Of a DNA stretch of 64,000 nt, positions 1 through 64,000 are shown in pieces. The notes below the pieces were generated by a model, which saw only the letters and a program-made list of their open reading frames with translations, was not told where the DNA came from and searched no databases. Source of the stretch: the human T2T-CHM13v2.0 reference genome, Homo sapiens. The stretch lies in NCBI RefSeq assembly GCF_009914755.1, contig NC_060927.1; one strand, 5' to 3'. The translations under genes and the position numbers were made by a program. Within the stretch, counting starts at the first letter, position 1. Each line of letters opens with the position of its first letter.

Positions 1-499
1 ACAGCTTAAGGGTCACCATCCATGGGCCTTAATTTTCTCAACTGCATTCTAAAAGTACAACATGAATGATCCTGATAAGTATAACCACCTCTTACAAAGT
101 AACTATTTCTGTCTTTAAAAATAGAAAATAATTTATTTATAAATAAATATTCTATAACTACTGCTAGAAATAAAACTAAGAGATATACATAATGTTGTTA
201 TTCAGAAGTATTTTTTCCTGTCACTCTGAAGGCATTAATTTCATTGGTTTTATGATATCTGCAATCTTATGGGTTTCAAAATGTTCATATATTCTGCTGT
301 TAAGGCAAATACTAAATGACATTTGCAATTATTCACACCCAAAATAAATTTTGCTTGAGTCATGATAAAAGAAATCTTTCAAAAATTAACTGAAGGGAAA
401 AAAAAATAAATCCCCTCTCTTCAAATCATAGTAAAATATAGGTTCCGGGTAGGTACATTACTGTTATAGTTAATAGAGTGAAATTGCTCAGAGTTTGAT

Positions 500-700
500 C
501 TGTAAGATTAGGGCAATCAGAATTTAAATTCTTCTCTACTGCTTCCCAGTAATATAATCTTGAAGTTACTCAAAGCCCTTTTCAGTTTTATTTTCAGTGA
601 AATGAAGAAAGGCAGAACCATTGTGACTAGCAAATCACACACATATAAAGTAGTTAAAAGAGTATGTAGCATAGAAGAAGCATGCAATAAATGTCAGCTA
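500..700 (+). mobile_element. MIR SINE, degenerate
   Basis: Resembles the MIR core (..tcttgaagttactcaaagccc..tcagtttt..aaatgaag) and MIR 3' end (gcatgcaataaatgtcagcta). Confidence 0.6.
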
Positions 701-711
701 CCGTTTACTTT

Positions 712-1260
712 TGAACAAATATTTATTGAGTGATTACTACATACTTGATATTTTTCTAGTTACCTGAGTGACAGTACTGAACAAAAGAGACTAAAATATC
801 TTCCTTCATGAAGATTACATTCCAATAAGAAGATAGACAATAAACAATGTATAAAATATATATTCTGTTTATTAAAAGTACTGCATAGAGGGGGATGCAA
901 CTTTAGACAGGACAGTGGGAGAAGTATCACAGGTGGCATATGTGAGAAAGGACTAAAGGAAATGAGAAAGTAAGCCATGAAATTTTTAGGAAGATGAAAG
1001 TTTTCCAGGCATAGGAAACTGCAAGCGTAAACGTTCTGTTCCTCTAGAGGAACAACAGAGATCAGTATGTCTGGAATGCAGTGAGCCAAGTGGCATGTAA
1101 TATAAGCAATAAGAGGGGTGAGGTGGGTGGAAGAACAGTGGAACTTATCATGTAGGGCGTTGTGGCTAATAGTAATTCAATGACTTAAACTCTGAGTAAT
1201 ATGGGAAGTTATTGGAGAGTTCTGAGCAGAAGAATGGCATGATCAGACTTTTGCCAAAAG
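712..1260 (-). mobile_element. L2 LINE 3' end fragment
   Basis: aacaaatatttattgagtg...gaacaaaagagac...ttcatgaagattacattc...agacaataaacaa matches the reverse complement of the L2 3' terminus. Confidence 0.75.
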
Positions 1261-2380
1261 TCCTGTAGCTAACAATAGACAAAAGTGTCCTCTAATCATC
1301 ATAATCAAGTAAACTATCTATTCCAGTTAGAGAAATACTGCTGTCAATTCTCTTATAATTAAGGGCTAATTATAAAGAGCTCTGTAATGCAGTGACCATA
1401 CATACTTTAGAAGAGAATTTCCCTACCATTCACACATAACTAGAACTTTGGACTCCAAATTCTATTTTGATGTACCTATCATCATTTAGAAATATAATTT
1501 ACAAAATGCTGATTACAAAATATACATACTCTGTTTTATTCAAAATTAAAACTGTGAAAGGATTTAGAGAAAATATTCCCTTGGCCTTATGTAGAATAGT
1601 CAGACAATTTTGTGGCTTTTTTATTGGTAACATCCACAGCTAAGTGATAACTAAATGTTCCTATTCTTCTAGTTGACGGGCAGTAAATATTCAAGACAAT
1701 GATGAGGGCATCATCCAGTGTGATATTCCGGATGGAAGTCCACACCACGTAAGTTAGTGTCCCTCTTGTCTCTCACATGAGCTGAATTTTCAGGAAAGCA
1801 GAGAAGTCAGGCAATCAGCCAACGGTCTGTGTTGCTTTCATTACAGACCTGCAAAGCATTTAAATCTTCAGAAGAGAAAGTTTCTGCCTTCTTAAAACCA
1901 GCTGTACACCAGCCACTCTCAATGGTCCATGAGGCACCCAGCTCAGAGAATTCCACTTCCCCCTAAAGATCGGTCAGAACTGCTGGGAAAAGCAAGCACT
2001 TCAAAGTAACACAGAGGTCTGGTGAATGTTCGGCTCACTTCAGAAAGCATTTCCCTGCTCAGAGATAAGGGGGGAAGCTGCAATATTCTGAAAGTTTGCA
2101 GAATCATGGCATTGCTCCCACCTGCTTTTCTGTTTCACCCTGAAACTTAAGTCAATCAGGAGGCCTGCTTCGTGCACAGTTGAACACAAATAATAACTGT
2201 CTGGGAAAATACAGCAAAACAATAGACATCTTTACAATTACGATTTGGGTGCTGGAGCATACATGTGAAACAAATGTGCTACCAAAGACTGTGACTTCCA
2301 GAATCTTGAAAGTGTTGTATAGTATTTCCGACTGCCAATTGTGTAACTGGCAAGTTGGACTTCAAACTGTTTTCTCAATA

Positions 2381-2802
2381 CAGTTGACCCTTGAACAGTG
2401 CAGGGGCTAGGGGAACCAGCCTCTGGTGCAGTCAAAACTCCACATTAATTTTGACTCCCCAAAATCTTAACTGCTAATAGCCTACTGTTGACGAGAAGCC
2501 TTATGATAACACAAGTGGTTGGTAAACATATATTTTGTTTGTTATATGTAATATATACTGTATTCTTACAATATTGTAAGCCGAAAAAAAGTTAAGAAAA
2601 TCACAAGGAAGAGAAATATACTTATTATTCATTAAGTGGGAGTGGATCATCATAAAGGTCTTCATCCTCATTGTCTTCCCACTGAGCAGGTTAAGGAGTA
2701 GGAGGAAGAGAAGGGGATGGTCTTGCTGTCTCAGCAATGGCAGAGGTGGAAGAAAATCTGCATAAAAGTGAACCCACACAGTTCAAACCCATGTTGTGTA
2801 AG
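2381..2802 (-). mobile_element. Tigger2a (MER28) TcMar DNA transposon
   Basis: TA followed by TIR cagttgacccttgaaca at 2381; internal ttttgactccccaaaa and catcataaaggtcttcatcctc; right end cagttcaaacccatgttg with truncated TIR. Confidence 0.85.
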
Positions 2803-3123
2803 AGAATACATTTCTCTTTCCTTTTTACCTTATCTGTAAATGATTAATTCCCTTTTCTAGAATGACAATAGCTAAAATTCCAATTCAACATCTACACAGC
2901 TACCTCTAAGGTCTCATCGATGGTGCAAGAGATTAACTGGACCTGGTAAAGATTCTCTCTGGCACCAAGGGACTGGCTCTGCAGGAATCCAGCTGGCCTC
3001 TTTTGTTCCACAGAGTAAACATAGCTTATTTCATTTAATCTCAATCACATACTATGGCAACTATGTGCATAGGTCCCATCTTTGAAGACATCCAAAAGGA
3101 AGATATTCTTATGCTACTTGTAG

Positions 3124-3494
<371 letters not shown>

Positions 3495-4707
3495 TAAGAC
3501 TATAGAACTGCTTTTAAAAGTTAGCGATGTGATAATTAAACATAAATCATCATCATTCACATAAGAATTTAAAATAGTCCCAAATGAAGAGACAGCTAGC
3601 ATTAAAAACAATTTCTACTTTTATGAGTTAAATCAATGTCATAAGCAAAATAGTTTTCTTTTAAAAAATTATCTGTTCTCTATCTTTAGAATCTTTCTGC
3701 CAAATCCCCTTCCCACACTTGTCAAGTCAAGTATATCTTACACAGCCCACATTCTCCCACATCTAAATTATTTGGGTTTGATTGCCAGCCACATGAAATG
3801 TTAATCAAAGTAAATAGTTATCACTTATTTTTAGATAGGGTGACACCTGGCATTTTTCTTTCCTCACTATCTTCTCAAAACCTCTCTTATTCTGATAATC
3901 AAACGTAACCCCTTTCTTATCTTCTCCAACAATGATCAATGGCTTCCCTCATTTTTGTTAATTTGGACTACTCAAAAACAAAAGTATCTACCATTTTAAT
4001 ATGATTATTGTAATTGAGGTGCAACTTGGTGTGATTTAATATAACAATACATTGATACGTAGCATTAGGAAAAATATAGTGCAGCTTTAAAATATATATA
4101 CAGACAATTCAAGAGCAAAAATGTGTAATGCCCATTCTTGAGGTTGACTTTATCTATGGATCCATCTGTATCTTCATTCTGTCCATAAAAGTCTCCTAGT
4201 TACCACTTCCCACAGTTCTACTCTAACACTCAATCCATAGGAAGCACCTGTCCAGCCGACGACCTCATTGCTCATCCTCTCCTAAATGGTCAAAATGACA
4301 ACTTCCATTAGGCAGAATTCTTCACTTTGGTGTTGAATGGGTGTAATCGTAGGCAGATTAATCACCAATCTGCCATTTTAGAAAATGGGATTGCCCAGTT
4401 TCATCTTGAGAAATCTTAAATCCATAATTATATTTGAAAATAACTTCAAAACCTAAAAGATTCCAGAGATTACTTGACTCAAACCATGAATTTTATGTTT
4501 GTGTATTTGCCTTTTTCTGGACATCCATGAGTGAGTTCAATTAGTCAAACTCCTTAGCTCATGACAGAGTCTATTTGTCCATGAAGGTTCCTCACATGTA
4601 TAATTTTATTCTTCCCTTCATTCTTGATATTATTTCCACTGCCTTCTTTTTTCAATGAGTACCCATGATAGCATGTCATGGAATATCTACATGTCTTTGA
4701 AAAAGTA

Positions 4708-4843
4708 GGCTGGGCACAGTGGCTCACACTTATAATCCCAGCACTTTAGGAGGTGAAACAGGAGGATTGCTGGAGGCCAGAGTTCATGACCAGCTGGACA
4801 ACATAGTGACACCCAATCTCTATTTATAAAAATAAAAAGGAAA
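4708..4843 (+). mobile_element. FLAM_C free left Alu monomer
   Basis: ggctgggcacagtggctcac...ggaggattgctggaggccagagttc...A-rich tail; TSD GAAAAAGTA at 4699-4707 and 4844-4852. Confidence 0.85.
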
Positions 4844-5319
4844 GAAAAAGTAGTAGAATACTATGAGTTTTACATGTACATAAAATATCAATTTGAGGTA
4901 CTAACAGTTTTATTGTATGTCTTTTTATTTCATTCAACCCTATGTTTGTTAGGTATAGGAGGACTGTTGTTCTAAATACATCTCATTCATTTTTTTCTTG
5001 CAATTAAATAGCACAATTAGGTGGTCTTCATTTGTCTGCTGTAATAAACGTGTGTAATTATTACTCAACTAAGACAATTTGAAGGAGAATATTTACAAAT
5101 GAACAATTTTTAAAAGATGTGGATAGGGCTTAGGGAAACCACAAAGGTTATTTTGTTACCCAGGGTTAGAAGCAGCAGAGCTCCTTGGACCTCTAGGTTC
5201 AAAAAAATAAATGCGGATCATGGTTGCTAAAACCTAAAAAAAAAGAGCCGTGCCAAAGTCTACACCTGGAGAGCAGTGGCCTCGGTGGAGGAGCATAACC
5301 AGCTTAAGCTGCTCCTCAG

Positions 5320-7050
5320 GTCTCTAGGGCTCTACTCATTTTTCTTCATTCTTGTTTCTTTCTATTCTTCAGACTAGATAATTTCAATTGGCCTATCTTG
5401 AAGTTTGCCAATTCTTTCTTCTACTAGCTCAAATCTACTGTCGAGCCCTCTTGTGAAATTTTCATTTCAGTTATAGTATATTTCAACTCCAGAATTTTTG
5501 TACATGTTTTTAAAAAATAATTTCTATCTCTTTATTGAAACTCTTTTTTTAACATATAAAATTTTAATTTGCTAATTATTTTACAATAAAAATATAATAA
5601 TCCCACTTTTTTAAATTATACTTTCAGTTCTGGGGTACATGTGTAGAATGTGCAGGTTTGTTACATAGGTATACACTTGCCATGGTGGTTCTTTATTGGG
5701 TGAAATATTCTCATACATTCCTCCAGTTCTTTACCTATAGTTCCCTTTAGTTTTTTGAACATATTCAAAATAGCTGCTATCAATATTTTTCTGGTAACTC
5801 CAGTGTTTAACTCCAAGGCTTTCCCAGGGACAGTTTCTACTGTGTTTTCTCCCTGCCCTGTACAAGGGCCATAATTTCTTGTTTCTTGCATTTCTTGCGA
5901 TGCTTTGTTGAAATCTAGACCTTTAAATAATATAACGTATTCACCCTCCAGGGTGGTAGAGTTGCTGTTTGTTGCTGCTGCTGATTGCTGTTTGTTTCTT
6001 TAGAGACTTTCTAGAACTACTTTTGTAAAATTGTTATTTTTGTTGTATGAACTTTTTGTCGTATGTAGCCACTGAAGTTTAAATGCCTCAAAGCAATAAA
6101 CCTCCCAGATTTCACCAAGGAGCTAGTTTGTGTGTTGTGGTATACCTTAAGTGAACTGCTTGGCAGTTTAAAATTCTCCTTTAGCCTTTACTTCCTGCTT
6201 GCACAGAACTTCAAGGTTAGTCAAAGAAGAGAAATCAGAGATTTCTTAGGTCTTTCTTGGGCATACATACAGCTCTGCTCATGTGTGCAGCCTTCTAAAT
6301 TTCTCAGATTATTTTAGAAAGTTTTCAAAGCCCCTCTATGGCTTTTTTAGTTCCCAGTGTTTTCTTTCTTTCTTTCTTTCTTTTTAATTCCTTTCCAACT
6401 TTTATTTTAGGCTCAGCCTCTTGCTTCCTTTTCAGCTGTTTGGTCAGCTTGTTGTTGGTTCCAACTGTTATCACCACCTCAGGCAGCTTCAACGTTAAAA
6501 AAAAAAAAAAAGCCATGTAAATATGTACAAATGTTATGTACCAATAGAAAAACACAAAATTTCCAATGATTGTTTTCACAAATGCCTCAGGGAGAAAGCC
6601 ATTCACAGTGAGTCAGTTCTGATCAGGTTAAATAAAAACAAGCCATGCAAGTGGGGATTTGCAGAAAACAGCCAGATAGATCCCGTAATGACAATTCCCT
6701 GGGGATGGGCTTTTTAGGGAAGCTTTACATTCTTCTGCTGTCTCCAGTGACTGCTTGGCAACTGGTTTTCATGATGACTAACATCATGAAACTGTTGGTT
6801 TTCAAGGCCACTGCAGAGCTGGGGAGAAGCGGGTGGGAGTACACAGCAAGTGAAATGTCACGTTTATTGCTCCTTCTGCAATTCAGTCACTCTTCAGTAA
6901 ATATTCCTCACATTATTCCAAGCCTTTACTTTATTTCCAAAGTTCTGAAGAAGTTGAGTGATCATTTTTTTAACCAGTGTTATTTTTATGCACAAGAGGC
7001 TTTCAGATTTCCTTATTTTGCTGTTTCTAGGGGTGTCATCACTTACTAAT
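5320..7050 (-). mobile_element. Old L1M 5'/ORF1-region fragment, interrupted by a younger L1PA piece
   Basis: ttcagactagataatttcaattggcctatcttgaagtt...ttcaactccagaattt is typical antisense L1M ORF1 sequence; boundaries approximate. Confidence 0.65.
5544..5690 (-). mobile_element. Heavily 5'-truncated L1PA 3' end (5607-5690) with a putative 56-bp 3' transduction
   Basis: ttatactttcagttctggggtacatgtgtagaatgtgcaggtttgttacataggtatacac is the antisense L1PA 3' terminus; second T-tract at 5544-5550. Confidence 0.8.
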
Positions 7051-7527
7051 TTTTGACTTTGAAATAGTTTTTAAAATTTCCACTTGTGTTATTTTTCTAA
7101 GGTATATTTTTTGAATAAAATAATAATATTGATTGTGCTGAACGTTCTATTTATGACCCTGCAGATCAACTGTCACTTTTCCACACCTGCTTTGTGACTC
7201 ATGAAGCTGGCCTTCACGGACTGCCCCAACCAGCCTCTCCAGCTCTCTGGTTTCCAGGTATCCTCTGGAATACCTGGAAATATACAATAGGAAACACCAT
7301 CATGAGATAGGAAAACAGGAGAAGAGAGAGATGAAGAAAACAGGAAGGAAACAGGTATTCTCCCAAATTCTTCCCTTCCAAATCATGACTTGGCAGTAGC
7401 TGCATCCTTTTGCAAGGCCACAGCTGCAGTTTTAATTTGCTTCTGAGAACCATTCAGGCCTATGGGTGATGAAGGCTAGTCACTGTTGTTAGCCCCGAGT
7501 ACTTTATTAACTTTTGTCACTTGACTC

Positions 7528-7748
7528 CGTAGGGGTGGGAAATCTCCACCTCCACCTTTTTAGGGTCCTGTCCAGCTCCAAGAATTAAATAGGCATAACA
7601 CAGATTAACAGGAGAAAAGCATAGTATAAGTTTTACATAGCATAGGAGTCCTCATAAATAAATGAAGACCCAAATAACCATTTAGAGTTTTATATACATA
7701 TATATACACACACACATATACATATACACATATGTGTGTGTGTATATA

Positions 7749-7781
<33 letters not shown>

Positions 7782-8094
7782 CGTGAATTGGACAAAGAAT
7801 AGTAAAGTTTGAAAATGTGGCTAAATTATGTGGGGAGGCTTAAAAGATGACAGTTATTCTAACAAGGTCTGTACACTATTTTCTTGGTTTTGACTTCTTG
7901 TCCTTCAAGATAAGGATATTGCCTTGCCTTCTAGTACAGGGGATAGTGTCTTTCATATGGCAAGTTCATATTCTGCTTTTTAGAAACAGCACAATGGTCA
8001 AAGTGATCTTCTTGCACCTCCTGTTTTTCCAGTGTTTTTACATTGGCTATTTTAAATAGCCAGTGTGCCAGAATAGCATATTTTAACCCCTTCA
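7528..8094 (-). mobile_element. ERV1 solo LTR (MER34/MER39/LTR48-like group)
   Basis: Minus strand begins TGAAGGGGTTAAAATATGCTATTCTGGCA; 4-bp TSD ACTC at 7524-7527 and 8095-8098. Confidence 0.7.
7691..7781. repeat. Compound (TA)n/(CA)n/(TG)n microsatellite
   Basis: 91 nt of uninterrupted purine-pyrimidine alternation. Confidence 0.95.
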
Positions 8095-8343
8095 ACTCTG
8101 TTCAGACTTTGTAAATAGTTCCTCCATAAACTGTCTATTCAATAATATTTAGATGTAGTTAAGTATATTTTGTTTTGCTTAGAATTTTGTTTTAGAAGTC
8201 TTAGTTAAAACTCATTTCCCAGCCTAAGTTCAAAGATTTATTTTCCAAAAATATCTGCTATAAGCTTTATTTTATTTTTCATTTTATGTAGATGTCTTAA
8301 TCCTTTCAGCATTTTCCACTATATATATATAGAAATAGGTACC

Positions 8344-8808
8344 TCTGTCAGTTTCCTAATGTTGCTATAACAAATTACCACAAACCTAGTGACTTAAGAC
8401 AATCCAGATTTATTCTCTTATAGATTTGAAAGAGAGAAATCTGTTACTAGGCCAAAAGCAAGGTGTTATCAGGGCCATACTCCCTGTGGAGGCTCTAGAG
8501 GATAATCCATTTCCTTGCCTTTTCTAGCTTCTAGGGAGGCAGTCCTTACATTCCATGGTTCATGTCTCCTTTCTCCATCTTCAAAGCGAAAAGCATCACA
8601 TCTTCCAATCTCTCTGCTTCCATGTTCTCATCATTTTTTTTTCTTACAAGAACCATGTGATTATATCATACGCATCCAGGATAATCTTCCCATCTCAAGA
8701 TATTAACTTAATCACATATGCAAAGTCCCCTTCTGCAATGTAAGATAAAAATTACAAGGTCTATGGAGTGGGATGTGAAAAACTTTGGTGATTATTCAGC
8801 CCACCATA
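8344..8808 (-). mobile_element. MLT1C/D-like MaLR solo LTR
   Basis: gtttcctaatgttgctataacaaattaccacaaac...ggaggctctagagga..atccatttccttgccttttctagcttctag...cagcccaccata. Confidence 0.8.
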
Positions 8809-8948
8809 GTATCTAGCCTTATTTTTCTCCATATGTGAACCAATTTTCTTAATGTCATCAGTAAATCATCTTCCCCATTGGTCTGTAGTGCTCATTTCAT
8901 AAAATCATTGTCTGATAATGCATGACTTTATTTTTTAGCATTCTAGCC

Positions 8949-9170
8949 CAGTGGTTCTGCACCAGGGTCAATTTTGTCCCCCAGAGGAAATTTGGAAATA
9001 ACTGGAGAACTTCTGGCTTGTCAAAATTGGGAGATGGGGGGCTGAGATACTATCAAAGATCTGGTAGGTAGAGACCCAATGTTCTTACAGTGCATATAAC
9101 AGCCCCCAACCCCCACAGCAACAAATTAAATGGCTCAAGCTATAGATAGTCCTGAGGTTGAGGAACCCTG
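8949..9170. mobile_element. MER20 hAT DNA transposon
   Basis: Termini cagtggttct...aggttgaggaaccctg; internal attttgtcccccagagga and ggtagagacc. Confidence 0.85.
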
Positions 9171-9423
9171 CTTTAGTCTGTTCCAATGATCTGTGTGCTA
9201 TGGCTGCCTCAGTGCCAAATTATTTTTGTTATTATGTATTTCTGTAGTACATTTTCATATCATTTAGGGTCTAGGCTCCTATCTTTAATTTTAAAATAGG
9301 CAATATTATATAAATTCTATAAGTTGTTGAATCTTTAAAAATAACCTTCTGGAATTTTATTTGAAATTTTACATTAATTTCTTTAGATTAATATTGGAAG
9401 AGTATAGATTTTCATAATGTTAA

Positions 9424-9959
9424 TGATGAGAGGCAACTGCAGATGGCCCTGGAGACATCTTTCCTTCCCTCTATAAGTAGATTATCAGAAAACTGGCTCA
9501 GCCTTTTGCTGATGTCAGTATTCTTGGCAGGCAAGGCTTTCCCATGACCCCTGTATGCAGATTTTAGTCATCCATATGCATAGTTCTTAAGGTTGCTTCT
9601 TGGCTGGAAGATCTCCTGATATGTTTCCTGATATTTAGAGAAACTAGGTGTTCCCTACTCTTCGTAAGGTACATAGTGTAATATATGCATATATGTAATG
9701 AGGCTTGGGTGCAGAGCTTGTTCTTGCTCTTGCAGTGCTCTCAATTGTATGTCTGACTTACCAGCAAAAGTAAGCTCCAATCTGTTGGATCATTAGCCAA
9801 TGTGCACACATACTATCTACATAACCTACCTAAGCCACGGACTAATAATTGGAGACTGCATAGCTCTGCTACTACTCTGTTGTAAGTTTTCCTCTAATAA
9901 ACTCAATATTGTGTCTGCACCATATGGCTTCAGTGGTATATGTTCATGACCCCTTTACA
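9424..9959 (+). mobile_element. Probable ancient solo LTR, family unassigned
   Basis: TG...CA-bounded block richer in GC than its surroundings, interrupting L1; AATAAA at ~9896 near the 3' end. Confidence 0.3.
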
Positions 9960-10559
9960 AAGCAGTTAAGTTAACCTCTTCATAAACATGTTATATTTCT
10001 TTGCTGATTTCAAATAATCTTATACATCTTTTAAAAGAGTGTGTTTTTAATAAAGTTCTTGATCTTTTAGGAGGTAAATTACTACTTTTTATATATTTTT
10101 ATTGCTATTATAAATTTTCTCTTTTTTGTTATATTTGCTAGTTAGTTTTAGCTTATCTAGAGGAATGTTTGGCTTATATAGGTTGATAATATGTACACCC
10201 TTGCTGCATTTTGGTGTTAGTAAAAAGAATATATTAGTAGGTTTTTTGAGTTTTATAAGTAGTTGGTTATATCTTCTCTAGTGACAGTTTTGTCTTTCTA
10301 CTATATGTATGTATATAGTATTTTTTCACATGCTTTGTATCTTATTGCACTGGCCGTAGGCTTCTAACTCCCATACTACATTGATAGTAGTAGTGATAAC
10401 AGTTATTCTTCTTTTATTTATCCCCACCCATTTAATAAGAATATATTGAAAGTTTACAATTATATTTTCTACAGATTTACCACACAAAGGATACACTGTT
10501 TTAGCTTTTGTCATCCAAAGACAAACACGACAACTGACCATTATATAACACACCAAATG

Positions 10560-11190
10560 GAATAAGAGGCCAAATGGTACAAACTTAAATAAGTATATTA
10601 AATACTATCAGAGAAACAAGCTTCCACCTTGAAAACATGAATCAGGAACAAAAATTCTTGAAACAGAAAATAAGCATATTAAATATCATGAGAGAAAAAA
10701 AGGAGAACCTTCAAAATGAATCAAGGACAAAATGTCTTGAAAAAACAAATAACTAGAGGCACTGCATAATAAAATATAACAAATAAGAAATAAATAATTC
10801 AAAAGGTAAATTGACTACAAGAATGGATATAGCTGAAGAATAAGCCAATACACTGCAACTGTATTGGGATTCTTCCATAAGGTACCAATATGAGATAAGG
10901 AAATGAAAAAACATAAATGGAAAATAAAGATACCTGAAGGATAAGACAATAAATGCAAACATCCTGTCTCATGGAGTCCAAATAGAACAGAAAAAAAATG
11001 AAAAGTAAATAAATGAACAAATTTACAAGGAAGAAATAGCTCAAGTAAAATCTATTTTAAAATCTATTTCGGAAAGATGTAAAGCCTCTGTTTAAAAGGA
11101 TTTATAAAGTGCCAAATTACATAGATTATTTTAAATGAAAAGGAAAAAAAATTAGGCTCGTTGTGGTGCAATTTCAAGACATTTAAATTG
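10560..11190 (+). mobile_element. Old L1 ORF1-region fragment
   Basis: A-rich; gaatggatatagctgaagaa and ataagacaataaatgcaaacatcctgtctcatggagtcca resemble L1M ORF1. Confidence 0.5.
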
Positions 11191-11819
11191 GTCAGGGCTC
11201 TATCAAATATGCGAAACCACTATGAGTATTTCAAAATAAAGAATTTATTATAGAATTAGACATTAAACAATTACAAAAGGAGCCTGGACATTAAATGCCA
11301 AAAAAGGAATTTTAAGGCATCAGAGAAGAGTCACTAACAATCTCTATATGACTGAATGACTCAGAGGTGGAAGAAAAATCTGGACTTTAGATAAGTCCAG
11401 TTTCTGGAGAGTGACTGCTACAAAGTGGACTGGCTTGTAAGTCCTTGAAGGGTTGTTGACTCCTTGTGCTGACCTGTGAATTCATAGCAAAGTATCTGTG
11501 GTGGGCCTGAGATCACGCATTGTCATCTGGGCAGCATTTGGAAAGAACAGTTGGTTATAAAACAAAACTCAAGATGGGACTATTATTTTTAAATCCAAGT
11601 CTATTTCCAATAGTAATTTTACCAAAAGGTATATATCTCCCATTTAAAATGAAGAAATGATTAAGAAATGTGTGCAGATAGTGCAGTGACACTTGAATCA
11701 TTCAGATTTCTCCAATGACAACTTAATGGATGATAAGAATTTGAATTATCAATGTGTTTGAAAATGTAGAAATATTTTCTGATTAATAATAATTTTTTCT
11801 TTCTTTTTTCTTCAAATAC

Positions 11820-12890
11820 TGTATCTTAGATTGAGACCTCTGGAAACAGATATTGAGACAGAGTTGCATGCAGAAGATTTATTGCGGAGCACGCTTGGGG
11901 GATACACCTATAAGGAACTTGATGAAAGCAAAATGGACACAGAGAGAGGCTGACTCGTGATACAGCTGCATCCAGGACATCAGCTGATCTTATATGGAGA
12001 TAGAATAAACCTTCACAGTTGTCTCAAATTGAGGCTAGATGGCTGAGGCTTTGAATCTCTGCTTCAGCCAGTTACTAGCTGAGAATCACCTCTGGTGGGA
12101 GATACAACGTTGGGTCAGTCCGTTCTTGGCGGCCCAGTGAAATTCCCATAAAAGGTACTTCTGTGAGCCATCAGCAGTTGACAATCCTAGCAGCTGGGGG
12201 ATGGGGACACTGCTTCAAAAAGTGTCCCCTACAGCCCATCCTTTGTGCCATTTATGTTCACTTGTTTTTCTTAATAATTTGCCCCATTCGGGATAGCTTC
12301 TTCAAGATCTGTTGCTGCAGTTGATCTTGAAGCCATAACTGATACTCAGTCATCCCCTTTCTCTGTCATTCATTCTAGATTCTCCTTTCTACAGCTAGCA
12401 CCAGACCTGGTCTGGGTCAATTTTTTGGTGAGATGACCTAAACCCTTGTCTTGGAAGAGTCTGAACCCCTGGTTACCATGCCCATCTCACGTGATGCTAC
12501 TCTGAATTATAAATATTACAAGAATTATAACACTTGTAGTTTGTGGAATATGGACAGCTCCTTGCATCCTGTGGTAGTACAATGCTTAAAACTTTCACAG
12601 GTGGTGAGCTTGAATGGCATGCTGATAGAAGGGGCCCCACTGGCTGATACAGTATTTAAAATACTAGAAAGGAAACAGGGAAATTGTAAACATAAGGGCT
12701 GAGAATTGGGTGGCTGCTGCTGAACTGACTTGATTCATTGAAGAGACATAATTGGCAGGCTTTCAATGATTAATCAACAATTAAAAGTGAGAAAGCTTTT
12801 AAGATAAAATGATGCCATTATCCCTACTTCAAGTTCAACAACCGACTCCAGGCATTAAAGCATACTCCAGCCCACCATTCGAGATGACAT
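11820..12890 (-). mobile_element. LTR16-like ERVL LTR (~11820-12230) with adjoining internal fragments
   Basis: tgtatcttagattg..ctggaaacagatattgagacagagttgcatgcagaagatttattg resembles LTR16; ERVL-like internal sequence follows. Confidence 0.55.
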
Positions 12891-12896
12891 CATTTC

Positions 12897-13246
<350 letters not shown>

Positions 13247-13331
13247 TTAGTTCCTTTATAATTTAATATGTGCACAACTCTCCAGTAAACTTAGAGGAAA
13301 ACTTTTTTTTCATTTTTTGTTGTAATAGCAG

Positions 13332-13869
13332 TATAGTGGTTTTAAAATTATGTCCATGAATTCTTTCAAACTCTCTCCTTCAAGAGGTAAAATTTAATTT
13401 TCACCTACTTGAATATGGGCTGGATTAGGGACATACTTCTGATGAATGAAATAGGGCAAAAGTGGTGGCATGTACCTACTGAGATTCAGTTATACGAAGA
13501 CTGCATTTTCTATCTTGAGGAGGACGCTTGCCGGCTGTCTCCCCTGCTCAGATCACTTGCTTTGTGGGACTCAGCTTTTATGTTGTAAGAACACTGAAGC
13601 AGCCCATGGAGAGGTCCACATGGTGAGGACTCCAATAAATAACCATGTAATTGAGCCTTCTTGGAAGTGGATCCTCTACCATTGGAGCCATAAGTGACTG
13701 CAGACCCAGGGAATAGCCGGTTTTGCAAACTCGTGTGGTACTCACAGCTAGAACTGCTGAGCTAAACAACCCCTGGATTTCTGACCCTCAGAAAATGTGT
13801 GAGATAATAATTGCTTTAAGCTGCTAATGTCAGAAGTAATTTGTTTTAAAGCAAGAGGTAACTAATACA
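13332..13869 (+). mobile_element. MLT1F-like MaLR solo LTR
   Basis: tagtggttttaaaattatgtccatgaattcttt...caagagg... ending gtaactaataca. Confidence 0.8.
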
Positions 13870-14001
13870 ACAGGACTGAAAATCTTTCAAGGCCTCTACA
13901 TTCTAAGTGCAACTCATTCAGTAGGGAACTTTACCCACCCATTTGAATGGTTCCCAAATTCATATCACTAGATGAGTTATCTCAAATAAGCTTTCACAAT
14001 T

Positions 14002-14500
14002 TGTGTTGCTTTCCATTTGCCCAATCCACCCAGTACCACTTTCTACTTCTTTAAAATCCTATTTTTGCCCAGGCTAGGAGAAGGAGTATAAATTTCATTA
14101 CTGAGATTCTCTGCCGTATAATTGGGTTCAGTCAATGGAAGACACCAGCAGAAAATCAGAGGGTAAAAAGATGGGATTGGAGTATTCATCTCCTCTCTTG
14201 CCTGATTGTCTGAGATTCTGGCAGGGTCTGCATCTCACGATGGCCATGTCTTCCCTCTGGCTTCCCCTCTTGGGTGACACCAGTTCTCATCCAGTTCATG
14301 AAGCACTGTTCATTCCCTTGCCCATTAAGGCCCAGGGATAAAAACAGCCTTGTACTGTTACTCATCTCTGGCTCCTTTGTCATTTATTGCTGGTTCCCTG
14401 AACCCTGCCAACATCTCTGGAAATAGCTCATTTATTAAATCATTTTCAGTGACATCTTCTTGTGTGCATCATCTACTTCCTGTTGTGACTCTGATAAGTA
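14002..14500 (+). mobile_element. LTR33-like ERVL LTR
   Basis: gggttcagtcaatggaagacaccagcagaaaatcagaggg...ccctgaaccctgcc..aaatagctcatttattaaa. Confidence 0.55.
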
Positions 14501-14714
14501 GAGTCCTTTGAAATTTTTCACCTGAAAATCGCAAAGGTCATCAGGTCAATTTATCTAAAACTGGACTCAGTCTCAACCCCTAAACCTATTTAATTCCTAC
14601 TGTCTATTTGAATTACTTATATAACCATGTTGAACTGCCCATATTTGATGATGCCTCTCCTACAAGATAACATGAAAATATTATATGGTTCAAACTTAAA
14701 GCCTGAAAGTTAAC

Positions 14715-15203
14715 TGTTTTAGTCTGAGTTGACCCCTGAAGCAGTAAAAAAGAAAGTAGTTTATTTGGGAGGTTATCCCAGGAAATACCAATAGAGAAAT
14801 GGGGGAGTGAAATAAGGTAAAGAAAGCAGGGAGTAGAATGTGACTTATTAAGCAAATTACCACTGTGGGCAACCACAGCTTTATCCCATAGGACTTTTAG
14901 CCCCCTGAGGAAGTCTGAGAGATGGTATAAAACAAGAGTCAGAGCTATTCCAACTAATGGGCAAGGAAACTAGGTATTTATCTACCTGATCTCCCTCCAT
15001 CATTTTTGAGGGGTCCAGTGACCAGACACATTATCTCTGGAACTTCTGATTTGCCCTTTGTACCAGCAAAGTGTTCTCCACCAGCCAGGAAAAAACAAAC
15101 AAACAAAGAGCTGTCATACAAGGGTGCAGGGATTCCAACAAGTAGTCTTGGACCATGAGGAGGTGCGTGCTAAAGAGATGCACATAGGCACCAACTGCTA
15201 TAC
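14715..15203 (-). mobile_element. LTR16C-like ERVL LTR
   Basis: aagtagtttatttgggaggttatcccaggaaatacca..gggggagtgaaataagg motif. Confidence 0.6.
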
Positions 15204-15304
15204 TGCCTCTGACTCCTCCCTCTCACTCATTCTCCACATCTAGTCAATCACCAAGGTCTGGAAAATTTTTTTCCAAAAACATTCCTGAATCTATTCCTTC
15301 TAAT

Positions 15305-15890
15305 CTGTTTATATTTTTTCTATTGTGTGTTCACAAATTAACACACATTTACTAACAATTTTTTAAATGCCACACATTTGTTATCTCACAATTTCAGTGG
15401 GTCAGGAGCCCAGGCACAGCTTCACTGGGTTCTCTGCTCAGGGTCTCACAAGGCTGCAATCAAAGGTTGGCCAAGCTGTGTTCCTTTCCTGAGCTCAGGG
15501 TCCACTTTCAAGTTGACATGGTTGTTGGCAAAATTTAGTTTCTTGCAGTTTTGTGTCTAAGGTTCCTGTTTTCTTGCTGTCTGTCAGCCAGAAGACTTTC
15601 CCATCTGCTAGAGGACATTTGCAGTTTTTTTTTTTTTTTCCTCAAGGGCTTCTCTCAGGACCTCTTACAATATGTCAGATTACTAGTTCAAAGCCAGTAA
15701 GTGGGAGTTTCTCACCCCAGTCTACTAATAAAGCCTTATGTAAATACATAATCAAAGGAATGATAGTTCATCACCTTTACCATGTTGTATTTATTTATTC
15801 TGTTTAGATTGTCTGTCCATGCTCAAAGGGAGAAAAAATTACATGAGTGTGACTCATTGTGGGTCCCCTTAGGGTGTGTCTGCCGTACTA
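15305..15890 (-). mobile_element. MLT1E/F-group MaLR LTR
   Basis: ttatctcacaatttcagtgggtcaggag..ctctgctcagggtctcacaaggctgcaatcaa. Confidence 0.65.
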
Positions 15891-15894
15891 ATAG

Positions 15895-16545
15895 TGTCCT
15901 ATTTTAGGTAGCCTCATCTTTCAACTAAAATGCTAAAACAACCATCTAACTGGTTTTCCTTCTTCAGATATCGTAATTTTCAAATCCATTGACCAAAAAC
16001 TGCCAGAGAAGTCTAACATAAATGGAAATCTAATTTTGCAGCTATAATCCCAAAGTATTTTGAAGGTTCCCCTTCAGTGTAATGAGACTCAAAGTCCTCA
16101 TCAGATAAACCAGGCCCTTCATAATCTAGACCCTGCTTGCATCTCAAGTTTTATTTCTACTCATGTAGACTTTACTTACTAACAACAAAATGCAGGCAGT
16201 TTCTTGCACACACCATGTGTTTTTCATTTTCCTGTCTTTGCATATCAGCTGCCGCCTCTACCTGGAATGCCTTTCTACCCTATTTGCTACTTAACTTGTG
16301 TGGCTCAGCAAAAGCACCAAGAAATTGACGAGGGCCCCCAAACTAACTTTAATAACCTTCATTTGTGGTATTATTATATCCTATATATATCTTTATTATT
16401 GCATTTAATACTTTGTAGAAATTTTAATATTTCTATTCAATCTATGAGATGCCTGAAGGTAGGAAGACTGTTTATCTTTGCATCCCGTTGCACCTGGCAC
16501 ATATAGGTCCTCAACATGTTGTTGTTAAATTAATAAATGGATAAG
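15895..16545 (+). mobile_element. L2 3' region; further pieces at ~14510-14714 and 15205-15300
   Basis: ctctacctggaatgcctttct...cacctggcacatataggtcctcaacatgttgttgttaaattaataaatg, an L2 terminus. Confidence 0.65.
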
Positions 16546-18024
16546 TAATTAATTGTCATGATAGATTAAGTCACAAACTGACTATCTGAGGCAACTGTAA
16601 TAGCAAAATATGGTTGAATGATAATTAAAGTCACTAGGCATGGAAAAATATGATAAATATTAATTGCAATTTTCATTTAGATTGGTGTTGACTGAGCTTC
16701 AGTTGATTGTTTCAGAATCCTTTATCAGTGTTTATGATGCATCTCCCGTGGGAAAAGGGATCGTCAGTGAAATAAGTAAATCCAATATATGCCATCTAAT
16801 AAAGAAAAGATGAGGAAAAGATTAAGATCCAAGTCTGAAATGCCAGATGGATATCTGTATCTGATTTACTGATTCTCTTAGACCAGAACTAATTTTTGTC
16901 ATCATGGCATTTTGCTAGGACTGGAGACACATGAGGGCTGTAGATGTCCTATGACAAGGGCACTAAGGCTTCCCAAGTTCATGAACCATGTCTCTTCGAC
17001 CTTGACACCAGTCTTAATAGAACAAGGCCACAATATATTTTTTGGTCTCTAATCCCTTGTTATTAATTGTTCAAATGCTTTGGCATAAAAAACAGGAGGG
17101 AGGCCATTCCTTTATCCCCTGCTGGTTATATCCCTCCTAAAGTTATAATCCCTGTGACAATACCCAACTGCAGATGGCATTGCTTTGATGAAGCTCTTTA
17201 ACCACAATCCTTTTACATACTGTTTGTAATCTGCACAGCCTCCTTTTCTTTGAGGGCATATTTTCACACTTCAGGAGCTCTTCAAACTTATAATTCAGCT
17301 TCGCTGGTGTAAAGATTAAAAAAAAAAAAGCCTTCTCAACTGCTGTTTAAAATCATGCCACTGTTGACCCTAGTCTCCTTCTAAAGCCCTAAAATATAAA
17401 TTAGGGCTGTATTCATTGTGTCCCAAAGAGATTTCTTTTCTGGGACTAGCTCTCACTGCCATGGGGCCTCCCCAGCAGTTCACAATGGACATCTGGTTTT
17501 TGTGCCTTCCCAGATGGGCTCAGTCAGCACAGATTCCAGGGTCTAGGAAAAAGGAGAGGAAAGAGACATTTGGTACCAGACTATATTTTACATTTACAAT
17601 ACAGGAAGAAATCTGCATCTCTTTTTCTCTCAGCTCCACCATCACCTGCATAAGTTATTTGTGCTCCTACTGAGCTGACACTGGTTAACAAACTTCACTT
17701 TTTATGATTTCCCGATGAAAAAATATTTGGGAGGTAAAAAATTATTAAGTGTGACTGATTCCTCATGTTTAAAAAATCTATCTATAAAAAGTACATGGGT
17801 GCTTTAATTATTGGGAAATAATAGTAAGTTTGAATGACATGTTGTGTCCTGAAATAGAAAAGCGAAAGAATGAAGAAGATTTATTGTGCATTCTATTAAG
17901 TAGTATTAGAAAACACTTATACAGGGTTTAAAATATGCCAGGCAATATCTTGAGTGATTTTCATCAGGATGAAAAACACGTAAAATGGCACTTCTAAGAT
18001 AATGGCTATTTAAAAATCTTAGCA

Positions 18025-19470
18025 ACTGTACATTTTACTGAAATTTTGAGAAAATTGTACCTGGATATGCTATTGTAAATAATAATACTGAAAGTGTGCT
18101 CTGTACACTTTCCCTAGTTTTCCCTAATGGGAACATTTTGAAACTATAGTATAATAGCACAACCATGTTATTGATGTTGATACAATCTGCTAATCTTAGA
18201 TTTCTCCAAATACATTTTACTTATTTGTGTGTGTGGTGTTTAATCTGTGCATTATGTTACATGTGTAGATTCATATATCCGCCATCATAATCAAGAAACT
18301 GAACAGTTTCATTACTAGATAATCAAGAAACTGAACAGTTTCATTACCAGGTAATCAAGAAACTGAACAGTTTCATCACTACAGGATCCCTTCTGTTGCT
18401 CTGTTAGAACCACACATACTTACAACCCTCTATCCCTCATTTCTGGCAACCACTAACAGGTCCTCCATTTGTAAATTTTGTATGTCAAGAATGTTATATA
18501 AATGGAATTATAAAGTATATAATCTTTTAGGATTGGCTTGTCTCACTCAGCATAATTCTCTGAAGATTCATCCAAGCTGTTGCATATATCAATAATTTGT
18601 TCTTTTTATTACTGGTTATCTCATTCAATTTCTTCTAAGTTGTCTAAATTAGTGTAAAGTTATCCATAGCATTTCCTTGTTAATCTTTTAATAGCTGCAA
18701 GATTTGTAATTATATCCTATATTTTATTCCCAATATTTATTATTTATGCCTTCTTGCTTCGTATTTCTGTGAGTCTTGCTAGAGATTTTAATGTTATTGA
18801 TTGTTTTAAAGATTCTGTTTTCTGTTTCATTGGTTTTCCCCACTGTTAATAATTTTAAATTTCTTTGGTTTTTGCTCTCATCTTTAAGATTTCCTTTCTT
18901 CTGCTTTCTTTGTGTTAATTTTGCTCTTCTTTTTCTAGTTTCTAGAGGTAGAAAGTTAGGTAATTGATTTGAGTGGTTTTCTCTTTTCTGATGTAGGAAT
19001 TTAGGGCTATAAGCTTTCCTCTCAGCACTGCCTTGGCTGCATATTATGTATTCTGATAAATTGTGTTTTTGTTTTTATTAATTTTTATGCATGTATTTTT
19101 AAATTTTTCTTTTATCCAGGAAGTATTTAGAAATTTGTAGTTTATTTTTTATGTGTTTAGAGATTTTAAAGGCTTCTTTCTGTTATGGATTTTTGGTCAC
19201 AGAACACAAACTCTACATTACTTCAATTCTTTTAAATTTGTCGAGGTTTGTTTTATGGTTCAGGTTATTTTGGCAAATGTTCCACGGGTGCTTGAAATAA
19301 ATATGTATATATTCTGCAGTTTTCAGGTGGACATTTTTATATGTGTCAATTAGATCCTATTTTCTGAAAGGTGTTCAGATTTGCTTTGTCTTTGCTAAAT
19401 TTTCTGTCTAATATTCCTATCAGTATCTGAGAGGGAGACCTTGAAGTCCTGAACTATAATTGTACAATTT
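18025..19470 (-). mobile_element. L1MC-like 3' end and ORF2 fragments
   Basis: ctggcaaccactaac..ctccatttgtaaattttg..caagaatgttatataaatggaat and ttcctctcagcactgccttggctgca are antisense L1 motifs. Confidence 0.75.
18287..18380. repeat. 32-bp tandem triplication inside L1MC
   Basis: ataatcaagaaactgaacagtttcattactag x ~3, copies starting at 18287, 18319 and 18351. Confidence 0.95.
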
Positions 19471-19502
19471 TTATTTTTATTAGTATTATTATAGTATAGT
19501 GA

Positions 19503-19812
<310 letters not shown>

Positions 19813-20479
19813 CAGAGTGATATCTTATCTCTAAAAATAAAAAATAAAAAGATTTCCATATTTTTGTCAATATTCTCTTTGTTCTCCTTTTCTAATTTTC
19901 TCCCCACTCCAAAAAACTGAATCAACAAATACACTCTGTGGTATTAAAAACTGTTGCAATCAAATCTTTTCCATTAATGTTTTAATAAAATATAATTTTG
20001 ATTCTTGTGTAGCTATAAAAAGTAATGAAAACTTAAAATTCTGGCCTGCATAAGATTGCTGAGATTATTCAACTACATATACATATGGAAATTTATTATT
20101 TTAGAAAACTTAACATGCCAAATTAAAATATTGCAAAAAATGCTTGCTAATTATACCTCTAAATGTGTTATTTAAATAGAAGTTAATAGTCCTAAAATGT
20201 TGGAGGACATACTTCATTCATTACTAAATGTCAACAAATGACATAAAAATCTACTATCTTTAAGAAAGAATCAGGATTAATCCAGAAATGTAAGAAAAGT
20301 ATTAATTGCTATCCTTTAAATGAATGAGAAAAGACTTATGAAATTCTTCAGTTTAATGCTTTGGGACACTAGCACATTGAGTGACTTTATGCAGGATTGC
20401 ACCCTAAGCAAAACAGGACATATGCCTTTCTGAGGCATTTATACTCAAACATCAATTTCAACTTTAAAATATAATTTAT

Positions 20480-20853
20480 TGTATTAGTCTATTCTTATGC
20501 TGCTATAAGGACATACCTGAGACTGGGTAATTTATATAGGAAAGAGGCTTAATTAACTCACAGTTCAGCATGGCTAGGCAGGCCTCAGGAAACTTATAGT
20601 CATGGCAGAAGGGGAAGCCAACATATCCTTCTTCACATGGTGGCAGGGAGAAGAAGGAGAGCTGAGCAAAGGGGGAAGTTCCTTATAAAATCATCGGATC
20701 TTTTGAGAATTTACTGACTATCATGAGAACAGGATGGAGGAAACCAGCCCCATGATTCAATTATCTCCACCCAGTCCCTCTCATGACATGTAGGAATTAT
20801 GGGAACTACAATTCAAGATGAGATTTGGGTGGGGACACAGCCAAACCATATCA
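20480..20853 (-). mobile_element. THE1C-like MaLR solo LTR
   Basis: tgtattagtc...gagatttgggtggggacacagccaaaccatatca; 5-bp TSD TTTAT at 20475-20479 and 20854-20858. Confidence 0.92.
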
Positions 20854-21509
20854 TTTATCAAGACTATTCTTTCAGGGATCATTTTTATGCTTTGTACTAG
20901 AAGTTTCTCTGAAAGTGTAGAGCACCATCAACTATGGGAAAGGGGCACAGCATTGTCTCCTAAGCATGAAGCCAGCTCTCTGTGTTGTGTTGCTGCAACT
21001 GACACTTGGTATTGATGATCATTCTTTCCCTCCCTCAAAAGAATAAGAGGGGAGGATGAAGTCTGAGAGGTAATTATTTAAAATAACTAATTAATTTAAT
21101 ATAATGCAGTTTATCAGGCAACAATATGTAGAGATTAAAATGCACGTTTGTTTCTATCATCTATAGAAGATACATCTTCCACAGTTTTTTACAGAAGGCT
21201 GTCATTTCTCTAAGGATTCACAATCAATATTCTTTGGTTTATACAGTGTATACATCCAGTAATCAGATACATTACTTGACATGTTTTTAAATGTTAACTT
21301 TCTTTGACATTTTAATATTTTAATCAGGAATTTCATTTCCCTAGATAAGATAGCTTTCATTATGAAATTGTGCTTTTTCAGTTCATTTGAAGGTGGCATT
21401 GTGTCTGAACTTTAGGAACAATGACTGAAGATAAAGATGTTAAAAAAACATCAAGATACAACAGAATATCATATAAAATTTTTATTAAGTTAAATGACAT
21501 TAAATGAGA

Positions 21510-22068
21510 GTAGTAGTTTTAAAATATATCTACTAATTCTTTGACATGCCTTCCTTTAAGAAACGGAGCTTCATCCCCCACCCCTTGAATGTTGGGTGGA
21601 TGTAGTGGCTTGCTTCTATCAAATAGACTATGTAGAAGTGATGGTGTGTGACCTTCAATATGAGGTCATGCAGGGCCTTGCATCTGTCTCTTCACTCTCT
21701 CTGGGATCACTTGCTCTGGTGAAAGCTGGTAATAGATACCATGTCATCAGAATACTCAAGCAACTCCATGTAGAGGTCCATGTGGACAGGAATGGATGCT
21801 TCTTTTCAAAAATCATCAAGGAATCAATGCCTTCTGCTAGAGTCATGTAATTGAACCATCCAGTAAGTGGATCCTGTAGCTACAGCTCCAGTGAAGTTTT
21901 TAAGATGACAGTAACTCCAGCCAACACCATGGCTTGACCCTCAGCCAGAACCATCCAGCTAAGCTGCCTTCAAATTTTTGACTCATAGAAATATGAGACA
22001 ATAATGTTTTATGTTTTAAACTCCCAAGTATGTGGATAATTTGTTCTGCATCAATAAATAACTATTAC
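21510..22068 (+). mobile_element. MLT1F-like MaLR solo LTR
   Basis: gttttaaaatatatctactaattctttgac...ccccttgaatgttgg...aataaataactattaca. Confidence 0.75.
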
Positions 22069-25000
22069 AAATACCTTCCCTTATAGACCTTGACAAAAGA
22101 TCACATCCTTTGATGTCCAGAAGTAAACATGAACTGACATGTGATAAATTCTGGAAACATTATCGGAAACAGAACTCCTTTCTTTTGACAAGCCCAATGC
22201 CCCCCCACCCACTGCCCATTTCAGCCCACCAATATCTTTACATCAATCCACTCTCCTATGATTCTTTCTCATCCAGATTTTCAGATTAGAATAATAAATC
22301 TAGTTCACTTTTGCTTAGATAGACTTAAATCAGTCAAGTTCTCTTATTTCATTTTTTGGTTTTTCAATGAGATTCTACAATAGGGATATCTATTTCCAGA
22401 AATCAGATAACTAACTTTTCACTTACAAATAAGGTATTTTTTAATTTCCATACTTCTGAATATTCTTGTTCTGACCTTGCCACGGAATTTCTATATACCT
22501 GTGGTCTTTTTACAGAAACTGTCTTGATATCATATTTAAATACATAAAGAATGATCTGTATCTTAACATTCTATGAATATATCAGCATATTCACTTTTTA
22601 ATATAAATATTTCAGTAAAAGTTAATGTCAAATTACCTGGAGCAAGCAAACCTGCTGAGTAACTATTAAGGCAAAAACTGGGAGGCAAAAAATGGCTTTC
22701 TAAAGTGCAGAATCTTGGGAGTGACATAATTCTGTCAATGGTCAAATTGACTTCTCAGAAATCCCACTGTTCTGTGCAAGGAACTCCCAAACAGAATATC
22801 CTAAGAGTAATATTAACAACCCCAGTCAAATCCGCTTTCTATATTTTTTCCACCTAACTCCTCATAGGTTTTTTCGTTTATTCCAGAGTGGCGAAAGTTT
22901 TGTAATGTACTAGGGCAGAAAATTCTTACGGGAAAAAATAAACTTCATGTTTCTTTCTAAAATAGATACGTATTTCTTCCACTGCTTATTTCACTAATGT
23001 TATTTGGCTTGGTCAGCTACTGCGTATTGCATGATATTTTTTTTCTGGGATAAGTTATTTCAACTTCAAACTTGGAGGGTTTTTAAAAGAAAAACTGAAA
23101 ACTATTTTTACTAAAAGGGCATGAGTCACAAATGATGGCTATACTTAATTAGTTTTCCAAATTTTATAATACTCCAAATTGTGGGTCAAACAGAATTTAA
23201 CAAAAATAAAATGTTTGTGCAAATCCCCTTCCTTACATGTCTTCAAGCATCATACAGCAACACTGGAATGTGTTATGATAGAATTAATAATTCAGAGCGT
23301 GTCATTAGGAAAACTTCCCTGAAAGTTGATTTGAATATTATGTCAGTACTAAATTGGAATAAGGTATAACCAGAAACCCAAGTTTAAAGTCATAGTGACA
23401 TTTAAAAATTGCTAAAATGAAGTACTGTGGCAATTTCAAATTAAGATTAACAATATTGCCATCACCGGAAACATCCTTGACACCTAAGGCTGAACTGTTT
23501 CCTTGTGTTACCAAGTCATGATAATACCAGCTCCAGTCTTATACTGAGAATGAACATTTCAATAGGACTGACAACTGATCCTCAGGAATCCGAAAGGAAA
23601 TATCAAATAGGTGTTACTTATCCACATGTGAGTCTTCCAGGAAGACCCGGGGAATTTGTAAGGCTCAATATTGCTGGAAATTCACTTAATGCACACTGTC
23701 CTTCTCCCCAGTGTCTACACGGGAATGATTTAGGGATACAGGTTGCCATGTCTTGATTTAGAGCTAAGATCTTAATCACAATAAAACCCCTGCGTTGGCA
23801 GACCTTTCTTGTTATCTTCACGAAGACCTCAGCAAAACAGGCACTCAATTCCTCACAATTCTCACAGAACCGCCTTATGGTTTTTCTAAGCAGCCATTCT
23901 CTTTTTGGAATTTGCATTTAGACCAATTGGAGATAAGATCTGGTGCTTTAGGGAGCAGGTGTTAAGAGACCCAACAAAAAGTAGAGCTGTCTGAGAGCTG
24001 TAGAACAGTGTAGGTTGGAGCAATCAATTTTATTGCAGTACACTGTTTCTCTTGCTACTAACAGCTGCTGGGAGGATAGCAGGAAAGCTACCCTGCTGAG
24101 CAGATTTGAATCAGAGGATGGAAAATCCACCTCATTTCCAGGCTGAGGGGTCCCACATTAAAAGACCATAAAGTTAAAGTCATTTAAATAGTAGCTCCAG
24201 GGGCACATTAACTTTGCCTTCTTATAAAATGTCTGTTAATACAGATCTCAAAGACAAGTTGCTTGTCATTTTATCATTCAACACAACATAGCAGGTTTTT
24301 ACATTTGTTTTCGTGCCTCAGACATTTGTGTTTACTGATACAGACACACAGACACATACACACAAAGTCTGATTAAATGAACAAAAAAGAGCATGCTATC
24401 ACCATTTATATATATGGAAGCCACTATCTACATATAGCTAACACTGGCAATTTGAAATCTTTGCAAAACATTTAAAGTACTGAAATGAACATTTCATCAT
24501 TACTGTTGGGGAAAAAAAAAACACAATTTATTGCCATGCATATTGCTGCAAACTTGGTGAAGCTTTAAATTTTCTGGATTGTGGATTTTGGAACATTTCT
24601 GCCCTGGAGGAATGCCTTAGAGGAGCAAATATGAAATATAAATTGGTCTTTGAGAATTCCGCTGAGTTAGATGGCTGGATGCATATCGACTTGTGAGTAA
24701 AGTCTTCATAGAAAGACCTGAACTGATTCAGGCTTGACTGTTCCTGCTGCTGTCAGTTGGACATTTCCTTGAGAGATCCCTTGAGAGATGCAGCTTATGG
24801 GTGCCATACTGTAACTGTAAACTACTTGGGAAAAAAAGGAGAGAGTGGGATTAAAAATATGCCTGGCAGCTCAAGGGTCTGGTATGAATGCCAAGTAGCA
24901 GCTGAGACAACTGTGTTATAGCTTTACATTGCCAAAGGGAAGGAATGTTTTTTAAGATAGCCAGGTTCTTGTTTACTTTCTTTAAGAATAGATAATGCAA

Positions 25001-25515
25001 TGCTTCTCAACAATGTAATTATTTTTGAGTTTTAAAAATAATGTATAACAATGTTTCATATCCAAGGCAAATTAAAAGACTGAATTTACAATCAATGTGC
25101 CTGGCTAAATGGAATTATATAAATCTGGCTATGTAACGTACAAACTATTAATGTTGCATCCATATGCTACTAGGATGGATAAAATATCTAGATTATTGTT
25201 TTCAATTATTATAGTACCTTGTATAGTATAGATATGGGTGTAGGCAAATTTTTACAGGATATTTCTGTGTGCCTACAATGTAAAAATATCAGCATCATTT
25301 TATTTTAAGCAATCGTATTTATTAAACTGTCAAAGCCATTGATATTAAATATTTAAATAGAAAACTAGAAGCTCATCAAAATAGCCAGCTGCCTTAAATA
25401 TAAGATAATGTGATAATTTTAAGAAACAGGATACTGTAAAATAACTTTCATTCACTTTTTACAATTAAGAAAAATTGAAGTTATGTATAATCTTTTTAAA
25501 AAAATCAACTACTGG

Positions 25516-25827
<312 letters not shown>

Positions 25828-26123
25828 ACTGCTGATAGATTTATAAATGTATGTGATACCTGGAATGAAATTTTTCCAAATTTTTTTTAAATTTTCAGTT
25901 GCTTTGTTGTTTTATGTGACACAACTGTTTTGTCTTTTGGATTTGAACCATTTGCCTAGGTGGAATCTTTTTAATTTCTTTGTGAAGAAAATCGAAAAAG
26001 TTATTTTAATACATACTCCACTTTCCAGCTTTGAAACAGCAATATGAATTTCCAACAGAGGCTACTTCACTTTTAAAAACCCATATTAGCTTTTGGCTAA
26101 AGTGAGAGCACCCTGTTGAGGGA

Positions 26124-26167
26124 CGCTTCTCATGGAAAACAATCTCGCTTCTCATGGAAAACAATCT
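26124..26167. repeat. Perfect 22-bp tandem duplication
   Basis: cgcttctcatggaaaacaatct x2. Confidence 0.95.
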
Positions 26168-27621
26168 GATATGATGTATTTGGTGCAAAAGAGGCATCAT
26201 AAGAACTTGCTACCAACGGGGCCTGAGGATTGCACCATGAAGGATAAGTCAGCATTCATTCATCTACTCTGGCCATCTGCCCTTGTCTTTACATCTCTTT
26301 ATATCTGCCTGTCTCTGAGTCCTGTAACTCATCAGCAAGGCAGCAGCTGTTGGACTTTCTTGCTGAAGATACTGAAGCCTCAAGCCTGAAGCTTCACAGA
26401 AAAGGAAATACTAATTTGTAAACATCATCACCCTTCAATCACTTTGGGCCTGAGTCATGGGGAAAACCCAAAGTGATTTGTAAACACACTAGCATACAGA
26501 AGTGTTCCCTATTTCACACCTTTTGTTCCATCTATAGGGAGAGCAAGGTCCATATGCTTATGTAATTCTCACCTTAACCCCACACATTTTGAAAATTACA
26601 CAGGCTGAAGATGGAAAGGAAAAGTACTTGGGTAGATATGATGCTTACCATATGTGCCAGATTTCAGGTAATTCTCATCAAGCATTAAAATATTCCAAAA
26701 ATTTCAACATTTGGAGCTAAAAATGCCTCTTCCATATTGACTCTCATGCCTGGAAAGCCATGTGCTTTCCATTTCGTGTCTTCTTTCATTTGGAAAATAC
26801 AGTCCAAGGATTTTGGTAGAAAACTCATGACTCTGAGGCATACTATGAAGCTTCTTTTTATCCAATTAACATCATCATTTAGACTCGCATGGCACAAGCA
26901 TATTGTTTTGCACGATAGGTGCTTATTCAATGCTGATTTTGTTTAATTTAGCTCAATGATAAATATCGTATGGTTAATGAAACTGATCATTGTCATTATA
27001 CATCCATCAAGAATATAGGCTCACTGAAGTTTAAACTAAAAGTTCATGTTTTTTACAAAATACTTGTGAAACGACAAGCAAATATTTTCTTATAAATAAT
27101 GAAGATCATCTTAAATGACTGTAGATACAATGACACAGACATACATAATAAGAGAACACACGTGACATAACTTCAAGATATTCAAAACTCATCTAATCTC
27201 ATGTATGTCCTCAGAAGCTTTATCTTACACCAGAAATATCTGCCATTTTTCTCATTTCTATTATTAAATATATTGCATTTTCAGAGTATTCTTGTATAAA
27301 TGAAAATACATTAAACAGAATGTGTAACAGTTTATCATTTTAGCCTTCATGATTTCATTTGGAAGATTAGACTTTTTTGGCTTTCTTCCATAGATTAGGA
27401 ATATGAGAAACATATAACAGGATGAGTAATTTTTGATAAAAGTGTGTGTACTTTGGTAAAGTTCTAAACACAGTACATATTCTGAAATGGCATACATAAA
27501 TGAGGTAGCAGAGAGAGCTCCCTTAGGCAGCCAGAGGGCAAGCTCATGAGGACATTGGGTTTCAATTAGAAGTTATTCAAAAAAATGAACAATTACAAAA
27601 AGAAGTTTTCTGCTATGTCAT

Positions 27622-28000
27622 TGTTATGGGTTGAATTGTGTTCCTCCTCCAATTCTTATGCTGAAGTCCTAACCCCAGTGCTTCAGAATGTGACTTCATT
27701 TGGAAGTAAGATCTTTAAATATGTAATTAAGGTAAAATGAGGCCATATGCATGAACCCTAATCTAACATGACTGGTATTCTTATGAAAAGAGTGGATTAG
27801 GACACAGATGTACAGCGGGAAAACCATGTGAAGACACAGAAGGAAAACAGCCATCTGCAAGCCAAGCAGAGAGGCTTTAGAAGAAACAACCCTGCTGACA
27901 ACTTGATCTTGCACTTCTAGCCTCTGGAACTGTGAGAAAATAAATGTCTGTTGTTTAAGCCACACAGTCTTTGTTATGGTAGCCCTAGTAAACTAAAACC
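27622..28000 (+). mobile_element. MLT1B-like MaLR solo LTR
   Basis: tgttatgggttgaattgtgt...cagaatgtgac...gaactgtgagaaaataaatgtctgttgtttaagccac. Confidence 0.88.
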
Positions 28001-31000
28001 ATCTTTTTTTTTTTTTTTAACATGTTAGTGACAAAGAAAAACCACGCTCTTAGGCCTACTGGCATCTTACAAAATTAATGACTTCAAGCATAATTTAAGA
28101 TAGTTCAATAGATTTAAAGAAGTAACACAAAAGACATCATAGACTCGAAGTTAAGAAAAGGAAGGGAATGAAGGGAATGACAAAATATGAAGAAGGACTC
28201 CAAGAGACAAGATCAGAAAAATTGTGAACGTGATTGCTTAAATCAGAAGAAATGAGACAAGCAAAAGACATGTGAGGAAACAAATAGTGAGTAGACACAG
28301 TGATAATATTGTGCTATAATTACAAATGACATAAAGAATACCAAATGAAATCAGATATGATGTCTTGTTATTTTGAAGAATGGATAGCAGGACAAGGTAG
28401 ACAAATTATACTTTCAAGAAATGTCATTATAAGAAAAGTTTTTTACAAAATTTATTTGGAGTTTTCGCAGAAAGATCCTTTGGAATCAGTGAGAAAATTG
28501 AACTATAACATATTTTTAAAGCATACAACTGTATCATGTACTTATCCCATATAGATCATCAAATGTGGCTTACAAGAGTGCAATCAAGAAAAGAATTAAT
28601 TTGAACATATATGTGAATATAGTCTGTGGCATACTCATACTGTATGCTCAATTCTATGCTACTAAATGATTTCTTAAAACAGATTTTATTTTCTTAATTT
28701 TTCCGATACTTACTCGCCCTATTTATGTTCCTTATAACTGAAAAAAGAACTGACAAATTATGGCATTTTTAAATGATTTAATTGATAATTCCATAAGCAT
28801 GACAATAGGACATGAAAATCAGTATGAAAGCCATGGTAAAAATAAACAGGGAGGGAATAAATACAGTGCTCTGGGTTAATTTAAATGAAACAGTTTTTGA
28901 AAGATTTTTTTAAAAATAAGATTAAAGTAACTTTTCTTATAAAATTATTTTCCTAAGTGTTCCTGAGCAAAAAAAGATATAAAAGTAGTCAGCTAATCCT
29001 AGGAGAGAAAAAATTGACATCATCTTTTTATCCCAGAGCTCATTTCTCTATCATGGCAGTTTATATCCTCTAGTAGGTGATTTTAAGTTTTCCTACTAGG
29101 ACTGAGATTATTTTTTCCTTTTGAACTTTCAATCTTCAATAGATTCTCTTGCTGAATATTATATTGTCTATATCACCAAAGGATTAACTAGGAATGTTTT
29201 GTGGAATGTGGAATATGTCATTTGGGAAAGTTAAGAAGCCATTGCAATCCAAGATAATTAGGAGGAAAAACAAAAAGAAGAACTAGTGCTGAATGTTTGA
29301 AATAAACATTATTCTCAATCATCTACATGTCTTATGAAGTTATTATAATGGAGCTATGAACTTAAACAGAAAAAGTGATTGAGTATGATGCTGATGCTGC
29401 TGAGAAAATTGAGGATGATGCAAAAAATCTAGCTATAATAGGGTGATTACAAACCCGACCAAAAATCTTGGGATTCCTGAGATAGCCTATCTGTCATTTT
29501 AAGGGTACCATTGTTCAGAAGCCTATCATATACCAGGAAGTATCTTAGATGTCTCCCAAAGATGATCTTTGACCCTCAAAAACAACACCATAATATAGAT
29601 ATTATTTTCTTTGGGGCTAACTGGTAAGTACAAGAAAGATTGTCATCATTGGGAACATTGTATATCTTTACTTTTTCCTGGGAACCATTATTGATTTCTC
29701 ACTAGACCCACTTTATAGAGTATGAGGGTTTCACTCATTTTCAAAAATACTCCACCATTTTAAAGACTGACTTATTTTCTATAAGTAAGAAAATATAATT
29801 TTACATCCCCCTATTTTGTTCACTATGTGGCTCTACATAGCATAAACAACTGCAGCTTTAGCCTGCAGATTTCACTGAGAGCCTAACCTCTCAGTATAAA
29901 CACGGCTCAATAAGATCTAGGACAGAAATTATTCTTGGTGAGTATCTAAGTGATCCATCATGGGAATACTGAAGTTTCCCTTAAGACAATGCACTTCCTA
30001 ATAAGAATGATGATTCTTATTCTCAAGTATGTTTTTTAATGGGCTGTGGAAGCATTTTTTAAATGGGCTGTTGAAACTATAATGTGTATTCACTTTTTAA
30101 AAAGCACTTTATAGCTTTATGAAGGCACTTAAATAACACACTAGATTATACCCTTAGAAACCTTCCTTGAGCATATTTATAATACATTTTGAAATTTCTC
30201 ATCCAATTATTACCTTTACGATAACATTTCTGTCAAGGGGAATTTCTTGGATGCAAAACATAATTTTTTTTCAAATTTATCTTATTAAGTTATTCGGATT
30301 AAGACACTGTTAAACCCTTTACTGAAATTTCATAATGGATTGGAAAAGATAATTTCTCAAAGTGCCTCACCAAACCAGAGTGTGTCTGAAAGCTGAGAGA
30401 GTCAGGATCCATAAAATCAAATTGATAAAGACTAAACTGATATTCTTGTAAGTAAAGATTATCAAATTTATCTGCAGCACCTATGACACATTTTTTAACT
30501 GCAATAAGCTTCACAGTTTCTTCCTAGGAAAATTTATGTTATCATGGTTGTTTTCACAGTTTAAATGTATTTCCCTGAATCATCATGAATATAATCTAGA
30601 ATTAATCAAATGCATGTACTAAGAATGGGGGAAATAATAATAAGATGGCTTTATTTAGTTTCCATAATTGCAGGCCACTTCAAGTAACTAAACAAAGAAA
30701 TGGGACCTCCAATGACAATTAGGCCATATGAAAGTCTCAAGATGACGAGTGCCTCATTCTGCTTAAAGATACCAAAAATAAGTAGGCTGGCCAAAATGAG
30801 AAGTAGTAACTACCTGACGAATATGTCTTATTTTTGGTGTAACCATTAATGCTGCTAAATATTTAAATGGAGAATATGTGTATATGTACATATACATCAA
30901 ATTGATAGATGTATAGCCAAAATATTTTGATTAAGTGTTAAAAGATTAGATTTACTAAAATATTGTAATATAATTTAGTAGAATTTTGCCACATTTTGGC

Positions 31001-33174
31001 CTAATTACTTCTTTAAAAATAACCCAAGTAGAACTCTCAAAATCTCTTTGCGAGTGATCAAATAAAAGAAAGTTGTTAATTTTAAAAATTTATTTTCCTA
31101 CTAATGTTAGTATATCATACAGAAAACTACAATAAGGAAAAAAATTCAATTTTTTAGATTGAAAAAGAAAGGCACAAGTTAAATATTTCCCTTTCTATCA
31201 AAGTGCCATGAACTTGAAAGGATTTGCAAAGTGGAAACAGGTGTAGTCAACTGTTAGAGTATTTTTAAAATGGTTTGACACGTTATAATAGTGGGATCCA
31301 AAACTGAAACTTGACATTACTCTAAGCATTGGAAGATCATAAATCACTTTAGACAGCACACCGTGGTCTTAGTTCTTTCACACTGAAAGTATTTTGTAAC
31401 TGTGATATTAGTATGCATTAGGAAAACAAAAATAATACAAAGTTTAAATAATAAAATAAAAATTTAACTTTTTCCCTATATATACTATACATGATACATA
31501 ACGTCATATTGTTTGTAGAGCAATTAAAGATATTTTTCTGCATTTGCATATTCATATATTTTATTAAAGTCTAGACATTTTTAAGTGTCAATTTAAAGTG
31601 GACTTCATGCACATTCATGTTTTATAGTTGATTTAAGTGACACATAATTAAAATTGCAAAGGAATGAATACTTCAGACAGAAAATTTTATATTAAGTTTA
31701 TTTTTTGTAAGTAAGAAAGGACAATTGCATACAAATCCTAAGATTTTCCCTTTTTGGAATGTCTTTTTTTCAAAGATTCTAATTTTTTACGGGAATAATC
31801 TTATAACAACTTTACTTATCCCCATTACCCCATAGTGATACTGTGGGTATAAGATAATCCAGGTCAGAAAAGTAGCAGACATAATTGTAGTTCCTTCTCC
31901 AGCTCTCTACATTCATGTTCTCACTCCAAGTACAACTTTTTGAAATTTAACAATTGTGCTAAATGCTTAAGATTGCTTCATAATGCTTTATACTGATTCA
32001 AAAACAAAATGTACTGGCTTTCATTATAAGTAACAAGAATACATTAAACCATTTATTTACATCATCAGAAGTAGATATTTTAACATGAGCCAAAAATGTT
32101 TAATCTTTAAAGAAATTTAGTTAAGTAATTTGCCTTAGGTTAACCTAAAAGATATATTTGATGACATTACTCATGACATATAGGTTATATCAAATTCTCA
32201 AATAAATTTAGCAATTTTATTATTTAATTTTATTTTTGTCAATGTTCACTTGTTTGGGATTTTCCCCTCTCTGATTTTAAGAGATTTACTTCTGGATGTT
32301 TGTTCAATTTCCTCATTTCTTTTTAATTCTCAGGTCCACTTCAGTCAGATAAACTTATTATACCAAGAATAAAATTCAGTCTTATAGCTATTTTTAACAT
32401 TGAACTATAATTTCCTCATGCTTGATGATACTAACAATACATGCTATAATTTAATGTTTTCTATTTTCTAAAAGAATCTCTTCCTGTTATTAATTTTTCA
32501 AGATCTGAACACATTTCTTGGATTGAAGGCATCCAAACAGTCTCTAGCAGGAAAATATATAACACACAATCCTTTAAAAATACTTACAATAACAGCTGCG
32601 ATTTATAACAACAAATGAAAGATGAAGGAAATATACAAATCATAAACTTCAAGAAACACATAAATCTTTATGAAGTCTTATCATAACTCAGGCAGAATGT
32701 TATCCTTTCAAAATCTGCCAGATCACACCAGACATTATATCCAGTTTGAAAACTCAGGTGCTTTGAAGTTGTTATCTTTGAAGTCCTCTTAGCGTTGGGG
32801 TTTTGGTCACTCCTCAGATCACAGCAATTTAGGCATTAGTTCTATGTGGTCCTATTGTTTCCCTATGCCAGTTACTGTTTCTTTTTCCCTTTAATACAAA
32901 AGCACATAATTTTGTTCTCCATGATAAATAATCTGAAAAATTTAAACACTGTTGCATAAAAAATGTTAAATGTATAAGCAATAATAAAAGACTTGGTTTA
33001 TTTGCACAGAAAAAAACAACCTCTTTTCTTTCAAACTACTGTCTTCATTTTTTTTCTTTCTTTTAAGAAAATCACAGTCTGTATTGTACCCTTCAAACCA
33101 ACTCCTCCTACTTGGGTTTTGTTGCTTGCAGGTAAGATTTTGGCCAGAATATGCAGACTTTCTTGTCTTCTCAT

Positions 33175-34173
33175 GTTCATTTGTTTATTCTTTCAAATGA
33201 AAATTGGTTCGAATGTCTACTAAGTGCCAAGCACTATTCTAGGTGCTAGATACATTAGTGAACAGAATCACAGATAACCAAGAAACTTATATTCTAGTTG
33301 GGGAAAGGCATTAAAAATGAATGATTCTATGGAAAAAAATGAAAATAATCAAGCATGGTAAAGAAGATCAGAAGGCCAGTGTTAGGAGTGGGAGGCAGCA
33401 GGGAGGGATAGAAGGGGCAAGCAGGACTTAATATTAATTACGGTGAGGGCAAGCCTCATTGAAATGGTGAGATTTAAACAAGGAGATGAGTTTAGCTAAA
33501 TAGATATCTGGAAGACGAACATTTCAGAATAGATAGAGCAAAAACCTTAAAACAGGAACATATCTGGTAATGTTCACACATCAAGGAAGCCAACGTGCTA
33601 AAGCCGACTGAGCTTGTGCAAAATGGTAGGAAGAGCCAGGTGGGGGAGGGGCAAAAGACAGACCATGAGAGACCATGTCGGCCATTTTATTACATACTTT
33701 AAAAGGATAGCTAAGTACCCAGGCAAGAGATTGTGGTGATTCTGAAAAGGGAAATAACAGCAGTGGATATGTTTTAAAGATAGAGTCATCATCATTTCCT
33801 GAACAGAATGGATATAAAATGTAAGAAAAAGAAAAAAGATAATTACTGCTCCAAAGGTTTCCACTTAAACGACTACAAGAATGGAAGTAAAGCAGATTTT
33901 CACGGAGCAGGAAGGAAGTAAAAGGGCAGTATAAGGACAGAATATTTGAAATTTTACAAAGTTTCAAACATGCTGCATTGTGGATGTCTATTAGACAGTG
34001 AAATGGAGATGTTAAGTAGACAATTGAATATATGAGTCTGTGGTTTGAGAGCACAGTCTGGCCAAGGGCGTTAAAAATTGGGAAGTCATCAGCATTTAAA
34101 TAGTATTTAAAGTTATGAGACTGGAGGAGATGACCATAAGTCTGTAACAGACACAGACGCACACACATACACA

Positions 34174-34209
<36 letters not shown>

Positions 34210-34405
34210 CTAAAATCTGAACTTTGGGCCATGCCAGAGTTTTAATGGGTCAGGCAAAAAAGAAGGAACCAGCAAAGGCAACTGAGAATGAGGAATCAGT
34301 AAATTAGGAATAAAGTCATCAAGTTCAGAGTTCTGGAAATAAAATCTTAAAATATATATAAGGAAGGGAGAGGGCACAACAATATAAATGCTGCTGATAG
34401 GTTCA
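33175..34405 (-). mobile_element. L2 fragment
   Basis: tctactaagtgccaagcactattctaggtgctag...ggagatgttaagtagacaattgaatatatgagtctg...aatgctgctgatagg. Confidence 0.8.
34150..34205. repeat. (CA)n microsatellite
   Basis: Imperfect then perfect CA run. Confidence 0.95.
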
Positions 34406-35414
34406 GTACTTCCAGTAAATATGGTTAGGTACTTTTAGAAGTTAGATATATGAAAGGTGTTCTATTTTGTTCTGAAAAGTGATGATCAAGCTATGAACCA
34501 GCAAAACTTTTAAAGGAAAGGGCTATCAGAAATCATGATAGATAGATCATGATAGAGTTTCTAGCATTACTCTACTGTATTCTGAAACTCTGATTTTGAT
34601 AAAATATATCATTACACATATGTGACAGTATTCAAGTTGGATTTCAGCAGCCAAAACTTCAATGATACTGGTGGCTACTGAATCTGAATGTACAATTTTT
34701 AACATCCTCCAAATGCTTTTTGCTCTTGAATAGAAGAGATTTTGGAGTAAAAACAATCTTTAGCTCATTCTTCATTCTCTGAAACCTTAGAGACTGTTCC
34801 AACATATGTTCAATAGCATATTTATGGCTGTGACTGACTCCAGAAAACTGATTGTATTTAATCCTCTCATTATTACCTTTGGGAATAGTACACAAGTACA
34901 TATTTTGAATTTTTTTTCTATTCCTGAAACTAAAAGGATCATAACAAAGCTTTGACACAATAAAGGATGTCTGCCAAATGTCAATCATTTTCCAAAGGGG
35001 TCTTTGGGGGAAGTTACTGATGAAAACACTTCTGAAATGCTTTCTAAATATTAAAAATGGAGCATTAAAAAAAACACTAAAGGCATTCTTAGACCATTTG
35101 GAAGCATGAATTTATGCTTGGCACACAACCTTCACTGATTCTCTCTCCCCATGGCCCATCCTAAATCCAAGGTGTCCAGACAAAATCTTGCCATATCAGC
35201 AAATATTACATAATTAGATTTTGTAATAGTTCTTCTAGATTTTACTTTAAAAGATTTCTCAATTAATACTAATCACTTAAAAGGCTCTTTTTAAAAAGGA
35301 AAAAATGAATTCCATTGTAAAATCGATATAACTTTTGGTAAAATAAAGATTATTTTTTAATAAAAATCATGGATATAATAGAAAAAAGTAATAGTTACAT
35401 TTGAATAGGAGGCA

Positions 35415-35580
35415 TTAATATCATTTATTAAATATATGGTACATTCAGACACTGTCCAAAATCCTCAGTATACACATCTCAATCATCAAATTATCATTTG
35501 CTTTAGATACAATTATTATGCCCACTTTATAGAAAATCAGTATCTTGCCCAAGTCACGCCTAATAGTGTAAGTGAATACT
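35415..35580 (-). mobile_element. MIR fragment
   Basis: attattatgcccactttataga..cttgcccaagtcac. Confidence 0.55.
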
Positions 35581-35858
35581 GCCCCTCGGAAAGCCACTGT
35601 GACATTTCTAGCTCCAGAACATTAGTGTCAGTCCTGAACTTGACATTTAATGTTTATATCATTTTGAAAAGTAATTCAGTTGGCCACTCAAGAGACTTAA
35701 TTTCTTCTTCTATAAAAGTGATATTATCTTTAATTTTAAGTGCATTATTGTTGAAAAATATAAAATGTAAAATGTCTAATTATAATGGCAAAATATAAAA
35801 TCCAAATACTGCTGAAGTATATTAATTAAAATTTTTAATTTTTTATTGAGGCAGACAT

Positions 35859-36273
35859 TGTATTATTTAGACCTCTCCAGAGAAATGAAACCAATAGGGT
35901 GTGTATGCACAGGTAGATTAACCTTAAGGAATTGGCTCACCTGAGATTTGGACTCGCTGTCAAGTCTAAAATCTGCAGGGCAGGCCAGTGGCATGGAGAC
36001 CCAGGGAAGAGTTGATGCCGCAGTCTTGAGTCCTAAGGCAGTCCAGAGGCAGAATTTCTTCCTCTTTGAAGGACTTCGGTCTTTATTCTTAAGGTCTCCA
36101 ACTGATAGATGAAGTCAGTCACTTATTTTGCATGGTTATCTGGGTTACTCAAAGTCTACTGATTTAAATGTTAACCACATTTTAAAGATACCTTTAGATC
36201 AACATCCAGACTGGCATTTGACCAAACGACTGGGCACTATAGCCTAAGTTAACACATAAAATTAACCATCAGA
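35859..36273 (-). mobile_element. MLT2 (C/D-like) 3' LTR of HERV-L provirus
   Basis: ctctccagagaaatgaaaccaatagg..aaggaattggctcac...acacataaaattaaccatca. Confidence 0.88.
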
Positions 36274-36991
36274 GTCTAACACTTGTCAACTTGGCAACCC
36301 CACACATATCCTTAAGCCATACTTAATTGCACTTGATTATTAAAATTCTCCTTTGCTGAAGTCATACTTTAGCGAGCATTCACATAGGACACACATATTT
36401 TTATGTTTTTCTCCTATTCAGAGAGGTATATTGACATATCGTTTCCCCAGACCTCCTTGTCATCAATTTTCTGATTACGTTACTTTCAAGTTTCTAACCA
36501 TCCATCTGAATCATTGAATCCACGTACAATCACATATCTTGCCATTTCTCTTTCCCAGCAAAATGAATAACCAGCACACTGCTTAAATTTCTGCTCACTG
36601 GAAATTTTTTTTTATTATCTTCCTTCATGGGTGTTTCGGAAAGAGACTTTAGTGCTGCATCTGTCTCCTTTCAGGTGGTGCTGAATATCATCCAGAACCA
36701 TCTGTAACCCAGGCCCCGGTGTTCTCTTCCTGTGTCAACTGATCACAGGGAACTCCCCTTCAGGCCATAGGTAGAGGCTGGGAAAGATAGGGCAGTGTAG
36801 CAGGAGTGGTGACCATGAGCATTCGGTCCATTTCTTTAGGCAGCTTATGCCTTTGGGACCTGCTTGAGCCCAATCTCATACATTTCTTGCATTTGATGAT
36901 GGAGTGCTACTGTGCACACTCAACTTTATGGCTTGGTGGGCCCATTTCATGAGGGCAGCATAAATTGCATGGTAACTTGATGGCCCATGTT

Positions 36992-37054
36992 TAAGTAATC
37001 AGTCTCTACTGATTACTTACAGTACTTACAGTAGCTTACAGTACTTACAGTAGC
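36992..37054. repeat. 12-bp inverted repeat followed by a nested 9/19-bp tandem duplication
   Basis: taagtaatcagt-ctct-actgattactta, then cttacagtacttacagtag x2. Confidence 0.9.
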
Positions 37055-37399
37055 AAACCAAAAACTGTTTCTCAAAAGGAGGGTAGTTATCCACAGAGGA
37101 TAGCAGGATTTTGCTCCCAAATCTGAAGTGTTTGCACTGTAATTCACTTACAGGGGCCTGATAAATGCTTCAGACAAAATTTTTATCTTCCACTGATACT
37201 TTATGCACCAAGAACATGCTGGATAATATGGTCTAAGAGGCACAGCAGATGGCATAGCACTATGACCTCTTACAGACACTTCTGTTCTGGGCTGCACTCA
37301 ACACTGACAGCTTTCTGATAACCTGGTAAGTCATCTAGAGAAGCACACTCAGGTGAGGAAAACATTGCCTTCAAAATCCAAAGAAGCTCACTAGGCATT

Positions 37400-38420
37400 G
37401 TGCCTCTTTCCTGGTTGTAGGAGAGGCCTGTTGCCACAACTTATTCCTCATCTTAGAAAGAATATCTTTACGTGTCTCATACTACTGGATCCCTTGAAAT
37501 TTCACTGAGGCAGAATTCCCCTGAATTTTTGTTGGATTTATTTTTCATCCTCTGACATGCAAATGTCTTACCAATAAGTTTAGAATACTTACTACTTCTG
37601 ACTTACTAGTTCTAATCAGTATAATATCATCACTGTAACGGACCAGTATGATGTCTTGTGGAGATAAAAGCAATCAAGGTCTCTGAAAACTAAATTAACA
37701 ACCTAAGGCTGGGAAATGGGTACACTCTGAGGTAGGACAGTAAAGGTGTATTATTGGCCTTGCCAACTGAAAGCAAACTGCGTCTCGTGGTTTTTATTAA
37801 CAGAGATGGAGAAAAAAAATATTTGTCAAATCAGTAGCTACATATCAGATACTAGAGGATGTGTTAATTTTCTCAAGCAATGAAACCATATCTGGTACAG
37901 TAGCTGCAACTGGAGTCACTGCCATGTTAAGCTTAGAACAATCCACTGTCATTCTCCAAGATCTATCTATTTTCTGTTTAATAGGCAAGTTGGTTGGGGA
38001 TACAGTGAGAGTCACCACTCCTGAATTTTTCAAGTTTCTGATGGTGGCACTAATCTCTGTGATTTTGCTTTTGAGTTACTATCTTCTTAGGAAGAGGAAG
38101 TTCTAGTGGCTTTCAGTTGGCCTTTCCCACCGTAAAAGACATCACCTTATAGGTCAAGGAAGAGACGTGTGGATTTTGCCAGTTGTTGATTATATCTATG
38201 TCACTTATGCATTGTGGAACTAGGGAAATAGCCACAGGATAGTTTTGGAGACTCACTGAACCCCACTGTGAAATGGACATGAGCCAAAACATCACCTTCA
38301 TAAACTACTCTGACTGGTGGATCCCCATGGCATTTAGTGTCTCCTGGAAATTGTATCAATTCAGAGCCAGTGTCCAGTAATTTCTGAAGATCCTGATTGT
38401 TCTCTTTCCTGATACACAGT
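37400..38420 (-). pseudogene. pol: ERV-L protease/reverse transcriptase remnant
   Basis: ORF-track peptide 37845-38033 is recognisable ERV-L RT; YxDD is degenerate (YSDD); fragmented into short ORFs. Confidence 0.85.
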
Positions 38421-39393
38421 CACCCTGTATGATAAAAGGCTTACATCCCTGTTGGGGAAGGCTGGAAGAATTATTGGCAGTGTAGCTGGGTGCTTCCTCA
38501 AAGTTATCTCACCTCCCTTCACTTGAAGAATTTGGGCTTTATAAACTGACTCAAGTCTGAGAATTGATTGAGGGGCCATGACTGTCTGTTCTTATGATTC
38601 AGGCTAAACTTTTGTTCACTTGACTGTAGTCCTTATACAGATCAAGTACGAATTTAGTAGACTTCCAATTTATTTCACTTCTAGGAAAGTGATCAACTAG
38701 CCAATATCATAGAGCTCTGTGAATCAGACTATTTTAGTTACTGCTTTGACTCTAGTGTCCATTATAATAACCACATTTACCTTTATTTTAATGATTAAGT
38801 ATCACCACTTGGCCTCTGACACAGTGAGATCCAATAATTTTCATTGAATTTTAGTTTCCCAATTTAATGGCAGCAGTTCACACTATAATTTCTGAGCTGC
38901 AAAGAAGAGTGATCATGGAGGTTTTCAGTGAGGCTGAAGTTCCCCTAACAAGTTTATTTCTCATGTTTGTGGCAATAAGTATGTCCTCTGGACTCTTCCT
39001 ATGGTGGGTGAGGAGGTCTTGCATGATAAATTCACACTTCTATTCCTATTTTCCCAACCCTTTGGATTCTTTTTTCTACTGCACATGAAGGCAGTTCTGG
39101 CATGTTAACTAATTAGTGTAGGTCACCTTTTATTCGTGTTTCAGCTAACCAACTAAACAAACTGTTAGAGGCTTTTCTAACCCCCCAAGATGCAATATTA
39201 AATCAACAATCTCTGTTTAGTTGGCTTAAATCAATAAATTTGGCTTGTTTCAACTTTATGTATTTTCTACCAATATCCCACACTCTTAACATTCATTCCC
39301 ACACATATTTTCCATATTTCTGTCTGGATAAATTTTTAAATCATATAATTTTGTTTAGAGTGCAGCACACCTCCTCATGATCACAATTATATC

Positions 39394-39755
39394 TGCCTTA
39401 GTCCATTTTGGTTGCCATAAGAAAAGAGTTTAGATTAGGTACCTTGTAAACAATTGAAAATTATTTCTCACAGTTCTGGAGGCTGTAAAGCCCAGGATAA
39501 GGGCACCAGCAGATTCAGTGTCTGGTGAGGGCCTACTTGTAGGCTCATAGAACAGCACCTTCTCAATGTATCCTCACGTGGTAGAGGGAGAAAAGCGGAT
39601 CTGGAGCCTATTAATAAGAGCACTAATCTCATTCATGATGCCTCCAACCTCATGACCTAACCACCTCCCAAAGGCTCCACCTTCTACCACCACCACATGG
39701 GTGATTAATTTTAACTTATTTAATTTTGGGGGAACACAAACCTTCAGATCATAGA
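39394..39755 (-). mobile_element. MLT1A0-like MaLR LTR nested in HERV-L gag
   Basis: ttatttctcacagttctggaggctg..cagcagattcagtgtctggtgagggc...ttttgggggaacacaaaccttcagatcatag. Confidence 0.85.
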
Positions 39756-40607
39756 AATACTTCACCTTTCAGGGCCTTCTGGAACTTGAGTCTAGTTATA
39801 GACTAGAAGCAAAGCAGGGTTCTGGAACTGTGTCTGGAGGTAAATCAGCAGTATCTTATAAGGCAATTATCTCAGAGAAGATCATTACAGTTTATTCAGG
39901 CAAATTAGTGTTAATCTCCTCTGGGGGGCGGGGGAGGGGAATAGCTACCTCTACTGGTAAAGAAGACCCAGCAGAATTTAGAAGCTTAATGTCCTCATCC
40001 TCATCAGTATTTTATAATACAGTATGACCACATTTTCACTTTTCAGGATCTTATTCCTTCCCAATCAATGCCCTCAATTTACCAGTAGATACCTTATGAA
40101 GTTGGGAATTAAATTTCTGTTATATTTCAGCCACTAACAGAATAAGAATCTGGGCCTCGTTTTCAGCACTTTCTCCTTTAGGACTACAAAAGATAAGGTT
40201 TTCTTTTGAGGCAGACAATATAACCTTTCAGGTAATTTATGCAGTGCTTTAGCTGGAAATTCAACCCTTTGAGCTCATACTTTTGTGTATCCACTTTTTC
40301 CAGCGCAATTACGAACAACCAGCCAATTTCATTTTACTTGTTAGTTTGATAAAAATCTTCTAAGGTATCAAATACATAGTCACCCAAAAACTTGCCTCTT
40401 ATAAGTATTTAAACAGGAATATCCAATGATGATATTTTGCATATTTCTATGGACACATCACACCATGGCTATCAGTGTTTTTCCTGCTACAAATAGTGCC
40501 TTTAAATCTAATTGAGTGAGAGAATTGATTCTAGAAACCCCAGAACCAGTTCAGAAAACTCATCCTTAAGATTTAGTTTTTCTGAAACCAATCTCAATAC
40601 CAAAATT

Positions 40608-40946
40608 TGTATTAGTCTGTGTTCCCTAGAGACAATCAATAAGTTCTATCTAAAATCTGCAGAGCAGACCAGCAGTATGGAGACCTAGGGAAAAGTTGAG
40701 TCCCAAGGAAGTTCAGGGGCAGAATTTCTTCATCTTTAGGGAAACTCAGTATTTCTCTTAAGACCTTCAACTGATTGGATGAGGTCAACACATGTAATGG
40801 AGAGTAATTTAGATTAGTCAAATTTTACAGATTTAAATGTCAATCACTTCTAAAAAAATACCTTCACAGCAACATCTACACCTGTGTTTGACCAAAAAAC
40901 TGGGCACCATAGCCTAACCAAGTCAACACATAAGGTTAATCATTGT
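40608..40946 (-). mobile_element. MLT2 5' LTR of HERV-L provirus, internally deleted
   Basis: Homologous to 35859-36273 (tctaaaatctgcag..ggagacc.aggga; tttgaccaaa..actgggcac.atagccta). Confidence 0.85.
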
Positions 40947-41435
40947 ACTATCCAATGTTTATTTTTCTTTTCATTTTTCTTCTTACCAAGAGAACCTATA
41001 TTTTGTAAAGAACAGGCATAAGCCCAACTAAAACTATATCTCCTAACTCTTCTATTGATGGCCAATGAGATTTCATCAGGAATTTCTGATTACAAATTCC
41101 AGGAAAGACCTTTAAAACTGTGCAGAATCTATTGGCACAGAATTTTGTCATTTTATTTTGCTCTTCTTCATGCCAGAAGTGCAGAGGCTATGTGTGTGGA
41201 GGGTGGTAGGAAGAAGGAGGAACTATCTTTTGAAATAGAAAATGATAACATTGAGAATGAATGCCTCATAGAAAGTATGGCAGAGCAGAAAAATAGAAGG
41301 AATGTGAGCCTCTGAGGTCAGAGTGTACCTGCTCTCAACTGTCAATTTCTGGTCTTATTCAGTGTGAGAAAATTTAAATTTGATTTGATTAACCTCTTTA
41401 ATAGGGTCTGTTAATGCACAGACAACCTACACTAG

Positions 41436-41769
<334 letters not shown>

Positions 41770-43039
41770 AATAGTTTATTTTTTAACATTGATCAGATAA
41801 ACGTTTTATCTTCTCTTTGAAGAAATACATAATTATCTTATAATCAGGGTTTTCTTATATCTAGAAATATAGCTTAGCTGCAAATAATGTTAATATTTTC
41901 TTTGAATGGTGGCTGTAAATATTAGTTAATAAAATGCAAAAGGTTTCTTTTGCAAAGGCAAATTTGCATTTTATTAACTAATATTTACAAAAAAGTCAAT
42001 AATAGTTTTAAATGACTATAAAGGAGAAAGAAATTAATTGATAACTTTTTCAAGGTCCCCTACTATATGACTGAACCTGGACTGGAGTTCAGGTTCTCTG
42101 ATATTCACTTCAGTGCTGTCTCAATTTGTTACACTAATTTTCTAAGAATTAAGACTCTTCAGAATTTTTTATTTCTTAGGTAAATGATAACCCGATAGCT
42201 AGGTCACAAGAACAAGAGAGGAGAATAACAGAGAGGGAGACTATTAAGAGATTAAATAAATTATTAATATATAATTTAGATATAATTATTTCTTAATCAC
42301 ACATAATTAATTATATAATTATTATTTCTATAACAGGGAATTAATATAGGGGTACAATTTTATTTACACTTAGAGAAGACTAACCCTATGCTAAAAATGT
42401 TCCTTAAATAACTCTTTTCAAACAAAATATCTTTGAAGTCATGAGGTCTTTGTATTGCAGGGGCAGGAAGGAAGAGCAGGAGCTCTAGAACAAATGCTGT
42501 GGATATTTGTTGCTAAAAATGTCCAAGAAATATCACTTTGTGCAACATATTAAACTTCGTGTGAAAAATTAAATGCCATGGGAAGATTGTTTCTTAGATT
42601 ATTAGAAGTACACAAAATTTGAGACTATTAGAAGCCATTTCATCCAACTGCATTATTCCTAGGGATTCTGGATTCCACAATATTAGAAAGATGTCCTAGG
42701 TTCTACCTCCCTGGCTCATTTCTCATAATATGCATGAGACTGTAATTCCCATAGAAAGGTGATAGCTCTCTTAAACATGAAAATTAGATAAGAAGGTATA
42801 TTTGACATAAAGAAGTCATCCTTGAGCAAAAGAGAATATAAATAACTCCTTGGAAGAAAAATGAAAAGTCAGAACAAAATTTTCTATCCACAAGAAGGTC
42901 CGGCTAAGTCCAAGTTAAATTAACAGAAATATTTCTCCTTTTGAAGGGGGTGAATGTCCCATGTTAGGTACCAATCCCTGTTCTGCACTCTGAAGTTCTG
43001 AATAAAGAAGGGCCAGGGAAGAAAGAATTGGAATGCAGA

Positions 43040-44070
43040 AGTATACATACAGCAACCAGAGTAAGCATTTTGAAATAAAAGATTGTTTCATATGCTATTT
43101 GACACCTTGTCAATGGCTTCTCATTTTACCTAGAGTAAAAGCCAAAATGTTTACAATGCCTAATAGGGTCCCACAGGATTTACCCCCAATTTCCACTACG
43201 TCACTGACATAACTTCTTATTAGTTACTGCTGCAAAACAAAACACCTCTAAACTATTTTTAAACCACACTTTATTAGTTCTGATGAACCCAGGAGTCAGC
43301 TGTGCAGCATCTGCTGTCAGCTGGTAGGTCAACCAGGGCTGTCTGGTCTAGGAAGGCCTCAGCTGAATGACTCAGCTCTTGTCCCATAGCTTGGAAAGGG
43401 CTTGTTTCATGGCAGAGTCAGGGTTCCAAAAGAAAGGGACTTTTACTAGCCACCCTTTGAATCTATTTTGCTGCTATACCATTGTCCAAAGCAAGTCACG
43501 TAGCACAACCCAGAGTCGGTATTTTGGTAGTCAGTACTATAAAGGGTATGGAGAAAGAAAGCTTAAATTATTATAGCCTTTTAAAAAAATCAATCACTCA
43601 CACTTTTTACTTTTTTTTTTTTTTTTGCTCATCTAGCCCAAATTATACTAACTTACAACACACCCATCCCTGTATTAGAATCGTAACTTAGCTGTTACAA
43701 CTGCTGGAAATGTTCTTCCCTAGATATTGACTTTTTACTCTATCATTTCCTTCAAGTTTTTTTTCTAACTTTTCTTTCTTAATGAACTCTTGTCTACACT
43801 ATTCAATAAGACACATTGCAATGATTCCTCTACTTGTTCTTTCTTTTTCTCATAACATACCTGAATTTCTAACATAGAATTATGGGGGTTTTGTTTCATA
43901 TATGTATTTTTTTGTTTGTTAATATGGTGGTTTGTTTCTTTCTTATCTATCTCTCTCTTCAGTAAAATATAAGCGGTGAACTTTGCTTATTTTATTTAAT
44001 GATGTATCCTAAGCCTATTAATAGACTGCCTGGAGCCTGATAGACATCAATACATATTTGTTAAGTATAT
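43040..44070 (+). mobile_element. L2 fragment interrupted by an old MLT1 LTR (~43215-43600)
   Basis: caatggcttctcattttacctagagtaaaagccaaaa...tgcctggagcctgatagacatcaatacatatttgtt; MLT1-like ccattgtccaaagcaagtcac. Confidence 0.65.
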
Positions 44071-44324
44071 TAACATAGTCATATTTCTGCTTCTGTAACT
44101 TAAATTAAGAAATATGAACTTTGTATATCACAAAGTGCACAACAATCAGGAACTGAATGGAAAATAAACCATATAATAAATAGTAATAAATTACAATAAA
44201 TATAATAAATAATAATAAAGAGCTCCTCTTAAAAACTTAAAGTCTCTCAAAACAAGTAGCCTTAGGATTGGAGAGAATCGCAGCAGGTGCAAGCCCAGGA
44301 GGTGGAAGCCAAAAAAAAAAAAAA

Positions 44325-44470
44325 ATCATTTTATCCAAACTTCTTATTCAACTAAGGAAGATAATTAAGCCCAAGGAACTTAAGTGCATTGAAAAATGTT
44401 GAAAAGTCAGCTAGTGGCAAAACTAGGATTAGAGCCAAATCTTCCAATTACCACCACTATATTCTTTTCA
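44325..44470 (-). mobile_element. MIR-family fragment
   Basis: aagcccaaggaacttaagtg..cagctagtggcaaaactaggattagagccaaatctt. Confidence 0.45.
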
Positions 44471-45722
44471 CTTTCTCAAACTGACAAAATCACTGCTCAG
44501 ACAGAATTTATAACATTTAAATAAAAGTGTGAAAGAAGAAATTTCCAAAGTTATTGAGTAAGTAAAACCATAGGGCTTTGAAAATTAAGTTTGGAGTTTC
44601 TAATTTCAACAAATTGAAATCCAATAGGCTGATATATTTGTTTCTCAAAGAGAGCATAGATGGCTGTGGTTTAGCTTCTCTGTATGTAAAACTGTAATAG
44701 AGGAGACAGACGCCTTACTGAATCTAAGTTTACAAACTTCCTGAGCTAAATTATTGGCCTTTGCCAGTGCATGGGAATTTCATTTTCAGAATCAAAATGA
44801 GCATAGTAGAAACTATTCTGAGAAAGGGAAAGATTGTATCAACAATGATGTGAAGGAAGTAGAAGTTATCACTATATGGAGATTTCTCTTTAGTCTATTT
44901 TTCTCTTGAATAGTTTCAAAGAACTTTTTTTTTTCTATTTAAACAACCAGAGAATTAATTTAGCTCAGAGAAAAGCATCTAATAATTGTGGTTATGTTTC
45001 TACAGGCTGACTTTTACCAGTGGAGTAAAATTCTCCCACAGAGTTTTATAGAATGAGAATCTGGGTCAGTGTTTTATATTACTGGCCTCTCCTAACAACA
45101 AAGTAACATGATACTCCCTCATTGCTGAAACCGAAGACCAGGAAGTTAATAATTTTGTGACAAAGTTTATAATTTTCTTTCCCAGTCATTTTACTCTCTT
45201 TGTCTTGTGACTTCTCTCCCCACTTCAATGTTATAGCTAATTGAGATATATTTCTATCAGATGAAGGCTGAATGAATCTTCCCTGGTGAAAATTTTATAC
45301 ATTTATAGCTATTAGTGTCCATTTATTCAATTCCCACTTCACTGGGAATGAATTAGTTATTAGGTTTTCTATATGAATTGGTAACAAAAAGTTCATAAAA
45401 CTAATCATTTACAGGTCAATGTTTATACAGTTTTTAAAATAAAATCTAGACAATCAGTTTAATTCCCTACTTTGCATCAATTAAGGAAATATTCTTATAC
45501 TCAGCAATCACTATTAGTCTGTTCTTTAAAATAAAATTAGAATTTCAGCACTATCTGCAAATTCTCTCACATTGAAAGTTAATTACATTGTCATTAAAAT
45601 GATTTGTTAAAGCTTGAAAATGATGTGTGTTATAGTAAGAAGACAGTCTTTCAAACTCTGGTATCAGTCTGTTTCCATTTTCAAGCAAAACATTGCTTCA
45701 TTTATTCAAAGTAATTTGGCTA

Positions 45723-46140
<418 letters not shown>

Positions 46141-47779
46141 CTAAATTTTAGAAACTAGCAAAATCCTCATTTTCACAGTAACATGCATTCTTACTTGAAA
46201 AACTCTACTTCCCTTCCAAGTACTTCAAACCTTATTTAAATGTAAATAGTATCCTGAAATATGTTCCTTCTATGTACAATTCTCAAATGGAGACATAAGC
46301 AGTTTAATACAAATTTTAAAAAGAAAGAGTCTGATATGCAATTTATTAACTGGAAATTGTGCTAAGTTCATGACCTTCCTGAAACTACTTTACTCCAAAT
46401 GTATTTTATACAATATAAATAAAATTTTTGGATTCTATAAAAAGGAAAGCAGATGTAATGACTCACCAAGTCGCCAAAAACATAAACATTGTTGTATTCT
46501 CAGGCTTTTGGCCAGTTTTTACTTGACTCTGTGAGTCTCAACGGGTTATCAGTAACATTTCAGTAAGGGGTTAGATGCAAAAATAATTGCAGAAGATTTT
46601 GCAGTGACTTCCCAGGAAGGGGAACTGTGCCTACCATTTTCAAATAGTGTGTGAATCATTTATATAAAGATGCTAGAATTGTCTTAAAACTTTGAAAGGT
46701 TGAAAGTCCCCTTCACTGCCATATTTTCTTCTTGGCTGGGCAATGAAGATATTTGTATTCAATATAAAAATATTCCTAAACTCACATATCAGGTTTTCAA
46801 ATTATCTAACTTCTTAGTTCTTACAAAAATGGTTTTTAAAAACCCTCATTTTTTCCTTTAAGAGTGTAAATTGTTCTAAAAAGTAAATGCCATAATAAAA
46901 ATGTCAGCATAACCAGATCAGCTTTCAGCTTTGCCTCTAAAATTTTTTTAAACGCCTTAGCAACATGAGAAAATATTGTGGATTTTCTATATCTCCCTGT
47001 TTCTATGATCTGGAACTGAAAATGTTAAGATGAACCACTGCAGACTAGAAACATGGAACATATTTCCATTCCAAAAGGACAGTAACCAAGAGTATATTTT
47101 TAAAACATAGAAGTCTACAAACCTGGGTCATCTGGTCATCCCTGCCTTGAGGCATTTCACACAGAATGCAATTTATTCTTTAAATTGAATAACAGCCTCA
47201 CAAGAGAATAACACTATAAAAATAGACAATACCCCTGCCCTGTAGCACCTCAATATTTCTTGCTGCCAAATAAGAGAAAGTACTCAAAGAGAGAACAGAA
47301 ACCTATAACCAGAGTGGGAAATAATTCTGAAAGTATGTATTTCTCTACAAATAAGTAACAAGAATACAGAGAGAAAGAAAATCAACTCGACAAACTGCTT
47401 CAATAAGGAACATGCAAACTATATGGTCAGCAATAATCTTTAGGACAATAAGCCTACCAGTTTCATATGGAAGGGGAACTGGAGCTCAAGATCTTTAGGA
47501 CAAGCAGGATATGAACAAATGTTTGAGAATTTACACATTTATTTTCTTATTTTTTATTTTTAAATGGAGAGCTTTGTGGCTTGCAACACTAGAAGAAGCC
47601 ATTAGCAAGTTATTCACAGGCTCTAGGGGTTAGATTTTGTTTTTAACTAACAAGTGAAAGAGTATTTTCCACTTCATTGGTCATGATGGTATGCTCAGTA
47701 ATGTTGACCTAAGACTCTACATGTAGAATTAGTGATTATAAAATTTTGTTTTACAGTGACACTATTAACATTAAATAAC

Positions 47780-48000
47780 AAGAGCTAACACTTATTAAAT
47801 GTGCACCATGGGTTGAGAGGATGCTAGTTTAAGCACTATATTTTTTAGATCATGTGATCCCTTATAAAGTAGTTATTCTTTAACCCATTTTGTACATAAA
47901 ATAATAAAGTACAGAGAATGTAAGTGATTTACCCAAGTTACACAGCTAGTAATATTAGAGGTGATACTCAAACCCACTTAGGCTAACTCCCAGGTGCACC
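47780..48000 (-). mobile_element. MIR
   Basis: agctaacacttattaaatgtg...cccattttgtacat..aagtgatttacccaagttacacagctagtaa..actcaaaccca. Confidence 0.7.
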
Positions 48001-49719
48001 TGCTTCAACACACCACTGCACAGTTCATTATTCCTTAGAAGCTAGGTGAACTCAAATTGAAGCCTAAAACAGATTCTAGCTATTTATAATTAATTCTCTT
48101 TATTGCTTTTCTTTTGTGATCTCTTACATTGTTGTTTCTTCTGCCGTATTTTAAGCTCAGAATACAGCTCTGCCATGTAAAGATTGGACAAATGCTCATT
48201 TTAATAGAGGCCATAAAGATACCACTAAATAATCCAACATCTTCCTTTGTCCTGGTCACTTTCTTGCCTGTATTTTGGACAGTCCATCTGGGTCCAGAAT
48301 CATACCAGTGACTGGTGCAATTATTTGGCCATGGGGCTAGGACCGCGATTCATTCTTGCCATCCCGACTTTCCCAGTCTCCTTGTGGAGTGGATACCAAT
48401 TAGGGAAAATGACTGAGAAATATAAGAGGCACTCGTTTGACTACATTGCTTACTGCCCTATCATACTAGCCTAATTCTATGACTTTTCAACATGGAAATA
48501 GAACAAGAATATTACACCTTATAAAACACTATGCCTGGCCTAACTGGGTGCCCTAGACCTGCCTAAATTTGAAAGATTGGTAGCTACTGAAGCCCAGTTT
48601 ATCTGTCTTCCCTATTAGCATGTGTTAGTGAGAAATCACATGAGCTAACACAAATTGTGAGTTATGATCATCTTTCTCACATTTTGTGACACTTTTTCCA
48701 ACCTTGAAAAATATAACAAATAAATTATGAAGCAACGAAGAAAAGAAGGAAAAGATCTTTTGTATTAATGTATGAGTGTGTATACTGCGTTTGTGTCTCT
48801 TCAGTGTGGTGGGGGAGGTGTGTGAAGTGAGGGAAAGGTATTACAACAAAGCTATTTAGAAGAACGTGTATTTAGCGAAGAAGGAAATGAAAGGTAATAC
48901 TAAATCTAACACTCAAGTAGATAAAGCTTAGACCATCTTCACAGGAAATAAATGAATAGTGCTAATAGCTGGATCCAATTTATAAGGCACTAAACGGATA
49001 TTATAGGAAGAAAGGAGATAATTAATCTTCAGCTAGAACAATGAAAGATCAGCTGTGGTATTATCACAGTGCCACCTTCCAAGACTCTGGAGGTGCCTTG
49101 CTTTCCAATATATTAATAAAAGATTCTCCAGAATTAAGACATTTAATTATCTGCAAGGATTCTTTGTATTTTTTTATCTCTGCATGAAGTCACTGATTAC
49201 TGTATATAAAGTTTTCCTTTATCTACTGCATTGAGACTATAATGGCAATATTAATAGTCTCTGTGTATAGGAATGAAGATATTTGGTCTCAAAATTATTT
49301 AACAAAGCTGCAGTTTTCATGATTATTTGATAAATATGTGGTTTCAGATTTATTAAACAAAGCTATGGTTTTTTGATGATTATCAGAGTACTTCATCTAT
49401 ATTTTTAAAATCTTATAATTTATAGCAAATAGCTTTATTCTTCTTTCAGTTGATTCAAATAAAGTTACAATAGTTATATGCAGGAAAAAATGTCCAAAGA
49501 TAATTTCATTTTGCAGGATATTATTTTAAACATGTATAATATTGGGTATAGACAATAGTTTTGTATAATCTATATAATTTCTACAATATTTACAAGTGCA
49601 TAAAGCAGGATGAGAGAGTGGAAGGTCACAACATCAGTTCAAGGGCATTCTTTACCTCACAATATTTAATAAGTTTATTTTTAGATACTTTGTAAAAAAA
49701 AATCTCTACCATCATAAAA

Positions 49720-50500
49720 GTGACATCACCATCAATGTGAAATTGGTTGGCCATTTTCCAGCGAACAAATTTTAAAACATGAGTGTCATTGTTGATCTTT
49801 TTCCTGCTCCTCTTATACAGACACTTTCCCATTCAGTTTCAAAAGACTGTCTCTAAAGACTCTAATATATTCTGCTCCTTTAGATTACCTTGACCCTGCC
49901 CTCTAGTATATTTCGCAAGTATAATTTTATTTTCCTTTTAACTGTCTCTCTAACTTCAATATTTTCTTCTCTGACATATTATTTTACAATAGTCAAGAAG
50001 CTTTAACATATGCAGATTGATTATGCCATATTTTTATACAAGAATCTCTCAAGTTTTCCCTTTAACTTAGAGATAAAGCCCAAATTTCTTAGCATAAGTT
50101 ATGATACTTGGCATGGGGCTTGGACTGCCCGCACTCACCTACCCAGTTGTACCTCCTGTGACATTCTCTTATCTGTAATTTGTTTAAGTGAAGCTACCAA
50201 ATATTTCCAGAAGTATCCTGTAGATGTTTGCCTTTACTCACACTTCTTATTCATGTAATTTTCTACCCCTCTCAACTGTATTATCCTTGGAAAACTTACA
50301 CTCTACTTTCAAGACCAAAGTAAAGACAGATGTTCCTTACCTGATTCTTACCACTCTCTTCAGAGTTAGTACCTTATCTGAAATACTTCCATATCTGTAT
50401 TCTTGTTAAAGGGCCTTATAATTACTTTATGTGCCTGCTTTCTAGCTTTTGCATGCCCCTAAACAAAAGCAGTGTTCAATACATTGTAGGTGCTCAGTTG
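49720..50500 (+). mobile_element. L2 fragment
   Basis: cttagagataaagcccaaatttcttagcat...acattgtaggtgctcagtt. Confidence 0.55.
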
Positions 50501-53500
50501 CATTATATATCACAATGCCTTTCTAGTAGACTAGCATGCCCCAACCACTTGTACACTCAGTTGCCAGAGACCCATTACTCTGTACTCATATGCTTAAGTC
50601 TAGCAAGCCCACTGTTTTCACATTCTTCTTCATAACAGCTCTACTACAATCCATATTTTTATTGAATAAAATTAAATGGAGTAATTTTGTGTTAAGAATA
50701 TTAAAAGAAAATGTTATTGTGATTAATTGTAAGAAGTGGCTGTTAGAAGATGATTCTCCATGAGTCTTTAGCATGTCTGCACATTTTGAAAACAGAGGTG
50801 TCTACTGCCCTTTTCTTACAAACTACTTTTTCAAGTATGTTTACATAGAGACAGCCTTGGGAGATAGCGTGTCTCTTCAGAGAAAAAGGTGGATTCATCA
50901 TCCAGCATTAAAAAAAAAATGCCTTCTTCTACAGCAAAAGTTGGTCAGATTTGCTTGCAGCCCATCATAAAAGATACAGGTTCTCTAAGCTTGGTGTTCT
51001 TTACATGTGACATAAATCACCTCTGTGAGATTTTGTTGGGGGGTGGGAGAGGGGAAAGGTGCACCATTGTGAATATGAGGGTCATATTTCCTGCTAAGTG
51101 CCCCCTACTGTTCTAACCATTCATGAATGTCTAGAGGCTGAGTGACTGTCAGGAGCTAAGATTGAATTGAGCTACCCCAATAGTGATGTGGTTGTCATTG
51201 TCCTCTAGGCAGGGGGAAGGAAGAATGTTATCATGGCATTGGTGCAGTAAGCATCACAGCCCTAGATGAAAGGCAGTGTGGCTGTGGCTGAGTCAAGGAT
51301 TTCCCAGAAATGAAATAGATGCTGTCAATAATGGTGATCTTGCCATCTGATCTAGTTATTGAGTAGGCCAAAACATTGAAGTATTTTTTAGTTAAGGCAT
51401 GGGCTCAACTGAAATCAGTTTCAGCTCATTTACAACCAAAGGTAAATGTGCCATGCCTAGTGATGTGACTTCATTTTATCTTTTCGTATGCTCCATCTCT
51501 CTCCCCATCTTTACCTTAAATTCAGTTGCTTTGTAGAGAAAGATAATTAGGAGTAGGATGAGGTTTTCCTGTCCTCAAGAAATACCCAAAATCATATGCG
51601 CTTGTATAAATACACTGGAAAAATTCAAGGACAGGAGAGACTCAAACTTTATGGCTCTGTTGGACATAAGCACCCAAGTCACTGCCCTACAGAGTCCTAC
51701 AGGGAAAGGAGATGGCAAAATTCAGCTGCTGCTGCCATTTGGACAGGGTTTACAGTAAGGGAAGAAAACTAATTTGATTTTGAAGACGGAGCCGTTTGGG
51801 TCAATTCAATGGACTATTGTTGACTCTCTACATCTGAATGTATGGTAGGATTGATGTATTCTATGTTTCTACTTCTCCATCCCATAAGCACCATAGGGGC
51901 TTCTTCCAATCAAGAAAGAGTCACAAGTAGTGGGACAAACTCCCTTGCAATTTTCTACCAGTGATTGGGTCAGAAATTAGCATGCATGCCTATAAAGTAA
52001 CATCCAAAGCTTTTACTATGTAGAGGATATTCTGATGGTTCGAAAGTTAGAAATCCCATCCCAATAACCCTTACTGTAATGTTTTCACACCACTTCAGCA
52101 GGAGTGACTGCTAAATCCTTACAAAAGTATGTAGGATCCTTCAAACCCAATACTTTCTTGAGATTATTTAGGTAGATTCACAATGCTCAATGCCTTTAGA
52201 AATCAAACTATTTTTTGGATTCCCCATGACCAAAAAGGAGATAGTGTTTCCTCACTTGAGCATTCTACTTAATTCTTTATGTCAGCTAATCTACAAGTCA
52301 GCATCCTCTGGGTGGGGCTTAAACAAGTTGTACTGGAACCTGTCCATCCAGCTACAGAACCCTCTCCACTTCTGCAGTCCCACAACATTAATGTCCTCTT
52401 TGATTATGAATCTCTGTGACTACATATTTTGTGTATTATAGACCGAAGCAGAGGAAAGCAGCCTTCACACAGAGGAGCACCTCATGATTCTGGGCTCATT
52501 GTCCCTTTGGTACAGCTACTAGGAATTTCTATTTTTAATGCAGCTATGAGCTTGCCACTGAGAACTTGCCCAAAATCAGTGCCCTAACTCACAGAAGCTT
52601 TATGATTCTCTGGCCTGTTATTTCCATTTTGAGGTGGGTCAACTTGTACTCAATAAGTAGAGAGGTCAGAAGTGGCCAACAAGCCTCATCTATCAAGTGG
52701 AAATGGCAAAGTCAAGAAAGCAGTAGGCTGGGCTCCAGCAATATCTCAGCATTACATTAACAAGTGGCAACTCCCTCTACTTCCTGCAGCAAAGCCACTG
52801 ACTCATCATGCCCTTTACTCACAGAGTATTCTGTAAAAGCTTAGTCCTGATTCAGTGATGAATTTGGTTCACTCAACTAAACTGAGTCAAGTGATATCCA
52901 CTAGTGTGCAAAAGCTGCTCAACCTCAGTACCAGCTCTACATAATCAAAGCTGGACATGGTTACTCTGCTTAGTGGGGAGAATTCAAGGCCATTCTTATA
53001 GCCCTGGCCAGTACTTTTCTTGAGAGATCTTGACACTTAATTTATATTTATATTTCTACTGACTCTGTGGTTTTTTGTGGCCTATTTGTTCTGCCATTGG
53101 GAAAACTACAAGCTGGTAGATTAATGACATCATTCTTGAGGACTACAAACAAGTTTGTAGAAACAAACAGCAGCTACTTATCAAATTGCCTGAGTTGCTC
53201 AGATAGATTCCTGTGATAAAGGCCCATTATCTGACAAGTCTGACTGAAATCAGATTGCTGATCAAGATGCATTATCCAGATTGCCACAATTTCTGCCTGC
53301 ATCCATGATCATTCACCATGATAGAAATGCATTCACTATCATAGATTTCACACAAAGTAAAAGATTCTGTATGTATGATGCAGAAGCTACAAATGCCTTT
53401 CTGACTCTTGCTAAAAAATTGGCTGTCTTATGGTAAGACGTATTGCACAGGATATTCCTCTCACCTACTTCTGCAGATTCAACTTTATCTCAGAGCTATC

Positions 53501-53579
53501 AGTGTTGCCTCACCACTGTTAACAGATCTTTATGTTACAGACTTGTTCTTCCAGTATATTCTGGCTACAGCTTTCTGGC

Positions 53580-54160
53580 TTTTGAAACTAGTGAGTGATT
53601 ATGACATTAAGCCTGTGGACTTCCCTCGCTTCTGCTACCAACCCTTAGGTGCAATAATTCACTAGAATGATTCATATCTAACTGGAATTTCACATTCTAA
53701 CATGCAAAAAATATTATATTCACAGCATGGTTTATTACAGGAAAATGATACACACTCAAATCAGCCAAGAGAAGAAGTACATAACATAGAGTCCAAGAAA
53801 GTTCCCAATATGGAGCTTCTAGTTGTCCTTTCCATATGTGTATGGACAGTGTAGCTCTTTCAGAATAAATGTTACAGTGTGCATGGTATATTTTTCACCA
53901 GGGAAGCTTATCCAAGCCTTGGTGTTCAGAGTTTTTATTGGGGCTTGATCTTATAAACCTGGTTGACCACCCACATGGCTGACCTCAGTCTTCAGCCCCT
54001 CAGGGGGTTGACAAATAACACATGACCCAAAGTCCCCACCCTAAATCGTACTGTGGCTCAAAGCCCCCAGGTAAACAAAGATACTTTTATTAGGCAGGAC
54101 ATTCCATGGACTTGAAGATTACCTCTAAGGGACCAAGGGCAAAGGCCAGACCTCTCTTTC
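53580..54160 (-). mobile_element. MER21B/C-like LTR nested in the integrase region
   Basis: ataattcactagaatgattc..ggtttattacagg..aaatcagccaagagaagaag..ccagggaagctt..agagtttttattggggct..aggccagacctctcttt. Confidence 0.75.
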
Positions 54161-55531
54161 CAGATCATTTATACTCAATGGTGTGCCTTTGATTGCAAAA
54201 AACATTCAAAGGTTGGTTAGGAGTCAAGATATTCAATGGACCTTCTACACTCCCTGCCATGCCTAAGCATCTGTTATCACTTAGTTTTGGCATAACTTTC
54301 TTTAAAATCAACTCAAAACATTATCTGTTTTTAACTTATTTACCCTTTCTGATCCACACACCATAGTCAGGTAGTTTGGTCACTAAATGAGGGTATCCCA
54401 GACAGGAATAATCCCCTCTCAGTTACTTCCTGGGTGATAATGATGTAAAAAAGAATAAGGGGTAGCTAGATCTACTTTGAAAATTTGAGATTCGTTCCTG
54501 ACCAGTTCTGGCCATGATGCTACTTTGTTTTTCCAAAGGAAACCCCGGGTTGGCTTGGTTACCTGTCTCTCTGATGTCAAGAGAGAGACTTGGCTGCCCA
54601 TCCAAAAGAAGATTCAAACATAATTCATGTCCAGCTACCTGGATCTCTTGTTGGCTTGACATGGTCTTAGAGCATCAGGATAATGACTATTGGTGCTACG
54701 CTGCTTACTGGGTTCCTACAGTAACCCATACAGGACAAAGTGGGGTACATATGGGTATCTGAGAGTTTTATAAAAATGCCCTTGCCTTTTTTGCACATGA
54801 TCCTTTTGGACAAAAGGGAAAAGTTTGAGTAGGGGATGATTGGAAAAAAGATGTGGTTATGGCTACCAGAATAGGCACACTGATTTTTGTGGTGATGAAG
54901 GGAAAGCAACAAACTTGGCATTTGAGGATGGAACAGATTTCAGGGAGAATGCGGAAGAGGAAAAATGAACAATCATTTTTTTTCTTCTGTAGAGCCTTTC
55001 ACATGAAGAAAATATCCCAGTGTAGATCTTCAAAACTTAACTTTATAGGTCAGTTATCCCTCTCCAAATGACTCGACCATGATTTGGCTTCCACTTCTCT
55101 TAATTTTCTCAAAATATCTATCGGAAATAGAATTGGTTGGCTGCAACTCCCAAAATACCAGCGGGTGTTTTCCCAGCCATTCAGTGGGTCAGAGAAATGC
55201 CACACAGCATGTAGTGTGGGAAAACTGATGGTTCCTCTAAAATAAGGCATACACTTAATTATTCAAACTGAACTTGGAACCCTAAAGCCTACAGTCTAGC
55301 CAAGAGACTACATTGAAAATACTTTAAACCTGTGCCCCAAGACTCATGTAGATTCTACATGAGGAGCACCATCAGTTGTAAACAACACTATCTTTCCAGG
55401 GGCACGATCAGGATTCAATTTCATGTGGAAGGCAGGCATTAACATGCTTCCCTCCCAAAAGCATGGATGTCTACTTTAGTGGTGGTCATAAGAGACCATC
55501 AAGTGTTTAAGGGACCACCACCTCAACCGAG

Positions 55532-55720
55532 GAGGGCATGCAAATCAGCCTGAACTCACCGCTTAGGGTTGATATAAATGAGAGGAGTGTCCTAGACTTT
55601 GTTCTTGCATGACAAGGGGGAAGCTGGGCAATCTTTAGTACATCTTTCTGCACTTTGCTTAATGCCTCAAGCCAAGTGAAAAGGTCAATACAGAAACTTA
55701 AAAAGAAACCATTTGGCTTT
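55532..55720 (+). pseudogene. env: Retroviral envelope TM remnant (ISD plus degenerate CX6CC)
   Basis: Frame from 55532 reads EGMQISLNSPLRVDINERSVLDFVLA*QGGSWAIFSTSFCTLLNASSQVKRSIQKLKKK. Confidence 0.85.
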
Positions 55721-57961
55721 ATAAGGGATACTATAATGGCTTACGAATGAATGGTTAAGGTAAATAGTGCATGTAGGTCCTTCTGCTTGGAGTCTTGTTG
55801 GGTATAACCTCAACTGAATGCTGTATGAGACAAACTAAACAGATCTGGTCTCAGTTTCTTTCAGTCAGATTAAGTAGAGTGTTGTACTCTTGGAAATATC
55901 TGCCATAGCAAAGACAACGTGGAAACAAGAGATGCAACTATTTGCAGATAATTCTACATAGATATCTCTCACAGCTACACATTTTGTGAGTAAGCACACT
56001 AACTAATTTTGTTCTGGACTATTTTCAAGGATGTCTGTAGAGCAAACAGCCTGGGTAGATCTATTGTGTCTCCCTCTGAGATAGTATTAACAAACACTCT
56101 AGTATACTATCTCTCTACAGGGCAAAGATTGCACAGGTCTGCTTTAGCTCATTATAAAATATAAGGAGTCTCTAAGCTTGGGGCTCCTCAGCTACATTCT
56201 GTGCATGTAATAAACCTAAACCTGAGCCCTATTGCATCTCAGCACTGTAAGAACTGGGGGGGAAGGGCCACTGGTGCATACATCATACTGCTTGTTGCAC
56301 TATGAGTAAAACGTCCTTTGTCCTGACACAATACCCTCATGTTTTCTGCCAGAATTCATAAAATAATAGCAGGTTAACTCATTAGCTTAAAAGCAGAGTC
56401 AAATCTCAGACCCGTATACAATTATTGATAACGGTCAGCATATTGAAAGCAAAGGTGTATTAGCTAGCATGTGGAGTAGGTAGATATCCTGAATAAGGGG
56501 GAAAAACCCACATATGATTTCCAAATTTTTATTGTTCATTCATGCACTTTTTACCCCAATGGACAAACTTCCCCTCTCCATTAACAGAGGCAATATAAAA
56601 TAACACAGTTCTCACTATCAAACCTTCAAATGAGAAAAAATTCATGCACTGTTTTTCTTAATTTGCAATTAATTAAGACAGGCATGCTTTCAGTTCATAG
56701 TTGTTATGTGGGAAATTTCTATTTTTTAATCAAATATTAATATACTAAATACAGAGTATTATTTATTTAGGAAAATACTTTGTAGAAATTATCATTAGAG
56801 TGGGATTATAAATCTTAGTCTATTGCTTTGCCAAATGAGCTGTACAAAATGTGTGTCTATAATGAATCATTCATACCATTTCAGAAATGCTGGAAAAAGA
56901 AATACAACAAGCAGGATGGAGTCCCATGGCAGTTCTATTGAACTTCATGGGTGCTGTATATTTCTGTATTATATACAAATATGTGATCATTTAAATTGTT
57001 CTATGTGTGCCTATTTTGAAGGTATAATGTGCCAGTAAGAATGTGGGTAATTAAAGGCTGTTATGCTTCAGATAATCCATATCCATAAAATTATAAAACT
57101 TTTGTAATCTGGATCTTTTCCAGAATTGCTGCCAATTTAAAATGTACTTCATCTTTTGGGAATGGATAGCAGGAATATGTGTCCTGTGACATTTGAGTAT
57201 AAATGCCCAAAGGGGACATGGGCCTTGGGAACAGCTGTTTTTCGGCCTGACTTCTTGCAAATATTAAATCTAATTTTTCCCAATTACAGCCAGCACATAT
57301 GGATGAAATACTAGTAGGGGCATCTCATTTAAAAATATCAATATAGTTAATATATGTGGGTTCATTTAAAGTTTACAGTCAGAGCAACATGAGGATAAGG
57401 ATTCAAATTTTCAGTGTCTGCTATTGGCAAACATCCAAGTGAGATAATTCAGTTGGTTGCTGTTTTTATATCAAACAAGTCTTATAACTGATTCTTATTA
57501 CTCTATAATAGTCAGAAATATTTTACAAATATAATTTAAAGAATATTTCAGATTATAGAAATGATCTGTCCTCATATGCATTCTTATGAAAATATTTGTG
57601 TTAATTATTTTAATGAAACTTCAACATTAGAAAATTATTTCACTTCTTATATATCTGCTAAATTTATATATATTCCAAAATGATATTTAAAATCCAAATT
57701 TTTAAACACTGTATTAGTTTTAAATTTCTGAAGTACCATTATGCTATCACATTCTAATTAAACATCAGCTTTTTAAAATACGATTCATGAATTTTAAAGT
57801 ATAAATTCTATGTCACCAAATGTTATTGTATATGTTTGCATTAGACTTTGTAAGGCAAAACTTCATTTGATTAATGAGTATCTCTTTATGACGCCAACAG
57901 TTCAATGAGTCCATCATTCTTAACCTGATGACAGATAAGTCTGTTGGATTGTTGAACTTTC

Positions 57962-58146
57962 TAAAAGAAAAAGAGGAAGAGAGGGAGGGGAAAGAAGGGG
58001 GAAAGAGAGAGAGAGAAGGAAGCAAGAAAGGGAAAAAAGGAAGAAAACAAGGAGAAGGGGAGAAGGAAGGGAGAAAAGGAAAAAGGGAAAGAAGGAAGGA
58101 AGGAAGAGAGGAAGGAAGGAGAAAAGGAAGGGAGAAAGGAAAGAGG
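57962..58146. repeat. GA-rich low-complexity polypurine tract
   Basis: ~185 nt almost entirely purine, with GGAA/GAAA-like units. Confidence 0.92.
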
Positions 58147-58714
58147 GTAATTAAAGAAATACAAAAATGCTATAAACAGTCATCCACCAAATAGGGGATA
58201 TTATTTAATATTTATGGTTCACTAAATGGTAACTAGAATAGGATTATAAAAATAATATGCTTTCCATCAGAAGTCATTGATCTAAGCAGAAATATTTAAC
58301 TTTATGTTTAATTACCCATGCCCACACTTCTGAATGGCATGGAAGTTCAGGTGTACAGATAATAAAGGAAAAAAGAATATACTAAATGAGAACATGTAGA
58401 GAATTTGAATGTGTTCCAAAGAAATATTGCCCATGAAAGCCGTGTTTGATTAAAATTTCCTGTTAATCTTTAAAACTAAGAGTATTTATGATCCTGATCT
58501 TGACATTCAGACATGGAATAAAGAAAATTATCTGCCCACTCCTTGAAAGAAAACATGTTTTCTTCTCATCTTTTATATCAGAAGAATTCATTTCCTTGGG
58601 GATCTGATATTTCTTTGTATCATCACATTACCTAGCAAACATCCTTACATAGAATAAGTATGCATCAAATGCTTGTGTTATAAAGGCATTTTAAAAAAAA
58701 AGTGACTTTTTATA

Positions 58715-58716
<2 letters not shown>

Positions 58717-58749
<33 letters not shown>
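58717..58749. repeat. Poly(T)33
   Basis: Pure mononucleotide run. Confidence 0.95.
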
Positions 58750-58750
<1 letters not shown>

Positions 58751-58859
58751 TAGCTGGGGTCCAAACTGCCAGTGCTGGGAGTGTAGTCAAGAACTTATTT
58801 TTCCCTTGAGTCTGGGCATAATTCTGGATGTCATCATCAGTCACTATGTGTTGACTAGA

Positions 58860-59103
58860 AGCATCAGGGTAGTAGTTAAGAGTATGATCCTCATAGCTAG
58901 ACTGGCCTAAGGCTAAATCCTGCTTTCTCCATTTCTGTGTAGCCTTTTGCAAGTTACTAAAGGTTCCCATGTCTCAGCAGCCTTACTACAGGATTACTGA
59001 GATTTAAATGAGTTAATCCACATAAGGCACTCAGAACATTGCCTAAAACATGGAAAGCACTGACAAATGGTAGCCATAATCATCATCATCATCATCATCA
59101 TTA
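58860..59103 (+). mobile_element. MIR with (CAT)n tail
   Basis: gtagttaagagtatg..gcaagttactaa..gagatttaaatgagttaatccacataaggcactcagaacattgcct. Confidence 0.8.
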
Positions 59104-59692
59104 TTTTAGAATTTTTATACCAAACACTGAACTGTGTACGCAAAACCTGAGAAGTATCTATAAGCTTTCTCTCTACTAACAAAAAGAGATAAACTTTCCC
59201 CAAAATACAGAAAAGAATCAGTTTCTTGTGCCATAAAAGGATGCAGAAAAGAGGGAGCTTTTTATTTCCCTTTTCTCAAGCAGACAAACCCTTTTGCCTA
59301 AACTTAGTAAAACTGACCAGTCAGATATGACCTCCAAAATTTCCCTTGAAAACCTTCCACGCACCATATTCTTCTGCCTATTCCTGGAGATAGTTACTGA
59401 TTAGTAATCAGTATCCTATTTAATGAGAAAAGATTTCTCACAGCTTTCTATAACATATCTCACTCTACGAAGTCCAACAGAGCTGGGGTCAGGTCAGAAA
59501 ATAGTTTTCATCATTTTTTCCCAGCTTGAATTCAAGCATATGCCTTCCTACCAGAGGCAAGCTTGACAAGACAGTGATGCACTGCATTTTATTAATTAAA
59601 TTCCCTTGATAAATGCATTCCTGGCAGAGGCAATATGATGGATATTTATACATGGATATTTATCCTTAATTTTGTGTTTTGACCCATAATGG

Positions 59693-59732
59693 ACACACAG
59701 ACACACACACACACACACATACACACACACAC
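59693..59732. repeat. (CA)n microsatellite
   Basis: Interrupted CA run. Confidence 0.95.
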
Positions 59733-61762
59733 ATCCGTTATCTGATGGCCAAGAGAAGCATATTGCACTCTGTAACCTGACTAGATTATTATTCTCAACC
59801 ATGTGCTGCCACAGAAAACAGAAAAAAGTTTAGGCTTGCAGAAGCGAAAGACTGATCCATGATGTATTTAAGAAGTAAGTAGCCCTACTACATTAATAGA
59901 ATTCTAATATACCTCATCCAGGCTTATATGGAACTTGTAACAACAGTATATTCAAGAGAATTTAACTCAAGATATATAAATTGATTGAATGCTGAACTCT
60001 ACTGCAGTTATTAGGACTAATTTCCCCCTTCTGAATCTTACACTGACATTTACACCATTTTAATAAGAACCCATTATGAGTCTCATTTTAGGGGAAGGGA
60101 TTCTATTAAGTGAAAGTAACCACATATGTATCCAAGCAAATGCCAAGTAGAACAAGAAACAGATTTTAAATGAAGTTAAAATTCATAACAGTAAAGAATG
60201 ATGGTAATACCTCATATTTGTCTAATTCTTTTTTTTAACAAAACACTTTCAAATACCCTGTCTCTTTAGTTTTCATAAAACCCTTTGTTAAAGAAAGATA
60301 TTTATCTGGAGTTCAGGCCTAACATCCTATGGATTTCTATTGCTGTTTGACAGTAGAATCTTATAAGTTGGGATATTATCAAGGCAACTTTTAAGAATAA
60401 ACCATGAGAATTGAATTAGTCATTTTTAAATGTTCTAGAAAAGTCAGTTGGCATTGGCACTAAAGAACATTACATTCCTACAATTCTTTTCCTTTTAGAA
60501 AACACGACTAATTTGCATGACAGGCCAGGTGGTCCATTTGCATAGATAAGACCAAAGAAAATGTGTGCTACACTCTGGAAGGTTGAGGGACACAGGAGGG
60601 AAAGGAATAATACAGAGTGTGCCTTTTATTTTTAATCTTTTATTTGCTAGCTCAGGCAAAGTCTAAATGGATCAGTGAGGTCCACAAATCACTTTGTTCA
60701 TTTTTTCTAACACCTGACATCTTTCAAATAAAAAAGATCATATTTATATTTTAGATATACTTAACAAAGTAAACAATAACAGAACAAAATAATAGAAAAA
60801 TACTATAGAAAAAATAGTTGAATTTAGAAGTATAAGTGTTTTAACTAATCAGAATTTTTTCTTGATTCTATTATACTTACTTTATTCTTCCATTTAAAAC
60901 ATACTATAAATCAGATTTATACCAGTTGCAGAAATAATACTTATTGTTTGCATAAAAAATTGATGGCAATGAATAGGAAAATACTTCAAGCTTCTTATAA
61001 TAAAGCTGATACAATTGTTCCACCTTCCTAAAATGGACCCTAGGAAATGATAAGACAAAATGTAATATAAACTGCAATCAAAATTGAAAAATGTAAACTG
61101 TAATAGCTATTCACAAAGCATACATTTATATACTATATAAAAAACAACAAAAACCTAAATTACAAAAAATAAGCAATGAGGCAGAACTTTGGAAAGAATT
61201 CAAAATAAAACAATTATTTAGAAATGAAGACTAAACTTAAAAAGAATACAAGAGAAATGAACATAATAAGTAATGCCTTATTTTAAGTAGAAGGTCAAAA
61301 GAAATGAATAGAGATAAATAGGATTAACAGAAAGTGATGATTCAGTAAGATAGAGAAGATAGAGAAGATTCAAGGAACAAATAATAGGAAATCCTGAAGA
61401 AAACAAACCAAGGATATAAGACAAATACTAAAGACTGAGTTCTAAGAAAAATTTTCAGAAACTTTAAAGATAAATTTGAAATTACATACCTCATATGTAC
61501 ATACTGAACATACCTTTTACCTGAGACACCAAGACATATTCTAGGAAAATTACTAGACTTTAAAGAAAAAGAAAAAAGTCTTTGGATATTAAGGTAAAAT
61601 GAACAAAGGAAAGAAATTCTGGTTCTTTTCAGACTTTTTGGTGCAATGCTTTATGCCAGAAGAAAGGAAGTACCGTATTTATGCTACTCAATGAAAGAAA
61701 ATTTGAACTGAGGATTGTATATTCAACAAAATTGACTTTCAAACATAAATGTATCCATTCTC

Positions 61763-62113
61763 TGTCAGGCCTGTGAGCCCAAGCTAAGCCATCATATCCC
61801 CTGTGACCTGCACGTACACATCCAGATGGCCGGTTCCTGCCTTAACTGATGACATTATCTTGTGAAATTCCTTCTCCTGGCTCAAAAGCTCCCCAACTGA
61901 GCACATTGTGACCCCCACTCCTGCCCGCCACAGAACAACCTCCTTTGACTGTAATTTTCCTTTACCTACCCAAATCTTATAAAACGGCCCCACCCCTATC
62001 TCCCTTTGCTGACTCTCTTTTTGGACTCAGCCTGCCTGCACCCAGGTGAAATAAACAGCCCTGTTGCTCACACAAAGCCTGCTTGGTGGTCTCTTCACAT
62101 GGACGCGAGTGAA
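61763..62113 (+). mobile_element. LTR7 (HERV-H LTR), complete U3-R-U5, short variant
   Basis: tgtcaggcctgtgagcccaagctaagccatc...TATAAAA 61978-61984, AATAAA 62050-62055, ends gcgagtgaa; preceded by TSD TTCTC at 61758-61762. Confidence 0.96.
61978..62010 (+). promoter_or_regulatory. LTR7 core promoter: TATA box, GC/GT box and predicted cap site G62008
   Basis: TATAAAA at 61978, ggccccacccc downstream, and GC dinucleotide 30 nt from the TATA start; TSS inferred from spacing only. Confidence 0.6.
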
Positions 62114-63460
62114 CGCTATCTGATTTGGATAAAGAAAAAGGAGCATTAACCTTGACTATGCCTTTAGCTTCAGCCACCTTTTTAAGAGGAAATTGCTGGG
62201 CAAGTGGGGGAGGGCTAGTCATGGAACAAAACTGTAAGTGGTACCAGGTGGAGGAACGGAGGTTGAGGAAGAATTGGGACCTAGCTTGGCCTGGCGAGGA
62301 GGGGAGAGGTCAGATGGGTCTGTAGAGAAGGAAGATTAGAAAGACTCAGTGATGCTTGGGGTTGGGACTGAGGGGACAGGCAGGAGGGAAAGAAGGAAGA
62401 TTTGGGATGAATCGCATTGGGAACAGAAAGTAGGGAGGGACTGATGTGTAAAAGAATGCCTGGAGGTCAGGCACCTCAGACCACTTGCCCATTTTACGAC
62501 AAGAATTATTTAGATCTTGTAGGATGGAAGAATTGAAAGTGCCATTTTCTGGCTATTTGGAACCACTGTCGAGTTTGTATTGTGGTCAAGTGGCATTGCA
62601 GAAGAACATAGGCATTTAGGTTTTAGGTCAGGTATGAGTTGAAGAGATTTTAGGTTTTTAAGAACGCAGGCTAAGGGAGAAGAAGGGGGAATGGAGGGCG
62701 GAAGCTTGCCCATAGTGAAGGAGGCAAGCCCAGAGAAAAGAGAGAGTAAAGACAAGGAGAGAAGGGGTGGGGGGTTCTTGCCCCCCAGAAAAGCAGAGAA
62801 GGGGTCTGGGCATGGAAATAAGGGGGTAGGGCGCAGAGATAAGAGGTTGGGGCACAGAAATAAGGGATCGGGGCACAGAGATAAGAGGTTGGGGTGTGGA
62901 AATAAGGGATCGGGGGATTCTTGCCCCCCAGAAAAGCAGAGAAGGGGTAGAGATAGGGAGAGAAGGTGTTGGGGTTCTTGCTCCTCCCCCAGAAAAGCAG
63001 GACGTGCCCCTAAGGGTGAAAGACCAAGGCAGGCGTCCCTGCGTGGTCAGACACCTCTGAAATGTGGGTGAATAATCAGAGAGGTGTCCCTGCAATGATT
63101 AAACACCAAAGGAAGGCTGCCTTCCTGAGTCCATGACCAGCGCCGGAGTTTTGGGTCCACGGATAAAACGTGTCTCCTTTGTCTCTACTAGAAAATGAAA
63201 GGAATTGAAATTAAGAGAAGGGAGAGATTGAAGTGTGGCGCCAAGATTGAAAGGAGAAAGTGGTTGAGGGATAGTGAGAGAGGTTGCAGAAGAGAGTAAG
63301 AAGAGGCCGCTTACCTGATTTAAAATTGGTGAGATGTTCCTTGGGCTGGTGGGTCTGAGGACCTGAGGTGGTAGTTGGATCTTTCTCATGGAGCAAAATG
63401 CAGGAGGATAGGGGATTGATCTCCCAAGGGAGGTCCCCCTATCCGAGTCACGGCACCAAA
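62114..63460 (-). mobile_element. HERV-H internal leader/gag segment, inverted relative to the flanking LTR ends
   Basis: Minus strand starts tttggtgccgtgactcggatagggggacctcccttgggagatcaatcccc; major splice donor aatcag|gtaagc at ~63309-63317; leader tandem repeats at 62760-63000. Confidence 0.95.
63441..63458 (-). other. Primer binding site for tRNA-His
   Basis: TGGTGCCGTGACTCGGAT, an 18/18 complement of the tRNA-His 3' end. Confidence 0.95.
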
Positions 63461-63650
63461 TTTCACCCGTGCCCCTGTAAAGAGACCACCAAACAGGCTT
63501 TGTGTGAGCAACAAGGCTGTTTATTTCACCTGGGTGCAGGCGGGCTGACTCTCTTTTCGGACTCAGCCCACCTGCGCCCAGGTGAAATAAACAGCCTTGT
63601 TGCTCACACAAAGCCTGTTTGGTGGTATCTTTACATGGACGTGAGTGAAA
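63461..63650. repeat. LTR7 R-U5 palindrome: 88-bp arms (63461-63548 minus, 63563-63650 plus) and a 14-nt loop
   Basis: 80/88 arm identity with a 50-bp perfect core; the ORF track gives the same peptides (CEQQGCLFHLGAGGL and PGEINSLVAHTKPVWW) on both strands; followed by TSD TTCTC at 63651-63655. Confidence 0.97.
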
Positions 63651-64000
63651 TTCTCAAAATGCAGAAATTTAAGGAACAATGTTTCTTTGAGCTCCTTCTG
63701 AGGAATCTACTAATGAACAGCTTCAGTCAACGAAAATAATTAGAGACACTGACTGGTGGTGAACATTATACACTCACATGTAGACTTAAGAGTAGCTAGT
63801 GGTTAAAAGAGATGAAGTATAATACATAACAGCTACATGCTCTGACAATGTAGACATAGTATGACTATTAGAAATAGAAAATGAGGACCATGAATACAAC
63901 AAAAATATTTAACTGTTTTCAGTCAGTATATTGGTGGTGTTAGTATTGTTATTCTAAGCAGTTAAAATATAAAGTGGTGGATGAAACAACTGAATAATTC

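What the first reader, a model, noticed from the sequence alone, without database searches (positions are those of the whole stretch)
61758..63655. Fold-back HERV-H provirus: probable integrated fossil of minus-strand strong-stop DNA self-priming
Seen: between two TTCTC target-site copies lie a full LTR7(+) (61763-62113), 1347 bp of gag/leader in reverse, a reverse tRNA-His PBS, reverse U5-R (63461-63548) and then R-U5(+) to 63650. R-U5 therefore occurs three times and U3 once; pol, env and the PPT are absent. Both breakpoints sit on reverse-transcription landmarks. The left junction is at the U5 end (gtgaa|cgctatc). The right junction is the 5-bp inverted repeat GCTGA...TCAGC, whose G corresponds to 62008, exactly 30 nt after the TATA start and so the predicted 5' end of R. 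The three R-U5 copies are equally diverged (8 differences in each pairwise comparison over 87-88 nt). Established: minus-strand strong-stop DNA runs from the U5 end to the 5' end of R, and its hairpin self-priming is a known dead-end side reaction of retroviral RT in vitro that nucleocapsid suppresses; HERV-H integration makes 5-bp TSDs. Inference: read 5'->3', the bottom strand is strong-stop DNA whose 3' TCAGC snapped back on GCTGA, copied U5 and the PBS, extended into leader/gag, then jumped onto a full LTR. That gives a molecule with two valid att ends, which was integrated and inherited.
Basis: partly seen in the sequence, partly recalled or inferred. Interest (0 to 1): 0.9.

Follow-up and report, generated by a model that had tools for sequence, protein, structure and literature searches.

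The report
Fold-back HERV-H provirus, reverse-transcription fossil
This rearranged ancient retrovirus copy, with part of its end repeated back-to-front, looks like a preserved mistake of the viral copying enzyme made before the DNA entered our ancestors' genome, and two more such copies exist elsewhere in the same genome.

Summary
It reads TTCTC, LTR7(+), inverted gag-leader-PBS-U5-R, R-U5(+), TTCTC. The three R-U5 copies differ by 8 of 87 positions in every pair. Paralogues of the flanking old repeat run straight across the site, so it is one clean insertion.

The inversion axis is a 24-nt hairpin at the predicted start of R. The hairpin starts 30 nt after the TATA start. [quoted passage not shown]

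Searching the same T2T genome found two more loci, on chr1 at 53.3 Mb and chr2 at 157.8 Mb. They share the fold-back at GCTGA/TCAGC but have different flanks and different internal layouts. In both, an inverted U5 end sits directly against a 5-bp target-site duplication, so the fold-back existed before integration. The chr2 copy stops within 3 nt of the end of the 18-nt PBS, which is the expected end of a self-primed product.

I read the window element as an integrated product of aberrant reverse transcription (about 0.8). Cis self-priming and the same pairing in trans cannot be told apart. The chr1 loop orientation and clustered arm differences in the window do not fit the simplest version. 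No orthologue, population or TSS-mapping data could be checked.

The parts
61758..61762 (.). Left copy of the 5-bp target-site duplication, TTCTC.
   Evidence: The sequence is shown. In paralogues of the flanking old repeat the two flanks are contiguous, and one paralogue shows a single TTGTC at the site.
61763..62113 (+). LTR7-type LTR with U3, R and U5. It starts TGTCAGG. TATAAAA is at 61978-61984, the predicted R start G is at 62008, and AATAAA is at 62050-62055. It ends GTGAA, one A short of the normal GAAA end.
   Evidence: It aligns to both LTRs of provirus L060 at 86-91% identity and lacks L060 338-430. The U5 ends of normal copies are shown.
62112..62114 (.). Left junction, where the U5 end joins inverted gag. 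The bases AA at 62112-62113 are shared by the LTR end and the inverted gag sequence (2-nt microhomology).
   Evidence: Side-by-side comparison with the reverse complement of L060 2175-2225.
62114..63440 (-). Leader and 5' part of gag in reverse orientation, equivalent to L060 725-2202. It contains the family's 21-bp tandem repeats.
   Evidence: BLAST gives 86-89% identity to L060 on the minus strand. Repeat family D1 is reported.
63441..63460 (-). Reverse-oriented tRNA-His primer-binding site (18 nt, 63441-63458) plus the 2-nt spacer (63459-63460).
   Evidence: It is an exact reverse complement of the PBS primer printed in PMC3253121. It is also an exact match of the 20-mer pattern (row C3:90149441).
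63461..63548 (-). Reverse-oriented U5-R (copy B). It runs from the U5 end to R position about +20 and is linked to the PBS.
   Evidence: It differs from copy A by 8 of 87 positions and from copy C by 8 of 87.
63544..63567 (+). Fold-back axis: GCTGA (63544-63548), a 14-nt loop in + orientation (63549-63562), and TCAGC (63563-63567). This is the 24-nt hairpin at the start of R.
   Evidence: As DNA (strong-stop sense) it folds at -4.5 kcal/mol, z -4.0, with 0 of 200 shuffles as good. As RNA it folds at -7.3 kcal/mol, z -3.0.
63544..63650 (+). Terminal R-U5 (copy C) with no U3. It is complete from the predicted R start to the normal GAAA end, with AATAAA at 63586-63591.
63651..63655 (.). Right copy of the target-site duplication, TTCTC.
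   Evidence: Normal proviruses of the family show 5-bp duplications: L077 is 5 of 5 and L060 is 4 of 5.

Best explanation
The element is an integrated product of aberrant reverse transcription. It is not a provirus rearranged in the chromosome.

Proposed mechanism:
1. A minus-strand DNA reached the 5' end of R. Its last 24 nt form a hairpin whose terminal TCAGC pairs with GCTGA 14 nt upstream.
2. Reverse transcriptase extended that 3' end. It used either the same strand (self-priming of strong-stop DNA) or a second minus strand carrying the same site.
3. This made plus-sense R-U5 and the PBS, and synthesis then ran on into leader and gag.
4. A further microhomology jump (AA) joined this strand to the very end of a U5-terminated LTR strand.
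5. The finished DNA had a U3 end on one side and a U5 end on the other. Integrase inserted it with the family's usual 5-bp duplication, and it was inherited.

Shown here: the anatomy, the single clean insertion, the recurrence of the same axis at three loci, and inverted U5 ends that abut the TSDs at the other two loci.

Inferred: the order of strand switches, cis versus trans priming, and the exact 5' end of R.
For: **Anatomy and insertion.** The anatomy and TSD are. The flanks are contiguous in paralogues L079 and L080, so this is one insertion.

**Position of the axis.** The axis lies 30 nt after the TATA start. Spacings of 30-31 bp are the commonest in mammalian TATA promoters (PMC1779604, passages). 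A published HERV-H 'R region' primer is the reverse complement of R +4 to +24 (PMC3253121, methods passage).

**Hairpin prediction.** In all 4 strong-stop-length sequences folded, and in the isolated 24-mer, the 3' terminal 24 nt form a blunt hairpin with the last base paired.

**Recurrence.**
- The junction 22-mer with up to 3 mismatches gave 19 matches. Only the window and chr1:53,315,110 are palindromes, with 74 and 50 of 80 ungapped arm matches against 31-38 for the other 17.
- Among the 46 exact rows of the looser pattern, only 3 loci match on both strands.
- The inverted poly(A)-signal pair patterns hit only these loci at the spacing expected for an axis at the start of R. They gave no ERV hit at shorter or longer spacings.

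**The other two loci.**
- chr1: TSD GTGAT/GTGAT, with an inverted U5 end abutting the left copy.
- chr2: TSD GTAAA/GTAAT, laid out the same way. Its PBS-linked arm ends within 3 nt of the end of the 18-nt PBS (GGA microhomology) before an unrelated inverted pol segment.

**Age of the copies.** The three R-U5 copies in the window differ equally (8 of 87 each). That equals the difference between the two LTRs of ordinary provirus L060 over the same columns (8 of 87), so the duplication looks about as old as a typical insertion.

**Literature.**
- Self-priming of strong-stop DNA at a 3' hairpin is an established in vitro reaction (review PMC6088434, section 5.1 passages).
- RT can switch templates on 2-nt complementarity (PMC4668388, discussion passage).
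- An integrase complex holds two U5 ends in vitro (PMC3623958, passages).
Against: - The window's own termini are the normal U3 and U5 ends. Its TSD therefore does not by itself exclude an internal rearrangement after integration. The pre-integration argument rests on the other two loci and on the landmark positions.
- Of the 8 differences between palindrome arms B and C, 5 lie in the last 18 nt of U5. Arm B there carries a variant (ACAGGG) also seen in other HERV-H copies. This fits poorly with one arm being a straight copy of the other over its whole length.
- The chr1 locus has the loop colinear with the PBS-linked arm. Cis self-priming of short strong-stop DNA followed by PBS transfer does not predict that.
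- In chr2 the fold-back arms differ by about 24% from that element's own LTRs. Two quite different RNAs must have been involved.
- The 5' end of R was not mapped.
- The review states that self-primed products were not detected in endogenous HIV-1 reactions, so such events should be rare.
- Only about 1 of roughly 770 PBS-His sites shows the fold-back (948 matches against 180 for the reversed control).
Confidence: 0.8

Rival explanations
1. Same stage, opposite direction. A long minus strand was copying a second genomic RNA through gag, leader, PBS and U5. It stalled at the base of the RNA hairpin (about R +20). Its 3' GCTGA annealed to the terminal TCAGC of a free strong-stop DNA and copied that DNA to its 5' end. 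Read along the top strand, every switch then leaves a template at or near a template end.
For: - It explains why arm B (linked to the PBS) and arm C differ most at the U5 end.
- It explains why copy C stops exactly at the U5 end.
- The left junction also reads as a run-off at the U5 end followed by a landing in gag on a 2-nt AA match.
- The RNA hairpin is predicted at -7.3 kcal/mol.
- The chr1 topology needs some non-cis route.
Against: - It needs read-through of the PBS on an RNA whose 5' end is still intact, as well as a second free strong-stop DNA.
- The chr2 arm stops within 3 nt of the end of the 18-nt PBS. That is more simply the end of a cis self-primed product.
- No data here separate the two directions.
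Confidence: 0.3
2. A normal two-LTR provirus integrated and was later rearranged in the chromosome by replication-based template switching (FoSTeS/MMBIR) or fold-back repair. That event deleted pol, env and the 3' U3 and made an inverted duplication.
For: - The window's termini and TSD are those of an ordinary provirus.
- Both junctions show short microhomology, AA and GCTGA/TCAGC, as such events do.
- A short inverted repeat could favour fold-back in DNA replication too.
Against: - Both breakpoints would have to fall on reverse-transcription landmarks, within 1-3 nt of the U5 end and at the start of R.
- The same axis recurs at two other loci where the inverted U5 end lies exactly on the host border next to the TSD. 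A chromosomal event would not be expected to hit that border.
- No inverted R-U5 pair with another axis was found at shorter or longer spacings.
- The inverted copy is no closer to its supposed source LTR than the two direct copies are to each other (8 of 87 each).
Confidence: 0.1
3. Two or more separate insertions (nested or adjacent HERV-H fragments in opposite orientation) that only look like one unit.
For: HERV-H copies are numerous. The PBS pattern gave 948 matches against 180 for its reversed control. In chr2 the fold-back arms come from a different lineage than the rest of the element.
Against: - The outer ends are flanked by one TSD, and the flanks are contiguous in paralogues.
- No internal TSDs flank any sub-part.
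- The inner junctions are virus-to-virus at landmark positions.
- The same architecture recurs three times.
Confidence: 0.03
4. Assembly artefact of the T2T assembly (a chimeric or fold-back read).
For: The region is pericentromeric, and palindromes can arise from library artefacts.
Against: - The arms differ at 8 of 87 positions, whereas an artefact would give identical arms.
- The structure has a TSD and clean flanks.
- Two similar loci lie in unrelated regions.
Confidence: 0.02

Closest known systems
TAR-dependent self-priming of HIV-1 minus-strand strong-stop DNA in vitro. The source is Guo et al. 1997, seen only as described in review PMC6088434 section 5.1 and as cited in PMC4668388.
   Same: A hairpin at the 3' end of strong-stop DNA primes copying of the same strand and gives an inverted R-U5. 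The product is regarded as a dead end for first strand transfer.
   Different: Here the product is an inherited chromosomal insertion, not a test-tube product. The hairpin is 24 nt, far smaller than TAR. Synthesis continued past the PBS into leader and gag, and the molecule acquired two usable ends and was integrated. The review reports that no such products were detected in endogenous HIV-1 reactions.
HIV-1 proviruses with asymmetric LTRs or inversions in treated patients (PMC9278108, passages).
   Same: These are defective proviruses made during reverse transcription. Some have a 3' LTR lacking U3 and part of R (8 of 26 asymmetric proviruses), and a few have internal inversions (2 proviruses).
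   Different: The passages I read describe no palindromic R-U5 with its axis at the start of R. Those proviruses are somatic and recent, whereas this one is germline and old.
Moloney MLV provirus with LTRs in inverted orientation, integrated through two U3 ends.
   Same: Integrase can use two ends of the same kind. The chr1 and chr2 loci used two U5 ends.
   Different: Those ends were U3, and no strong-stop fold-back was involved. The window element itself has one U3 end and one U5 end.
Replication-based inverted duplications in chromosomes (FoSTeS/MMBIR, fold-back priming). This comparison rests on established knowledge; I read no paper on it here.
   Same: Template switches on 2-5 nt of microhomology give an inverted duplication.
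   Different: Breakpoints of such events are not tied to retroviral landmarks or to the LTR/host border.
L1 twin priming. This comparison rests on established knowledge; I read no paper on it here.
   Same: An inversion is created during reverse transcription before or at insertion, and it is bounded by a normal TSD.
   Different: That mechanism is target-primed on chromosomal DNA by a non-LTR element. It involves no LTR, PBS or integrase.

Membership tests
Self-primed minus-strand strong-stop DNA product | The inversion axis lies at the 5' end of R, which is the 3' end of strong-stop DNA. | tested here: inconclusive
   The axis starts 30 nt after the TATA start, with T at -1 and G at +1. A 30-31 bp spacing is typical (PMC1779604). 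The sequence is treated as R in PMC3253121. No mapped 5' ends were available.
Self-primed minus-strand strong-stop DNA product | The 3' end of strong-stop DNA can form a hairpin with its terminal base paired. | tested here: met
   The blunt 24-nt hairpin appears in 4 of 4 strong-stop-length folds and in the isolated 24-mer. It folds at -4.5 kcal/mol with z -4.0.
Self-primed minus-strand strong-stop DNA product | One arm begins exactly at the U5 end, next to the tRNA primer. | tested here: met
   The terminal arm ends at the normal GAAA end in the window. It ends at the CA end abutting the TSD in the chr1 and chr2 loci.
Self-primed minus-strand strong-stop DNA product | The copied arm runs through U5 into the 18-nt PBS, which is a copy of the tRNA primer. 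| tested here: met
   In the window the full 18-nt PBS follows arm B. In chr2 the arm ends within the last 3 nt of the 18-nt PBS.
Self-primed minus-strand strong-stop DNA product | The loop is colinear with the primer-proximal (terminal) arm. | tested here: met
   This holds in the window and in chr2. It does not hold in chr1, where the loop is colinear with the PBS-linked arm.
Self-primed minus-strand strong-stop DNA product | The two arms were identical when formed. | tested here: inconclusive
   The arms differ at 8 of 87 positions, the same as for the direct copies. However, 5 of the 8 fall in the last 18 nt of U5.
Integrase-mediated HERV-H insertion | A 5-bp target-site duplication flanks LTR termini of the TGTCAGG...GAAA type. 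| tested here: met
   The window has TTCTC on both sides. Normal copies: L077 is 5 of 5 and L060 is 4 of 5. An empty-site equivalent is seen in paralogues.
HERV-H (LTR7, tRNA-His PBS) | Sequence similarity to HERV-H LTRs and internal sequence, and a PBS complementary to tRNA-His. | tested here: met
   Identity to provirus L060 is 86-94%. The PBS equals the PBS-tRNA-His primer of PMC3253121. No Dfam or Repbase library was available, so the subfamily name is not tested.
Post-integration FoSTeS/MMBIR rearrangement | An ancestral or allelic normal provirus exists at the same TSD. | not testable with these tools
   No other primate genome or human haplotype was available.

The most novel reading that the evidence does not exclude
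HERV-H and its close relatives left a small class of 'fold-back' insertions. These would be natural records of a reaction known only from test tubes. In this reading, strong-stop DNA primes on its own 24-nt terminal hairpin and ends in a PBS. It therefore stands in for plus-strand strong-stop DNA, is rescued by a second-transfer-like step, and is integrated. In two of the three cases integration used two U5 ends. If so, genomes hold a readable archive of failed strand transfers. The frequency of such fossils per family would report how well each ancient virus's nucleocapsid suppressed self-priming, including in particles that packaged two different RNAs.
Probability: 0.5. Interest if true: 0.8.

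Novelty: new variant of a known kind. Interest (0 to 1): 0.7.

Why it matters
Self-priming of strong-stop DNA is a textbook in vitro side reaction that nucleocapsid protein is thought to suppress. The review I read says it was not seen in endogenous HIV-1 reactions.

Three independent germline insertions share a fold-back at the same hairpin. They would show that the reaction happened in real infections or retrotranspositions. They would also show that its product need not be a dead end, and that integrase accepted DNAs with two U5 ends.

The finding gives a sequence signature that can be searched in any genome: an inverted R-U5 pair with its axis at the start of R, with one arm on the host border and the other on the PBS. 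It also places the start of R in HERV-H independently of expression data.

It has no evident bearing on host gene function. No gene lies within 100 kb.

Tried and rejected
1. **A 5'-LTR-specific U5 variant.** I asked whether the U5-end variant of arm B (ACAGGG) is specific to 5' LTRs, which would have implied a systematic asymmetric route for LTR formation. The idea arose because L060 and L077 carry it only in the 5' LTR. I rejected it. By my hand count of the listed rows, 30 of the 94 variant ends are followed by a PBS. About 38 of the first 100 listed ends with C or T at that site are followed by a PBS (986 matches in all, 886 unlisted). Several proviruses carry the variant in both LTRs.

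2. **More fold-back loci.**
- The 22-mer junction pattern gave 19 matches, of which 17 are not palindromes.
- The looser pattern gave 211 matches, mostly LTRs that naturally have a 7-bp stem. Only 100 rows were listed, so both-strand pairs with one mismatch beyond chr4 could not be checked.
- Two listed one-mismatch pairs (chr2:199,731,294 and chr3:48,683,038) I judged from the printed strings alone to be a normal LTR and an unrelated short palindrome.
- BLAST-type searches score only 40 of more than 2,000 candidates.
- The count of three loci is therefore a lower bound.

3. **Autointegration as the source of the left junction.** I set this aside. The LTR lacks its last A and the junction sits in a microhomology, which fits a polymerase switch or end joining better than strand transfer by integrase.

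4. **The chr1 deletion junction next to the polypurine tract as another landmark.** It shows a GAAGG-like microhomology and may be a chance landing.

6. **Sjottem et al. 1996** on the HERV-H promoter is not held.

7. **Literature searches** for integrated or endogenous fossils of self-priming found none. The library lacks most older subscription-journal virology.


Full report
**What is there**

Between two copies of TTCTC (61758-61762 and 63651-63655) the window holds the following, in order:
- an LTR in + orientation (61763-62113);
- 1327 bp of HERV-H leader and gag in reverse (62114-63440);
- a reverse 18-nt PBS plus two bases (63441-63460);
- a reverse U5-R (63461-63548);
- a forward R-U5 without U3 (63544-63650).

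The repeat finder reports the corresponding inverted and direct pairs at 90-92% identity.

I used a typical provirus from the same genome as a yardstick. This is L060, with LTRs at 272-704 and 5588-6019. The inverted part equals L060 614-2202. The LTR aligns to both L060 LTRs but lacks about 93 bp of U3. The PBS is the exact reverse complement of the PBS-tRNA-His primer printed in PMC3253121 (methods passage).

**One insertion, not several**

The flanks are an old repeat, about 70% identical to its other copies. In two of the three paralogues fetched (L079, L080) the left and right flanks of the window align to adjoining positions. L079 shows a single TTGTC where the window has TTCTC, the insert, and TTCTC again. 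The third paralogue (L081) aligned only the left flank.

Ordinary proviruses of the family show 5-bp duplications and LTRs ending GAAA. L077 is 5 of 5 and L060 is 4 of 5. The right end of the window element is therefore a normal integrated U5 end, and the left end is a normal U3 end.

**The two inner junctions**

*Right junction.* This is the pair GCTGA (63544-63548) and TCAGC (63563-63567) around a 14-nt loop.
- The G of GCTGA in the intact LTR (62008) lies 30 nt after the start of TATAAAA (61978), with T at -1.
- In mouse promoters the commonest TATA-to-start spacings are 30 and 31 bp (PMC1779604, passages).
- PMC3253121 uses the reverse complement of R +4 to +24 as its 'R region' primer.
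- Folded as DNA in the sense of strong-stop DNA, the last 24 nt form a blunt hairpin with the terminal base paired. It folds at -4.5 kcal/mol, z -4.0, with 0 of 200 shuffles as good. The same hairpin appears in all 4 strong-stop-length sequences folded.
- As RNA the hairpin is -7.3 kcal/mol.

*Left junction.* This is gtgaa|cgctatc. The LTR lacks its final A, and AA is shared with the inverted gag sequence. The junction therefore lies 1-3 nt from the processed U5 end, in a microhomology.

**Recurrence**

A search of the whole T2T genome with the palindrome found a second fold-back on chr2 at 157.79 Mb. The 22-nt junction pattern found a third on chr1 at 53.315 Mb.

The other 17 matches of the 22-mer are not palindromes. 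A looser pattern matched 211 places. Most are LTRs that naturally have GGGCTGA...TCAGCCC. Of its 46 exact rows, only the three loci match on both strands.

I also searched for inverted pairs of the poly(A)-signal region.
- At 40-70 nt spacing, the AATAAA-type pattern found only the window and chr2.
- At 40-70 nt spacing, the ATTAAA-type pattern found only chr1.
- At 10-40 nt the only hit was an unrelated AT-rich palindrome.
- At 70-100 nt there was no hit.

These searches need exact 10-11-mers or at most 3 mismatches. The similarity searches score 40 of more than 2,000 candidates. Three is therefore a lower bound.

For scale, the PBS-His 20-mer with up to 3 mismatches has 948 matches against 180 for its reversed control.

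**The other two loci**

*chr1 (L058).* It reads GTGAT | inverted U5-R | R-U5-PBS-leader-gag to L060 position 2843 | polypurine tract and LTR(+) | GTGAT.

*chr2 (L059).* It reads GTAAA | inverted U5-R | R-U5 and an 18-nt PBS | inverted pol-gag-leader-PBS-U5-R-U3 (to about U3 +36) | env(+) and LTR(+) | GTAAT.

Points about both loci:
- The left terminus is an inverted U5 end (TGTCA...) lying directly on the duplicated host bases. Both termini are therefore U5 ends.
- Their PBS differs from the His type. I recall it as the tRNA-Phe type of HERV-F-like relatives, but no tool here named the family.
- In chr2 the PBS-linked arm ends within the last 3 nt of the PBS (GGA shared with the next segment). 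That is where a strand copying the tRNA primer should stop.
- In chr2 the fold-back arms differ from each other by 8 of 86 positions but from the element's LTRs by about 24%. Two different RNAs contributed.
- In chr1 the arms share features absent from the 3' LTR.

**Interpretation**

A chromosomal rearrangement could leave the window's outer ends and TSD untouched. The window alone therefore does not decide the question.

The other two loci do. Replacing U3 by an inverted U5-R that ends exactly at the host border, twice, is not what replication-based rearrangement would give. It is what integration of an already folded-back DNA gives.

Every well-defined inner breakpoint also lies on a reverse-transcription landmark: the start of R at three loci, the U5 end in the window, and the end of the PBS in chr2. 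I therefore place the event at reverse transcription (about 0.8).

Strong-stop DNA snaps back, copies U5 and the PBS, continues on a second minus strand, then jumps to an LTR. In both loci the loop is colinear with the terminal arm.

Self-priming of strong-stop DNA at a 3' hairpin is established in vitro and is regarded as a dead end. It was not detected in endogenous HIV-1 reactions (review PMC6088434, section 5.1 passages). RT can switch on 2-nt matches (PMC4668388, discussion passage). An integrase complex binds two U5 duplexes (PMC3623958, passages).

**What does not fit the simplest version**

- In the window, 5 of the 8 differences between arms B and C lie in the last 18 nt of U5. Arm B there carries ACAGGG, a variant found in 94 other U5 ends. 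This suggests that the end of arm B came from another template, or that it mutated in a cluster.
- chr1 has the opposite loop orientation.

Both points are accommodated if the same 5-nt pairing can act between two minus strands (a short strong-stop DNA and a long read-through strand), with either one serving as primer. I cannot separate these variants.

I tested and rejected the idea that the ACAGGG variant marks 5' LTRs in general. By my hand count of the listed rows, 30 of 94 variant ends are PBS-linked, against about 38 of the first 100 ends with C or T.

**Comparison with what is known**

The nearest described natural cases I could read are HIV-1 proviruses with asymmetric LTRs (26 of 88) and rare inversions (2) in patients. 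These are attributed to template switching during reverse transcription (PMC9278108, passages). No palindromic R-U5 was described in those passages.

Seven full-text searches found no report of integrated or endogenous products of strong-stop self-priming. The library lacks most older subscription virology. I recall, but did not see, a report of an MLV provirus integrated through two U3 ends.

**Limits**

- No other primate genome, human haplotype, Dfam library or 5'-end data were available.
- Family and subfamily names beyond 'HERV-H with tRNA-His PBS' are untested.
- Age was not estimated beyond noting that the copies are as diverged as the LTRs of an ordinary provirus over the same columns (8 of 87 in L060).

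Noticed in passing
Own-genome rows (for example chr1:183,229,406, chr3:51,564,215, chr4:72,010,891): Many LTRs of at least one other family naturally carry GGGCTGA, 14 nt, TCAGCCC at what looks like the equivalent place. The stem is 7 bp and the loop differs (GGCCTAAAATGGCG type). A terminal hairpin at the start of R may be conserved across related ERV families. If so, those families could also leave fold-back fossils.
   Followed up: no
L060 (chr18:73,545,800-73,555,799) and L077 (chrX or contig C23:12,521,200-12,528,199): In these two ordinary proviruses the last ~15 nt of U5 differ between the 5' and 3' LTR at 3-4 positions. The difference includes a C/T versus G site, more than the rest of the LTR would suggest. 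The family-wide test showed no general 5'/3' asymmetry. These two proviruses may be recombinants.
   Followed up: partly
window 62734-63000: There are 21-bp tandem repeats (6 copies in register) and 143-bp-spaced repeats in the inverted leader/gag region. They give multiple overlapping BLAST hits to L060 1155-1519 and look like a normal feature of the family's internal sequence.
   Followed up: no
window 61520-61762 and 63651-63850: The insertion site lies inside an old interspersed repeat, about 66-73% identical to copies on many chromosomes. I did not name the family.
   Followed up: partly
L059 2717-4023 (chr2:157,796,616-157,797,922): The chr2 element keeps an env segment in + orientation. 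It has an open frame of 105 codons carrying a transmembrane-subunit-like CX6CC region. It is joined directly to an inverted, 5'-truncated U3.
   Followed up: partly
chr1:79,941,698-79,941,753 (L064): A 56-nt AT-rich near-perfect palindrome unrelated to ERVs was hit by chance with the inverted poly(A)-signal pattern.
   Followed up: no
window 20860-21071: The hub's annotation lists a U3 snoRNA copy here (LOC124906381). I did not examine it.
   Followed up: no

What the first reader, a model, noticed from the sequence alone, without database searches (positions are those of the whole stretch)
61978..63650. Architecture of a natural antisense and hairpin-RNA cassette against the HERV-H family
Seen: an intact LTR7 core promoter points into 1.35 kb of sequence antisense to HERV-H leader/gag, including an anti-PBS and an anti-splice-donor. 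An 88-bp stem follows with a 14-nt loop, a 50-bp perfect core, and 3 of 8 mismatches able to form G-U wobbles in plus-strand RNA; AATAAA lies at 63586-63591 in the 3' arm. The 5' R-U5 (62027-62113) can also pair with 63461-63548. Established: R is present in every HERV-H transcript, LTR7 subfamilies are active in early embryo and pluripotent cells, and long stems are substrates for ADAR, Drosha/Dicer and PKR. Inference: if transcribed from the LTR or by host read-through in either direction, the locus could yield dsRNA or small RNAs that target many HERV-H/LTR7 transcripts in trans. Caveat: AATAAA at 62050 may terminate LTR-initiated RNA early because the viral splice donor now faces the other way.
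Basis: inference. Interest (0 to 1): 0.7.

Follow-up and report, generated by a model that had tools for sequence, protein, structure and literature searches.

The report
Rearranged HERV-H provirus with snap-back palindrome
This is a 1.9-kb defective HERV-H retrovirus insertion whose odd inverted layout is best read as a fossil of a reverse-transcription accident, and nothing in the sequence shows that it works as an RNA weapon against other HERV-H copies.

Summary
It is one integration event. Window 61763-63650 (1,888 bp) carries authentic LTR ends and a perfect 5-bp target-site duplication, TTCTC.

Inside lie a complete LTR7-type LTR (+), about 1.33 kb of PBS-His, leader and gag start in inverted orientation, and an R-U5/R-U5 palindrome. 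The palindrome turns at the first base of R. Six U3-less HERV-H copies, one with a poly(A) tail, mark the same position as the RNA 5' end. Its outer arm ends at the U5 terminus. Minus-strand strong-stop DNA folded as DNA has a paired 3'-terminal hairpin there.

I read this as snap-back self-priming of strong-stop DNA, rescued into an integration-competent molecule. Three other loci carry inverted R-U5 pairs, two of them turning at the same point. One is flanked by its own 5-bp duplication.

The three R-U5 copies are equidistant (81-82 of 91), so the stem has decayed neutrally. No transcript, Rfam family or second copy was found. The "anti-HERV-H cassette" remains speculation.

The parts
61758..61762 (.). 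Left copy of the 5-bp target-site duplication, TTCTC
   Evidence: Identical to 63651-63655. The reference provirus L012 also has a 5-bp duplication (GTCAG) around TGTCAGG...GTGAAA ends.
61763..62113 (+). Complete LTR7-type LTR (U3-R-U5) of a short-U3 form, starting TGTCAGG. TATAAA at 61978, inferred cap site G at 62008, AATAAA at 62050, inferred poly(A) site after 62071. It lacks the last A of the GTGAAA terminus.
   Evidence: Aligns to the LTRs of 6 ordinary copies and to L012. The U3 part matches 39 other genomic LTRs at 88-94% over at least 244 of 248 nt. Cap and poly(A) sites are inferred by analogy with L011-L017 and L016.
62008..62031 (+). Natural quasi-palindrome at the 5' end of R: GCTGACTC, an 8-nt loop, then GACTCAGC (7 of 8 pairs)
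   Evidence: Read. In the complementary strong-stop DNA it forms a 3'-terminal hairpin with the last base paired, in 4 of 4 copies folded.
62112..62114 (.). Junction 1: the U5 end of the LTR is joined to inverted gag, with a 2-nt overlap (AA) shared by both partners
   Evidence: The LTR alignment ends at 62113. Internal homology begins at 62112 (query position 38) in 38 other copies and at query position 36 in one, out of 39 scored besides the window. Only the window's own locus spans the junction (40 of 865 candidates scored).
62114..62713 (-). Inverted 5' part of gag. An ORF fragment begins MGKLPPS at 62713 and is broken by frame changes.
   Evidence: Collinear with positions up to 2037 of the reference provirus L012. 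There is no Pfam match; the 'gag' label rests on position and on recall of the HERV-H Gag start.
62714..63440 (-). Inverted leader, with 21-nt and 143-nt internal repeats and a CAG|GTAAG motif (complement of 63310-63317)
63441..63458 (-). Primer-binding site for tRNA-His, 18 of 18, in inverted orientation
63461..63543 (-). Inner palindrome arm: R-U5 in inverted orientation, continuous with the PBS and leader. In my model it is the snap-back copy.
63544..63650 (+). Outer palindrome arm: R-U5 from the cap-site G to the GTGAAA terminus. It includes the R hairpin and loop in sense orientation, and AATAAA at 63586. Its complement is, in my model, the original minus-strand strong-stop DNA.
   Evidence: Direct repeat of 62008-62113 at 92%. 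For the loop orientation. It ends at the U5 terminus, next to the target-site duplication.
63651..63655 (.). Right copy of the target-site duplication, TTCTC

Best explanation
Window 61763-63650 is a single, defective HERV-H integration. Its DNA was mis-assembled during reverse transcription, before it entered the chromosome.

Proposed sequence of events:
1. tRNA-His primed minus-strand strong-stop DNA (-sssDNA), which ran through U5 and R to the capped 5' end of the RNA.
2. The first strand transfer did not happen. Instead the 3' end of -sssDNA folded on the short hairpin that R carries at its very 5' end and primed on itself (snap-back). It copied R-U5 and then the PBS.
3. This PBS-ended strand was extended in the sense direction through the leader and into gag, about 1.58 kb into the provirus.
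4. Its 3' end paired by two bases (AA/TT) with the 3' end of a U3-R-U5 plus strand, and each strand copied the other.
5. The result was an 1,888-bp linear DNA with a genuine U3 end on the left and a genuine U5 end on the right. Integrase inserted it with a 5-bp duplication.

Steps 1, 2 and 5 are supported by sequence. Steps 3 and 4 are inference.

Since insertion the element has decayed neutrally. Its ability to give antisense or hairpin RNA is a by-product of the layout. It would act only if the locus is transcribed, which is not shown.
For: 1. One event. Perfect TTCTC lies at 61758-61762 and 63651-63655, outside TGTCAGG... and ...GTGAAA ends. The ordinary provirus L012 has the same ends and a 5-bp duplication.

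2. The turn is at the RNA 5' end. The outer arm starts at G 63544, equivalent to 62008, which is 30 nt after the TATAAA at 61978. Six other loci (L011, L013-L017) begin HERV-H sequence at this base, preceded by GG and non-HERV DNA. One of them, L016, ends in R plus poly(A) and has a GAAAAATG duplication, so it is a copy of an RNA.

3. The outer arm ends at the U5 terminus, which is where -sssDNA begins.

4. The 8-nt loop and the C/C mismatch are in sense orientation on the + strand. The strand that runs from the U5 terminus, antisense, through the loop and back in sense is therefore continuous, as snap-back predicts.

5. The inferred -sssDNA, folded as DNA, has a 3'-terminal hairpin with its last base paired in 4 of 4 copies, in both the minimum-free-energy and centroid structures.

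6. It recurs. Among 11 genomic matches to a pattern for the palindrome centre (0 in the control), 3 are true palindromes: the window, L009 and L010.
   - L009 shows a -sssDNA arm that starts with the AA complementary to the TT before the PBS. The turn, R-U5 and exactly 18 nt of PBS follow, and then unrelated joining.
   - L010 is flanked by GTGAT on both sides, with the palindrome arm serving as one integration end.
   - L018 is a free-standing inverted R-U5 pair.

7. Timing. The three R-U5 copies are equidistant (81, 82 and 82 of 91), with private differences of 5, 5 and 4.

8. Self-priming of (-)ssDNA through a 3' hairpin is an established in-vitro reaction (passages of PMC6088434, and PMC4668388).
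Against: - Junction 1 (62113/62114) fits no canonical step. It is 1 nt short of the integrase-processed end and shows only 2 nt of overlap, so steps 3 and 4 are a reconstruction.
- L010 has the loop in the opposite orientation relative to its internal sequence, so one simple scheme does not cover all loci.
- The timing test rests on only 14 differences in 91 columns.
- The 5-bp duplication has a chance probability of about 1 in 1,000, and no empty site or orthologue could be examined.
- The same quasi-palindrome could also nucleate a fold-back during host DNA replication or repair.
- The review read states that self-primed products are dead ends and were not detected in endogenous HIV-1 reactions.
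Confidence: 0.7

Rival explanations
1. An ordinary HERV-H provirus integrated here and was rearranged later by the host. Replication template switching, or fold-back repair at the LTR's short inverted repeat, produced an inverted duplication of R-U5-PBS-leader-gag and deleted the rest.
For: R carries a natural 8-bp quasi-palindrome at the turn. Fold-back inversions mediated by single-stranded DNA hairpins are a known kind of host rearrangement (abstract of PMC7467729, seen in the listing). Junction 1 has 2-nt microhomology.
Against: It needs three R-U5 copies to arise from two. It also needs a breakpoint that falls by chance within 1 nt of the U5 end of the left LTR. The outer arm ends exactly at the U5 terminus and carries the target-site duplication. 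In L010 the palindrome arm itself is one of the two integration ends, flanked by GTGAT. In L009 the arm is followed by exactly 18 nt of PBS. The palindrome arms are no younger than the left LTR copy.
Confidence: 0.15
2. One reading: the locus is a working natural antisense and hairpin-RNA source. Transcribed from its LTR7 or by read-through, it yields dsRNA or small RNAs that act in trans on HERV-H/LTR7 transcripts.
For: The structural potential is real. There is a 93-bp stem with a 50-bp perfect core (-157 kcal/mol as + strand RNA). There is 1.33 kb of sequence antisense to the PBS, leader and gag. The LTR has a TATA box and is full length for its subfamily.
Against: There is no sign that pairing was maintained: the arms match at 82 of 91, against 81 and 82 of 91 to the third copy. 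Most arm differences are transitions, 4 of 14 of them at CpG, as expected from decay. Rfam has no match. The hub table shows no annotated gene within 100 kb. AATAAA lies 42 nt after the cap site, and a poly(A) site is used there in an RNA-derived copy. The splice donor that follows it in normal copies is inverted here. This is the only such LTR7 locus found. I saw no expression data of any kind.
Confidence: 0.04
3. Junction 1 was made by integrase, not by a template switch. A processed U5 end attacked the viral DNA's own gag region in inverted orientation (autointegration). The remainder followed as in the best explanation.
For: The junction joins the 3' end of U5 on the sense strand to the antisense strand of gag. 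That is the polarity strand transfer would give. The LTR is intact to within 1 nt of its processed terminus.
Against: The LTR stops at GTGAA, one base short of the GTGAAA seen at integrated ends. There is no duplicated gag target. Autointegration normally gives circles, not an integration-competent linear DNA (recalled).
Confidence: 0.1
4. The palindrome is an assembly or sequencing artefact, that is, a fold-back chimeric read.
For: Fold-back chimeras are a known artefact of long-read libraries (abstract of PMC13722937, seen in the listing).
Against: The arms differ at 9 of 93 positions, and an artefactual copy would be identical. The structure sits inside a coherent element with matching target-site duplications.
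Confidence: 0.01

Closest known systems
Self-priming of HIV-1 minus-strand strong-stop DNA through the cTAR hairpin (Guo et al. 1997, as described in PMC6088434, passages read)
   Same: The 3' end of (-)ssDNA forms a hairpin made by the complement of the 5'-terminal R structure. It is extended on itself and gives an inverted R-U5 copy. The palindrome here turns at that place and has that strand continuity.
   Different: The known reaction is an in-vitro dead end, suppressed by nucleocapsid protein and not detected in endogenous reactions. Here the product appears to have been carried on into an integrated germ-line element of a gamma-like ERV. Its hairpin is only 8 bp.
Defective HIV-1 proviruses with asymmetric LTRs or internal inversions (PMC9278108, passages read)
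   Same: These are integrated proviruses whose two ends differ because of misaligned strand transfers. The explanation invokes two co-packaged genomes.
   Different: Those are mostly 3'-LTR deletions. No R-U5 palindrome centred on the cap site is described in the passages I read.
Moloney MLV provirus with inverted LTRs integrated through two U3 ends (Colicelli and Goff 1988; recalled, not looked up)
   Same: Integrase can insert a viral DNA whose two termini are the same LTR edge. L010 (GTGAT duplication, two U5 termini) is the mirror case.
   Different: The window's own element uses a normal U3 end and a normal U5 end. Only its interior is aberrant.
Host fold-back inversions and quasi-palindrome template switching (PMC7467729, abstract in the listing only)
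   Same: A short inverted repeat nucleates a hairpin in single-stranded DNA, and an inverted duplication results.
   Different: Host events have no reason to end at a retroviral U5 terminus or to be bracketed by an integrase-type 5-bp duplication.
Hairpin-RNA (endo-siRNA) loci and inverted-repeat transposon dsRNA, such as Drosophila hpRNA, mouse oocyte hairpin loci and inverted Alu pairs (recalled)
   Same: A long near-perfect inverted repeat of transposon sequence would be a Dicer, ADAR or PKR substrate if transcribed.
   Different: Those loci are defined by observed transcripts and small RNAs. Neither is known here, and the stem shows no conservation beyond neutral expectation.

Membership tests
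HERV-H (LTR7 / HERVH-int) provirus | LTR homologous to the family's LTRs, with TGTCAGG... and ...GTGAAA ends | tested here: met
   61763-62113 aligns to the LTRs of 6 of 6 fetched copies and to L012. 39 other LTRs match U3 at 88-94%. The names LTR7 and HERV-H are recalled; no repeat library was available.
HERV-H (LTR7 / HERVH-int) provirus | Primer-binding site complementary to tRNA-His | tested here: met
   18 of 18 against the 3' end of a tRNA-His(GTG) gene of the same genome plus CCA.
HERV-H (LTR7 / HERVH-int) provirus | Internal sequence collinear with the family's leader and gag | tested here: met
   62112-63551 aligns in reverse to positions 364-2037 of the reference provirus L012 at 83-89%, and to 6 other copies. 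Pfam finds no Gag domain.
HERV-H (LTR7 / HERVH-int) provirus | Canonical layout: two direct LTRs around sense gag-pol(-env) | tested here: not met
   There is one full LTR. The internal part is inverted and cut at about 1.58 kb, and the right end is R-U5 only. It is a rearranged derivative, not a canonical provirus.
HERV-H (LTR7 / HERVH-int) provirus | 5-bp target-site duplication | tested here: met
   TTCTC on both sides. The reference L012 has GTCAG.
Snap-back (self-primed) minus-strand strong-stop DNA product | Inverted repeat made of R-U5 only, turning at the 5' end of R (the RNA cap site) | tested here: met
   The arms cover R-U5. The turn is at the base where 6 U3-less copies begin, one of them a polyadenylated RNA copy.
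Snap-back (self-primed) minus-strand strong-stop DNA product | First-made arm begins at the U5 terminus next to the PBS; the loop is continuous with that arm | tested here: met
   The outer arm ends at GTGAAA plus the target-site duplication. The loop is sense on the + strand, so it is antisense and continuous on the - strand. The same holds in L009. L010 has the opposite loop orientation.
Snap-back (self-primed) minus-strand strong-stop DNA product | The 3' end of strong-stop DNA can form a primer-template hairpin | tested here: met
   A 3'-terminal hairpin with the last base paired is predicted in 4 of 4 copies folded as DNA. This is a prediction only, with no enzymology.
Snap-back (self-primed) minus-strand strong-stop DNA product | The second arm is followed by a PBS copied from the tRNA primer | tested here: met
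   The inner arm runs on into an 18 of 18 PBS. In L009 exactly 18 nt of PBS follow before the sequence changes.
Hairpin-RNA / natural antisense regulatory locus | Transcription across the inverted repeat, and small RNAs or editing from it | not testable with these tools
   No expression data could be reached. The hub table lists no gene within 100 kb.
Hairpin-RNA / natural antisense regulatory locus | Pairing preserved beyond neutral expectation | tested here: not met
   The arms match at 82 of 91, against 81 and 82 of 91 to the unpaired third copy. Power is low, and no orthologues were available.
Any curated RNA family (Rfam 15, including miRNA precursors) | Match to a covariance model | tested here: not met
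   0 matches at E <= 1 over 61000-64000 on both strands.

The most novel reading that the evidence does not exclude
The locus is transcribed from its own LTR7-type promoter, or by read-through, in early embryo, germ line or tumours. Its 93-bp R-U5 hairpin and its 1.33 kb of anti-leader/gag RNA are then processed by Dicer or ADAR, or sensed by PKR or MDA5. This would give a single-copy, genome-encoded trans-acting brake or alarm on the roughly thousand HERV-H transcripts that all carry R-U5.
Probability: 0.04. Interest if true: 0.75.

Novelty: new variant of a known kind. Interest (0 to 1): 0.4.

Why it matters
As a regulatory element it does not matter yet, because nothing shows that it is used.

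As a fossil it is more informative. [quoted passage not shown] That reaction is known from test tubes and regarded as a dead end. Here the product could still be completed and integrated.

Three related loci were found. L009 and L010 turn at the same point. L018 is a variant with a 58-nt spacer, and L010 was inserted through two U5 ends. Together they mark the ancient cap site of HERV-H-like RNAs to the base. They also suggest that the short hairpin at the start of R made this lineage prone to the error.

For annotators, it explains a layout that repeat maskers report only as disconnected LTR7 and HERVH-int fragments.

Tried and rejected
- Pfam on four stop-to-stop ORF pieces of the inverted gag region gave no family at E <= 0.1. 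The 'gag' label therefore rests on collinearity and recall.
- Rfam on 61000-64000 gave nothing.
- Search for a paralogous empty site. The left flank has only old repeat matches at 71-82% that stop before the junction. The right flank has 2 short matches. No locus is shared, so the target-site duplication could not be confirmed that way.
- Search for a second copy of either junction. Junction 1 occurs at the window's own locus only (40 of 865 candidates scored). An exact two-motif pattern for an LTR7 palindrome matched the window only. Because only 40 candidates are scored per DNA search and the patterns need exact matches, more diverged palindromes may exist.
- A target-site duplication for L009 could not be established, because the outer LTR end is not recognisable. 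L018 has none.
- Literature. Five searches found no paper describing R-U5 snap-back palindromes in endogenous retroviruses or an LTR7 hairpin locus. The library lacks most older subscription papers, so this is not proof of absence. PMC9911396 gave no base-level HERV-H start site. PMC12228294 gave only general expression statements.
- The notes of earlier sessions were not open.
- A two-insertion explanation (a solo LTR beside a second element) was rejected, because the LTR has no duplication of its own at 62114.
- I also considered that the short U3 is a deletion that cripples the promoter. This was rejected, because 39 other LTRs share the short form.
Full report
**What is there.**
- An LTR lies on the + strand at 61763-62113, with TATAAA at 61978 and AATAAA at 62050.
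- From 62112/62114 to 63551 the sequence is the reverse complement of R-U5, the primer-binding site and about 1.33 kb of internal sequence of ordinary HERV-H copies. It is collinear with 6 of 6 copies fetched from the same genome and with positions 364-2037 of a complete reference provirus, L012.
- The primer-binding site is intact. Window + strand 63441-63458 equals the last 15 nt of a tRNA-His(GTG) gene of this genome plus CCA.
- On the minus strand a gag-like ORF fragment starts at 62713 (MGKLPPS...). Pfam does not recognise it.
- A CAG|GTAAG motif lies on the minus strand at 63310-63317.
- At 63459-63551 and 63560-63652 there are 93-nt inverted arms, 90% complementary, with a 50-bp perfect core.
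- As RNA this region folds to -157 kcal/mol (+ strand, z = -20.4) or -166.9 kcal/mol (- strand, z = -22.3).

**One integration event.** The element starts TGTCAGG at 61763 and ends GTGAAA at 63650. It is bracketed by TTCTC at 61758-61762 and 63651-63655. The reference provirus L012 has the same termini and a 5-bp duplication, GTCAG. The 1,888 bp therefore entered the chromosome as one linear DNA with a proper U3 end and a proper U5 end. A solo LTR lying beside a second insertion is excluded, because the LTR has no duplication of its own at 62114. Both flanks are single-copy in the assembly apart from old diverged repeat matches, so the locus is not part of a segmental duplication. For the same reason no paralogous empty site exists to confirm the duplication.

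**Where the palindrome turns.**
- The outer arm (63544-63650) is a direct repeat of 62008-62113 in the left LTR (92%). It begins at the G of GCTGACTC, 30 nt after the TATA box.
- That G is the RNA 5' end of this family on independent evidence. A pattern for the palindrome centre has 11 genomic matches and 0 in the reversed control.
- Six of these (L011, L013, L014, L015, L016, L017) are HERV-H sequences that begin at this base. They are preceded by GG and then by unrelated DNA.
- L016 ends within the 3' LTR at ...GTTGCTCAC followed by A14. It is flanked by GAAAAATG(G), the signature of an L1-made copy of a capped, polyadenylated RNA.
- R itself begins with a small quasi-palindrome: GCTGACTC, 8 nt, GACTCAGC. 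The window's palindrome contains one copy of it, with the loop and the C/C mismatch in sense orientation on the + strand.
- On the minus strand one can therefore read without a break: U5 terminus, antisense U5-R, antisense loop, then sense R-U5, PBS, leader and gag. [quoted passage not shown] The strong-stop DNA starts at the U5 terminus, ends at the complement of the cap site, folds on the terminal hairpin, and copies itself and then the tRNA primer.
- Folded as DNA, the inferred strong-stop strand of the window's two LTR copies and of two other proviruses has a 3'-terminal hairpin with the last base paired, in 4 of 4 cases.
- The GG seen at the start of the RNA-derived copies would correspond to two extra C residues at the 3' end of strong-stop DNA. 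These would pair with the GG next to the stem and lengthen the primer helix. This point is inference.

**It is not unique in kind.**
- A 77-nt query across the palindrome centre matched over nearly its full length at two other places (40 of 1,255 candidates scored). These belong to relatives with a tRNA-Phe-like primer-binding site.
- L009 (contig C2) reads as follows: flank; an arm that starts with the AA complementary to the TT before the PBS; antisense U5-R; antisense loop; sense R-U5; exactly 18 nt of PBS; 5 nt of filler; then internal sequence in antisense from position 2921 of the reference down to an LTR.
- L010 (contig C1) is an inverted R-U5 arm joined to R-U5-PBS-internal-LTR. It has GTGAT immediately outside both ends, so it integrated through two U5 termini. 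Its loop has the opposite orientation relative to the internal part, which a single simple scheme does not explain.
- L018 (contig C5), found with the L009 query, is a free-standing pair of inverted R-U5 arms. They are separated by 58 nt that read by eye like antisense U3, and the pair sits inside an Alu without a duplication.
- In all four loci the free arms end at the U5 terminus.
- For LTR7 proper, the window's locus is the only one found. Each DNA search scored only 40 candidates and the patterns need exact matches, so these counts are lower bounds.

**Timing and selection.**
- The three R-U5 copies (left LTR, inner arm, outer arm) match at 81, 82 and 82 of 91 aligned positions. They have 5, 5 and 4 private differences.
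- One of the inner arm's differences is the structural C/G of the hairpin.
- Ten of the 14 are transitions, four of them at CpG.
- The star-like pattern fits three copies that were identical when the element integrated and have drifted since. It also shows that the hairpin arms have not been kept more alike than unpaired copies.
- About 5% per lineage suggests an age of tens of millions of years. That uses a recalled neutral rate and 91 sites, so it is very rough.

**What remains inferred.** Junction 1 (62113/62114) joins the sense-strand 3' end of U5, one base short of GTGAAA, to antisense gag. The partners share AA: internal homology starts at 62112 in 38 of the 39 other copies scored, and two bases earlier in one.
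- I favour a 3'-to-3' pairing of a U3-R-U5 plus strand with the arrested extension of the snapped-back strand, followed by mutual copying. This gives the observed ends directly. Reverse transcriptases can switch templates on 2 nt of complementarity (passage of PMC4668388).
- An integrase-made junction (autointegration) has the right polarity but not the right terminal base.
- A host fold-back after integration remains possible (about 0.15). It must then explain why breakpoints fall at the U5 end and the cap site, and why palindrome arms carry integrase-type duplications at two independent loci.

**Function.** The left LTR is full length for its subfamily: 39 other LTRs match its U3 at 88-94% over at least 244 of 248 nt (40 of 2,637 candidates scored). 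A promoter cannot be ruled out. However, there is no annotated gene within 100 kb (hub table) and no Rfam match. The R poly(A) signal lies 42 nt after the cap site, and the splice donor that normally follows it now points the other way. I saw no expression data. According to a review passage (PMC12228294), around 300 full-length LTR7-HERVH loci are expressed in pluripotent cells, mainly the LTR7up subfamilies. I could not assign this LTR to a named subfamily. The antisense and hairpin potential is real chemistry but an accidental consequence of how the DNA was made. I put a selected trans-silencing role at about 4%.

[quoted passage not shown] It is described as a dead end that nucleocapsid protein suppresses and that is not seen in endogenous reactions (PMC6088434, passages). 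Integrated HIV-1 proviruses with asymmetric LTRs and inversions are documented, and are explained by misaligned transfers between two co-packaged genomes (PMC9278108, passages). Five literature searches turned up no description of cap-site-centred R-U5 palindromes in endogenous retroviruses. Older subscription papers are outside the library, and supplements were not consulted. I therefore file this as a new variant of a known kind: a defective ERV whose defect is a recognisable, recurrent reverse-transcription error.

Noticed in passing
L016 (G000:C22:28200621-28206648), about 3001-5840; also L011, L013, L014, L017: These are HERV-H copies that lack U3 at the 5' end and begin at GG+GCTGACTC. 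L016 ends in R plus A14 and is flanked by GAAAAATG(G), so it is an L1-type processed copy of a HERV-H RNA. The abstract of PMC5537654 (listing) calls HERV-W the sole HERV group mobilised by L1.
   Followed up: partly
L012 (G000:C1:208692933-208702932), 3001 and 7746: Both LTRs of one ordinary provirus read CCCTGGGCTGACTC where other copies read CCCTT(C/T)GCTGACTC. The two bases before the cap site are replaced by GG in both LTRs. This would be expected if non-templated bases added to strong-stop DNA at the cap were carried through the first strand transfer.
   Followed up: partly
L015 (G000:C9:27009945-27015972), reverse strand about 3001-3112: This is a solitary 112-bp fragment, GG+R-U5, running from the cap site to the U5 terminus and directly abutting an Alu. 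It has the length of strong-stop DNA and nothing else of the provirus.
   Followed up: no
L018 (G000:C5:155036600-155046500), about 4848-5108: This is a free-standing inverted pair of R-U5 arms of a HERV-H/F-like LTR. They are separated by 58 nt that read by eye like antisense U3 including the TATA region. The pair is inserted in an Alu with no target duplication, and the terminal TT is retained.
   Followed up: partly
G000:C3:90162937-90163199 (about 12.9 kb beyond the window's end): Another LTR of the same short-U3 form, 88% identical to 61763-62010 and in the same orientation. Its relation to the window's element was not examined.
   Followed up: no
window 62734-63000: The inverted leader carries its own repeats: six 21-nt units and a 143-nt duplication with CCCCCAGAAAAGCAG three times. 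Ordinary copies align here with gaps, so repeat number varies among HERV-H copies.
   Followed up: no
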